Assembly: GCA_040400605.1 (NCBI GenBank)
Contig: JBBAPZ010000009.1
Span: forward strand, 15,604 to 66,506
DNA from: Candidatus Sericytochromatia bacterium
Lineage (GTDB): Bacteria > Cyanobacteriota > Sericytochromatia > S15B-MN24 > JAQBPE01
Length of the DNA stretch: 50,903 nucleotides
Direction of reading: 5' to 3'
Positions 1 to 50,903 of this stretch are shown one piece after another. Below the pieces are notes generated by a model. It had not been told where the DNA came from. It searched no databases and saw only the letters and a program-made list of their open reading frames with translations. The translations under genes and the position numbers were made by a program. The stretch's first letter is position 1. Each line of letters begins with the position of its first letter.

Positions 1-908
1 ATCACATTGCCCAAGGATTTGCTCATTTTTTGATCCCCGACATTTAACCAGCCATGGCCATAAATCGTGCGGGGCAGCGGCAAATCCAAAGCCATGAGGA
101 TCGCAGGCCAAATGATGCAGTGAAACTTGGTGATATCCTTGCCGATCAATTGAAGGTCAGCCGGCCAATAACGCTCAAAACGCGCCATATCATCCGGCCA
201 CCCAATGCCTGTCAAATAATTGAGCAACGCATCCAGCCACACATAAATGACCTGTTTGTCATCCCCCGGAACCGGAATTCCCCAGTTCACATTCTGACGG
301 GAAATCGATACATCCGGGAAAGTCTCAAGCAAATTCAAAATCTCATGCCGACGGCTCGGCGGCGCGATGAACGCAGGATGCTGCTCGATGTGCGCACGGA
401 TACGCTCGCGATAACGCGAAATCGCCAACACATAATTATCCTCGCGGTAGGATTGCGGCACCGTTCTATGCTGCGGACACAGGCCTTCGACCAAATCCCG
501 CTCATTTTTGAACTCTTCACAGCCCACACAATACAAACCCTCGTACGTCGCAAGCTGAATGTCGCCATTGGCCAACAAGCGTTCAAACGCATACTGCACC
601 GCCGCCACATGCCGCGGCGCACTCGTTCGCAAGAAACCATCATACGCCACACCCAATTCACGCCACGCCGCTTCGAACTGTGGCGCCAAAGCATCAACAA
701 ACGTTTGGGGGTCAATCCCTTGCGCACTCGCCGCCCGCTCAATCTTGAGTCCGTGCTCATCCAAGCCTGTCAAGAAAAACACGTCACGCCCCCGAAGCCG
801 CTCATAACGCGCCACGGCGTCGGCTGCCACCTTTTCGTAGGCATGCCCGATATGCGGCGCCGCATTGGCGTAATCAATCGCGGTGGTAACGTAAAATGCC
901 TCGGCCAT
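1..908 (-). CDS. metG: Methionine--tRNA ligase (3' part runs off the window start)
   Basis: Manual translation from ATG at 908 gives MAEAFYVTTAIDYANAAPHIGHAYEKVAAD (HIGH motif). The frame ends at the window edge with GHGWLNVGDQKMSKSLGNV (KMSKS motif). It is missing from the ORF track because there is no stop codon in the window. Confidence 0.97.
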   Translation of the reverse strand, partial: MAEAFYVTTAIDYANAAPHIGHAYEKVAADAVARYERLRGRDVFFLTGLDEHGLKIERAASAQGIDPQTFVDALAPQFEAAWRELGVAYDGFLRTSAPRHVAAVQYAFERLLANGDIQLATYEGLYCVGCEEFKNERDLVEGLCPQHRTVPQSYREDNYVLAISRYRERIRAHIEQHPAFIAPPSRRHEILNLLETFPDVSISRQNVNWGIPVPGDDKQVIYVWLDALLNYLTGIGWPDDMARFERYWPADLQLIGKDITKFHCIIWPAILMALDLPLPRTIYGHGWLNVGDQKMSKSLGNV

Positions 909-941
909 GGTCTGAGCCCCCCCTCGAACCCCAAGACGTCA

Positions 942-970
942 ACCTTACCAAATCGACTGCAAGAACGCAA
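942..970 (-). promoter_or_regulatory. Putative sigma70-type promoter for metG
   Basis: Minus strand reads TTGCGT-N17-TAAGGT with a TG extended -10, about 35 nt upstream of the metG ATG. Confidence 0.45.
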
Positions 971-993
971 AAAAGCCGCCCACCTTGGGCGGC
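969..993 (-). terminator. Intrinsic terminator downstream of the 48-aa ORF
   Basis: Minus strand reads GCCGCCCA-AGG-TGGGCGGC followed by TTTTTT. Confidence 0.8.
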
Positions 994-1017
994 CCACTCA
1001 AGACAGTCCCCAAGGGC

Positions 1018-1164
1018 TCAGTCGTCATCCTCCGCGGCGCGATCATCCACCCCATACACGCGCATCTCCAACGTGCCGTTGCGCCACTGAAACGCCTGCT
1101 GATCCTCACCATCACTGACAAGGTCAAACTCCTTCAACGACATCTTGGTCAAATCCTTGGGCAT
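1018..1164 (-). CDS. Small acidic hypothetical protein (48 aa)
   Basis: ATG at 1164 with an AGGAGG RBS. Sequence is MPKDLTKMSLKEFDLVSDGEDQQAFQWRNGTLEMRVYGVDDRAAEDDD. A clean terminator follows. Confidence 0.7.
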   Translation of the reverse strand: MPKDLTKMSLKEFDLVSDGEDQQAFQWRNGTLEMRVYGVDDRAAEDDD

Positions 1165-1348
1165 ACGCTGACGTCCTCCTCTTTGAGCGCCCCGTAAACT
1201 TCCAACCGACATCCTCACGAGGCTGCTTTAATTGGTCACATCAAACATTCTAAACGGCGTTTATTAAATAAAAATTTTGCATCTGCTGGCACTTGATTGA
1301 TTTCCCGCTAATTTCCCATTGCACCGTTAGCCAAAACGATGCGTCATT

Positions 1349-1490
1349 TGTCGCCATTCGTTAGTTCTCTGGGCGAGCATTCGATCTGTCACCGTGAGAA
1401 ACCTGAAAATCAGGTCATCGCCTTGTCAATGAAAACACTCGAACCACAAAACGAGCTTGTCGTTTTGCACGCGAAGCAGTCTCAAACAAG
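1349..1490 (+). repeat. Divergent copy of the ~220-bp intergenic repeat unit
   Basis: GCCATTCG (1353), 53 nt, GTCAT (1414), 42 nt, CGTTTTGC (1461), then AAACAAG. The 36748-36958 copy has spacers of 54 and 42 nt. Confidence 0.55.
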
Positions 1491-1639
1491 CATCGCAACG
1501 ACGTTTCAAGCACGATTCGAGTTAATGAAATGTCGAAACAGCGCCGGAGAAGATTTGCCAAGCAGGCGATCGCATTGTTAAAACATCGTCGCAAACGCAG
1601 CGCCAAGCCAAACAATGATTGATACAGAAATGGATTGCG

Positions 1640-1733
1640 TTGGTGTCAAATTACACTATTCGATAACAGCGCGTGAATGCCCAATGTTTTGAATTTGCCA
1701 CACAGGTTTTGATTAGAAACCAAGGTGCCACTG
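1640..1733 (+). repeat. Copy of the ~220-bp intergenic repeat unit (tandem with 1349-1490)
   Basis: ATAACAGCGCGTGAATGCCCAA-TGTTTTGA-N18-GATTA-N11-GCCACTG aligns without gaps to 28725-28795. Confidence 0.85.
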
Positions 1734-1897
1734 TATCGCGTGGTTGCAAGCGGTTAGGCCAGCATACCAACTGGCGTGTTCATAAACACGGCATCTGGGC
1801 TCGTCGAGCGGCGCCCTCCAAGAACCGCTCGCAGTTCCTTGAACGTACTGTCTACTGCGTACAAAGCGCTATCACCGTTTCAAACGGACGGTTGGTA

Positions 1898-3094
1898 TCA
1901 GTGCGCTGTGACGGCTGTGGGTACACCTTTGCGTTGGAGTTGCCGCGCCCGCGAGGTGGCGATCGCACGCGTCGGATACTGCCCCACGTGCACCCGCGTC
2001 AACCCCCGACGAGACACGATAGCAGACGCCTGAACCCCCCGCGCCCTCAAATCCGACACCAATTGCGCAGCCCGAGCCCGCTCTTTAAACGCGCCAACCT
2101 GAACCAGATACCGCCCCCGACCCACGCCCCGGGTCGGTGTCGTCACATCAGCGCGCACCGGTTGCGGCGCCACCCAACGTGACGCCCCAGTATAAGAACC
2201 CACCCAATCACCCTGGCGCGTGCCACCACCTGACCACTGCATCGCAGGCGACGCATCGACACCACCGCCCCCATAAGTTCCCACCCAATCACGAGAAGGT
2301 GCCTTGGCAACGTACCTGGCACGGTACTGCCGCTTGGCTGTCGCGTAGCGAAGCCGATGACCACGGTAATACGACGCATAGCCCCTGCGATAACGCGATA
2401 AACCGTACCTTGACGCCTGGGCGTAGCGACCGTAGCCACGAACCCGACGGTTCGAATACCTGGCAGCTGATTGGGCATAACGCCAAGACGCAGGTCTGAC
2501 CCGTTTAACCACCACTCGGGCCCGCGGTGCAGGCTTCGCCGTCATAACCGGTGCCGCCGGGCGCACGGCAACAGGTGCAATCCGCCGAACTGGCGTCGGA
2601 TTGACCGTTTTGGGGACTGCCGGCACGGGCGGAACAGCCGCCACATCCGCACTCGGAACCCCCTCCGACGCCGCGTTAGGATCAATCTGGGTCGCCGGCG
2701 GCGGCACCGTTGCATCCTGTATCGTGCCAGCATCAGGAGGCGTTTCCTGGGTTGTGGCCGTCTGACTGACAAACGGCAAATTGTTGACCAAATCGTTCAC
2801 CATGTCAGGCGCCAGTGCCGTCGCGATAAAATAACCACCCACACCAACGAACAAGAGCGTCGTAATGGCGATCAAAAAGGTCTTGACCGGATTGCCGCGT
2901 GGAGAATCTTCATCCTCGCTTTGTTCATAGTCATCGTCATCGGCGTCATCCTGGTAGTCGTCGCTTTCTTCCAGGTACCCTTGGTCGTCACCGAAAGCGG
3001 AGTCCTCTTCACCGTAGTACTCGTCGTCATCTTTATATTTTTCGGGCATCTCACCCACGAACTCCGTTGGCTGCTTCCGATTGAAAAGAGGCAC
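1898..3094 (-). CDS. SPOR-domain membrane protein (acidic N-terminus, one TM helix, Pro- and Arg/Tyr-rich linker, C-terminal SPOR)
   Basis: C-terminal YLVQVGAFKERARAAQLVSDLRARG...RVHVGQY is a SPOR signature. GTG start at 3094 has a GGAGG RBS. Confidence 0.85.
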   Translation of the reverse strand: MPLFNRKQPTEFVGEMPEKYKDDDEYYGEEDSAFGDDQGYLEESDDYQDDADDDDYEQSEDEDSPRGNPVKTFLIAITTLLFVGVGGYFIATALAPDMVNDLVNNLPFVSQTATTQETPPDAGTIQDATVPPPATQIDPNAASEGVPSADVAAVPPVPAVPKTVNPTPVRRIAPVAVRPAAPVMTAKPAPRARVVVKRVRPASWRYAQSAARYSNRRVRGYGRYAQASRYGLSRYRRGYASYYRGHRLRYATAKRQYRARYVAKAPSRDWVGTYGGGGVDASPAMQWSGGGTRQGDWVGSYTGASRWVAPQPVRADVTTPTRGVGRGRYLVQVGAFKERARAAQLVSDLRARGVQASAIVSRRGLTRVHVGQYPTRAIATSRARQLQRKGVPTAVTAH

Positions 3095-3196
3095 CGGTTT
3101 TCCTCCAGTTGATTGGGAAAGTCCTTGAAATCGAGGCAATCATCGAATTTTGACGCCAAACGATGCCCGGTTGGCAACTCACACACCACACCCAGA

Positions 3197-3202
3197 ATTA
3201 TA
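3197..3202 (-). promoter_or_regulatory. Possible -10 box for the SPOR gene
   Basis: Perfect TATAAT on the minus strand about 100 nt upstream of the start. No well-spaced -35. Confidence 0.3.
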
Positions 3203-3273
3203 CCCTGATTGACCAAGAAAAGGCGGCACCTTGTCAACCCGGGAACCATCCGATTGCGTGAGAAAGCCGTCTT

Positions 3274-3448
3274 GATCCCAACCGAACGGCAGAGCCGATA
3301 CGGCACCGCGCAATTGTTGGGCAGTCCCCCGCCTGCACTTGCGCACCTCAGGATGAATCGGTCGTGCGTCGGGTACTTGATCCTGAAACCGTCCGGTTCG
3401 CTGATCAGCCTGACCAACCCAGATCACAACGGCTCCCCCTGGAGAACC
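3274..3448 (-). ncRNA. Candidate rod-shaped structured RNA (6S-like architecture)
   Basis: Nested complementary pairs at 3292-3297/3430-3435, 3316-3324/3410-3418 and 3348-3354/3380-3386, with a symmetric 23x23-nt internal bubble. About 175 nt, intergenic. No sequence-level family match recognised. Confidence 0.3.
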
Positions 3449-3523
3449 AGAATGTGACTGACATTTAACAAACAATCAGAGAAATCGATGGATGGCATTC
3501 AACCGCCATTCTTAAAAAACCGA

Positions 3524-3621
3524 CAGCCAAAATTTGATCAACTGGCCATGAGTCGACAAACAACAGGCCACAGGGCACCAAGCCCCGCCTGTACTGAACC
3601 CCCGGCCGAGTGATAAGCTGT
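3524..3621 (-). repeat. Reverse-orientation copy of the intergenic repeat unit
   Basis: A 17-nt exact match, TGATCAAATTTTGGCTG, to 36864-36880. Upstream GCTTGGTGCC and TCACTCGG blocks resemble GCTTGGTACC and CCATTCGG. Confidence 0.65.
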
Positions 3622-3778
3622 TGGGGGCTATTCAGTTCAGATTCAAGACCGGTAAATACCCCTCCGTCCAGGTATACGGCACAAGCCGTCTGAATCAGCA
3701 GGTTTGCCAGACTTGAGAGGAAGAGCCGAATCAAGTCACCCCACTCGGGTGTCTTGCGCTTACGTGAGGGAGACGAGC

Positions 3779-4681
3779 GTGGATTCCAGTCGTCCGATTG
3801 GTGTTTATGATTCCGGGCTCGGTGGATTGACCGTGGTCTCGGAACTGGTCAATGAGTTTCCGAACGAGCAAATCGTCTATGTGGGTGACACGGCAAGAGC
3901 GCCTTATGGGTGCCGCGAGGCCGGCGAGATCATTGCGTTCAGTGAAGCAATCGTCAATGTGTTGGTGCAAGCGCGATGCAAGCTCATCGTGGTCGCCTGC
4001 AACACCTCTTCGGCGTTGGCTTTGCCAAGCCTGTCAACGTGGTGTCCGATTCCCGTGCTGGGTTTGATTGACTCGGGTGCCGCTTCAGCGCAGGAAGCCG
4101 TCGCCCGTCTGGAAAAACCGTGCGTTGGCGTGGTGGCAACGGAGGCGACGGTGCGCTCCCGGGCTTACGAACGCGGCATCCAGGCATTGCGTGCGGACAT
4201 TCGTGTTCGTGCCGTTGCGGCGCCTGATTGGGTACCGTTGATCGAAGCGGGTGTTTTTGAAGGCGCAAGGGTCCAGGCTGCCATCGGGGCTGTCCTCGGG
4301 CCCTTTTTAAACGAGCGGATTGATACGTTGGTGATGGGTTGCACACATTATCCCCATTGGCGTGAGGCCTTGCGTCAACACGTGGGCGGTGCGCTCCCGC
4401 TGATTGATCCTGCCTCGCGCATCACAGGCAGCGTTCGACACGCGTTAAGCACCACTGGCGGGTTGGCCCAGCGACGTCAGATACCACATCGTTTTTTGGT
4501 GAGTGGTGATCCCAGCCAATTTGACGCGCTGGCACGGGTGCTGACTCCCGCACTGAATGTGCGCGCGGAGCATTTGGCAATGCCCGCATCGGTCACAGAT
4601 GACCAGAAAACGCCTGTGTTAAAGTCGCCGCTATACACAAGAACAGGCTCGTCAGGTATAGTGGGCCATAGCAAACCATAA
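3779..4681 (+). CDS. murI: Glutamate racemase
   Basis: PIGVYDSGLGGLTV, VVACNTSS and MGCTHY motifs. GTG start with a GAGGGAG RBS. Confidence 0.96.
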   Translation: MDSSRPIGVYDSGLGGLTVVSELVNEFPNEQIVYVGDTARAPYGCREAGEIIAFSEAIVNVLVQARCKLIVVACNTSSALALPSLSTWCPIPVLGLIDSGAASAQEAVARLEKPCVGVVATEATVRSRAYERGIQALRADIRVRAVAAPDWVPLIEAGVFEGARVQAAIGAVLGPFLNERIDTLVMGCTHYPHWREALRQHVGGALPLIDPASRITGSVRHALSTTGGLAQRRQIPHRFLVSGDPSQFDALARVLTPALNVRAEHLAMPASVTDDQKTPVLKSPLYTRTGSSGIVGHSKP

Positions 4682-4713
4682 AGTCTTTAGCGCGTTTGGG
4701 GTCATCCAGGTTC

Positions 4714-6132
4714 ATGCGAAAAAAGCGGTCACGATTCATCCCTTTGAGTCTCCTGGGTGGTATGGCGCTTGCGACCACGCTGACCGGTTGTCCAGGGCCT
4801 GCCCAAATTTTGCAGGCGAATTTGGCCAACCCTGCGCCAAGGGTGGGTGAGAGCACGATCGTGCGGGTTGAAATTCTGGCCCAGTGGTTTCGAACGCCCT
4901 CAATCTTTTACCGGGCACGCCGTGGTCGCATCATCGGTTTAAACGGGGAGATGGCCGTACCCGGCACGTTCGTGCGCGCCAGTAACCAAGTGCGGTATTT
5001 TGCGCCATTCACATCCAGCTATCCGTCTGCGGAAGGCTTGCAACAGAATGATGTGATTGAGATTTATGTGCAAGACGGCACTTTCCAAAATCAGTTGACC
5101 GTGCCTGTCATCGTCATGGGTTCCACTGTGGTATTTTCGATGCCGCAAAACGGAAAGCCCAATGGCACCTTGATGATGGCGATTGACATGGGCAATGGGC
5201 AGTCTTTGTCCCCGCCGGTGGCATTAAAAGATTTGCAGGGGCGAGACATCGAGGGGGTATCGCCGGTCATCTCGCCGGATGGGCAGCGCATCGCCTATGT
5301 GTTTTATCCTGGCGATGGCACCAGCAAGATTATGATGCGGGACGCCGCGGGTCAGGTGATGGCGCTCACCAACAATGCCCGTGGGTTGAACATCGATCCC
5401 GCGTGGAGCCCGGATGGCAAACAATTGTTGTTTGCCGGGAATCACGAGACTGGTGATGGAACCTTTGATCTGTATCTGATGGTGGTGGATCAGAGCCAAG
5501 GCGGTCGGGCAGTCACCCGCTTGACCAATAACAACTGGGACGATCGCCACCCCGCGTGGAACCCTGTATTGACCGCTGCACCAACGGCTTCCTTCGCAGC
5601 CGCTTCGCGCAAGAACAATCTGCAATCGCCTGGCGGACGGGCCCAGAACTGGAACCTGTACTTGATGGACAGCGTCGGCAATTACACGCGGGCGTTGACC
5701 AGCATTCAAGGCGATGGAGACAACTGGGCTATCGAGCCTGCGTGGCGCCTGGACGGTCAGGCGATCGCCTACACCCGCTTCGGGCCGGTCAACAACCTGC
5801 AATCGAGTGCCAGCCGCTTCCAGCGAATTTTTGTGCAAGAACTGCAAAATGCATCACCCACAGTGACGCCGCTTAACCCAACCAATACGAACCCAAATAC
5901 ACGAGAGAGTTCGCCCATTTGGTCCTCAGGTGGGACACCGACCATTTACTATCTGTTGAATGACATTAACTTCCAGACAACGGGACGCTTGTACCAGACC
6001 AGTTACAGTCCCGGTAACACCTTTACCTTGCCGCAGTTGGTTGGTCAATTTCAGACACTGAATTTTCCACTCACCATCGTGGGCGGAACCAACCGGGACA
6101 TCACAGGCTACCACCCGATTGATTGGCGTTAA
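4714..6132 (+). CDS. TolB-like / PD40 beta-propeller lipoprotein
   Basis: Lipobox LTGC. Repeats PVISPDGQRIAY, PAWSPDGKQLLF, HPAWNP and PAWRLDGQAIAY. Confidence 0.8.
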   Translation: MRKKRSRFIPLSLLGGMALATTLTGCPGPAQILQANLANPAPRVGESTIVRVEILAQWFRTPSIFYRARRGRIIGLNGEMAVPGTFVRASNQVRYFAPFTSSYPSAEGLQQNDVIEIYVQDGTFQNQLTVPVIVMGSTVVFSMPQNGKPNGTLMMAIDMGNGQSLSPPVALKDLQGRDIEGVSPVISPDGQRIAYVFYPGDGTSKIMMRDAAGQVMALTNNARGLNIDPAWSPDGKQLLFAGNHETGDGTFDLYLMVVDQSQGGRAVTRLTNNNWDDRHPAWNPVLTAAPTASFAAASRKNNLQSPGGRAQNWNLYLMDSVGNYTRALTSIQGDGDNWAIEPAWRLDGQAIAYTRFGPVNNLQSSASRFQRIFVQELQNASPTVTPLNPTNTNPNTRESSPIWSSGGTPTIYYLLNDINFQTTGRLYQTSYSPGNTFTLPQLVGQFQTLNFPLTIVGGTNRDITGYHPIDWR

Positions 6133-6234
6133 AGACCCACCATTGAGCAGGTTAAGGCCTGATGGGAAAGCCGGTTGATCAGTGCAACCAGGAACGGTGG
6201 TTGGATCCACCCCAGACGCGTAATCGAGGATTTG

Positions 6235-7737
6235 ATGCGGCAATTCAGACAGTTGGTTTTAAACCTTTTCATGGCTTTGCTGGTGGCCATTCCGAATGGT
6301 TTGGCATTTGCTGAACCGGTGCCACTCACCATCTTGCACACCAACGACACACATGATCATCTTGAACCGTTTGTGAACCGTGACAAGCAAGAAGTCGGTG
6401 GCGTTGCGCGGCGGGCAAGCTATTTTAAAAGTGTGCGTGACAAACACCCCAACGTCTTGATTCTGGATGCGGGCGATGTGTTTCAGGGAACACCCATTTT
6501 TACTTTTTTTGGGGGTCAGGCCGATTTCAAGACAATGAACCAGGCAGGTTATGATGTTATTGCTGTCGGCAATCACGACCTTGACAACGGGGTCGAGCAC
6601 TTGGTCGAGCAATCCCGTTTGTTGTCACGTCAACCGGTTTGCGCCAATTTGGTGGACCCTTATAAGCGCCTGATTTTTCCAGCCTACCGAATGGTCGAAC
6701 GGGGTGGTCTGCAAGTTGCGATCATTGGTGTACTGGGACGGGACGCGTATGAGGCCGTTGCGGTGGAACGGCGTGCAGGCACGGCGCTGCTGGATCCGGC
6801 CGCCACATTGAAAACGATGATTCCGATTCTCCGGACGGGCGCCGACTTGATCATTGTCGTCTCGCATTCGGGGCTGGAAGAAGATGTTGCGATGGCCAAA
6901 GCGGTGTCGGGCATTGATCTCGTCGTGGGTGGGCACAGCCACACACGGGTCGAGCAACCGGTGGCAGTCAGGCACGGGGACCGCGAAACCCTGGTCGTTC
7001 AGGCCTATCGGTGGGGTGAAGTTGTCGGCAAGTTGGACCTTGACATCGAAAACAAGCGCGTCATCCGGCACCGTGGCGCACTGGTGCCCATTACCGGGGC
7101 GATCGCCCCGGATGCGGAAGTGGCCAAAACCGTTGCCCATTACAGCGATCAGATTCGCAAAATCATGGCGGAAGTTGTGGGCCACAGCACGGTCGAATTC
7201 ACGCACCGCGGCCGTGAAAAAGGCGATTCAGCCCTCGCTAACCTGGTTGCCGATGCAATCCAGGCGCAGAGTGGTGCTGACATTGCAGTCATCAACACGG
7301 ATGGCATTCGGTCAGACCTCGCCAAAGGCGACATCACGCGCGGCACGGTCATCAGCATGTTGCCCTTCGATAACCGCGTGGTAACGCTGGAAGCCACCGC
7401 CGAGCAGATACGTGCGGTCGTCACTTACGCGGCCTCGCGCCTGACTCGCACAGGCAGTATCCAGTTCGCTGGTCTGCGCTACGCCTTGCGCGACGGGGTT
7501 GTCACTGACATCCAGGTGGCTGGAGCCCCCTTGAAGCCGGGACGGCGTTACACGTTAGCCACAGTGGATTACGTCGCAAACGGAAACGATGGCGCCGACG
7601 TGTTTCGTTCACTCGAGCCGCTGAAAAAGAGCGAGGACCTGGTCAGGGATGTGTTTATGCGCCATTTGGCCACGCATTCGCCGTTGACCATGCCGGAAGG
7701 CCGTCGGGTGGATCATCCCGAGGCCGTGACGCGATAA
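6235..7737 (+). CDS. Secreted bifunctional metallophosphatase / 5'-nucleotidase
   Basis: Signal peptide. Motifs ILHTNDTH, LDAGD, VGNHD, SHSG and GGHSH. C-terminal 5'-nucleotidase domain (INTDGIR, LPFDN). Confidence 0.93.
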   Translation: MRQFRQLVLNLFMALLVAIPNGLAFAEPVPLTILHTNDTHDHLEPFVNRDKQEVGGVARRASYFKSVRDKHPNVLILDAGDVFQGTPIFTFFGGQADFKTMNQAGYDVIAVGNHDLDNGVEHLVEQSRLLSRQPVCANLVDPYKRLIFPAYRMVERGGLQVAIIGVLGRDAYEAVAVERRAGTALLDPAATLKTMIPILRTGADLIIVVSHSGLEEDVAMAKAVSGIDLVVGGHSHTRVEQPVAVRHGDRETLVVQAYRWGEVVGKLDLDIENKRVIRHRGALVPITGAIAPDAEVAKTVAHYSDQIRKIMAEVVGHSTVEFTHRGREKGDSALANLVADAIQAQSGADIAVINTDGIRSDLAKGDITRGTVISMLPFDNRVVTLEATAEQIRAVVTYAASRLTRTGSIQFAGLRYALRDGVVTDIQVAGAPLKPGRRYTLATVDYVANGNDGADVFRSLEPLKKSEDLVRDVFMRHLATHSPLTMPEGRRVDHPEAVTR

Positions 7738-7765
7738 GGATCAGTCAAACACCGTCAGAGAAAGG

Positions 7766-9130
7766 GTGCGAGCGTTGGCAAACTTGTTTGGTACAGATGG
7801 GGTTCGCGGTTTGGCTAACCGGGAGTTGACGCCGGAACTGGCCTTTGAACTGGGGCGTGCAGGGGCGGCGCATTTGCGCTCACAGAGCTTGGAAGCCCAC
7901 CCGATGATACTGGTTGGCAAAGACACCCGTCGCTCTGGGGACATGCTTGAAGCGGCCCTTTGCGCGGGCATTTGTTCGGTTGGGGTGAATGTGGTTCGGC
8001 TTGGGGTGGTGCCGACGCCAGTTGTTGCTTATCTGACCGCGAACGGGGCTGCCGTGGCGGGGGTGATGATTTCTGCCAGTCATAATCCGGCGCCGGATAA
8101 TGGGATCAAGTTTTTCGGGCGTACGGGGTTCAAGTTGCCGGATGCCGATGAGGCCAGCATCAGTGAATTGATGCAGAACCAGGATGGTTTGCCACGACCG
8201 ACGGGGGAAGCGATCGGGCGCGTGCGTGATGATCAGTCCCTGATCTCATTGTATGTGAAGCATGTGCAGGCGTTGATACCCGAAGGTTTGCGGAATCTCA
8301 AAGTGGTGGTTGACTGTGCCCATGGGGCTGCCTACCAGCTGGCACCGACCATACTTGGGGCGTTGGGCGCTGAGTTGATTCCCTTGCATACGGCGCCGGA
8401 TGGCGACAATATCAACCGGCAATGCGGTTCCACGCACCTGCAGTGGTTGAGTGAGGCGGTGGTGGCTGCAAAGGCAGACCTCGGCCTGGCCTTTGATGGC
8501 GATGCCGACCGGTTGCTGGCAGTGGATGAAACGGGGCAGGTGGTGGATGGCGATCGCATCATGTTGATTTGCCTCAAGCATCTGCAGGCGATCGGCAAGT
8601 TGCCCGATGCGTCGGTGGTTGCAACAGTCATGAGCAACATGGGTTTTGAAGAAGCCGTCTTGACCTTGGGGGGACATTTTGTGCGGGCAAAGGTGGGCGA
8701 TCGCCACGTTCTGGAAGCCATGCTGCACCACGGCATCCGGTTGGGTGGCGAACAAAGTGGCCACGTCATCTTTTTGGACGACAACACCACCGGGGACGGC
8801 TTGATCACCGCCGTACGCCTGTTGCAGGCCATCGGCGCCTTCAACCAGCCACTCTCCGCCTTGGCTGCCATGATGAGCAGTTACCCACAGTTGCTCAAAA
8901 ACCTGCGTGTGGCACGCCTCGATGGCTGGGGTGACAATGCAACCATTCAAGGGGCGATCGCACAGGCGCAAACAGCCCTTGGCGCCGAGGGACGCCTCTT
9001 GGTGCGAGCCTCAGGCACCGAAGCGCTCCTGCGGGTGATGGTCGAAGGCCATGACCGTGACGCCATCGAGGCGATCGCCAACCAACTGTGCCAAATCATC
9101 ATCCAGGAACTCGGTTCCGCCACCCACTGA
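7766..9130 (+). CDS. glmM: Phosphoglucosamine mutase
   Basis: LFGTDGVRG, ISASHNP, FDGDADR, GGEQSGH and VRASGTE motifs. The start may be the TTG at 7775. Confidence 0.96.
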   Translation: MRALANLFGTDGVRGLANRELTPELAFELGRAGAAHLRSQSLEAHPMILVGKDTRRSGDMLEAALCAGICSVGVNVVRLGVVPTPVVAYLTANGAAVAGVMISASHNPAPDNGIKFFGRTGFKLPDADEASISELMQNQDGLPRPTGEAIGRVRDDQSLISLYVKHVQALIPEGLRNLKVVVDCAHGAAYQLAPTILGALGAELIPLHTAPDGDNINRQCGSTHLQWLSEAVVAAKADLGLAFDGDADRLLAVDETGQVVDGDRIMLICLKHLQAIGKLPDASVVATVMSNMGFEEAVLTLGGHFVRAKVGDRHVLEAMLHHGIRLGGEQSGHVIFLDDNTTGDGLITAVRLLQAIGAFNQPLSALAAMMSSYPQLLKNLRVARLDGWGDNATIQGAIAQAQTALGAEGRLLVRASGTEALLRVMVEGHDRDAIEAIANQLCQIIIQELGSATH

Positions 9131-9213
9131 CCAAACCGAATAATTCAGTCCCGGTTCGGGTATAGCCATATCGTTTCGTCCGGATATCATTCCGAGAAAA
9201 GGGGCGTTCGACC

Positions 9214-10671
9214 GTGACACCATCCAGGATTTGTATCAGTGCGTACCTTGCCATCGCTTTGTTGGGCGCCACGTCGTGTAACGCACCCGATGCAAAGCAA
9301 GCGCAAACCATGATTACAGCGCAAGCCGGCACAACAGCGTGGAAAACAGTTGTCGCACAGGCCGCGATTCTGGATCGGTTGACGCCAGCCACCAAAGCTG
9401 AAGGTGAGGCCTTCAGGCAGGAGCTGCAAGGAATTGTGGATTGGCAGACGCGCTTGAGTGAGGCGGATCGCCAAGCGATCGCCTACTGGAACGACACCCC
9501 TGCCGCGATGCGTTGGAGCGAGGTGATTCGTGACGAAATCATCCGCGTCACCATGTTTCCACCACGCGCCGCACGCGCCCTGGCCCTGATGCACGTGGCC
9601 ATGTACGACGCACTGGTGCTCGCTGAAAAAGCCAAGGCCGCGGTACCACGCGCCCCCTTGAGCACGCTTGACTCACGCATCCAGTCTCTGGCGCTCGCGG
9701 AAAGCGCGGCAGGTGGTCTATCCGAGCAAGCAGCCGTCTGCGCGGCTGCCGCAGGCATATTATCCTACGTTTTTGCGGACCATGCCGCGGACTTTGGCAA
9801 CAAGGCCACACTGGCTGCCAAGACCCGCGTCGCAGCGGGTTTGAATACCCAATCGGAAGTGGATGCAGGCTTGCGACTCGGCGCAGCCGTCGCAGAGGCG
9901 CTCATCGAACGCAACAAGGCGGATGGGGCGGAGAAAACGCCCAAGCTGCCCTTGTCACATACCCCGGATCAATGGATGGTTGAAAAACCGATGGAACCCC
10001 TCGCAGGTTCCTGGAAAACCTGGCAACTGGAAAGCGGCTCACAGTTCAGGTTGAGCGCACCGATTACCGACCCCAAAGACGTCAACTTTGCGAAACAACT
10101 CGAAGAAGTCCGCAATATGCCAGGCTCACTCACCACATTGCAGGTTGAGAAAGTCAAGTTCTGGAACTTTGATGTGCCGGCCCTGCTCTGGGATGACATC
10201 CTTCGTCAAACCATCAAGGACAAGCGCACGGCCATCACCTCAGCCGGACAGGCAAAAATCGACGACCTCACGCGTGCGGGCGTCAATACCGCCCAAAGCA
10301 GCCGCGTGCTGGCCACCATGCACATGGGACTGGCAGACGCCTTTATCGCCGCGTGGGACACCAAGTACATTGTCCTGCGCAAGCGACCCGTCATGCTCTT
10401 GCCAGCCAATTTCAAGACCACCTTCCCCACCCCACCCCACCCGTCTTATCCCTCCGGACACGCTACCGCCTCAGCTGCGGCATCCACCATACTGGCGCGC
10501 TACTTTCCTGAGAAAGCCGGCTACTACAAGGATCAAGCGCAGGAAGCCGCGATGTCCCGTTTGTGGGGAGGCATCCACTATCGTTCAGACAATGACGATG
10601 GCCTGATCCTTGGCACCAAAGTGGGTGAATTCCACCTCAAAAAAGATGCCGAACTCGGATTGTTGCCATAG
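9214..10671 (+). CDS. Vanadium-dependent haloperoxidase / PAP2-superfamily lipoprotein
   Basis: DTKY..RKRP, PSYPSGH and SRLWGGIHYRSD vanadate/phosphate-binding motifs. Lipoprotein-like signal ending ATSC. Confidence 0.85.
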   Translation: MTPSRICISAYLAIALLGATSCNAPDAKQAQTMITAQAGTTAWKTVVAQAAILDRLTPATKAEGEAFRQELQGIVDWQTRLSEADRQAIAYWNDTPAAMRWSEVIRDEIIRVTMFPPRAARALALMHVAMYDALVLAEKAKAAVPRAPLSTLDSRIQSLALAESAAGGLSEQAAVCAAAAGILSYVFADHAADFGNKATLAAKTRVAAGLNTQSEVDAGLRLGAAVAEALIERNKADGAEKTPKLPLSHTPDQWMVEKPMEPLAGSWKTWQLESGSQFRLSAPITDPKDVNFAKQLEEVRNMPGSLTTLQVEKVKFWNFDVPALLWDDILRQTIKDKRTAITSAGQAKIDDLTRAGVNTAQSSRVLATMHMGLADAFIAAWDTKYIVLRKRPVMLLPANFKTTFPTPPHPSYPSGHATASAAASTILARYFPEKAGYYKDQAQEAAMSRLWGGIHYRSDNDDGLILGTKVGEFHLKKDAELGLLP

Positions 10672-10872
10672 ATTGACAGCGCATCCCAAGCCAAGCGCTA
10701 CAAGAGGTCACAGAAGGGGTCAAGCGCAATTCACCACCCCCTCTGTGGCGCCATTCAAAGTCTGCGCCACGAGAAACAGCGGGAGTCTGCGCCAAGCAAT
10801 TCCCATTGTTATGGGCGCGGCCCAATGGGGCATATAGTAGCCGCCAACGCTTGCGCAGGAGGGTATTTACAA

Positions 10873-13512
10873 ATGACCGGGTCTCGAAAAAAATCCTGCC
10901 ACCACCATGCCTTGGCTTGGCTGTCAGCACTTGGTTTGGTACTGCCCGGATGTGCCACTGAGCAAAAAGAAAGCGTTGGCAAGAACTTAGCCAATCGTGC
11001 GAGCGCATCGATCCAACCAGCGCCTGGCGGTCATGCCGCCCTGCCATCCAAACCGGTCGTTATGGCGGCAAACCGGTCAACTGTGATCGCCAATGAACTG
11101 GGGTTGGTACCGGTATTGGAATACCATCGCATCGGGCCCAAAGAGGAGCGTTGGACGCGAACCCCGGCCAACTTTCGTGCGGATCTCCAATTCCTGTACA
11201 ACAACGACTACGTCCTAGTCAACATGCGCGACGTGGCTGCGCGGCGCCTCGACATCCCGGCCGGCAAAAAACCCGTGGTGCTCACCTTCGATGACAGCAC
11301 GGCCGGTCAGTTCCGTTATCAAAAAAACGCCAAGGGCCAAATTGCGCGCGATGCGGCGGGCCAGGCGCGCATCGATCCGGACTGTGCCGTTGGCGTGTTG
11401 GATCAATTTGCCAAAAAGTACCCTGAGTTTGGTAGTAAAGCGACCTTTTATGTCCTGCCATCCGGTTTTGATCAAGACGGGGTGATTGATGAGAAATTCC
11501 GTTATCTGGCCAAAACGGGGCGCGAGTTGGGCAACCATACCTGGGCGCACGACAATATGGCGCGCATGAGCCCGGCGGCGGCCGAAGCAGCCGTTTCCCG
11601 TTTACAGACATTTGTGAGCGCGCGGGTGGGGAGCGCCTATCCCATGACCACGCTCGCGTTGCCGTTTGGTATCGGTCCCCAGGCACGCAATGCCTTTCAA
11701 AAGGTTGTCTCTGGGGGGCAAGGAGACGGTCGTTATCACCACGCGGCGATTTTGCTGGTTGGTGCCAACCCGGCCCGGTCGCCGTGGGACAAGCGCTACG
11801 ATCCCACAGCCGTACCCAGAATCCAGTGCATCGATTCGGAATTCAGGAATTGGTTCAACCGGGCGCCCGGCAGCACCAAACGGGTCAAGGAGCCGTGGCA
11901 GCCTTACATCAGCGATGGGAATGCCAAAACCGTTGCCTATCCGATGGCCCTGGCCCCCCACCTCAATCGGGCCGTGCTCCCCTCCGGGGTGAAAGCCTTG
12001 CCAATGGGCGCAAACACGGTCCACATCCAGGTCTTTGCGGATTCCGTGGCGCCTGCACGGCCGACAACGGTTTTGGCTGAGGCTCAGGCCCCCGTTGCGA
12101 TGATGCGCCTTGGGAGCATCAAGGCGCCCGCGTTTCAGGTGTCGTCCCAGCACATGCCAAGCCAACCAGGCCCATTTGCTCCGGGCGCGAACCCCGACAA
12201 AAAAACGGCTGGGGCTGCGACCAAGCAACACCCAGATTGGAATTTTCATATGGGTTACCAGGAGCGTTTGCCGCGTGGTGGCGAGTGGAAAAATGGCAAA
12301 CTGACTCACACGGTGAGCGCGGGCGATTCGGTGGAAGCGATCGCCTGGCGTTACGCGCGGTATACGGATTATTACACGTGGAGCAAACTCGTGTCGGGCA
12401 TCCGTGCAACCAATGGCGGCGGACGCGCCTTGCGGATCGGCGAGCGTTTGAGCATTCCCAGGGCCCGTCATGTCCCCCCCAAAGCCACGCTGGTGGCGCG
12501 CAACCGTGACTTTGAAGCACGTGGCGTGTATGTGACCGGCACAATCGCGGGTTCCGAGGGTGTCTGGGATATTGTGAAAAAACTGAAGGCACACGGCGAC
12601 AACACGGTGGTGTTCGATGCGAAGGACATGGACGGGCGTGTCACATACAACACGCAGGTACCGCTCGCGAAAGCCATTCATGCGTACCGTGGCGACATGA
12701 TCCGGGAGTTGCCGAAGTTTGTCGCGCGCCTGCATGACGAAAACATCCATGTGGTTGCCCGGCTGGCACTGTTTCACGATTCACACCTGGCTCGCAGCCG
12801 ATCCGCATACACCTTGCGTTCGAAACGCAGTGGCAAACCCTGGCTGGAGGTCGGTGATCTCGGCTGGGTTGATCCCTCGCTTAAGGCTGTGCAAGACTAC
12901 AACCTGGCCTTGGCCCGGGAGCTCATTGATTACGGTGTGGATGAAATCCAGTTCGACTACGTCCGTTTTCCGGCACAAGGCGACACGGCCGACATCGTCT
13001 GGAGCACGATGAACCAACAAAAAAACAAACACGAGGTCATCACCGCGTGGCTCAAGCGTGCCTATGAGGCACTCCATCCAACGGGCGTGCTCGTCTCTGC
13101 GGACGTTTACGGCGTGGTGGCGTGGGACCAGGGCATTGATGTTCGCATTACGGGGCAACGCCTTGAAGATATGGGGCGCTACCTCGATGCCATCAGTCCG
13201 ATGCTGTACCCTTCACATTTTTACCGTGACTTCGACCGTCTGGCCTATCCCCCTGATCACCCGGAGCACTTCGTCAGTGAAGGCATCAAAAAGACCGCGC
13301 GTAAAACAGTTGGCACCAAGCTCACGATTCGTCCGTGGCTGCAAGCATTTCCCTACAGAATCCGAAACTATGGTCCGGAATACGTCGCGCGCCAACTGAG
13401 GGCCAATCGTGACGCCAAAGGTGTCGGCTATTTGCTCTGGAACGCCGAAAACAATTACCAGGTGGGCTTTGCAGGTATCCAGGCATTCGGTGCCAAAGCG
13501 CAAAAAAAATAG
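10873..13512 (+). CDS. Lipoprotein fusing a polysaccharide deacetylase (CE4), LysM and a putative glycoside hydrolase (DUF4015-like)
   Basis: Lipobox LPGC. CE4 motifs VPVLEYH, LTFDD and GNHTWAH. LysM HTVSAGDSVEAIA...LRIGERLSIP. Hydrolase motifs RGVYVT, VFDAKD, DEIQFDYVRFP, ISPMLYPSH and IRPWLQAF. ATG with an AGGAGG RBS. Confidence 0.85.
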   Translation: MTGSRKKSCHHHALAWLSALGLVLPGCATEQKESVGKNLANRASASIQPAPGGHAALPSKPVVMAANRSTVIANELGLVPVLEYHRIGPKEERWTRTPANFRADLQFLYNNDYVLVNMRDVAARRLDIPAGKKPVVLTFDDSTAGQFRYQKNAKGQIARDAAGQARIDPDCAVGVLDQFAKKYPEFGSKATFYVLPSGFDQDGVIDEKFRYLAKTGRELGNHTWAHDNMARMSPAAAEAAVSRLQTFVSARVGSAYPMTTLALPFGIGPQARNAFQKVVSGGQGDGRYHHAAILLVGANPARSPWDKRYDPTAVPRIQCIDSEFRNWFNRAPGSTKRVKEPWQPYISDGNAKTVAYPMALAPHLNRAVLPSGVKALPMGANTVHIQVFADSVAPARPTTVLAEAQAPVAMMRLGSIKAPAFQVSSQHMPSQPGPFAPGANPDKKTAGAATKQHPDWNFHMGYQERLPRGGEWKNGKLTHTVSAGDSVEAIAWRYARYTDYYTWSKLVSGIRATNGGGRALRIGERLSIPRARHVPPKATLVARNRDFEARGVYVTGTIAGSEGVWDIVKKLKAHGDNTVVFDAKDMDGRVTYNTQVPLAKAIHAYRGDMIRELPKFVARLHDENIHVVARLALFHDSHLARSRSAYTLRSKRSGKPWLEVGDLGWVDPSLKAVQDYNLALARELIDYGVDEIQFDYVRFPAQGDTADIVWSTMNQQKNKHEVITAWLKRAYEALHPTGVLVSADVYGVVAWDQGIDVRITGQRLEDMGRYLDAISPMLYPSHFYRDFDRLAYPPDHPEHFVSEGIKKTARKTVGTKLTIRPWLQAFPYRIRNYGPEYVARQLRANRDAKGVGYLLWNAENNYQVGFAGIQAFGAKAQKK

Positions 13513-13559
13513 TCAAACGGGTCGCTACCGACACGCGTTGTTGGCGTCGACCATCGGCA

Positions 13560-13629
13560 GGTGTTTTGCCATTACTGCAGGCGTTTTGTACAGAAGCCGA
13601 GGCGTCACTGTGGGGCGCATAAGCGACGT
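13560..13629 (+). repeat. Copy of the intergenic repeat unit (3' block and junction)
   Basis: TGTTTTGC-N18-GTACA-N11-GTCACTG followed by GGCGCATAAGCG. It lies between convergent genes. Confidence 0.75.
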
Positions 13630-13644
13630 ATATGCGGTAAGGTA

Positions 13645-15117
13645 TCAGGGGTGTTGGCCGCTGGGTTCCGGCGGGCCGGGGTGGGGCAGTGTCACGCGGA
13701 TCACCGTACCGCTGGCCCGTAAAATGTGCAATTCACCATGCAGGTCGTCCCGTATCAGGGTTTTGATAATCTGCCACCCAAGGTTGCCGTCGCGATCCGG
13801 CTCAAAATGTTCGGGCAAACCGATTCCGTCATCTTCGATTTCGAGGGTGATCCGCTCATCATCCTCAAAAATGCGCACCTCAACCCGCCCTTCCGAACGC
13901 CCGGTAAAAGCGTGCTTGATGGTATTTTGCAAAAGTTCGTTGAGAACGAGTGCCAACGACGTTGCCGCAGCCGAGGGTAAGGTGAGCGCGTCAGAACACT
14001 GCAAACGGGTGCTGATACGTTGGGTGTGATCGAGCATGCTCTGCAGCGCCAATGACAGCAAATTGCCCGCCAATTCCTTGATGTCCACCATTTCAAGATC
14101 ATCATTGGACAGGTATTCGTGCACCAATGCAATGCTCGCGATGCGCGTGATGCTCTCATTGAGGATCATTTTTACCTCGGCATTCTGGCTGCGTCGTTGC
14201 TGCAAACGCAAAAGACCCGCCACAGTCTGCAAATTGTTCTTGACCCGATGATGGACCTCTTTCACCAAGGTGCTTTTAATGACCAGCTCGCGGTCCTTCT
14301 GTTTGAGTTCCGTAATGTCATGCAACACCATGACATGGTCAATGACCTCGTCTTTGGGTGTCACGGGAATTGTTCGTACCGCAACCGTAAGATTGGGTGT
14401 CACCAGCTCGCTTTCCCAGAAGATGGGGTTGGTGTGCACCGAGCGAAAATCATTGCCGCTTAAGAACGAGTCCGACCACGTCAAGCCTTCGATCAGTTCG
14501 GTAATACCCAAGCGGCGGGCGAGGCTGAGTGCGCCAGCGGATGCGTGGATAATTTTGCCTTGATCATTGATGAGCAACAAGGCGTCACCGGGCAGAATGG
14601 CCGGTAGCGCGATGGAGCTGGATTTGGCCTTTTCGATCAGGGTTTTTACCACCCTTGTGATGGCAAGGCGGTATAGTTGCCGTTTGGATTCCGAATGTTT
14701 GAGTTCCTCATACAGATTGCGTTCGACCACCAAAATGGCGGCGACACCGTGCTCACCTTGCAAGGGATAGGCCACATGGCTCATCGGCTGGCCGTTGACG
14801 ACCTTGCCAACTTCACCGACCGCAAGTTGACCGGATTGTTGCGCGCGCCAGATGGCGGAGGACTGCTCTGGCGTGAAACGCTGTCCGATTTGGGAACGCC
14901 TGTAAAAGCTTTGCCGCACGGTGGGTTTGGCTTCCGCCACGGTGACGAATTGATCCGCCCCCACGTAACAGTGAATCAGCAAATCGGCAGGAATGAAATC
15001 CGCCAAAAACGCGAGTTGGCGGGCGATGTTCAAAACCCAGTGGCGTTCCTGTTCGTGGAGGATGTGTTCCTGAATCGGAAGGGTCCAGGCGAGCGGGCCT
15101 TGGGGATACACGCTCAC
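13645..15117 (-). CDS. Cytoplasmic sensor histidine kinase, PdtaS/EutW-like (H_kinase_N, PAS, HisKA_2, HATPase)
   Basis: EVHHRVKNNLQ H-box, NELLQNTIKHAF, EDDGIG and GNLGWQII. N-terminal QLAFLADFIPADLLI...VAEAKP. The GTG start overlaps the tyrS stop. Confidence 0.9.
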   Translation of the reverse strand: MSVYPQGPLAWTLPIQEHILHEQERHWVLNIARQLAFLADFIPADLLIHCYVGADQFVTVAEAKPTVRQSFYRRSQIGQRFTPEQSSAIWRAQQSGQLAVGEVGKVVNGQPMSHVAYPLQGEHGVAAILVVERNLYEELKHSESKRQLYRLAITRVVKTLIEKAKSSSIALPAILPGDALLLINDQGKIIHASAGALSLARRLGITELIEGLTWSDSFLSGNDFRSVHTNPIFWESELVTPNLTVAVRTIPVTPKDEVIDHVMVLHDITELKQKDRELVIKSTLVKEVHHRVKNNLQTVAGLLRLQQRRSQNAEVKMILNESITRIASIALVHEYLSNDDLEMVDIKELAGNLLSLALQSMLDHTQRISTRLQCSDALTLPSAAATSLALVLNELLQNTIKHAFTGRSEGRVEVRIFEDDERITLEIEDDGIGLPEHFEPDRDGNLGWQIIKTLIRDDLHGELHILRASGTVIRVTLPHPGPPEPSGQHP

Positions 15118-16316
15118 GCCTCCACAAGCCTTGCCATCGCGTACTTCTTGCCCACTTGCAAGACGAGGCCCGCATCAGTCAGTTCGAGTGTTTCGTTGGG
15201 GTCGCTCAGGACGCGATCCACCGCATAGCTTGCGCCATCACGCCGCATGAGCCTGACAGCCCCTTCCTTGAGCCTTTCACGGGCCTGGGAGGTGGATGGG
15301 CTGAGTTTGAGCGCCACCATCAACCGTGGGGTGGGCAGGCCCGATTCGAGCGTCACGCCGGGGATGTCGGTATCACCGATCGCCCCACCCCTCAACGCGT
15401 CGGCGATCGCCTGACCGTGGTACAAACGGGTGATGGCCCAAGCCAACTTGAGCTTGGCAGCACGGGGATCCAGGGTTCCTGCCTTCAAGGCGGTCAATGT
15501 CTCCATGATTTCAGCAGCCGAGAGACCGGAGGCCAACGTGTAGTAATCTGGCATTTGGTGATCGGCAATTGCCATGACCTTGTCGTACATGATCTTGGGT
15601 GCATCGGTCAGCGCAATATAATTGTTCAATGACTTCGACATTTTTTCGCTGGTGCCGATGCCCTCGAGCAAGGGGTACAACAAGACAGTCTGTGGGGGCA
15701 TGTCCGCGTTTTCTTGCAGGTGCCGGCCCATGAGGTTGTTGAACTTCTGATCGGTGCCGCCCAATTCCACATCGGCTTGGATCGCGACCGAGTCATAACC
15801 TTGCAGCAAGGGATACAGGAATTCGTGAAGTCCGATGGCATCACCGCGTTCGTAGCGCAAGGCAAAGTTTTCACGTGCCAGCATCTGAGCCACCGTGGCC
15901 TGCCCCATCAAGCGGATGGCAGCAGTCAAATCCATTCCGCCCAGCCACTCACTGTTGCGGTGGATTTCAGCTTTCTCAAGGTCGATCACACGACCCATCT
16001 GCGCGAGATAGGTGCGCGCATTCTCTTCTACTTCCTCGGCGCTCAAGGGCGGACGTGCCTCTTGCTTGCCGGTTGGGTCGCCGATGCGGGCCGTGAAGTC
16101 ACCGATGATGATGACCAATTGATGGCCAGCGTCCTGAAAGCGCCTGAGTGCCCAAAGAACAACCGCATGGCCGATGTGCAGATCCGGCTTGGTGGGGTCA
16201 AAACCAAGCTTGATGCGCAAGGGGCGATCGCCTGAGCGCGCGAGGGCTTGGGCAAGCCCACCTGAAGGGAGCTCTTCCGCACCCAACAATAGATCCGCAA
16301 GTCCCTGAACAACCAT
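15114..16316 (-). CDS. tyrS: Tyrosine--tRNA ligase
   Basis: KLGFDPTKPDLHIGH, YPLLQGYD, ELGGTDQKFN and KMSKS motifs, with a C-terminal S4-like domain. Confidence 0.97.
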   Translation of the reverse strand: MVVQGLADLLLGAEELPSGGLAQALARSGDRPLRIKLGFDPTKPDLHIGHAVVLWALRRFQDAGHQLVIIIGDFTARIGDPTGKQEARPPLSAEEVEENARTYLAQMGRVIDLEKAEIHRNSEWLGGMDLTAAIRLMGQATVAQMLARENFALRYERGDAIGLHEFLYPLLQGYDSVAIQADVELGGTDQKFNNLMGRHLQENADMPPQTVLLYPLLEGIGTSEKMSKSLNNYIALTDAPKIMYDKVMAIADHQMPDYYTLASGLSAAEIMETLTALKAGTLDPRAAKLKLAWAITRLYHGQAIADALRGGAIGDTDIPGVTLESGLPTPRLMVALKLSPSTSQARERLKEGAVRLMRRDGASYAVDRVLSDPNETLELTDAGLVLQVGKKYAMARLVEA

Positions 16317-16343
16317 CCAGTCGCCCCCTCCCTACAGCGTCAC

Positions 16344-16352
16344 ATCATAACA
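16344..16352 (-). promoter_or_regulatory. Extended -10 promoter (TGTTATGAT) for tyrS
   Basis: TGnTATGAT about 28 nt upstream of the ATG. The same 9-mer lies upstream of the gene starting at 31470. Confidence 0.5.
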
Positions 16353-16504
16353 CACCCCCCGTCCTCACTCCGATTGGCTGAGCCGTGGATGCACGAATGT
16401 CTGAATCACAATCTCCGGTTATGACAATGACGCCTCGTGCTTGTGACCGGCCCTGGTTGCATGCGCCAACCCAGTCGATGAATCGGAGGCGTGCATGCGA
16501 TGAA

Positions 16505-16633
16505 CCGTGCCGTTCGCCCTTCAAGCGCGGCTGCAAGCCTGGATAACGGCCCATGAAACGCTGAGTCAGGGGTAACGGTGTGAGCGATCGCACAGATACC
16601 GTGTGTCCCCCATGAGGGTTCCATTCGTCTTGC
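16505..16633 (+). repeat. Divergent copy of the intergenic repeat unit
   Basis: CCGTGCCGTTCGCCCTTC versus CCGTGCTGTTTGCCATTC. GTGAG and CGTCTTGC follow at near-consensus spacing (56 and 41 nt). Confidence 0.45.
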
Positions 16634-16682
16634 AAGTGCTAGTATGACTAGGGGATGGGTTTGTCCGAAAAGGGGGTCAGGG

Positions 16683-17537
16683 ATGTCTGGCAGAGGGACA
16701 CACCGCATCAACTGGGCACTTGGACTGCTTGTCCTGATGACGCAGGCGGGCTTCGCCTGGGCAGCGGAACCGCTCATCAAGCCATCCGCGCCGCGTGAGG
16801 CTGTGGTTACCCGAGTCATTCCACGCGTCGATTGGTTGCGTCAAGGCACACAGACGTGGCAACGCGCAGCCATCGGTCACTTATTGGCGCCTGGCGACAC
16901 CTTGCGTACCGGCGCGGACGCCAAAGCCGAATTATGGTATGGCGATGGCTCGCTCGGGCGGGTGGGCAGCCTCAGTTCATTGACCCTCCAGGGCGAGCAA
17001 GCACGGTCACTGCGGCTGGATGCGGGTCAATTGTGGTTACACATCATGAAAGGGGGCGCGGGGATGCGGGTGATCACCCCGGGCGCCGTGGCGGCTGTGA
17101 CGGGGACCCAATTGATGGTGGAGGTTGATCCGGTACGGCGGCAAACCGAGGTGACCGTTTTTGAGGGTGCGGTCAATGTAACCGGTGACATCGGTGAATT
17201 GGTGCGCGTCACGGGAGGGCAAAACACGGTTGTGCCCTTTGCGGCGCCGGCCGGTTTACCGGCGCCGCTTGGCGATCGCCAGATTGAGCGCCGCGAAAAC
17301 CTGTTCCGGCCACTTTCCTTGCCTGACACACAGTCATTGCAACAACCTGCGTCGCCTGTCGAAGCCGCTCAAGAGCCCGTCACAACCGCTGAACCCGCTG
17401 GGGTAAAGCCAGGCGAGGCGCAACCAGTTCCCCCGGCGATTGCAGCGCCCGAACGCGAACAGACGCAGCGTTTGATGGATCCAAGACTCTTGAATGGCTC
17501 GCCTGTCACAGGTGCGATAAAGGTGATTGTGGAATGA
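16683..17537 (+). CDS. Exported FecR-domain protein
   Basis: Signal peptide (AWA). GDTLRTGADAKAEL, DGSLGRVG, TPGAVAAVTGT and VTVFEGAV are typical of FecR domains. Pro-rich tail. Confidence 0.85.
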   Translation: MSGRGTHRINWALGLLVLMTQAGFAWAAEPLIKPSAPREAVVTRVIPRVDWLRQGTQTWQRAAIGHLLAPGDTLRTGADAKAELWYGDGSLGRVGSLSSLTLQGEQARSLRLDAGQLWLHIMKGGAGMRVITPGAVAAVTGTQLMVEVDPVRRQTEVTVFEGAVNVTGDIGELVRVTGGQNTVVPFAAPAGLPAPLGDRQIERRENLFRPLSLPDTQSLQQPASPVEAAQEPVTTAEPAGVKPGEAQPVPPAIAAPEREQTQRLMDPRLLNGSPVTGAIKVIVE

Positions 17538-19270
17538 GCGTGCGTCATCCATTGTTTCAGCAACGTGCACTGCGCAGGGGTTTCACTGCGATCATGCTGA
17601 TGCTTGCCGCGGCTTGCCAGACGCCTTTCGGCGCGTCAGACAGTGGTCGGATCCTCGTCCATGTGCGATGGCCAGGCGCCACAGCACGTTTTCGGTTGCA
17701 GCTCATTCCGGCGGACACCACCCGAATCGAGCTGGTGGTGCGGGGAGCAGGCATTCCGGATGATGCCCCGATTCGTGCCCGTTTGATGCCCAAAGGCAGC
17801 ACGGCGGAAACTGCCTTGCTGGATGTTCCGATTGGTCCAAAACTTTTGTTTGCCTCGGCTTACAATGACGCCGAGCAGTTGGTGGCATCCGGCCAGGTGT
17901 CACTTCAGGTCTCCCCGCACGCCTGGACCGAAGCGCGCTTGGTGTTGCAACCAACGCGAGGCAATCCTTCACCGGAGGCGTCAATGGATCCGCAACCGAG
18001 CCTGCTGCCAACCCCTGTGGCGAGCGTTGGTCCGGCAACCGAGTCAAACTGGTTGATCGACACGGTGGCAGGCGATGGTTTGCGGGGGGCAATTGACGCC
18101 AACGATGCGCTAGCCGCGCGCTTTTACAACCCGCGCAACCTGGCCTACGATGTCAGTCGTCAGGTGCTGTACATTGCAGATACGGCAAACTACCTGATCC
18201 GACGTTTGGATCTGGCAAATGGTGCCGTGAGCACCATTGCGGGTCGGGTACCGCGGCTTGGACCGGGCGGGGTGCCCCAATTGAATGAAAACGAATTCGG
18301 CCAACCGGCTGGCATGGCTGTGGGGCCGGATGGCAGCGTGTATTTCGCGGATCGCGAACGGCACGCCATTCGCCGCCTCAAACCCAACGGTGTTCTTGAA
18401 ACCTTCGCGGGTCGCGGCTTGAGCGGTTATCAAGATGGTCCTGCCGCGCAAGCATTGTTTCACCATCCTGTGGATGTGGTGCTGGATGCACAAGGTGCCC
18501 TATATGTCGCGGATCAATTCAACCACCGCGTGCGACGCATTCGTGACGGACAAGTTGACACCCTCGCGGGTTCGGGGCCTTCCGGCATCGCCCTGCAGGC
18601 AGGCGCCACACCGGGAGCGCCTTCTTTAAACCGTCCCGGCGCCTTGCTGTTGGCCCCCAATGGCCAATACCTCGTCGTAGCCGAACCAGGGGCACACCGA
18701 GTGAGCCGCATCGATGTTGGCAACGGCATCATCACACCGCTGGCAGGGACCGGGCAGGCCAACTTGAGCGGTGAAGGCGGACCCGCTTTAAATGCGGGCA
18801 TTCCCTTGCCAGTGGCATTGACCTGGCTGCCTGACGGCGCGTTGCTCATCGCGGATGGTTGGGCCTTCCCCATGCCAGGCGACAGCTTGTTGGGTGCCGC
18901 CAGCCGTCTGCTCAAACTGACGCCAGATGGCCTGCTTGTCCGCATCGCTGGCCAAGGGCCCGGGCAATCGGCTTACGGATTTGGTGGAGACGGCCGCCCC
19001 GCAACCGAAGCGTTGCTCAATAACCCCGGCGGTCTCACCGCGGATGCCCAAGGGCGCATATACGTGGCAGACACCTACAACAACCGCATTCGGGTGTTGA
19101 TTCCCACCCGCCCAACCCTGACCCCAAGTGTCGCCCCATCATCCGTAGAGCCGGCGCCCGCCCAGACGCCGAATTCCAGCACGATGACACCGTCTCCTGT
19201 GGCCAGAACGCCTGGTCGGGATGCAGCCTCAGACGCACCTGGCGTGAGGCCTGCACTCGACACCGATTAA
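17534..19270 (+). CDS. NHL-repeat beta-propeller lipoprotein
   Basis: Lipobox AAAC. Repeated LYIADTANYLIRR, VYFADRERHAIRR, LYVADQFNHRVRR and IYVADTYNNRIR. ATGA overlap with the FecR gene. Confidence 0.88.
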   Translation: MSVRHPLFQQRALRRGFTAIMLMLAAACQTPFGASDSGRILVHVRWPGATARFRLQLIPADTTRIELVVRGAGIPDDAPIRARLMPKGSTAETALLDVPIGPKLLFASAYNDAEQLVASGQVSLQVSPHAWTEARLVLQPTRGNPSPEASMDPQPSLLPTPVASVGPATESNWLIDTVAGDGLRGAIDANDALAARFYNPRNLAYDVSRQVLYIADTANYLIRRLDLANGAVSTIAGRVPRLGPGGVPQLNENEFGQPAGMAVGPDGSVYFADRERHAIRRLKPNGVLETFAGRGLSGYQDGPAAQALFHHPVDVVLDAQGALYVADQFNHRVRRIRDGQVDTLAGSGPSGIALQAGATPGAPSLNRPGALLLAPNGQYLVVAEPGAHRVSRIDVGNGIITPLAGTGQANLSGEGGPALNAGIPLPVALTWLPDGALLIADGWAFPMPGDSLLGAASRLLKLTPDGLLVRIAGQGPGQSAYGFGGDGRPATEALLNNPGGLTADAQGRIYVADTYNNRIRVLIPTRPTLTPSVAPSSVEPAPAQTPNSSTMTPSPVARTPGRDAASDAPGVRPALDTD

Positions 19271-19361
19271 CAGCCATTGGTGTCTTGTAGGACAACCGTT
19301 CTGTTTGACCCGTCATGGCGATTATGCTACATCATGACAGCAGCGTGAAAAAGATAGGGGT

Positions 19362-19610
19362 ATGACTGTGGGTTCTGGCTTGATCGTCACGGCGTTAAAA
19401 ATTTTTCAGGTGGTCTTCAGTCTGTTTCTGATCGGCGGGGTCATGATGCACTCGGCGAAGGGGGAAGGGTTGGGAGCGATTGGTGGTCAAGCCAAGATTT
19501 TCGGCAGTCAAAAAGGGGTTGAAGCGGGGCTGAACAAGCTGACGACGGCTTTGGCCATCTTGTGGGGTTTGTGTTCGTTGGCGTTGGCTTATTTGACCTA
19601 CCATCGCTAG
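19362..19610 (+). CDS. secG: Preprotein translocase subunit SecG
   Basis: Two TM helices flank VMMHSAKGEGLGAIGGQAKIFGSQKGVEAGLNKLT, a cyanobacterial-type SecG signature. Confidence 0.92.
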   Translation: MTVGSGLIVTALKIFQVVFSLFLIGGVMMHSAKGEGLGAIGGQAKIFGSQKGVEAGLNKLTTALAILWGLCSLALAYLTYHR

Positions 19611-19658
19611 TGTTCATTTGATCGCCGCGCGCCTGACAACGAGGGGATCCCACGCACG

Positions 19659-21539
19659 ATGAACAGATTACAGTCCCTGCAACGCTGGCCGCGCTCACTG
19701 GTTTGGCTTCTGTCGCTGAGTCTGGTTCTTCCGGCGTGCATTGAGCCACCCGAAGCGGAGTCGAAGCGAGAGTCGACAGTGGTTGCTACACCAACAGCGA
19801 CGCCGCCTGAAGTGGATCGGGGTCCTGCTGCGGATGCGCCGCGCTTGCGTGCGGATTTAGTGGATCCGCGCATCGAGGATGCGCCCACCGGTCGCTACGG
19901 GGGCAGTTTGACTTTCGGCGCCTACGAGGATCCCAAGACTTTCAACCCGACCTTGGTGACCGATACGGTATCCGCACGCTTTGTTACTTATTTTTTTGAG
20001 TCGCTGATCGAAGAAGATGGCATCACCTTTGCAGTTAAGCCGACGTTGGCCCGTTCATTTGAAGTGCTGCCGGATGGCAAGTCGTACCTCTTCAAGTTGC
20101 GCCGGGGCTTGCGTTGGCAAGACGGTCAGCCCCTCACGGCCGATGATGTGGTTTTTACCTTCAATCAGGTGTTGCCCAATCCGGACATACCGTGGGAGTT
20201 GCGGGATGTTTCCAAAATTGACGGCAAATTGCCCGTGGCTGTCAAACTGGCATCCGATGCGGTGCGCATTGAGCTCGCCAAGCCCTTTGCGCCGTTCTTG
20301 CGCTCGGTGGCGGCTTCGACGCCCATCTTGCCGCGGCACATTTTTGCGCCTTGGTTGGCCAAGGGTGCGGATGGCAAACCCATTGCCAACAGCAAGTGGG
20401 GCGTGGATAAACAGGCCAAGGAAATCGTGGGATCGGGACCTTGGCAACTTGAACAGTACGTGCCTGGCGAGCGCATCGTGCTCAAGCGCAACCCGCTTTA
20501 TTACCGGGTGAACCGTCACAAGCAGCCGTTACCGTATGCGGATCGCATGGTGGTCCCTTTCCTGAAAAGTCTGGAAACGGCCATGCTGAAGTTCAAGGCA
20601 GGCGAAACCGACGCGCAGTGGATTCCGGGCAAAGACTACGGTTACATGAAGCCCTTTGAGAAAGATGGCAATTTCACCATTCATAATCTTGGGCCGGACT
20701 TTCGAACGACCTATTTGATGTTTAATCTGAACCCGGGACGAGGCAAGGACGGCAAGCCTTTGGTTGATCCGGTCAAGTTGCGTTGGTTTGCGGATCGGCG
20801 CTTCCGACAGGCGGTATCCCATGCGATTGACCGCAAGGCGATCATCAAAAACGTGTTTCGGGGTTTGGCAACGATGCAGGATTCTCCGATCTTTCAGAAG
20901 AGTCCGTATTTTGATCCCAAAATCGCGACTTACCCCTTTGATCGCAACAAAGCGTTGGCTTTGCTCAAAGAAGCTGGCTTTCGTTTCAATGGCAGCGTTT
21001 TGACTGACGCGGAGAGTCATCCAGTCAGTTTCACGATGTTGCAGGATGTGGGTTTCAAAGACGGCGAACTGCGGGCAAACATGATTGCGGATGATTTGCG
21101 CAAGATTGGCATCGAGGTTAAGTTCCAGTCGGTGACTTTCAATGTCAAGTTGGCGCGGACGCATGAATCCAAAGATTGGGAATGTGTCGGTGGCGACTGG
21201 ACCGCAGGCATTGAACCTCACGGTGTTGCCAACCTTTGGCAAAGCAGCGGGCAGTCGCATCTGTTCAATTTGAACCCTGGTCCTTTGAGTCGTCCTGTGT
21301 ACGACTGGGAACGGCGCATCGATGACTTGTTCCAAAGGGGCGCTGCGACGGTGGATGAAAAAAAACGCAAGACCATATACAACGAGTTTCAGCAGATTGT
21401 CGCCAATGAGCAGTTGCTGATTTTCCTGCCGGTGTTTTATTACGTGTCAGCCATTCGCAATACGGTTGGCAATGCTCGGCCGTCGGCCTTTTCGTCGTTG
21501 GGGGCGAGTTGGAATTCGTGGGAACTGTACAAGCGCTAG
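19659..21539 (+). CDS. ABC transporter substrate-binding lipoprotein, family 5 (Opp/Dpp)
   Basis: Lipobox LPAC. DPKTFNP, LRRGLRWQDGQPLTADDVVFTF, VGSGPW and FRQAVSHAIDR motifs. Confidence 0.93.
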   Translation: MNRLQSLQRWPRSLVWLLSLSLVLPACIEPPEAESKRESTVVATPTATPPEVDRGPAADAPRLRADLVDPRIEDAPTGRYGGSLTFGAYEDPKTFNPTLVTDTVSARFVTYFFESLIEEDGITFAVKPTLARSFEVLPDGKSYLFKLRRGLRWQDGQPLTADDVVFTFNQVLPNPDIPWELRDVSKIDGKLPVAVKLASDAVRIELAKPFAPFLRSVAASTPILPRHIFAPWLAKGADGKPIANSKWGVDKQAKEIVGSGPWQLEQYVPGERIVLKRNPLYYRVNRHKQPLPYADRMVVPFLKSLETAMLKFKAGETDAQWIPGKDYGYMKPFEKDGNFTIHNLGPDFRTTYLMFNLNPGRGKDGKPLVDPVKLRWFADRRFRQAVSHAIDRKAIIKNVFRGLATMQDSPIFQKSPYFDPKIATYPFDRNKALALLKEAGFRFNGSVLTDAESHPVSFTMLQDVGFKDGELRANMIADDLRKIGIEVKFQSVTFNVKLARTHESKDWECVGGDWTAGIEPHGVANLWQSSGQSHLFNLNPGPLSRPVYDWERRIDDLFQRGAATVDEKKRKTIYNEFQQIVANEQLLIFLPVFYYVSAIRNTVGNARPSAFSSLGASWNSWELYKR

Positions 21540-21572
21540 GCCCTTTGGTTTGCTTCTCGCAAGGAGTCTGAA

Positions 21573-22541
21573 TTGTTACGGTATCTGTTGAAGCGTGTGT
21601 TGCAAATGGTGCCTTTGCTCATCATCATTTCGATGATCACGTTTGGTGTATCGAAGCTGGCGCCAGGCGATTTTTTAAGCGCGCGGATGGCGGATCCCTC
21701 AATGACCAAAGAGCGCATTGAAGCTGAGCGGCATCGACTGGGTTTGGATAAGCCGGTGCCGGTGCAGTATGTGTATTGGGCAGGGAATTTTGCGCTGGGG
21801 GACATGGGGGAATCCTATCGTTACCGGGCGCCTGTGAGCAGTCTGATCGGGCAGCGCCTGCAAGCGACCTTGGTGCTGGGGTTTGCGTCGCTGTTACTGA
21901 CATGGTTGGTCGCGGTACCATTGGGGATTTATGCGGCGGTGCGGCGGTATACATTGGCGGACAAGGTGTTTTCAACCTTGACCTTTACGGCACTTGGCAT
22001 TCCGGAGTTTTTCTTGGCGTTGCTATTGCTCTTTTTTGCGGCGAAGACCGGTTGGTTGCCGATTGGGGGCATGAGCAGTCCTGGGTTGACGGATGCGTCG
22101 TTGTGGGTGCGCACGGTTGATCTTGTACGCCATCTGGTCATCCCGACGATCGCAGTGAGCATTGGCACGATTGCTGTGTTGCAACGGCGCATGCGGGGCA
22201 ACTTGCTGGACGTCTTGGCTGAGGATTATATCCGGATGGCGCGGGCCAAGGGGTTGAGTGAGAACCGGGTGATTTACAAGCATGCGGTGCGGAATGCGTT
22301 GAATCCGATGATCACCATTTTAGGGTATGACATTGCGGGCTTGCTGTCAGGCTTTGCGTTGGTTGAGATTATCGTGGGTTGGCCAGGGCTGGGGCAGATG
22401 ATGTTGGAGGCTTTGCAGTCGTTTGATATGCCGTTGGCGATGGCCGGGATGATGATTGGTGCGTCGATGCTGTTGATTGGCAATTTATTGGCGGACTGGT
22501 TGCTGGGCGTGGTGGATCCACGCATCAAGCTGGAGGCGTGA
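21573..22541 (+). CDS. ABC transporter permease (OppB/DppB-like)
   Basis: YLLKRVLQMVP, LGLDKP, the EAA loop EDYIRMARAKGL, and DPRI. Confidence 0.93.
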   Translation: MLRYLLKRVLQMVPLLIIISMITFGVSKLAPGDFLSARMADPSMTKERIEAERHRLGLDKPVPVQYVYWAGNFALGDMGESYRYRAPVSSLIGQRLQATLVLGFASLLLTWLVAVPLGIYAAVRRYTLADKVFSTLTFTALGIPEFFLALLLLFFAAKTGWLPIGGMSSPGLTDASLWVRTVDLVRHLVIPTIAVSIGTIAVLQRRMRGNLLDVLAEDYIRMARAKGLSENRVIYKHAVRNALNPMITILGYDIAGLLSGFALVEIIVGWPGLGQMMLEALQSFDMPLAMAGMMIGASMLLIGNLLADWLLGVVDPRIKLEA

Positions 22542-22545
22542 GCGC

Positions 22546-23670
22546 ATGACACCCGAAGCGGAAGCTCAATTGCCCGTGAACGTGACGGTTGGCGAGGAAT
22601 TGCCACCGCCTGTCAGTACGCGCCAACGCATTATCCGGCGTTTTTTCAGGCATCGGCTGGCGGTGTGGAGTTTAGGCGTTTTGGTTGTTTTGTATCTGAT
22701 CATGGCGTTTGCGGAATTTTTCGCGCCGTACAGCGAGACGATTGAGAATCGGTCCCGGTCGTTTATGCCTCCCACGCCTGTCTATCTCGATGCGCAGGGA
22801 CTTTATGTGCGGCGGAATGAGGTGGAGATCGATCCCATCAGCCTTCAAGAGTACGTCGTGGTGGACCGCGCTCAAAAATACCGGGTCAAGTTTTTTGCCC
22901 CTGGCGAACCTGTCAAACTCTTTGGCCTCATTCCGATTGAGCGACACTTTTTCGGTGTCGATGAACCGGCCGGAATTTATCTGTTTGGAACCGACCAAGC
23001 CGGCCGCGACATCTTTTCCCGAACCATTTACGGCGCGCGCATCAGCCTCAGCGTCGGAGTCGTGGCCATCTTTATCGTCTTGCCTCTGGGCATGTTGATT
23101 GGTGGCCTGTCCGGGTATCTGGGAGGCTGGGTGGACAATTTGCTCATGCGCATCGTGGAAGCCCTGATGGCCTTTCCAACCTTTTACTTGCTGCTCTTTT
23201 TGTTTGGTGTAACCTACAAGTGGGATATCTCGCCAACCCAGCGCTATTACGTGATTGTGCTCATTCTCAGTTTGATTGGTTGGACCAGTTTGTCGCGCGT
23301 GATCCGGGGTCAGGTATTATCCATCAAACGAATGGAGTTTATCGAAGCGTCGCTGGCAGCGGGGGCGTCAACGCTATGGGTACTCACGCGTCACATTTTG
23401 CCCCAGACCGCCACATGGGTCACGATTTCGGCGTCATTGATGGTGCCAAATTTCATTTTGGGTGAGTCAGCCCTTTCGATGCTTGGGCTTGGTGTGCAGC
23501 AACCTGCCGCTAGCTGGGGCAACCTCTTGCAAGATTCCATGAGCATTTCGGGGTTGGCCCTGCATCCGTGGTTGATGATTCCAGGCATCTTTATTGTGAT
23601 CACGGTGGTGGCGTTCAATTTCTTTGGCGACGGGATCCGAGATGCCTTTGATGCCAAGAGCCGGTTGTAG
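22546..23670 (+). CDS. ABC transporter permease (OppC/DppC-like)
   Basis: FGTDQAGRDIFSRTIYGARISL, EFIEASLAAGA, ESALSMLGLG and FFGDGIRDAFD. Confidence 0.93.
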   Translation: MTPEAEAQLPVNVTVGEELPPPVSTRQRIIRRFFRHRLAVWSLGVLVVLYLIMAFAEFFAPYSETIENRSRSFMPPTPVYLDAQGLYVRRNEVEIDPISLQEYVVVDRAQKYRVKFFAPGEPVKLFGLIPIERHFFGVDEPAGIYLFGTDQAGRDIFSRTIYGARISLSVGVVAIFIVLPLGMLIGGLSGYLGGWVDNLLMRIVEALMAFPTFYLLLFLFGVTYKWDISPTQRYYVIVLILSLIGWTSLSRVIRGQVLSIKRMEFIEASLAAGASTLWVLTRHILPQTATWVTISASLMVPNFILGESALSMLGLGVQQPAASWGNLLQDSMSISGLALHPWLMIPGIFIVITVVAFNFFGDGIRDAFDAKSRL

Positions 23671-23720
23671 GTTGCCTGCGAGATGCGCCAAAATCGTCTG
23701 ACGGCCGCTTTGACGAACCG

Positions 23721-23853
23721 GTGCTTGCAAACTGGGCGGCATAGAAAAGTGTCGATTGTTGATCAAATTTTCGGCGTGAATTAAATACAGCAAGTCAGAG
23801 CCTGATGTTTTGAGTTCAACAATTAAGCCTCGAACAGAATCATTGCGTCACTG
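23721..23853 (+). repeat. Copy of the intergenic repeat unit
   Basis: TGATCAAATTTT...TAAATACAGC-N14-TGTTTTGA-N18-GAACA-N10-GTCACTG. Confidence 0.85.
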
Positions 23854-23884
23854 TATGACCTGTTTTTAAGGTCATACGTTTTTT
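23853..23884 (+). terminator. Intrinsic terminator between the ABC operon and fliI
   Basis: GTATGACC-N9-GGTCATAC followed by GTTTTTT. Confidence 0.65.
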
Positions 23885-23952
23885 ACTGCCACGTCAATCG
23901 ATTGACTTTCAGCGCGTGATGCAGCGCATCGTTGCGTGTCCGATGGGCGGCA

Positions 23953-25296
23953 TCAGAAGGCGCTGCCGCCGTCGACACCGGCGAGCATGCGCAAAATGGC
24001 AAGGGTTTGTTCGAAGCTGGTGGGGTCGTCGATGGACTGGTGGCAAAACTCCTTGATTTGGGGATACAGGGCGATCGCATTGTCGAACTCTGCGTTGGAT
24101 CCCCGCACATAGGCACCGATCATCAACATGTCTTGCACTTCACGGTAATTGGCAATCATGGTGCGCACCTTGGCTGCGGCGGCTTTATGGTCTTTGCGCG
24201 CGAGTGCGGGCATCAAGCGGCTGACACTCGGCAAAATATCCACGGCTGGATAGATGCCTTGCTGGGCAGCGATTTTGCGGTCCATGACGATGTGCCCGTC
24301 GAGTACACCCCGCACGGCATCCGCAATCGGATCTTCCATGTCACCCCCTTCGACCAAAACGGTATAGATTGCGGTGATAGAACCCCGATCAGACATACCG
24401 GCGCGTTCCAAGAGGCGGGGGAGGGTGGCAAAAACCGAGGGAGTGTAGCCTTTGGTCGAAGGGGGTTCACCGATGGCGAGTCCGACTTCACGCTGGGCCA
24501 TGGCGAAGCGTGTCACAGAGTCCATCATGAGGAAGACTTTTTTGCCTTGGTCGCGGAAGTATTCGGCAATCGCTGACGCGGTCATCGGCGCTTTCATGCG
24601 CAAAAGCGACGACATATCCGATGTGGCGCACACCACCACAGAACGGGCCATGCCCTCCTCGCCCATCGAATCCTCGATGAACTCATTGACCTCGCGGCCT
24701 CGTTCACCCACGAGACACAGCACGTTGATATCCGCTTTCGCATTGCGGGCGATCATGCCAAGCAAGGTCGATTTCCCAACACCCGAACCGGCAAAAAGAC
24801 CGAGGCGTTGCCCTTCCCCAAAGGTCAAGAAGCCATCGATTACGCGCACCCCCACCGGCATGATGTTGGTGATGCGGGCGCGTCGAATGGGGTTGGGCGG
24901 CGCGTTGTCGAGCGGATACTCGGCTTCCGCAATCACGGGTCCTTTGCCATCCATGGCGTTGCCGATGCCATCGACGACGCGCCCGAGCAGTCGTGGCCCA
25001 ACTTTGACAGAAACCAGGCGATTGGTTGCCACGACCTCGCACCCGGCACCGATGCCTTGAATGTCGCTGAGTGGCATCAGCAAGACGCGGCGTGCCTTGA
25101 AGCCGACCACTTCCGCGGGGTAGGTCCGTTGTTTGTCCTGCGATTTGATGTAGCACAGTTCACCGATGCGCACACCCTGCAAAAGCGCTTCGATCACCAA
25201 GCCGATCAACTGGACAACCTGGCCTTTGGCCCGAATGGTCTCGACGCCACGCAGGGCAAACTGATAATTGTCGTAATCAAAGCGCACGCGAGCCAT
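23953..25296 (-). CDS. fliI: Flagellar/T3SS export ATPase FliI/YscN
   Basis: GLFAGSGVGKST (Walker A), LVGERGREV, MDSVTRFAMAQRE, GEPP..KGY, VLVEGGDMEDPIADAVRGVLDGHI and SVSR. Confidence 0.93.
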   Translation of the reverse strand: MARVRFDYDNYQFALRGVETIRAKGQVVQLIGLVIEALLQGVRIGELCYIKSQDKQRTYPAEVVGFKARRVLLMPLSDIQGIGAGCEVVATNRLVSVKVGPRLLGRVVDGIGNAMDGKGPVIAEAEYPLDNAPPNPIRRARITNIMPVGVRVIDGFLTFGEGQRLGLFAGSGVGKSTLLGMIARNAKADINVLCLVGERGREVNEFIEDSMGEEGMARSVVVCATSDMSSLLRMKAPMTASAIAEYFRDQGKKVFLMMDSVTRFAMAQREVGLAIGEPPSTKGYTPSVFATLPRLLERAGMSDRGSITAIYTVLVEGGDMEDPIADAVRGVLDGHIVMDRKIAAQQGIYPAVDILPSVSRLMPALARKDHKAAAAKVRTMIANYREVQDMLMIGAYVRGSNAEFDNAIALYPQIKEFCHQSIDDPTSFEQTLAILRMLAGVDGGSAF

Positions 25297-26582
25297 CAGT
25301 TATCTTCCATATCATCAAGGTTCGAGTCCTCGTATTCGGCGCGCACCTGCCTGAATAATTCGTCGATGATGCCAATTTGCGCATCGATCGTGGCATTGAT
25401 GCCGCCTGAATTCGTCTCGATGATGCAGCCCCCCCGAGCGATGGTGTGACTGCCTTCGATTGAGAAATTCTGAACATCCGGCATCAAGGCGCGAAAAGCG
25501 TCTTGTTTGGGAAGAATGAGATCCAAATCCAAGGGGTTCACTTTGATCACCACCTGTTCGAGATCCGAAACGCGTTTTAGGGCCGTTTCAACCGTGCGTT
25601 GAACGATTTCGGGTTGGAGACTGATTTCTTGTTGGATGACTTTGCTTGCGATCGTGAGGGCGAGTTTGATCAGTTTTTCTTCGTTCTGTTTGACTGCAGT
25701 CGGGAAAGCAATCGCAATCTCATTCAGTTTTTGCAGCGCTTCCGATACATACACGGCAGCTTGCGCTTCACCAGCAGCTTTGCCTTCATTGTAGCCCTCC
25801 TGATACGCCTGTTTACGCAATTCCGCGATGATGGCCTCGCGTTGCTTTTCCAGTTCCAGCATCGTTTGCGCTTGCGCTTCCTCAGCTTGCGCCATGGATT
25901 CGGCGGAGCGTGTCATGGCCTCCATGATCAAACGTTCCGCCTCAAGACGCGCCTGGGCCAAAATGCCTTCACGTTCCAGCATCAATGCGGCAAACGCTTC
26001 TTGCGGCGTGCTTTGCGCCACGTGAAGGGCGCGCTCATAAGCATTTTGAACCAGATTGTCTTCGGTGGCTTTCAGATGGGTCCAGCGAATTTCATTGACG
26101 CTGCCCAACATCTCAAGATCCAACTGAATGGCGACTTGGCGCTGCACGTAGGGCGCCACGCGCGCAAAATCGCCGGAGGGGTTCGCAGCAGCTAAAGCTT
26201 CACCAGCTTGGTCAAGCGCCTCTTGCATTAACCGGGGAGCGTGTTGTTGAATCGCTTCACCTTGGGCATTGGCGTGGGCATCGGCTTCATCCGCTTCGGC
26301 GTGGATGAAGGCCTTTTGCGCCTGTTCATAATCCCTGACCGGGTCAACGGGCGCTGGTGTGGGAGTTACTGGAGTGGGTACATCAAAGAGCTCATCAACA
26401 TCGTCCAGGTCGATGTCTGGCATCTCCTCCATGTGCAGTGGCACTGCCTCACTGAGCGGCTCAGCGGCTGGAACCAATTGATTCAACTCAAATAAAGCCT
26501 GCTCCTCAGGTCTGATGATCTCAGCCCCGATGACGGCTTCTTGTTCGGTAAAACGAATCTGTGAGCCTTTTAATACACCCAT
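25296..26582 (-). CDS. fliH: FliH/SctL export stator protein with a long N-terminal extension
   Basis: AYQEGYNEGKAAG (GxxxG repeats), LALTIASKVI, IKVNPLD and GGCIIETNSGGINATI. TGATG coupling to fliI. The ATG at 26582 avoids overlap with the pilin gene. Confidence 0.85.
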   Translation of the reverse strand: MGVLKGSQIRFTEQEAVIGAEIIRPEEQALFELNQLVPAAEPLSEAVPLHMEEMPDIDLDDVDELFDVPTPVTPTPAPVDPVRDYEQAQKAFIHAEADEADAHANAQGEAIQQHAPRLMQEALDQAGEALAAANPSGDFARVAPYVQRQVAIQLDLEMLGSVNEIRWTHLKATEDNLVQNAYERALHVAQSTPQEAFAALMLEREGILAQARLEAERLIMEAMTRSAESMAQAEEAQAQTMLELEKQREAIIAELRKQAYQEGYNEGKAAGEAQAAVYVSEALQKLNEIAIAFPTAVKQNEEKLIKLALTIASKVIQQEISLQPEIVQRTVETALKRVSDLEQVVIKVNPLDLDLILPKQDAFRALMPDVQNFSIEGSHTIARGGCIIETNSGGINATIDAQIGIIDELFRQVRAEYEDSNLDDMEDN

Positions 26583-26745
26583 AAATCCTGCCAGTCTCAA
26601 CGGCGCAGACGCCTCAAACACCAAGTGTACACCCAAAGTGGCATCGGGCCCAAACCTTTTTATGCTGCTGCGTGGGAATGGTTCAATCTGCAAAAATTGG
26701 GAATAGCATGAGTGGTGAGCCAAGCGGCGAGTGAGGGGTATCGTG

Positions 26746-27342
26746 ATGGTGCTGACAAAAACAAACAAACGGAGTGGCTTCACTTTGATCGAATCGTTGG
26801 TTGTCGTGATCATGGTGGGGATCGTGATGGCTGTTGGCATCGGCAACATTCAAAAGGCGCGTGAACGCAGTGACAACACGCGCTTGGAAGCTGTGACCGA
26901 TATGGTCCGCGTCGCACTGGAACACTATCGTGGCGACTTTGAAACCTACCCCCAAGCGCTCATACCTCCCGCAAGCAGTGTGGATGCCAATGGTTTCTTG
27001 ATTGACAACACAGCCAATCCCCGAATGGTCAGATACATACCTGGCACGACATTGCCCATCAATCCGTGGAGTACTTTTCCACAAGCGAATTCTCTGGGCA
27101 TTGATGGTGTCGCAGTCACAACCGCACAGCAGGCCTTGACCGGCGCCGCCGGCGTCAAGGCCAGCCTTGGGGAGGCAGTGGCGACGGTGGGTACTGCCGC
27201 GACGAGTACAACCTATCAGGAAACCAATTTTGGTGCGATCCTGTATGATCAGCAGGAGCGCGTGTGTTTTGCGCTGTATGGCGTGGGGCGAAATGGGGGG
27301 GTGCCGACTATCGTGGCAGCGGAGACTAACGGGAGGCAATAG
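26746..27342 (+). CDS. Type IV pilin / pseudopilin-like protein
   Basis: Class III signal KRSG|FTLIE plus a hydrophobic helix. VRVALEHY...YP and LPINPW resemble GspG-like globular domains. Confidence 0.88.
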   Translation: MVLTKTNKRSGFTLIESLVVVIMVGIVMAVGIGNIQKARERSDNTRLEAVTDMVRVALEHYRGDFETYPQALIPPASSVDANGFLIDNTANPRMVRYIPGTTLPINPWSTFPQANSLGIDGVAVTTAQQALTGAAGVKASLGEAVATVGTAATSTTYQETNFGAILYDQQERVCFALYGVGRNGGVPTIVAAETNGRQ

Positions 27343-27551
27343 TGAGCCGCAACGGAATCCAGTCGTCAGGGTGACTGACTGGCCATTGGTGGTTTCTCAA
27401 CGGTGTCCACTGATTATCGCGAACCTTTTGACCCGACCGACGAGGCCGAACATTGTACCTGACAATGACGGATCAAAATTCACCGTTAGGCAAGCCGGCC
27501 GTGCGGGTAAACTTACTGAGTGTGTCATTCTGAAAGGGAACCTGACTTTTC

Positions 27552-28634
27552 ATGTCCTCGTGTATTTATCACGACTTTGAAGCGGTTGCCATTTGTCCAT
27601 CCTGCGACTTCGGTGTTTGTCAGACGTGTTTGGATGAAGGTGAGAACGGCGTATGTTCAACCTGTATGGAAGAGCAACGTAGCCGAGATGCAGCACGGGT
27701 GGTCAAGTCTCAAGATGAGATGACTGAGGGAAGGCGGTGTCACTACTGTCGTGTTGCCGAGGATGCTGAGACGCGCTTGGACCATCACGGTTACTGTGAA
27801 ACGTGTGGGGTATTGAACCGTTGTCACGTTCACGAAGAGGCGATCGCCATTGGCCATTGCAAAAGTTGTCGGCGCGAATACTGTCGCAAGTGTCTCGGTT
27901 TCGCCGATGTCTGTCAGACATGCACGGCACAAAAGAAAACCAAGCCTTTGCAGGCGCCGCCGCAGCCTGTTGCCAAAAACGGTTCGACCAAGCCAGTGAG
28001 CAAAAAGTCCGAGAAGACGGCTGCGACCAAAACACCTGTTGCAACGGCTTCGCCAACAGAGCGCAAATCTTCAGGCAAAACAGAAACCGCGGCCAAAGCC
28101 GCTTCAGGTGGGATTTCCATCAAGGTAAGTGGGCAAACACAAACCAAGGCTGCGCCAGGAAGCAGTGGTGCAGGCGGAGAAGGGAAACCACGCTCAAAAC
28201 AAGAGCTTGACAAGGAGGCCTCCGCCAAACCGGCGGCTCGGCGTCGGTTGCCGATTATGCTTGCTGCATCGGTTTTGTTGATGGTAGGCGTTTTAATCTA
28301 CAGTGGTGTTTTGTTTGGTGGTGCTCCCGCGGGAAAAGACCTGCCGATGGATGAGCAAATGAAGAGCGTCCATCGGGGTGTCGTGGGATTCACACGTAAG
28401 TACCGGCGTGTCCCGCGTAGCTTGAGCGAGTTACAAGAGGCGGTGAACCTGGAATTGGGTGGACAGGCAGGAATCAGTCTGTCCATCAAAAAGACGACGC
28501 AGGCCAAAACGGTGATTTACCAGCAGAGTGGCAATGGCTACGTCATCACGGCGACGGATGAACACGGCGGTCCCGTGATTCTTAAAGGTATACCGATTCG
28601 TTTGGATCAGTATTCAGACACCTCAAACCAATGA
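27552..28634 (+). CDS. Membrane protein with two B-box-like Zn fingers and a C-terminal pilin-like domain
   Basis: CxxH..AVAICxxC...CxxC...CxxC occurs twice, plus a further Cys/His cluster. A Lys/Ala-rich linker leads to one TM helix and a C-terminal domain ending GYVITATD. Confidence 0.75.
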   Translation: MSSCIYHDFEAVAICPSCDFGVCQTCLDEGENGVCSTCMEEQRSRDAARVVKSQDEMTEGRRCHYCRVAEDAETRLDHHGYCETCGVLNRCHVHEEAIAIGHCKSCRREYCRKCLGFADVCQTCTAQKKTKPLQAPPQPVAKNGSTKPVSKKSEKTAATKTPVATASPTERKSSGKTETAAKAASGGISIKVSGQTQTKAAPGSSGAGGEGKPRSKQELDKEASAKPAARRRLPIMLAASVLLMVGVLIYSGVLFGGAPAGKDLPMDEQMKSVHRGVVGFTRKYRRVPRSLSELQEAVNLELGGQAGISLSIKKTTQAKTVIYQQSGNGYVITATDEHGGPVILKGIPIRLDQYSDTSNQ

Positions 28635-28691
28635 ACCGGGGATTCCCACCTCAGGCAAATGACGCATCCAGTGGGCGTTATCGAGCAAAGC

Positions 28692-28795
28692 GTCGATTGG
28701 CGAGGGAATCGTGGTTGTTAATAAATAACAGCGCGTGAGTGCTTGGTGTTTTGAATCTGCGACGCAGTTTTTGAACAGAAACCTGTCCGTCACTG
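28692..28795 (+). repeat. Copy of the intergenic repeat unit
   Basis: TAAATAACAGC-N14-TGTTTTGA-N18-GAACA-N11-GTCACTG aligns without gaps to 36855-36958. Confidence 0.88.
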
Positions 28796-28819
28796 GATGG
28801 AACGACTGTGTCGAGGGTA

Positions 28820-29797
28820 TCACAAGGGTTGTGAGGCGCGATTGAGGCGATCACGCACCGCGAGCCAAGGGTCGGTCGGAGGCGGTGCTTCCACGAGAAT
28901 TTGATCCGGTTGCGCCGCCGAGAGCGTATGCAAGGCGGCATAGAACGCTCTGGCGTAGTCCTCGGGGTGAGCGGATAAACGCACTGTCAAAGGCCCTTTT
29001 AACTCATCCGGGCAAGGCGAATAGTGAATGACGGCGGCACGTCGGCCGTGACGCTGAGCCGATGCCAAGTCATGCCATAATGCCTCTGTATGCAAGACGC
29101 CAAGTGGTGCATCCGGCGCGTAGTGACGCGGGGCTTGGCCAGGTGAGGGCAAGGGTTGTGCAGGCTCTGTTCCGGAAACCAGAACGAGATCGGGTAACAA
29201 TTCCCGCAAAGCCGCGAGAGGGACGCCTCCCGGTCGCAGCATCCGGGGTGGTGAGACGGTCAAATCGACCACCGTGGACTCCAATCCAACCTGAGTGGGG
29301 CCAGCATCAAGAATCCACTTGATTGCTTGGCCCAATCCTTGACGCACATGCTCAGCCGAAGTTGGGGAAACCGCCATGTAGGGATTGGCGCTCGGTGCGG
29401 CGACTGGAACGCCCGCTGCCCGAATCAGCGCCAATGCAACCGGATGAGCGGGCATACGCAACGCAACCGCATCCAACCCGGCCGTGATGAGATCAGGTAT
29501 GCGTTCATGTCGCGGCACAACCAAGGTCAACGGGCCAGGCCAGAAAGCCGCTGCGAGACGCTCAGCCAATGCAGGCCACTCCGACGCGCACGATCGCGCC
29601 ATGGCGAGACTGTCAACGTGAACGATCAACGGGTTGGATGGCGGCCGCCTTTTGACCGCGAAGACGCGGCGAATCGCGTCCGGATTCGTCGCGTCACAGG
29701 CGAGACCGTAGACCGTTTCGGTTGGCATGGCAACAAGTTCACCAGCCCGCAATGCCCGTCCCGCCTCAAGGATCTCGGTATCCGTCGGCCTCGTCAT
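28820..29797 (-). CDS. tsaC: L-threonylcarbamoyladenylate synthase (SUA5 type)
   Basis: VAMPTETVYGL, KRRPPSNPLIVH, FWPGPLT, AAPSAN, GLESTVVD and SPGQAPRHYAP, with a SUA5 C-terminal domain. Alternative GTG start at 29809. Confidence 0.95.
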   Translation of the reverse strand: MTRPTDTEILEAGRALRAGELVAMPTETVYGLACDATNPDAIRRVFAVKRRPPSNPLIVHVDSLAMARSCASEWPALAERLAAAFWPGPLTLVVPRHERIPDLITAGLDAVALRMPAHPVALALIRAAGVPVAAPSANPYMAVSPTSAEHVRQGLGQAIKWILDAGPTQVGLESTVVDLTVSPPRMLRPGGVPLAALRELLPDLVLVSGTEPAQPLPSPGQAPRHYAPDAPLGVLHTEALWHDLASAQRHGRRAAVIHYSPCPDELKGPLTVRLSAHPEDYARAFYAALHTLSAAQPDQILVEAPPPTDPWLAVRDRLNRASQPL

Positions 29798-29832
29798 GGT
29801 GATGCGCACCCCTTTGATTAACGCTGTGGCGT

Positions 29833-30726
29833 CTAAAGCTGTGACGGCGAGTGCGTCAAAGGTGCGGGCGAAACCGCTGTTGGCGCGTGGAAAGCGGCGT
29901 AGACGTTGCGAGCGATGATGGCTGACTCGGAAGCTTGGGGGTGACGGGGGTCAAATTCAACCCAATCACTGGAAACGAACTGAAGCGTCGCCCGGCGCAA
30001 GCCACGGACCAAATCGGCTGCTTCGTCGGGCGTCAAGCCATCTGGAACCGGTGTTCCCGTTGCATGGAAATACTCTTGTGAGATCGCATCAAAATCGAAA
30101 CTCAGGTGCGTCGGAACGCCTGCCAAGCGTTCGGCGATCTCCTGGCAGACCACATCAACGCCCCTTTCGCGCAACTCTGCGACACTGATTTGCCGTATAC
30201 CTTGCTTTGTGAGGAGCACCTGTTCTTCCGGATCAACCGCACGCGCTGCAATCAGGACCACATCTTGGGCACGTACCGGGCGGTCAATTAAACTTGTCAA
30301 ACGTGGATCACCCAAGCCACAAGCGGCGGAAAGCGGCATGCCGTGCGGGTTGCCCGTCGGCGACGATTCGAATGTATTGAAATCGGCATGGGCATCAATC
30401 CACACGACACCGATCCGGCCAAAATGCGCGATCGATCCGGCCATCGACCCGATGGCCAATGAATGATCCCCCCCAATCAAAACCGGCTCCTGGTCCGCCT
30501 GATGCGCAGCCAGACTCGCCGCCTTGATCTCCGAAGCCATCACGCCAACGGCCTCAAAGATTGCCTTGGAATATCCAGGTTCAGGCAAAGGAGACGACAC
30601 ATTCACACAGTTCAAAGCGGCCTCAAACCACAGGGGTGGCAGCAGAACACCAGGGGAAAGGCCCCCGGGCTGACTGTGCGCCAACACGTGACACCGGGGT
30701 AACAGCACTTTTTGTTCTCTTGTCAT
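29833..30726 (-). CDS. Arginase / ureohydrolase family protein
   Basis: GGDHS, WIDAHADFNT, SPTGNPHGMP, HLSFDFD and ATGTPVPDGL motifs. Alternative start at 30768. Confidence 0.9.
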   Translation of the reverse strand: MTREQKVLLPRCHVLAHSQPGGLSPGVLLPPLWFEAALNCVNVSSPLPEPGYSKAIFEAVGVMASEIKAASLAAHQADQEPVLIGGDHSLAIGSMAGSIAHFGRIGVVWIDAHADFNTFESSPTGNPHGMPLSAACGLGDPRLTSLIDRPVRAQDVVLIAARAVDPEEQVLLTKQGIRQISVAELRERGVDVVCQEIAERLAGVPTHLSFDFDAISQEYFHATGTPVPDGLTPDEAADLVRGLRRATLQFVSSDWVEFDPRHPQASESAIIARNVYAAFHAPTAVSPAPLTHSPSQL

Positions 30727-30774
30727 CACCAATTCCCGCACACCGTTGTGAAGGTTACACACCGTCATATCAAC

Positions 30775-31470
30775 CTAACCCAGGCGCAAAACACCCGTTT
30801 CGCGGGCCAGCACCAATTCATAACTGCTGGCATCCGGATCCGGCGGATCCATATACACAACACTCAAATATTTGTGGCTCGGGTCTTCCCGGTCAAGATT
30901 CACGGTAACCACCCGGTCAGCATGTTGCCGAATGGTCGCTGAAATGGTCCGTCCCTCCGCCAGTTGAGAAAACAAAATAACCGGGGCATCGCACAACTGT
31001 GCGATCGCTCGCAGATCCGCCATGATCGCGATCGCCGCGTCATGGCCATCCAGTTCCACATGTGGCGATTTCAACGACTGCAAGTCATTGACCAAAATAA
31101 GCGCGGGAACCCCGTGCTGTGCGACGAAATCCTGAGCAAACTCTGACAGCCACCCACTTGATGGATTCGGCACATCCACAATCGTCAGCGGCAAGTCAGC
31201 CACCACCGTGAGATCCACCGCACCCTCGTCAGTTGCCAAATTCTTTGCCAAACGAGCCACAATGACTTCTTTGGGCGTCACCGGCGAATAATACAAAACC
31301 CGTTCTCCCAACGCACCGGCGACGTGCGCCGCCAAATTGAGACTCAAACAGGTTTTCCCTACCGTTGGAGGCGCCCCCACCAACACAAGACCGTTGGACA
31401 AATCATCAAACGCAGGCCCCAGCAAGCGCTGATAAGCAGTGGATACCGAAAACGACGAACTCACATCCAT
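30775..31470 (-). CDS. Stand-alone DnaB-like C-terminal (RecA-fold) ATPase domain protein
   Basis: LVLVGAPPTVGKT (Walker A), LILVNDLQSL (cf. DnaB IxDYLQL), PVILFSQL and IRQHADRV. Only 231 aa. Confidence 0.75.
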   Translation of the reverse strand: MDVSSSFSVSTAYQRLLGPAFDDLSNGLVLVGAPPTVGKTCLSLNLAAHVAGALGERVLYYSPVTPKEVIVARLAKNLATDEGAVDLTVVADLPLTIVDVPNPSSGWLSEFAQDFVAQHGVPALILVNDLQSLKSPHVELDGHDAAIAIMADLRAIAQLCDAPVILFSQLAEGRTISATIRQHADRVVTVNLDREDPSHKYLSVVYMDPPDPDASSYELVLARETGVLRLG

Positions 31471-31527
31471 TCTCCTGAACGCAAAAACGTGATCGTGAGT
31501 CCAACCGGACGCACTGCCCCAAAAAAT

Positions 31528-31536
31528 ATCATAACA
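31528..31536 (-). promoter_or_regulatory. Extended -10 promoter (TGTTATGAT)
   Basis: Identical to the tyrS upstream 9-mer. It lies about 58 nt upstream of the DnaB-like gene. Confidence 0.4.
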
Positions 31537-31818
31537 CGGGCTTGCGCGCTACGCCGCCAAGCAGTGTGTGCTCCCACCAACGCCCGAGCCTTCACTTGAC
31601 GCGCCAAGTCAAAGCAGGCCATGTTATGTAGGACTTAACACGAAACCGATTGCGTGGCCAGATGTTGTTTATTAAGAAATGATCGGATAAACGGGCCCCA
31701 ATCATTCCACTCAACCGTGCGCTTATTCTGCAGTATTAGGGGAAACCATCAAAATGCATTCCCAAGCGCACCCAAACCCCATCCGCCCGACCCCCGACCG
31801 TCAAATTCGGAGTTTGCC

Positions 31819-32289
31819 TTGAATATCCCTCCCGCCGAGTCCTTCCGGGGCACGCCCCCCAATGTGAAAAAAATCAAAGAGAACCTGGCGGACAGTTGGC
31901 CGCTTTGGGAGGCCGTTGTCGGAATGGTAAAGGATTGCGGCGCGACGTGGCGGTGGATCCATTCAGACAAGCTGTCAACCTGGCATTATCGCGCGTACCT
32001 GCCAGGTGAACGCTTCTTTGTGGCATTGACCCACGTGGTGCCGCTTGAGGTCAGCTTGAACCTGTTTGAGTCTGAGTGGGATTTCATCGCGGCAGCCGAT
32101 GCGCGCGAGGCAAAACGGCTGGAGGCGCTCCGACAGGCAGCCCTTGATTCCGGGAAAGTTCCGGCGTGGCTGCACGTACCAATCGTTGTGGAAGCAGACC
32201 TCGCACTACTGGCCAAACTCCTGCTGGCCAGGGGGCGCAGGCAAGAGGTTCCGCGCCGCAAGTCCCGAGGACGAAGCGCGCGCGCGTGA
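31819..32289 (+). CDS. Hypothetical protein, DUF3788-like
   Basis: The pattern PP...IKENL..SWPLW...W...W.YR...FF...AWL.VPI resembles DUF3788. TTG start with a GGAG RBS; the ORF is open from 31654. Confidence 0.6.
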   Translation: MNIPPAESFRGTPPNVKKIKENLADSWPLWEAVVGMVKDCGATWRWIHSDKLSTWHYRAYLPGERFFVALTHVVPLEVSLNLFESEWDFIAAADAREAKRLEALRQAALDSGKVPAWLHVPIVVEADLALLAKLLLARGRRQEVPRRKSRGRSARA

Positions 32290-32344
32290 GCAGGCCCAAG
32301 ACGAACGATGATGTCCCCAAGCGAAGGTCAGACGCAAGCGCCTG

Positions 32345-33025
32345 TTATTCCAGCGCTTTGCGCAAATAGTTGCTGATCGAGGTCACCCACTGCTCAGGGG
32401 TATCCATCACAGAAATGCGCCGAATGGCTTTTTGCTCAGTGGTCTTTGCAAACTCAGAAAACTTTACCAACTTGAATGCATCACGGGCAAGTTCACGCCC
32501 AACCCGGCCATCAATCGTTGCCCACTTACCAACCGCACCTTCAAGCACATCGTGCCGTTCCCCAAGCGGAAACAATGCAAACGCGACCTGCCGCGTCTTG
32601 ACAATCTCCTTCACGACATTGAAAGCCTCCGGCGCAGACTGCGCAAGCGCCGTCGCTTGCCGAAACGCAGGCGTAATCACCGCCGCATTATCGGGATGAT
32701 AACGCGCCGATAAATCCGTCGCAAACCGCGCCACCTCCAAAGCCTCCGCCGTCACGACACTCGCATCCAACGCCCGCCGCAATGGCCCTGTTGCATCCGC
32801 ATAATTGCCGTTCTGCTTCATGAAACGTGACACATCCTTCATCGCCTCACCAAAACCAGGACTCAGCGTGCGTGCCGACGTTGCCTGCACCGAACGCCAG
32901 GCATCGCCACCAAGCTTGGCTGCCGCCGCCCGGGACTCACCCATCGGAAGCCGATCAGGCAAAAAATGCGCCGCCGCAAGTTGAACGCGCTGCATCGATG
33001 CTTGAAGTCCGCCCAAAAAGTTCAC
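32345..33025 (-). CDS. Hypothetical alpha-helical protein
   Basis: 226-aa ORF with a GTG start and a strong AAAGGAGG RBS. No recognised family. Confidence 0.75.
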   Translation of the reverse strand: MNFLGGLQASMQRVQLAAAHFLPDRLPMGESRAAAAKLGGDAWRSVQATSARTLSPGFGEAMKDVSRFMKQNGNYADATGPLRRALDASVVTAEALEVARFATDLSARYHPDNAAVITPAFRQATALAQSAPEAFNVVKEIVKTRQVAFALFPLGERHDVLEGAVGKWATIDGRVGRELARDAFKLVKFSEFAKTTEQKAIRRISVMDTPEQWVTSISNYLRKALE

Positions 33026-33121
33026 GGTTACGCCTCCTTTACAGAGATTTATCCGGCCGCATTACCTGAAACTTCTTATCAAAGATTTATCAATCAATTA
33101 AAAATTGATTAATAATCGCGA

Positions 33122-33235
33122 GTCACGATGGCGCAATAAGTGCAAACTGCGCGTTGCAAGCGACGTTAACCCATCGTGTCTGTGCTGTTTGCCATTCGAG
33201 AGATGTCCGTGGCGCTTGGTTCTGTTTGTTGACAC
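33122..33235 (+). repeat. Copy of the intergenic repeat unit (junction and 5' block)
   Basis: GTCACGATGGCGCAATAAG...GCAAAC..TTGCAAGC...GTGCTGTTTGCCATTCG...GTCCGTGGCGCTTGGT...GTTGACAC. It has 17-nt and 16-nt exact matches to the copy at 36748-36958. Confidence 0.88.
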
Positions 33236-33275
33236 GCCAGTGTCTCGATGGTCCTCTCCGTACGTCAGTGCCAGG

Positions 33276-33644
33276 TCAGGTGGAGGTATTGAGTTCTCCG
33301 AGCACCCGTGCCAATTTCTCGAGTTGAGCCACTTCGGTGATGAGCATTTCCTGGTGTTTGCGCACATCCCTAGCCAGTGTGCGCTCTTCGTCGGTATCGT
33401 CATCGCGGAAGGTGCCACCCAGTCTCGCGAGACCGGCAGCGTCGCCAAGGGTTTGCCTGAGCCATTTGCGATTCAGGAGCGTCCAGTTCGCACGTTGCAC
33501 TTGCGCCTGGTTCAATTCGTGTTCATTTCCGGGTACACTCGCAAGCAGCTGCCGCCCCGCTTCGATGCGCGCGCGGAGGTGTAACAGTATTGTTTCTTTC
33601 GAACGCCTCTCAGTTTCGTCGAGTGTCACAGTCACTCCCGTCAT
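33276..33644 (-). CDS. Hypothetical protein (122 aa, helical)
   Basis: Clean ORF with protein-like composition filling the gap between flanking genes. No family recognised. Confidence 0.65.
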   Translation of the reverse strand: MTGVTVTLDETERRSKETILLHLRARIEAGRQLLASVPGNEHELNQAQVQRANWTLLNRKWLRQTLGDAAGLARLGGTFRDDDTDEERTLARDVRKHQEMLITEVAQLEKLARVLGELNTST

Positions 33645-34045
33645 CGCTTACCACTGACATTCATGCAGATACCCCTTGTCCAGGCTCTTCAAACGATCAC
33701 AGGAACCACTTAGATTGACCGATCGGGCTGCCGGATTCTGGGACCATCATGACGCAAAAAGACCACGCAATGTTGCCAACGGCCGCCGAATGTTAAAAAT
33801 ATTAATTAAACAATCGGTCGATCTGATGGCTGGACGATCACAGAGGGGATTGGGTCAACAGAGCAGGCTGCCTCGGTGTCGCAGAATCGAGAGAACTGTG
33901 CTTCGAGGGTCAATGACCGGTTTACGGACGAACGATACATCCACTGGATGGACGAGCAGACCCAGCGATCGACTGTGTGGGGTTGTTCAGACCTTGCCAG
34001 GCTAACAAAGCCTGGGTACGATCGCAAAGTCGGGAGGTTTACGCG

Positions 34046-35302
34046 ATGAGAATCAATTCGTTCAGGCGACTACTCTGTCTTGGCTTGGGTTTGCTGCTTG
34101 TCTTGCCTGCCACCGCGCGCGCCGAAGTGACCTCGGATGCAATGCCGTACGTGACGGTATCAGACATTCACGGCAAAACGATTCGTTTGTCGCGGCTGAT
34201 CATGGGTACGGACCATTTGGGCAAGGTGCCCTTGTCACAGACGCTGGAAGTTTTGGATGAGGCAGCTCGTTTGGGGATTAACGCTTTTGACACGGCACCG
34301 ATTTATGCGAATGACATCGAAGCCAAATTGGGACAGTGGGTCCAAAGACAACAACGAAACGATTTGCACGTCATTACCAAGGGTGGCTTTCCGCATGACC
34401 GCGGACCGGGTACTTACGAGAGTCGTCTCCGGGGTAGTCGGGAGCAAATTGTTCGCAACATCCGTGAGGAAGTGAGCGCTTCGCATCGTAGGCTCCCCCG
34501 TGGCATTGCGATTTACCTGATGCACCGGGATGATGCGGATTTCAACCGTTATCAGCGCGTCAAGCGCGCGCAAACACCAGTCACCACCATCCTTGATGCG
34601 TTGTCGGATCCACAGCTTCGTTCGTATTACGGGATGATTGGGGTATCCAATTGGCATACCGAACGCGTCAACCAAGCCAAGTTGGCGGCTGCCAGTCGAC
34701 CGGATCGGCTCCAGCCATTGTTTAACAGCCCGTATTTCTCGCTGTTTGAGATGGGTCAGACAACGATCCACTCGGGCGGTGTTCAAGTGACGCATGCGGA
34801 CCTGATGAATCCGGGGTTTCAGCCAGGTGTGCACTTGATGACTTATTCGCCGCTGGGGGGATTTTCAATCGTGCGACCCGGCTGGGAAGCGGCACGAGCG
34901 CGTGCCCTTTCCTTGCAAAAAACTCAGGACCGCTATTGGGGTCACGTTGCCGAAGCACTTTTTCATCCAGCCAATGCGCGACGTTATGCGCGGGCCAAGG
35001 CTTTCACCCAAGGCTTTAATCGGACACACCGGACGACCTACACGTTGGATCAGATGCTGAATGCGTATGTAATGGCCCATCCGCGTGCAGATTTTGTGGT
35101 GATTGGTCCGCGCACCGTGGAACAATTGCGTCGCACGGTACAGGCGTTGGCGTTGGCCAAGGATCTTCGACGCGGGGATCTGGATTACCTGTATGACGGT
35201 GCTGTTCCGAGTCCCGTAACAGCCAAAGGTGCCTTGCTCCCATCCGGTTCCGCAAACGGAGTGCCAACCAAGAAATCAGGAGTCGAATTTGCAGTTCACT
35301 GA
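34046..35302 (+). CDS. Aldo/keto reductase with an N-terminal export signal
   Basis: SRLIMGT, GINAFDTAPIY, VITKGG, IYLMHRDD, IGVSNW, YSPLGG and IGPRTVEQL. N-terminus SFRRLLCLGLGLLLVLPATARA. GGGAGG RBS. Confidence 0.88.
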   Translation: MRINSFRRLLCLGLGLLLVLPATARAEVTSDAMPYVTVSDIHGKTIRLSRLIMGTDHLGKVPLSQTLEVLDEAARLGINAFDTAPIYANDIEAKLGQWVQRQQRNDLHVITKGGFPHDRGPGTYESRLRGSREQIVRNIREEVSASHRRLPRGIAIYLMHRDDADFNRYQRVKRAQTPVTTILDALSDPQLRSYYGMIGVSNWHTERVNQAKLAAASRPDRLQPLFNSPYFSLFEMGQTTIHSGGVQVTHADLMNPGFQPGVHLMTYSPLGGFSIVRPGWEAARARALSLQKTQDRYWGHVAEALFHPANARRYARAKAFTQGFNRTHRTTYTLDQMLNAYVMAHPRADFVVIGPRTVEQLRRTVQALALAKDLRRGDLDYLYDGAVPSPVTAKGALLPSGSANGVPTKKSGVEFAVH

Positions 35303-36686
35303 TCAAGACTGGGCGACGTGTTTGGATATCCTGCAATTTTTGGCGGAGCATCCGGAGCACCCCCGAAGCGATCGGCTCAATGGCCTGATTGCCAAAATCT
35401 ACCGCGAGGGCAAGCGTTACGATCGCCGCGAAGCCAAGCGCCAGCAACTGGAAGCGGATCGCACATTGCGGGCTACCACAGCGATGGTTCAGATTCAGCG
35501 GGATGCGATCACCCAGGAAAACGTGGCCTTGCCTCCGGCCAGCACCACAAAAAGACGGTTGAACACGCCAGACACCTGTTACATTTGCAAGCAAACCTTT
35601 GTCGATGTGCACTTTTTTTATCACTTGTTGTGCCCGACTTGTGCCACTTTCAATTACCAAATGCGCGACCTGCACTGTGATTTGACGGGGCGAACGGCCT
35701 TGGTCACCGGCGGACGGGTCAAAATCGGTCATCAAATGGTATTGCGTCTCTTGCGTGATGGTGCGCGGGTGCTTGTCGTCACGCGATTTCCGCACGCGGC
35801 AGCCTTGCGCCTCGATGCGGAACCCGACGCCGCCCAGTGGCGCGATCGCCTGCACATCTATGGCCTCGATTTGCGAAACATTCCAGCGGTTGAACAGTTC
35901 GCAGCCCACCTCAACCAAACCGAAAAAGCGCTCGATATCGTGATTCACAATGCAGCGCAAACCATTCGCCGTCCGCCGGGATTTTATGCGGAACTGGTCG
36001 CGCAGGAACGCGAGCTGGCGGCACGCTTGCCTGCCGGGATCAAACGGTTGATCGCTTCCGAAGTCGATGGCAACTACCTGAACGATCTCGCAGATGGCCG
36101 CCCGGCCCTGCCGGGCGTTCAAGGTGTGATGCCTGTCGTCAAAGACGTTTTGCCGGCCGACCGTCTGCTCGACCACGAAGAACGTGCGGATTCGCGGGAT
36201 GTCAACAGTTGGCTGTTGCGCCTGGATGACGTCTCGGCGCCGGAAATGCTCGAAGTTCAACTGGTCAATGCGATCGCTCCGTTTGTCCTCAACGCTCGCC
36301 TCAAACCGTTGCTGATGCGCGCTACCGCCGAACGCCGTTTCATTGTCAACGTCTCCGCGATGGAAGGACAATTCTCGCGCCACAAAACCATTTTCCACCC
36401 CCACACGAACATGGCCAAAGCCGCCCTCAACATGATGACCCGAACCTCAGCCGAAGACTACGCCAACGACGGCATCTACATGACCAGCGTCGATACCGGA
36501 TGGGTCACCGATGAAAACCCCGCCCCCAAACGTGAACGCGGACAGCAGGAACGGGCCTTTTTTCCCCCCTTGGATATCGCTGATGGCATGGCCCGCATCT
36601 ATCATCCGATCGCCTACGGCATCTCCCATCCCGACACCCCCCACTTCGGTGTATTTTTGAAAGACTATGCCCCTTGCCCTTGGTGA
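35289..36686 (+). CDS. SDR-family oxidoreductase with an N-terminal Zn-finger
   Basis: CYICK...LCPTC, ALVTGGRVKIG, NAAQT, NVSAMEG, HTNMAKAALNM and VDTGWVTDE. TTG start with an AGGAG RBS overlapping the AKR end. Confidence 0.9.
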   Translation: MQFTDQDWATCLDILQFLAEHPEHPRSDRLNGLIAKIYREGKRYDRREAKRQQLEADRTLRATTAMVQIQRDAITQENVALPPASTTKRRLNTPDTCYICKQTFVDVHFFYHLLCPTCATFNYQMRDLHCDLTGRTALVTGGRVKIGHQMVLRLLRDGARVLVVTRFPHAAALRLDAEPDAAQWRDRLHIYGLDLRNIPAVEQFAAHLNQTEKALDIVIHNAAQTIRRPPGFYAELVAQERELAARLPAGIKRLIASEVDGNYLNDLADGRPALPGVQGVMPVVKDVLPADRLLDHEERADSRDVNSWLLRLDDVSAPEMLEVQLVNAIAPFVLNARLKPLLMRATAERRFIVNVSAMEGQFSRHKTIFHPHTNMAKAALNMMTRTSAEDYANDGIYMTSVDTGWVTDENPAPKRERGQQERAFFPPLDIADGMARIYHPIAYGISHPDTPHFGVFLKDYAPCPW

Positions 36687-36730
36687 ATGCTGGTTCAAAA
36701 AGGGCCTGAAACAAGCCCTGTACAGGAACG

Positions 36731-36958
36731 GTAACTACGGAGCAGCCAGCGCAAACGACGGTTTGCAAGCAGCAATCTCTCGTCCCTGTCCGTGCTGTTT
36801 GCCATTCGGAAGGTGGTCCGTGGCGCTTGGTACCACTCAGTTAACACAGAACTCACCAATTGGTGATCAAATTTTGGCTGCTATTAAATAACAGCACGTC
36901 AGTGTCGGGTGTTTTGACCTTGCCGCGTCAGTTTTGAACAAGAACCGATGTGTCACTG
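36731..36958 (+). repeat. Most complete copy of the ~220-bp intergenic repeat unit
   Basis: Contains all blocks in order: GTAACTA, GCAAAC, TTGCAAGC, GTGCTGTTTGCCATTCG, GTCCGTGGCGCTTGGT, TGATCAAATTTTGGCTG, TAAATAACAGC, TGTTTTGA, GAACA, GTCACTG. Confidence 0.9.
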
Positions 36959-37061
36959 TTTGATACGCAGCATGTCACAGAACAGCCAAGCAACAGTCAG
37001 CTGACACAACCAAGCCGTCTGCGAATGCGTTACGATAAGCATCAGGAGGGCCAAAGCGTTC

Positions 37062-40000
37062 ATGCAAGTGACCCAAACAGCGAACGACAGTGAGCTTGCG
37101 CACCCAATGTTGGGCGTCGAGTGGCAGGTAGCGCCCCTGTTTTGCCTGGCTTTGGCTCAAAACGCCGTGCCTTTGATCCAAAGCGTCACGCTCACGAATC
37201 ACACGACTTGCCCGCTGAGTGAGTTAATACTCGAATTGTCCGTCGAACCAAGTCTGGTTGCGTGCAAGCGCCTGCCACTGGCGGTCGAATTGGATGGGAA
37301 CGAGACCACCACGGTGGGGCCACTCGACTTTACGATCCATGCGCGCGCGTTGCTCGGGATTCAAGAACGCGAACCGGTCAGTCTGATGTGGCGCCTGAGC
37401 CAGGGCATGGTCACATTGGCTTGCGGTGAGGTGCCTTTTGTATTGCAGTCGTATGACCATTGGCCGCACAGCCAGGCTTGGCCCGGACTGCTAGGCGCAT
37501 TTGTGCTGCCAAATGAGCCGGTGGTGCGCTCACTGGTACGTCAAGTCTCTGATCACATGCTGCGGCAAGGGCTCAATCACGCACTGGAGGGGTATCAATC
37601 CCGTGACCGGGCGCGGGTGCGTCAATTGGCGATCGCCTGTTACGAAACGCTTGAAACACGCGGTTTGAGCTACGTGACATCGCCACCAAGCTTCGAGCCG
37701 ACCGGGCAAAAAGTCAGACTCCCCGACGTGCTGTGGCGTGATCGGATGGGCTGCTGCCTCGATTTGGCCGTCTTAAACGCCGCCATGCTCGAACAGATGG
37801 GCCTTAACCCCTTGCTGTTCCTGTTGGATGGGCACGCATTGATTGGCGTCTGGCTCGAGGACGACGGCTTTCCTGAGGGCGTCATTCATGCCCTGTCACG
37901 TGTACGAAACGAGATAGCCTTGGAGCGCCTTTTGGTCTGGGACATCACCGCAGCCACCGCTACGCGCGCCCAAGGCTTTGAATCGGCGTGCAAAAGCGCT
38001 TTGCAGCAGTTACAACAAGCCGATACGTTTGACTGCGTGCTGGATGTCAGGGTGTTACGCCGCGTCCCGATTCGTCCCCTTGCCTTGCGAAACCCGATAC
38101 CAGACTTGGCTTCTTCAGACGAAACACCGGAGACACCCACCGGAGACGTGTTAACAGCACCGGTCACATTCGAGGATTTCGGCGTCGGGCAGAGTGACGT
38201 TCAAGATGCCCTTGCGGCCCGTTTCACGCGCTGGCAAGAACAACTTCTGGATTTGGGCTTACGCAATCGCTTGTTGAATGTCACGTTGGGCGCCAAAAGC
38301 ACATTGCCTTTGGCAGTGCCGGAACCCGTTGTGTTGCTGCGTCACCTGTTGCAGAATCAGGCGGAGTTTCTGATACAGCCGGCCGCACGCGGACTGGCCG
38401 TTACACAAGCAAGCATTGCCAATACATTGGCAAGCACGCCCGATGAAGGTATCAACCAATTCGAACGCTTGCTTGTGCGTGGTCACTTGCCAAGCAAGCT
38501 CACGGAACCCGACTGTACGCACCGTTTGCGACATTTGGCGCACCAAGCCCGGGTCATGTGGGAAGAAAGCGGGGCCCACACCCTCTATCTGGCGGTTGGG
38601 TTTTTACGTTGGAGTCAGGGCAATAAAGTAAATTCGGCATCCAGCTTCCTGGCGCCTTTGGCACTGTGCCCCGTCACACTCGGTTTGGACCGCGTCCGTG
38701 GTGGCTATCGTCTGAGTTGGACGGGTGATGACATGGTGCCCAATGTCACGCTTTTTGAGAAACTTCGGCGCGATCACGACATGGAACTGGCAGGCGTCGC
38801 GCAATGGTTGACAGGCGACGAAGGACCCGACCTTGCGCGTTATTTCCGACACATCCGCCAAAGCATCAAACGCCTCGAGCAGTGGGAGGTTTTGGAAGAA
38901 ACCCATCTTGGGCTGTTTTCGTTCAGCAAATTCCTGATGTGGCGGGATCTTGCCGACAACCGGTCCGCACTGTTACAAAACGCGGTCGTTTGGCAGATTG
39001 CGAGCCCGGATGGCGATCGCCCGGCCGTTCCTGACGCCCAAACGCCGCCCGACCCGGAAGAAATCCGCTGTGTACTCGATGCAGATTCAAGTCAACTGGA
39101 AGCAATCCGCGCAGCACTGACAGGCGAATCCTTCGTGTTGCAGGGGCCACCCGGCACCGGCAAAAGTCAGACGATTACAAACATGATTGCTGCTTTGCTC
39201 GGTGACGGAAAACGCGTGCTGTTTGTATCAGAGAAAATGGCTGCCTTGCAGGTGGTATACAAGCGCCTCTGCAATGTCGGCCTCGAGGATTTCTGTCTCA
39301 ACCTGCACCATCAAGGCAGCAACAAAAAGACGCTTTATCAGTCACTCAAAGCAACTTACCAACGTGCCGAGCGCGTGGGACAAGTACCTTGGGAGGAAAG
39401 CATCGCCGAACGTCGAACGCTCACAGGCACACTCAATCAGGTGCATCGCGCTTTGCATCAACCCACGCGCACGGGGTTCAGTGTGCACGAAGCCCTTTTG
39501 CGGCGTATCCAACTGGAGCAAGTCGCGGTGCTCGGTGGTACATTTGCGGGCATTGAGCATTGGGATGCCGCACGCTGGCTTGAGACACTGCGGCTTGTTG
39601 CCGCGTTTTTTGAGCGCGCGCGCGATGTCTGGCCCATTGCAACCAACCCGTGGCGCGGCTTCAAGCCGGGTGCCTGGCATGCCCCTGTCAGGTTCGAACT
39701 GGAAAACCTGCTTGAGCGGATACCAATGCTTGTGACCACCCTCACGACGATCGAAACACGTTGTTGGGAATTGCTTGAACAAAAAGATACCCCAACACAA
39801 CAAATCCTCAGGGCTGGGGTCATTCTGGCCGGGCAACTGGCGCAGGGGGTCATACCTATTGGCGCATGCGATCCCGCCTGGCCTGAATGGCGCGCCAGGG
39901 GCGAAGCGTTCGTGCGTCTCGATGAGGAGGTGGGGCAGCTTCGCGCAGCGCTCTTGCGCGACTGGCCCATCACCCTCACAAGCCTGGATGAGGGCAATCT

Positions 40001-42911
40001 CCTGGCACGTTTCAAACGCGGGCAAAAAGCGCCGACCTGGCTACACTGGCTGACCCTGCGTGGTGTCAGGCGCACGCTGGACGCGCTGAAACCCGGGGCA
40101 TCCCTTCGCGATGACGACCGTTTGGATGTGCTGATTCGTCTGCAAACGTTGCGCGCGCGAACGCAACAACTGGATGACATGCGAGGGGGCTTGTGGGCGA
40201 TCCTCGAATTGGCGCCCGACGCGGCGCATGACACGTTCACCCGGCGTTTTCACGCAGTTTGCGAGGCATTGACGCCCCATGAGGGTTTGGGGGAATGGGC
40301 TTTTGCGATCGCCAGGGCAGTGGCCGACAAGCGGGCCGGCAACGGAAAACACTGGCACGAGCTGTGTGAAGGGCTCAAGCAGTATCAGCAGGCTGACCAC
40401 GAATGGACGGAATTGATAACACGCCTGCGGGTCATTCTAGGCTTGGGCGATGGAAATGACTGGCCATCACCTGAGCCAGCCAACCCCCGCGAGGCGCTGC
40501 TTGCGATTACCCAGCGCCTGACACCCGCTTTATCCGGTATGCAGGCGTGGTGCTTTTATCAGCAAACCTGTCAGGAGTTGGCACAATCGGGCCTTGGTTG
40601 GTTGGTTGCGGCCCACGTGGACTCGCGGCTCCCAAACACTTTTCGGCCCGAATGCGTCGAACGTGGCATGCTGGATGCCTGGCTCAAGGGGCAGTTGGCG
40701 GAAAACGCCGTTCTCGCCGGTTTTTATGGTCCTGAGTTCGAACGCGTCGCGCAACGGTTCGCAGCCTGTGATGCAGATATGCTGATGCTGGCTCGGCGTT
40801 GGATCATTGCGCAACTGGAAGCCAGATTACCCCAGGCGCGTCAAGACGTGGCGGAACGGTCCGAGCCTGGTTTGCTCATGCGTGAGGCAGCCAAAAAAAC
40901 GCGGCAAATGCCGCTTCGGATGGGCTTAAGCAAGATGCCCCATCTCATCGCACGTCTCAAACCCTGTTTTTTGATGTCACCTTTGTCGGTTGCGCAGTAT
41001 TTGCCAGCAGGGGATACGCCTTTCGATGTCGTCATTTTTGATGAGGCGTCTCAAATCGGCACCCACGACGCGATTGGGGCGATCGCCCGCGGGCGTCAGG
41101 TCATCATCGTGGGCGACAGTCAGCAACTGCCTCCCACGCGTTTCTTCCATCGCAAAAACGATGCTGACGCCCTGCCGGATGATTGTGATGTCATTGAACT
41201 GGAAAGCATTCTGGATGAAGCGGTGGCCAAGGAGTTACCCGTCCGCACGCTGAATTGGCATTATCGTTCGCGGCATGATGATCTCATTGCTTTCAGCAAC
41301 CGCTATCACTACGACAACCGTCTGCAAATTTTTCCACCGGCCGCTCGTCACGTGGGTGATCGTGGGGTCAAATGGCACCACGTTCCCGAGGGCGTTTACC
41401 TTGGCAAACACGCAGACGAAGAGGCCGAAGCGGGAACTAACCCCAGCGAGGCAGCGGCGTTGGTCACGCACCTGCTCGATGCGTTGAGACAGACACCACC
41501 CGGCCAACGCAGCTTCGGCGTGGTGACCTTTAACCTGGCACAACAGATGTTGATTTTGGAACTGCTGGAAGAAGCGCGGGCGAACGACCCCAGCCTGGAA
41601 GACCACTTTCGTGGATCCGAGGGACTCTTCGTCAAAAATCTGGAAAATGTACAAGGGGATGAGCGGGATGTGGTCTACTTCAGTGTTTGCTATGCGCCGG
41701 ATCGCCGTGGTCGCATGCGCATGGCGTTCGGCCCGCTTGGAATGAGCGGGGGCGAACGGCGTCTCAATGTGGCCATTACCCGTGCACGGGACGCGCTGCA
41801 CGTGTTTTCGAGCATCGATGCCCAGGCAATCGATCTCAACCGCGCAGGCAGTGTGGGCGCGCGACACCTCAAAGCGTTTCTACGCTTTGCTGCGGCTTGC
41901 ACCCAAGCCAGCGAGCAGCCGCCACCCGCCAGCGAAAGCGCTCACCCTTTGATCGCCTCGCTGCAAGATGCCTTGCAACAAGCGGGTTATCTTGTCGACA
42001 CAGCCGTTGGAACGGGACAATACCGCATGGCGCTGGCAATCAGGCATCCGAAACGTCCCGGGTCTTACGCCCTCGGCATCGAAGTTGATGCGCCACCAAC
42101 CATGGATGTATTCCCGTGTCGTGATCACGAACGCATCCGGCCCACTTTGCTGGCTGCGCTGGGTTGGAAGCGCCAGCGGGTCTTGGCCTTATCTTGGTGG
42201 TTGGACCGGAGCGGACAATGGCAACGCCTGACACGCGCGCTGGATGACGCGCTTGACGCACCCCTCGATGACACGGTGATGGCAGGACCTGCGCTTGTCG
42301 TTGAAGATACCGTGCCCGCATCCGAGACCGCCAGTACGCCACACCAAAGCCCAGAACCGCCCATCAAGCCCTATTCACGTTACGCGTGGCCAACGCCCGG
42401 GCAACCCATTTCTACACTGGCAACAATTGATGCGGCCGAGTGGCAAGACCTCATTTGCGACGTGGTGCATCTGGAAGGACCCATCCCTGATAAACTCCTG
42501 AGCAAGCGAGTGGCTGAGCTGTTTCAGTTGCCCCGTGTGACGGAGGCCCTGACAAAACGCATCCAATCAGCGATCGCCGCACTGCTGGACGCGGATCGCA
42601 TCCAACATCACGAACAGATTTACTGGTCACCAACACTGCCCCCCCGCAGTATGACCCGCTGTCGGGTTGGCGAACGGGATGCGGGTTTTTGGGTGGCAGA
42701 AGAACTGGCCTTGTTACTCGAGTGGGTATTGAACCACAATGTCGCCGTCACACCGGAGGTTGCAACCAAAGAGGTTGCGCGCTTGATGGGCCTGCACCGC
42801 CCAAATCGTCACGCCGTCGAAGCGGTGCAAAAAGCGATGGGCGTATTGCTCACGCGGGGTGCCGCCCATCTTGGCGACGACGGTCAGTGGGTTGGGCAAT
42901 CCCGGTCTTGA
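37062..42911 (+). CDS. DUF4011 / SF1 (Upf1-like) helicase / Vsr-like / DUF3320 multidomain protein (Hhe-like) with an N-terminal transglutaminase-like domain
   Basis: WQEQLLDLGLRNRLLN and EESGAHTLYLAVGFLRW (DUF4011). DADSSQ, QGPPGTGKSQT, FDEASQ, GDSQQLPP, HYRSR, ENVQGDERD and RRLNVAITRAR (SF1). GIEVD..RD..R...LGW (Vsr-like). VVHLEGPI (DUF3320-like). N-terminal GCCLD...GHA. Confidence 0.92.
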   Translation: MQVTQTANDSELAHPMLGVEWQVAPLFCLALAQNAVPLIQSVTLTNHTTCPLSELILELSVEPSLVACKRLPLAVELDGNETTTVGPLDFTIHARALLGIQEREPVSLMWRLSQGMVTLACGEVPFVLQSYDHWPHSQAWPGLLGAFVLPNEPVVRSLVRQVSDHMLRQGLNHALEGYQSRDRARVRQLAIACYETLETRGLSYVTSPPSFEPTGQKVRLPDVLWRDRMGCCLDLAVLNAAMLEQMGLNPLLFLLDGHALIGVWLEDDGFPEGVIHALSRVRNEIALERLLVWDITAATATRAQGFESACKSALQQLQQADTFDCVLDVRVLRRVPIRPLALRNPIPDLASSDETPETPTGDVLTAPVTFEDFGVGQSDVQDALAARFTRWQEQLLDLGLRNRLLNVTLGAKSTLPLAVPEPVVLLRHLLQNQAEFLIQPAARGLAVTQASIANTLASTPDEGINQFERLLVRGHLPSKLTEPDCTHRLRHLAHQARVMWEESGAHTLYLAVGFLRWSQGNKVNSASSFLAPLALCPVTLGLDRVRGGYRLSWTGDDMVPNVTLFEKLRRDHDMELAGVAQWLTGDEGPDLARYFRHIRQSIKRLEQWEVLEETHLGLFSFSKFLMWRDLADNRSALLQNAVVWQIASPDGDRPAVPDAQTPPDPEEIRCVLDADSSQLEAIRAALTGESFVLQGPPGTGKSQTITNMIAALLGDGKRVLFVSEKMAALQVVYKRLCNVGLEDFCLNLHHQGSNKKTLYQSLKATYQRAERVGQVPWEESIAERRTLTGTLNQVHRALHQPTRTGFSVHEALLRRIQLEQVAVLGGTFAGIEHWDAARWLETLRLVAAFFERARDVWPIATNPWRGFKPGAWHAPVRFELENLLERIPMLVTTLTTIETRCWELLEQKDTPTQQILRAGVILAGQLAQGVIPIGACDPAWPEWRARGEAFVRLDEEVGQLRAALLRDWPITLTSLDEGNLLARFKRGQKAPTWLHWLTLRGVRRTLDALKPGASLRDDDRLDVLIRLQTLRARTQQLDDMRGGLWAILELAPDAAHDTFTRRFHAVCEALTPHEGLGEWAFAIARAVADKRAGNGKHWHELCEGLKQYQQADHEWTELITRLRVILGLGDGNDWPSPEPANPREALLAITQRLTPALSGMQAWCFYQQTCQELAQSGLGWLVAAHVDSRLPNTFRPECVERGMLDAWLKGQLAENAVLAGFYGPEFERVAQRFAACDADMLMLARRWIIAQLEARLPQARQDVAERSEPGLLMREAAKKTRQMPLRMGLSKMPHLIARLKPCFLMSPLSVAQYLPAGDTPFDVVIFDEASQIGTHDAIGAIARGRQVIIVGDSQQLPPTRFFHRKNDADALPDDCDVIELESILDEAVAKELPVRTLNWHYRSRHDDLIAFSNRYHYDNRLQIFPPAARHVGDRGVKWHHVPEGVYLGKHADEEAEAGTNPSEAAALVTHLLDALRQTPPGQRSFGVVTFNLAQQMLILELLEEARANDPSLEDHFRGSEGLFVKNLENVQGDERDVVYFSVCYAPDRRGRMRMAFGPLGMSGGERRLNVAITRARDALHVFSSIDAQAIDLNRAGSVGARHLKAFLRFAAACTQASEQPPPASESAHPLIASLQDALQQAGYLVDTAVGTGQYRMALAIRHPKRPGSYALGIEVDAPPTMDVFPCRDHERIRPTLLAALGWKRQRVLALSWWLDRSGQWQRLTRALDDALDAPLDDTVMAGPALVVEDTVPASETASTPHQSPEPPIKPYSRYAWPTPGQPISTLATIDAAEWQDLICDVVHLEGPIPDKLLSKRVAELFQLPRVTEALTKRIQSAIAALLDADRIQHHEQIYWSPTLPPRSMTRCRVGERDAGFWVAEELALLLEWVLNHNVAVTPEVATKEVARLMGLHRPNRHAVEAVQKAMGVLLTRGAAHLGDDGQWVGQSRS

Positions 42912-42936
42912 CGACACCCGGTCAAACCGGCCGCCA

Positions 42937-43863
42937 TCAGCGGGATGGTTCAACGAGCCGTGAGCTGGCAGCGACGGGACCGGGATGCACTTCCTCATGG
43001 GAGGCCGGTTCGAGGTGGGTGGTGATGTGAACATACTCATCCGGGAACAACGCGTTGATGCGACCTTCGATTTCAGCAGCGCGCGCATGGGCCTCTTTCA
43101 GTGTCCAGTCATCCGGAAACAGGAGGTGGGCCTCGACAAACACCTCGTGTCCAACCCTGCGATGTCTCACCGCGTGATAACTGATGAGCGACGCATCCTC
43201 GATCGCTTCGGCCAGGCACCCCTCAATGCGACGCGCTTCCTCGGGCAAGGAGTGATCCATCAGGCCGCGAAAGCTCAAACGTAACAATTGGCAAGCACTC
43301 CAGACAATCTGAACGCCCACGATCACGGCAATCAGCGGATCCAACCACGTCAACCCGGTTAACCAGACCACCGCGATGCCAACCAAAACACCCACACTGG
43401 TCAAGCAATCAGACAAGACATGCTGCCCATTTGCCAACAACACCAACGACCGGGTCGTGCGCCCCACATGCATCAAATACCACGCAAGCACCCCGTTAAT
43501 CGTCGCCAAAACCGCGGTAATCGCAAGGCCCGCACCCAAACTCTGCAGTTCCGAACCAAACCACAGCGCACGCACGCTCACAAACAAAATCGACAGCGCC
43601 GCAACCAGAATCAAGGCACCCTCAAAGCCAGCGGAAAAATAGGCCACCTTGCCGTGCCCGTAGGGGTGATCCTCATCGGCCGGTTGACGACTCCACCAGA
43701 GCGCAAATGCTGCCACACCCGTCGCCACAATATGAATGACCGATTCACACGCATCCGAAAAAAGCGCCACCGAACCCGTGAGCGTCGCGGCCACAATCTT
43801 GCCAACCAGCATCAGGCAAGCCGTGGCCAAACTCGCCCCCATTGCCCAACGATGCTGCGCCAT
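42937..43863 (-). CDS. Cation diffusion facilitator (FieF-like) transporter
   Basis: TGSVALFSDACES, PADEDHPYGHGK and HVLSD motifs, with C-terminal EAH...HLEP. Confidence 0.93.
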   Translation of the reverse strand: MAQHRWAMGASLATACLMLVGKIVAATLTGSVALFSDACESVIHIVATGVAAFALWWSRQPADEDHPYGHGKVAYFSAGFEGALILVAALSILFVSVRALWFGSELQSLGAGLAITAVLATINGVLAWYLMHVGRTTRSLVLLANGQHVLSDCLTSVGVLVGIAVVWLTGLTWLDPLIAVIVGVQIVWSACQLLRLSFRGLMDHSLPEEARRIEGCLAEAIEDASLISYHAVRHRRVGHEVFVEAHLLFPDDWTLKEAHARAAEIEGRINALFPDEYVHITTHLEPASHEEVHPGPVAASSRLVEPSR

Positions 43864-43916
43864 GGCACCCCCTTCAACCAACCTGACCCCATGGTGCAAG
43901 GTACCGGATGGCCATG

Positions 43917-44558
43917 TCAAATCGTGCGCGCACCACCCGTCAGGAGGGCCACAACGTCATCATCCGCTACTTGCGCAAAATCCAGATAATATTGTCCGAC
44001 AGCATTAAAACCTGTGGGTACGGTCAAAGCAACCACCAACGTCGCGTGTGCGCACAAGTGTTCGTAGCTATCGGTCGGGATAACCGGTGCTGCAACGATC
44101 ACCGCGCGGGGTTGCAAACGCCACGCATCGACCAAGGCGGCTTGCATGCTCATCCCGGTCGCCACGCCGTCATCAACGAGGACTGCACTCCTGTGACGCA
44201 ACACCAACGGGGGACGCGCTGCGCGGAGGCGTTGCTCCCGATTGATGGCCTCGGTGGAGGCTTTGGCCGCAAGGGCGCTTTGCTCGGCAATCGTCACACC
44301 GAGGGCCTGCAAAACCGGTTCGTTCCACACGCAGGTGCCGCGTGCCGTTACCGCACCGATGGCGAGCTCGCTTTGGCCCGGCGCGCCAATCTTGCGGACG
44401 ACCAGTACATCGAGCGGTGCGTCAAGGGCGCTGGCGATGGGTGCCGCAACGGCCACGCCGCCACGGGGCAAGCCCAGGATAATCGGGTCAATCACGGTGT
44501 GTGCCTGCAGTGCTGTCGCCAACAGGCGCCCTGCCTCCATACGATCCCGAAAAATCAT
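43917..44558 (-). CDS. Phosphoribosyltransferase-family protein
   Basis: FRDRMEAGRLL, LGLPRGGVAV, VRKIGAP, VLVDDGVATG and AVGQYYLDFAQV. Confidence 0.92.
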   Translation of the reverse strand: MIFRDRMEAGRLLATALQAHTVIDPIILGLPRGGVAVAAPIASALDAPLDVLVVRKIGAPGQSELAIGAVTARGTCVWNEPVLQALGVTIAEQSALAAKASTEAINREQRLRAARPPLVLRHRSAVLVDDGVATGMSMQAALVDAWRLQPRAVIVAAPVIPTDSYEHLCAHATLVVALTVPTGFNAVGQYYLDFAQVADDDVVALLTGGARTI

Positions 44559-44594
44559 GATGCACTCCCCCACTCGATGCGTGATGCCCAAATG

Positions 44595-44716
44595 CCAAAA
44601 CAGGCGGTCGTTGGTTGATGGCAACAAGTCATGACCACCAGGGCATCACTTGGTCGATGAAAAACCTGACGGGCTGATTCGGCGCCTAGGTGCAGGAAAC
44701 CGAAACAAACGGCAAA
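44595..44716 (-). repeat. Divergent reverse-orientation copy of the intergenic repeat unit
   Basis: Minus strand reads TTTGCCGTTTG, 56 nt, GTGAT, exactly 42 nt, TGTTTTGG. Confidence 0.45.
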
Positions 44717-44887
44717 TCGGGCACTTGTTTGATAGCAAGACGTGACCAATGGATGCAAAGCCGACCGCAGGAGGAGTTTAGGCGACATCAGGGTCAAGCC
44801 AAGGCGACTGGCAGCGCTTGTGTCTGTGGCAGAAACCCTTAGGATCACGCGTTGAAGGGTCAGCATAACCACGTTGAGGAGGGCCAG

Positions 44888-46129
44888 ATGAAAGCGTTGA
44901 TTTACCATGGGGTGGGGGACATTCGGTTAAATGATGTCCCTGAGCCGGTGATTGTTGCGCCGACCGACGCCATCGTTCGTCTCAGTGCCAGTGCCATCTG
45001 CGGGAGTGATTTGCACCTTGCGCGCGGGACGGTTGGTGGTGTGCAACCAGGCACCGTGATCGGACATGAAGGCGTGGGATTTGTCGAAGCGTTGGGGGCG
45101 GACGTGCGCAATCTGCGTGTGGGCGATCGCGTCGTGATCCCCGCAACCATCGCCTGCGGTGAATGCGCCTACTGCCGGGTGGGCTACTATGCCCAATGCG
45201 ACGAAGCCAACCCCATGGGACGACTCGCCGGCAGCGCAACGTTCGGCGGTCCCCTTCAAAGTGGCCGCTTCCACGGGTTACAGGCTGAACGGGCGCGTAT
45301 TCCCTTTGCCCACGTGGGACTTGTCAAACTGCCGGAAGCGATCACCGACGACGACGCCTTGCTGCTCTCCGACATTCTACCCACGGCCCTTTACGCCTGC
45401 GAACTCGCCGAAATCAAACGCGGCAACACCGTGGCAATTTTCGGCTGCGGCCCCGTCGGACTCATGGCCATCTGCCTTGCCAAACACCGCGGCGCCGGCC
45501 GCATACTCGCCGTAGACACCGTTGACGAACGACTCGACCTCGCTTGCCAATACGGTGCTGAAATCATCGATTACGAACGGGAAGACCCCGTGACCACCAT
45601 CCGACGCCTGACCGGCGGCATCGGCGTTGATCGGGCCATCGACGCCGTCGGCGTAGACGCCAACCGTGCCCACACCGGTCCCGCCGCAGTCGAAGGCCGC
45701 GCACTGCGCCTTCAACACCAACGCGAACTGCTGCAAATCGCACCCCACACAAAACCCAGCGGTGATAACTGGCACCCCGGCGACGCCCCCTCTCAAGCCC
45801 TCTCCTGGGCCGTGCGCGCCCTCGCCAAAGCAGGCACGCTCGGCATCGTCGGAGTCTATCCCCGCGAAGCACGCCACTTCCCCATCGGCGAAGCCATGAG
45901 CAAAGGCCTCACCATCAAAACAGGCATCTGCCACCACCGCGCCTACATCCCCAAACTCATCACCATGCTCCAGGCAGGCATTCTCGACACCAGACCCCTC
46001 ATCGCCATGCAACACCCCGCACACAACGCCCTCGAATCCATTCTGGCCTTTGACCGACGTCAAACCCCCTGGCTACGCATCAGTTGGTACCCGTGCCACA
46101 CCGAAACACCACCGCAACCCCCGGCGTGA
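44888..46129 (+). CDS. Zinc-dependent alcohol dehydrogenase (FDH-like MDR family)
   Basis: AICGSDLH, GHEGVG, ACGECAYC..QC, LSDILPT, GCGPVG and IDAVG. GAGGAGG RBS. Confidence 0.94.
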   Translation: MKALIYHGVGDIRLNDVPEPVIVAPTDAIVRLSASAICGSDLHLARGTVGGVQPGTVIGHEGVGFVEALGADVRNLRVGDRVVIPATIACGECAYCRVGYYAQCDEANPMGRLAGSATFGGPLQSGRFHGLQAERARIPFAHVGLVKLPEAITDDDALLLSDILPTALYACELAEIKRGNTVAIFGCGPVGLMAICLAKHRGAGRILAVDTVDERLDLACQYGAEIIDYEREDPVTTIRRLTGGIGVDRAIDAVGVDANRAHTGPAAVEGRALRLQHQRELLQIAPHTKPSGDNWHPGDAPSQALSWAVRALAKAGTLGIVGVYPREARHFPIGEAMSKGLTIKTGICHHRAYIPKLITMLQAGILDTRPLIAMQHPAHNALESILAFDRRQTPWLRISWYPCHTETPPQPPA

Positions 46130-46659
46130 CCGTGTCCGCCATCCCTGACCCAATCCCACCTGCTGGCAAACTAGAGGCATGGAACACCGACCCAGTCATG
46201 AACCCAATCAGGCGGCGACGCACCGGTGAAGTAACTGAATAGAAGCAAGCGAAACGCCCCCGGAGGGTTAGGGCCGATTCCAAGCTGAACAGTACTTCGG
46301 CAAGTAAGATGGTTCAACCGCCAAGAGCAGTAACCTGGGGTGGGCCCGGTCGCCTGTGGTATCCCACCCGTCTTCGCAAGCGGCGTTCGGGCGGGAGCCC
46401 TCCTCTGGCGCCAGCCACTGTCAGTATCCAACGATTGGCGCCCGAGATTATTCAGATGTATTGAAACAGCATCCGCTTGTGCTTGCTGCGCAATGCTTAC
46501 CCGGCGAATGGTTACCTCTTTAATTCTTTTTTACATTTCCTTACTATTTTAAGCAAGTTATGTGCGGTCCGATGAGATAAAAAGCCCGATGGAACGATGC
46601 CGTTGTTTGTTACGCGAAGCGTATTTTGGGGGCTAGGCGGTGTGTGAGGTCACCCGACT

Positions 46660-47193
46660 TTGAAAGGAGATCTGAAGGTGGTAGAACTTGGTGGTTTGGG
46701 AAGCAATTCGTCCAGGGCTTATGCCATTGATGGAAGTGGATTTGAGCGAGTTGGCAAAGGTGAAGCCGCCGCGGCCAAAGCAGTAACAAGTGCCAAAGGA
46801 AATTCGCAGGACGATCTGGTTGTCGTGGTTGGGCAAGATGTCTACGCTGCGACGTCAAAACAGATTAAGGTGGATCGGGCAAAAGATGCCCCGCCCCCGC
46901 GATTCGACTAATCGATGGTTATCAGGACCAAGTCCGGTGAGAGCCTGGCTGGCGTGGTGAAGCTGTTTGATACCGAAGCGTCAGACATCATCAACAGGCG
47001 GGAGGCTGCCAAGGCGCGAGAACAACGAATCAAGACCACTAAACCGTTTGTCATTGTGGCCGCCGTTGCAGCGCTCGGGGGAGCCGTCGTGGGTTGGACG
47101 GTGCCAGCACTCAGCGGAGCGGCCGGCCTCGTAGCGGCAATCGGTGCTGCAAGCGTTTACGGTCTTGCGAGATACCAAGAAGGTATATTTTGA
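46660..47193 (+). pseudogene. Hypothetical membrane protein split by an in-frame TAA (or two small ORFs)
   Basis: ORFs 46660-46911 and 46915-47193 are in the same frame, separated only by TAA-TCG. The C-terminus has two hydrophobic helices. Confidence 0.5.
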
Positions 47194-47250
47194 CTTCGAA
47201 TACCTCCAGACTTCTGCACGGTAACCGCTGAAATCAAGTAAAGACGGCAA

Positions 47251-47272
47251 AGTGCCTCATCACTGAGGCACT
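47251..47272. terminator. Perfect hairpin downstream of the split ORF
   Basis: AGTGCCTCA-TCAC-TGAGGCACT, a 9-bp stem. The U-tract is weak. Confidence 0.4.
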
Positions 47273-47299
47273 ACATTTGGCATCTTTTGGCGAATTAGT

Positions 47300-47703
47300 C
47301 AGAGATTTCGCCCTAGGCAACTGAAAGGCGCCTGGCTGGATTATTAGGCGCCTCAAGGGTTTGAGACGAATAATCTATTCTTTACCTGGCGTGCTATGAG
47401 AGCCTGGCAGTGGGCAACGGCTTGAGATGGGTGCAGCTGTTCGACCTGATGGCTTCCGACGACCCGTGATGTCTTCTCGTCACGTGGGTCGCGCAAACTC
47501 GTCGCTTACGGGGACTCAAACAGTGCCAGGCGCTGATCGCGTGCCTTCGAACCTGTGTCCCCGTCGGAATGCCTAATGGTCTCAATGCTTGCATCCATCC
47601 ACGCCATTAAACAGGGACGATGCTTGTGTCTATGGGTACGGTGTTACAGGCTGCCGTGAGTTGTCGCGTGAAGGGTCGAAATCAACGCGGGGCGAAATCT
47701 CTG
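47300..47703. repeat. 404-bp non-coding segment bounded by a perfect 14-bp inverted repeat
   Basis: CAGAGATTTCGCCC (47300-47313) and GGGCGAAATCTCTG (47690-47703). Confidence 0.5.
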
Positions 47704-47822
47704 TGCCTTGTCAGTCGCGCCCCCCTGTGCTATTCTCATCTTAACCAAATCTTAAAACAAATGCGTTCGTTCATTTCGGGATCACGTCCGTACCCAGCGC
47801 TGCATTCAGAGAGGAATTTTGC

Positions 47823-49082
47823 ATGGTCCGTCGCCTCAGGAAGTTCTTGCCCCCGGTCGCGGTTGCGTTGACCTTGGTGGGATGCGGTGTGCAGCCGGGC
47901 GTTGTGGGATTGTCGGGGCGTCCGATTCAGGCGAGTGGGGTAGTCAAGAACAAAGTTGATCAGTCACGCACGGTGGTGCAGTTACGCTTTCGCGATCGCC
48001 CGCAGCTTGAAGCATTGGCAGCGGCGGGTGTGGATCTGTTCGAGAACGTCGATCTCCAAGCGGGCACGGTGGACGCGAGCGTCACGTCTCAAACCTTGCC
48101 CATCCTGAAGCGGCTCAACGTTACGTATCGTGTGAAACAATCCGCCGAACAGCTTGGTGCGGCCGAACTGCCGGCTGGTTACAAAACGGTAGAGCAGGCG
48201 TTGGCGGAGGTCAATGCAGTGGCGAACGCCAATCCAGGTTTTATGCGTTTGGTGCGTTACGGCACCTCGCTTGAAGGAAACCCATTGGTCGCGTTGCGGA
48301 TCACGGCGCATCCTGAGCAGCGGTTGCCGGCGGTTCGGATCATGAGCGGCACCCATGCGCGTGAGATGCCGACGGTGGAGTTGAATCTGCGTTTAGTCAA
48401 GCTTTTGGCGGATGGTTATAACAAGGATGCCACCATCACGCGTTTGATCAATGAGCGCGACATTTATTTGATTGCGATGGTGAATCCAGATGGCCGCAAG
48501 CGTGTGGAGGGAGGGGCCTCCATGTGGCGCAAAAACACCCGTCCGTTGGGTGGCGGGGTTTTTGGGGTTGATTTGAATCGCAATGGCGATGACCATTTTG
48601 AACAAGGCAACAACAATCCGAGTTCAGATTCCTATCGGGGCACGGCGCCATTTTCGGAGCCAGAAAGTGACGCCATTCGAAAATTGTGTGATGAGGTGCG
48701 TTTCAAGCTTTCGATGGACATTCACTGCTATGCGGGGATGATCCTGTGGCCACCGGGGTATTCTGGCGAGTACACCCCGGATGAAGGTGCATTTCGTGCG
48801 ATTGGTGATCGGATTGCCAAGCCTTTGGGTTACAAGGCTGGCACGATCGCCCGTACGATTTATCGGACCTTTGGGGACTTGGCCACGTGGGAGTACAACA
48901 AGTATCGGACGCTCGCGTTTGCTGCCGAGTTGAACAGTGGCAGTTTTGCACCGCGTTATGGCCAGGTGGAAAAAGACTGGGATGCGTGGCGGGACCACTT
49001 GCTCTATCTGATTGACGTGGCGGGTAATCCGAAGGCGGAGCACCGTCAAGATGGCAAGATGATCGGGTTCACCCGGTTTTAG
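47823..49082 (+). CDS. M14 zinc carboxypeptidase (carboxypeptidase T-like) lipoprotein
   Basis: Lipobox LVGC. HARE (HxxE), VNPDG, WRKN, GVDLNRN, FSEPES, DIHCY and AELN motifs. Confidence 0.93.
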   Translation: MVRRLRKFLPPVAVALTLVGCGVQPGVVGLSGRPIQASGVVKNKVDQSRTVVQLRFRDRPQLEALAAAGVDLFENVDLQAGTVDASVTSQTLPILKRLNVTYRVKQSAEQLGAAELPAGYKTVEQALAEVNAVANANPGFMRLVRYGTSLEGNPLVALRITAHPEQRLPAVRIMSGTHAREMPTVELNLRLVKLLADGYNKDATITRLINERDIYLIAMVNPDGRKRVEGGASMWRKNTRPLGGGVFGVDLNRNGDDHFEQGNNNPSSDSYRGTAPFSEPESDAIRKLCDEVRFKLSMDIHCYAGMILWPPGYSGEYTPDEGAFRAIGDRIAKPLGYKAGTIARTIYRTFGDLATWEYNKYRTLAFAAELNSGSFAPRYGQVEKDWDAWRDHLLYLIDVAGNPKAEHRQDGKMIGFTRF

Positions 49083-49289
49083 GGCATCGAACCAGGTGTG
49101 ATACCGGTTGAGGATGTCCGAGGTCGGAAGCATTGAGGATGCTGTCCTTGGGGTAATTGCCCGACAATCAATGTTGGTGATGTGCATCAAGTTCAGCGGG
49201 CATTCGTGGGTTGGCTTGATTGGCGCGAGCGAGGCCGAGTTGGCAGGTGCCTGCTCGGCCTCGCGAGATTGATATGGAAACTGAGGGGC

Positions 49290-50885
49290 ATGGCGGCGCG
49301 ATTGTTTTTCTGGTCTCGTTTGGTATTGGTTGGCGCGTGCCTCGGCGTGGGGGTTTTGGGCGATCGCGCGATGGGCGCAACGGCGTTGATCCCACCCCGC
49401 CTTGAACCCCGGCGAGAATTTCGTGGTGTGTGGGTGGCCACGGTGAAGAACATCGATTGGCCATCCAAGCCGGGGCTTGGTGTTGCGGAGCAGCAACGGG
49501 AGTGGCTGGCGCTTGTGGATCAGGCACAGGCGCTCAAGCTCAATGCCATCATCTTGCAGGTGCGGCCAGGCTGTGACGCGTTGTATCCGTCAAAACTCGA
49601 ACCGTGGAGTGCGTGGCTGAGCGGTCGGATGGGTGTTGCGCCAAGCCCTGCTTACGACCCGTTGGCGTTTGCCATCAAAACAGCCCACGAACGTGGCCTT
49701 GAGCTGCATGCGTGGTTCAACCCCTTTCGCGCGGGTTTGTTGAATGCAGCCGGACAATTGGATGCGGTGGATAGCCGGCATGTGAGTGTGACGCATCCGC
49801 AATGGGTCAGGCGATATGGGTCCCACCTATGGCTGGATCCGGGTGAATCGGCGGCCCAGGCGCACAGTTTGGCGGTGATCGAGGATGTCGTGCGTCGGTA
49901 TCCGGTTGATGGCGTTCACATTGATGACTATTTCTATCCCTATCCGGAAACGCTTCAAGGAGGTTCCGGCAAGAAACTGCCTTTCCCGGATGACATCACC
50001 TATGAGCGTTATGCCAAGCAGGGGGGGAATCTTGTGCGGGCGGATTGGCGGCGAGAGAACGTCAACCGCTTTGTTGAGACGCTTTATAAACGGGTGAAAC
50101 AGGTTCGGCCGGCGGTTAAAGTGGGCATCAGCCCGTTTGGAATTTGGCGTCCGCGTTACCCGGCTCAGATCGTTGGCATGGATCAATACGAAGAAATTTA
50201 TGCGGACCCGAGGCTGTGGCTTCACAAGGGTTGGCTTGATTATCTGGCACCCCAACTGTACTGGTCGATCGAAAATCCGGATCAAAGTTTTCCGGTCCTG
50301 CTTGATTGGTGGCGGGAGCAAAACGTGCACGGGCGTCATATATGGCCCGGGCTATTTACCAGCCGCGTGCGTGATACGGGACCCGCCGCGTTTGATGCGC
50401 GTCAGATCGATTACCAGATTCGGTGGACGCGCCTGAAGGTTCCAGATGCCGGGCACATTCATTTCAGTGCCCGTGCATTTCTTGAGAAAGCGGGCGGGTT
50501 GAACGAGCGCCTTCAGACCCAGGTCTATGCTGAGCCAGCGTTGGTACCTGCCAGCGATTGGCTGGGTGGGGCACCAGTCCCGCGGCCGCATGCCAGCGTG
50601 ACGCGACGCCTGTTCGATAACACGACTGAAGTGAGCTGGCGAATCGATGAGCCGGCGCGCGCGCGATGGTGGGTGGTGCAGCGTTTGCGCCAAGGACGCT
50701 GGCAAACCGACATCCAACCAGCCCTCAACAACCGTGTGATACTGGAAGAGTCCACCATGCCCCAGATACTGGTGCTGACAGGCGTCAACCCGTTGGGCCA
50801 GATGGGCAATCCTTTGAGCATTCGTTTCCAGTTTGAAAAAGTGGATGGCGCCAAAACACATTTAAATTATCAAATGGAGCCGTGA
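49290..50885 (+). CDS. Glycoside hydrolase-like family 10 (DUF187; YddW/DigH-like) protein
   Basis: EFRGVWVATVKNIDWPS, LQVRP..DALYPS, ELHAWFNPFR, DGVHIDDYFYPY, GISPFGIW and DYLAPQLYW. Signal peptide. Confidence 0.93.
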   Translation: MAARLFFWSRLVLVGACLGVGVLGDRAMGATALIPPRLEPRREFRGVWVATVKNIDWPSKPGLGVAEQQREWLALVDQAQALKLNAIILQVRPGCDALYPSKLEPWSAWLSGRMGVAPSPAYDPLAFAIKTAHERGLELHAWFNPFRAGLLNAAGQLDAVDSRHVSVTHPQWVRRYGSHLWLDPGESAAQAHSLAVIEDVVRRYPVDGVHIDDYFYPYPETLQGGSGKKLPFPDDITYERYAKQGGNLVRADWRRENVNRFVETLYKRVKQVRPAVKVGISPFGIWRPRYPAQIVGMDQYEEIYADPRLWLHKGWLDYLAPQLYWSIENPDQSFPVLLDWWREQNVHGRHIWPGLFTSRVRDTGPAAFDARQIDYQIRWTRLKVPDAGHIHFSARAFLEKAGGLNERLQTQVYAEPALVPASDWLGGAPVPRPHASVTRRLFDNTTEVSWRIDEPARARWWVVQRLRQGRWQTDIQPALNNRVILEESTMPQILVLTGVNPLGQMGNPLSIRFQFEKVDGAKTHLNYQMEP

Positions 50886-50903
50886 CGCGATCAGATATCG
50901 GTT

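Follow-up and report, generated by a model that had tools for sequence, protein, structure and literature searches.

Targeted insertion near promoters has been described for Mutator-like elements, and those of the p-MULT 3/4 type (TnGBS, ISLre2 and ISKra4) land 15–17 bp upstream of the sigma-A -35 box (PMC3942029). Elements of the IS66 family have GTAAGC(G) termini and an 8-bp target duplication, and passages of a further source list repeats of 8 nt for IS66 and of the form TNA for IS630 (PMC10017437). Among short non-coding repeats, RUP, Correia/NEMIS and ERIC are IS630-related MITEs (PMC2229807). On the host side, TTAA is the core word of the CtrA box, TTAA-N7-TTAA, which is located upstream of genes (PMC11264516), and of the cyanobacterial Pho box, PyTTAAPyPyT/A (PMC10976474). 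No precedent for promoter targeting by IS66 was found in the literature searched, which consisted mostly of open-access journals.

Sericytochromatia are a non-photosynthetic class within Cyanobacteriota. The assembly analysed here comprises 3.71 Mb and is 94.6% complete, and the window, the whole stretch of 50,903 nucleotides that was studied, corresponds to positions 15604–66506 of contig C9. The region 36720–36961 of the window is an old MITE of family A inserted in the left end of a MITE of family B, and the two families are unrelated. The locus is composed of three parts:

36720–36730, + strand: left terminus of family B, severed by the insertion of A (9 of 11 bases agree with the B left end).
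36731–36845, + strand: family A MITE with IS66-type ends and without an array (E 4.8e-20, model positions 1–111, array score -5.0).
36846–36961, + strand: degraded duplication at 36846–36853, followed by the rest of the family B MITE (E 3.7e-27).

A sequence-only reading had treated this region as the most complete copy of one 220-bp repeat. When A and one duplication were excised, the match to B grew from model positions 12–123 to 3–123 and its score rose from 95.6 to 104.6 bits, the best among 8 excisions tried; as B is restored in this way, the 220-bp unit is a nested insertion. A genome search with the 300-bp focal stretch returned matches to either the 5' or the 3' half, and a stretch of the window matched in none of 40 related genomes. 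The repeat as first described is an ordinary nested MITE pair. Directly downstream, at 37062–42911, a 1949-aa DUF4011 helicase with a REase_MTES_1575 domain is encoded, which is possibly defence-related.

Copies were counted at E<0.01 with full-length profiles (112 positions for A), and the reversed genome served as control. Family A (about 113 bp, non-coding) has 95 copies and family B (about 119 bp, non-coding) has 244, with none of either in the reversed genome; the profile scan that had been proposed returned real matches, and the expectation of hundreds of copies per genome was borne out. The intergenic location held as well, since called genes, with coordinates and orientations taken from a codon model built in this analysis, were overlapped by only 3 of 85 A and 3 of 227 B copies. 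The motif TAAATAACAGC-N14-TGTTTTGA-N18-GAACA-N11-GTCACTG is present in the window as described, and the exact matches in the 5' half were located at 33182/36792 (17 nt) and 33205/36816 (16 nt). Spacer lengths are indeed fixed, at 14 in 137, 18 in 127 and 11 in 145 of 148 copies.

Fixed spacers and hundreds of intergenic copies would speak for one structured RNA or multi-site protein-binding element of 220 bp, as the sequence-only reading had proposed among other options, and this is very improbable in view of the other results. A lies directly 5' of B in one of the 95 copies, at the focal locus alone. The conserved blocks, said to stand out from variable spacers, are hardly more conserved than these (column identity 0.765 against 0.728 in 148 copies), which leaves multi-site protein binding unsupported as the reason for the internal spacing. 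Rfam, where a match had been named as removing the novelty, returned 0 matches, and RNAalifold predicted 0 pairs from 21 copies per family. In profile searches of the 46 other genomes of the class, family A was not found (0/46) and family B gave one weak, partial match (E 1e-4, inside a gene), taken as chance. In addition, target duplications and nesting show mobility, and the last of the three interpretations proposed, an ancient non-autonomous mobile element, was correct. Fixed spacing is to be expected if the copies descend from a single short element and have gained few indels. A real pattern of several putative protein-binding sites does exist, and it lies outside the element, in host DNA adjoining family A.

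Conservation of family A stops sharply at inverted ends, GTAAG...CTTAC, with GTAAGCATGG and GTAAGCGAAT at the ends of the profile. An 8-bp target duplication is indicated by a flank identity of 0.57 compared with 0.26 in permuted flanks (n=68), and at least 6 of 8 bases match in 30 of the 68 copies. Where A is nested in other repeats, a gain of 8 bp was found in 2 of 4 empty sites, the others giving -3 and -7. Inverted ends and target duplications had been reported as missing from the repeat; in fact inverted ends are present in both families, and a duplication in A. Reference IS66 elements, taken from genomes G444, G544, G402 and G529, start with GTAAGCG or GTAACCG and make 8-bp duplications (8/8), and TnpB-bearing elements open with one or the other of these words. 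The likeness to A in both features argues for A being IS66-derived, a putative class assignment by ends and duplication only, as tnpA-tnpB-tnpC are absent. The copies are decayed to 70% identity to the consensus. Metagenomes gave 0 matches to the A motif, and a plasmid search gave no match to A or B. Outside the focal locus, family A and its surroundings are represented in the window by the following features:

33122–33233, + strand: family A copy at an array site (E 1.2e-20, array score 13.4).
33076–33112, - strand: host array of four TTAA-like boxes at 33076, 33087, 33098 and 33109 (11-bp period), in register with the left end of A.
33049–33057, - strand: predicted sigma-28-like -10 box in the flank sequence, ahead of the gene at 32345–32995 (- strand).
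46231–46500, - strand: third A copy, missed by the sequence-only reading, split by about 157 bp of inserted sequence (duplication 7/8).

Beside the third copy, loose TTAA/TTAC boxes are found at about 46520–46552, ahead of the gene at 46660 (+ strand).

Family A shows an oriented, phase-locked placement beside host TTAA arrays. On its left flank, outside the duplication, TTAA occurs at -46, -35, -24 and -13 in 17, 15, 19 and 8 of 76 copies; the boxes start 10, 21, 32 and 43 bp from the left end, and this phase lock is one-sided, the right flank being flat with no TTAA phase. In a training-free test, 59 of 104 TTAA words on the left flank fell in one class modulo 11, and the right side of A as well as families B, F0 and F2 were all flat. 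With a profile trained on A left flanks and a match defined as a score above 9 bits, an array was found at 32 of 78 left ends compared with 1 of 78 right ends, at 0/162 and 0/185 ends of B and at 0.105% of random intergenic sites. A profile built from arrays without A matched at 26 of 78 copies at shift 0, at 15 at -11, at 7 at +11 and at 3 or fewer elsewhere, in a test that is partly independent only, as it was the A-trained profile that had first picked out these arrays. The remaining 46 of 78 copies, including the focal one, have no in-register array.

The constant offset from the A end would be expected if the arrays were part of a larger composite element amplified together with A. However, A is separated from the array by the 8-bp duplication, whose sequence varies among copies (pairwise identity 0.26), the flanks are unrelated outside TTAA (29% identity), and 151 of the 184 array loci in this genome are without A, which is present at 33; a composite origin is thus extremely improbable.

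Selection after random insertion, with in-register copies kept as an upstream part of the promoter, is improbable as well. In its favour, the targets of A are predicted promoter regions, and MITEs can carry regulatory motifs (PMC2229807). The elements are also retained in a related lineage, where they were found at the same sites of the window in 4 runs from 3 studies; a contig spanning 31797–38097 differs there at 260 positions and by 8 gaps among the matches listed, and the B copy at 23738 shows an 8-bp deletion in addition to at least 8 substitutions. However, such co-option would need an about 400-fold differential retention (41% vs 0.1%), whereas B, F0 and F2 persist everywhere without array bias. 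Moreover, array and non-array copies of A are equally decayed, with 68.5 and 65.7 bits and a duplication remnant of 4.85 and 4.58 of 8, respectively.

Spaced at 11 bp, TTAA words give a helical-repeat signal. The A transposase might have recognised the arrays themselves, as DNA that is phased and bendable, without a host protein, with an asymmetric transpososome setting the orientation. In 15 copies of an unrelated IS66, a weak phased A/T preference was found on both flanks (about 60% of the left ones have T at 24 and A at 27), and this two-sided periodicity suggests that DNA shape alone may guide IS66 insertion. Yet the reference signal is weak, two-sided and 3 bp out of phase with that of A, and the right flank of A has no TTAA phase. 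In addition, A sits almost always on the gene-distal side of the array, although TTAA is palindromic. Direct reading of DNA shape is a serious candidate but an unlikely one.

The preferred reading is that A was placed beside the arrays by a lost IS66 transposase, which a regulator of the host or a promoter complex bound there would have drawn in, with a probability of about 0.6. It builds on the arrays being host promoter features, a function predicted from the following observations. Genome-wide, 238 TTAA triples have a spacing of 11, compared with 27–60 at spacings of 9, 10, 12 and 13, and in the TTAA-N7-TTAA geometry there are 128 pairs at spacing 11 compared with 12–47 at other spacings. 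Array matches are intergenic in 268 of 272 cases, and 205 of 272 precede a gene on the same strand. Genes beside A point away from its left end in 63 of 82 cases, where 56% would be expected. Of 46 other genomes of the class, 33 contain the exact TTAA triple; it stands well above the reversed control in family f6 and near the control in the AT-rich f7. A GATA motif lies 67–70 bp from A in 17 of 39 sites and often reads GCCGATA, the sigma-28 -10 consensus (PMC12784957), and FliA is encoded in the genome. As a point against, there are 23–25 bp between the last TTAA box and the -10 box here, and not 19 bp as in the P. aeruginosa sigma-28 promoter (PMC12784957). A lipobox was found in 12 of 39 downstream genes, compared with 178 of 2862 genes, and when 37 downstream proteins were scanned against Pfam, 13 matched, mostly hydrolases, peptidases and peptidoglycan-binding proteins, and 24 had no match.

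The arrays share the core word, the 11-bp geometry and the gene-upstream position with the CtrA box and the core word with the Pho box. They differ from both in that three or four boxes stand in a row, and in a non-photosynthetic class. Nine candidate OmpR-type regulators scored above the cut-off; of four that were scanned, one was RpaB and none exceeded the PhoB or CtrA cut-offs. The RpaB orthologue (L468, contig C28:14415–15155) is above its NCBIfam cut-off in this non-photosynthetic lineage.

In the recruitment reading, both A and B would have been copied in trans by insertion sequences since lost from the assembly, and would then have decayed. The TTAA arrays would serve as operators for a regulator of the OmpR/PhoB type, in promoters of the sigma-28 type that drive genes for lipoproteins and secreted hydrolases, and contact with the array-bound complex would put A just upstream of the operator, where promoter and gene stay intact. 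That the regulator or promoter complex on the array drew in the IS66 transpososome is rather probable. The copies of A that have no in-register array, and the search for a cognate transposase that found none, count against it. A more specific version can be put forward only tentatively, at slightly less than even odds: an IS66 lineage, guided by protein to one host regulon, would dock on an OmpR-type regulator or a sigma-28 promoter complex at TTAA-N7 arrays and insert upstream of genes for lipoproteins and secreted hydrolases, in fixed orientation and helical phase, its fossils would map a conserved promoter class of Sericytochromatia, and B would mark a duplication-free transposase with IS630-like ends.

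Family A appears to be promoter-targeted like TnGBS, ISLre2 and ISKra4, at sites whose promoter function is predicted. In contrast to p-MULT 3/4 elements, it has IS66-type ends, is phased on an 11-bp TTAA array and lies about 66–73 bp from the sigma-28-like -10 box. It shares termini and duplication length with IS66, but in reference IS66 copies TTAA has no fixed phase on either side (at most 2/15 at any offset), whereas A is one-sided, 113 bp long and non-coding.

No autonomous partner with A or B ends was found in the 94.6% complete assembly or among transposase loci from relatives, and the search for a full-length copy beside a transposase, which had been suggested, returned none in the assembly. 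All long elements bounded by A or B ends proved to be chance pairs or to contain nothing but nested MITEs. The genome's own IS66 on contig C42 has ends that differ from those of A. This IS66-like element (L072, C42:6180–7990; also on C146, C48 and C37) has non-GTAA ends, a shortened tnpC and end fragments on several contigs. Searches for DDE_3 and DDE_5 in this genome gave no match, and none of the four DDE_Tnp_1 loci had A- or B-like end pairs in the genome-wide scan. Many of the small contigs among C80–C174 look foreign by their proteins, and these contigs carry three of the four DDE_Tnp_1 matches. From six loci in the class, no full IS66 copies with both ends were recovered.

Family B poses a second oddity, as it inserts without target duplication, unlike the IS630 elements that share its ends. 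Besides the focal copy, it is represented in the window by these copies:

1621–1738, + strand: family B copy (E 9.3e-19).
13558–13611, + strand: 3' fragment of family B (E 2.6e-6).
23738–23858, + strand: family B copy inserted in a decayed F2 copy (E 2.2e-20).
28680–28800, + strand: family B copy (E 5.7e-25).
3494–3551, - strand: weak, insecure B fragment (E 0.1).

Thus, of the copies that had been listed as clear, those on the + strand held but divide between the families, with 33122 belonging to A and 1640, 13560, 23721 and 28692 to B; at 3524–3621 on the - strand, next to an F0 copy, only a doubtful B fragment (E 0.1) remained. Conservation of B stops sharply at its inverted ends, ATACAG...CTGTAT, and the copies are decayed to 75% identity to the consensus, with no column at 95% or above; both families look unconstrained. 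A duplication signal was absent at any length from 1 to 12 (n=151). Twelve of 170 copies lie inside other repeats, and the net gain is exactly ATAC...GTAT in 8 of these 12, which equals the net gain of a TA-duplicating element; the remaining 4 sites gave +1, +1, -1 and -11. Under stricter registration, 7 of 15 rows were registered, all with overlap 0, and 8 were unregistered. The flanks follow RYB^VRY, and the two flanking bases vary independently. The junction is T^A in 20 of 151 copies only, in which B differs from IS630 MITEs, with which it shares being short and non-coding; the left base is G in 62, T in 53, C in 23 and A in 13 copies, with a T-to-G background of 6%. The host consensus is T^A at 3 of 7 registered nested sites, and original TA targets for B therefore keep some standing.

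The ends (A)TAC...GTA(T) are common to B and DDE_3 elements in L283, L268, G241 and G273, with only 4 terminal bases alike, and B has the ends of IS630 but not the TA/TNA duplication. In ATACC-ended IS630 elements of Cyanobacteriota the flanks read TN and NA, with TNA repeats in 10 of 10 copies from G273 and 5 of 10 from G241. In the ATACC-ended IS630 of G241 (L328–L337), the flanking N differs between the two sides in 5 of 10 copies, which could reflect recombination between copies or a carried flanking base. Among IS4-related groups, passages of one source contained no end that matches B (PMC2266710). Between convergent genes, 88 of 224 B copies are found, compared with 17% of intergenic bases, as expected for harmless sites.

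A related family, B2 (L227, contig C32:2382–2493), comprises 7 younger copies with B-like ends and T^A in 3 of 7. One of the seven lies within a B copy, and its junction is clean. B2 gave 3 weak matches in 400 genomes, all within genes, and five 25-bp matches to plasmids at E 3. Its end was matched twice in metagenomes, both times at 99.9% identity to contig C32, and these near-identical matches are not independent. Viral contigs returned 69 matches, of which 6 had a second end-like word (4.4 expected) and all were in ORFs.

In total, 13 profiled families account for 740 matches over 81 kb genome-wide, and repeat elements often nest in one another. TTAA-like flanks are seen in F2, and F0 shows a duplication of about 9–10 bp. 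The following copies are located in the window:

1376–1541, + strand: F2 copy (141 matches genome-wide).
44603–44748, + strand: F2 copy.
33711–33833, - strand: F0 copy (127 matches genome-wide).
3387–3495, - strand: F0 copy.
47300–47595, + strand: F8 copy (17 matches).
47206–47300: F14 copy.
46323–46404: F26 copy.

The weak copies that had been assigned to the repeat belong to these families instead: 1349–1490 and 44595–44716 are F2, 33790–33955 overlaps F0 and 47490–47665 is F8, whereas no family matched 16505–16633.

The commonest 8-mer in contigs of at least 10 kb is HIP1 (GCGATCGC), with 1484 occurrences observed and 217 expected. Close HIP1 pairs were found in 23 of 26 other genomes of the same order and, outside the order, in 4 of 20 with one each; the reversed HIP1 used as control contains CTAG and is a weak control. 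HIP1 is absent in Gloeobacterales, and Sericytochromatia are unmentioned in the passages concerned (PMC13756078). The distribution may bear on the origin of HIP1. An insertion of B into HIP1 with AT duplicated was considered and rejected, as empty sites leave no extra bases.

The MITEs themselves are ordinary, and what is new here is the targeting of A to promoter arrays, followed by the missing duplication of B. The latter bears on whether IS630-like elements bring their terminal A/T with them or take it from the target. If placement of A was host-guided, promoter targeting would extend to a second DDE family, and the system might serve as a tool for safe-site integration. For the organism, the fossils of A expose a large promoter class of 184 array loci in a poorly known sister class of cyanobacteria, and this TTAA/sigma-28-like class, whose members precede genes for lipoproteins and secreted hydrolases, may constitute a lifestyle regulon.
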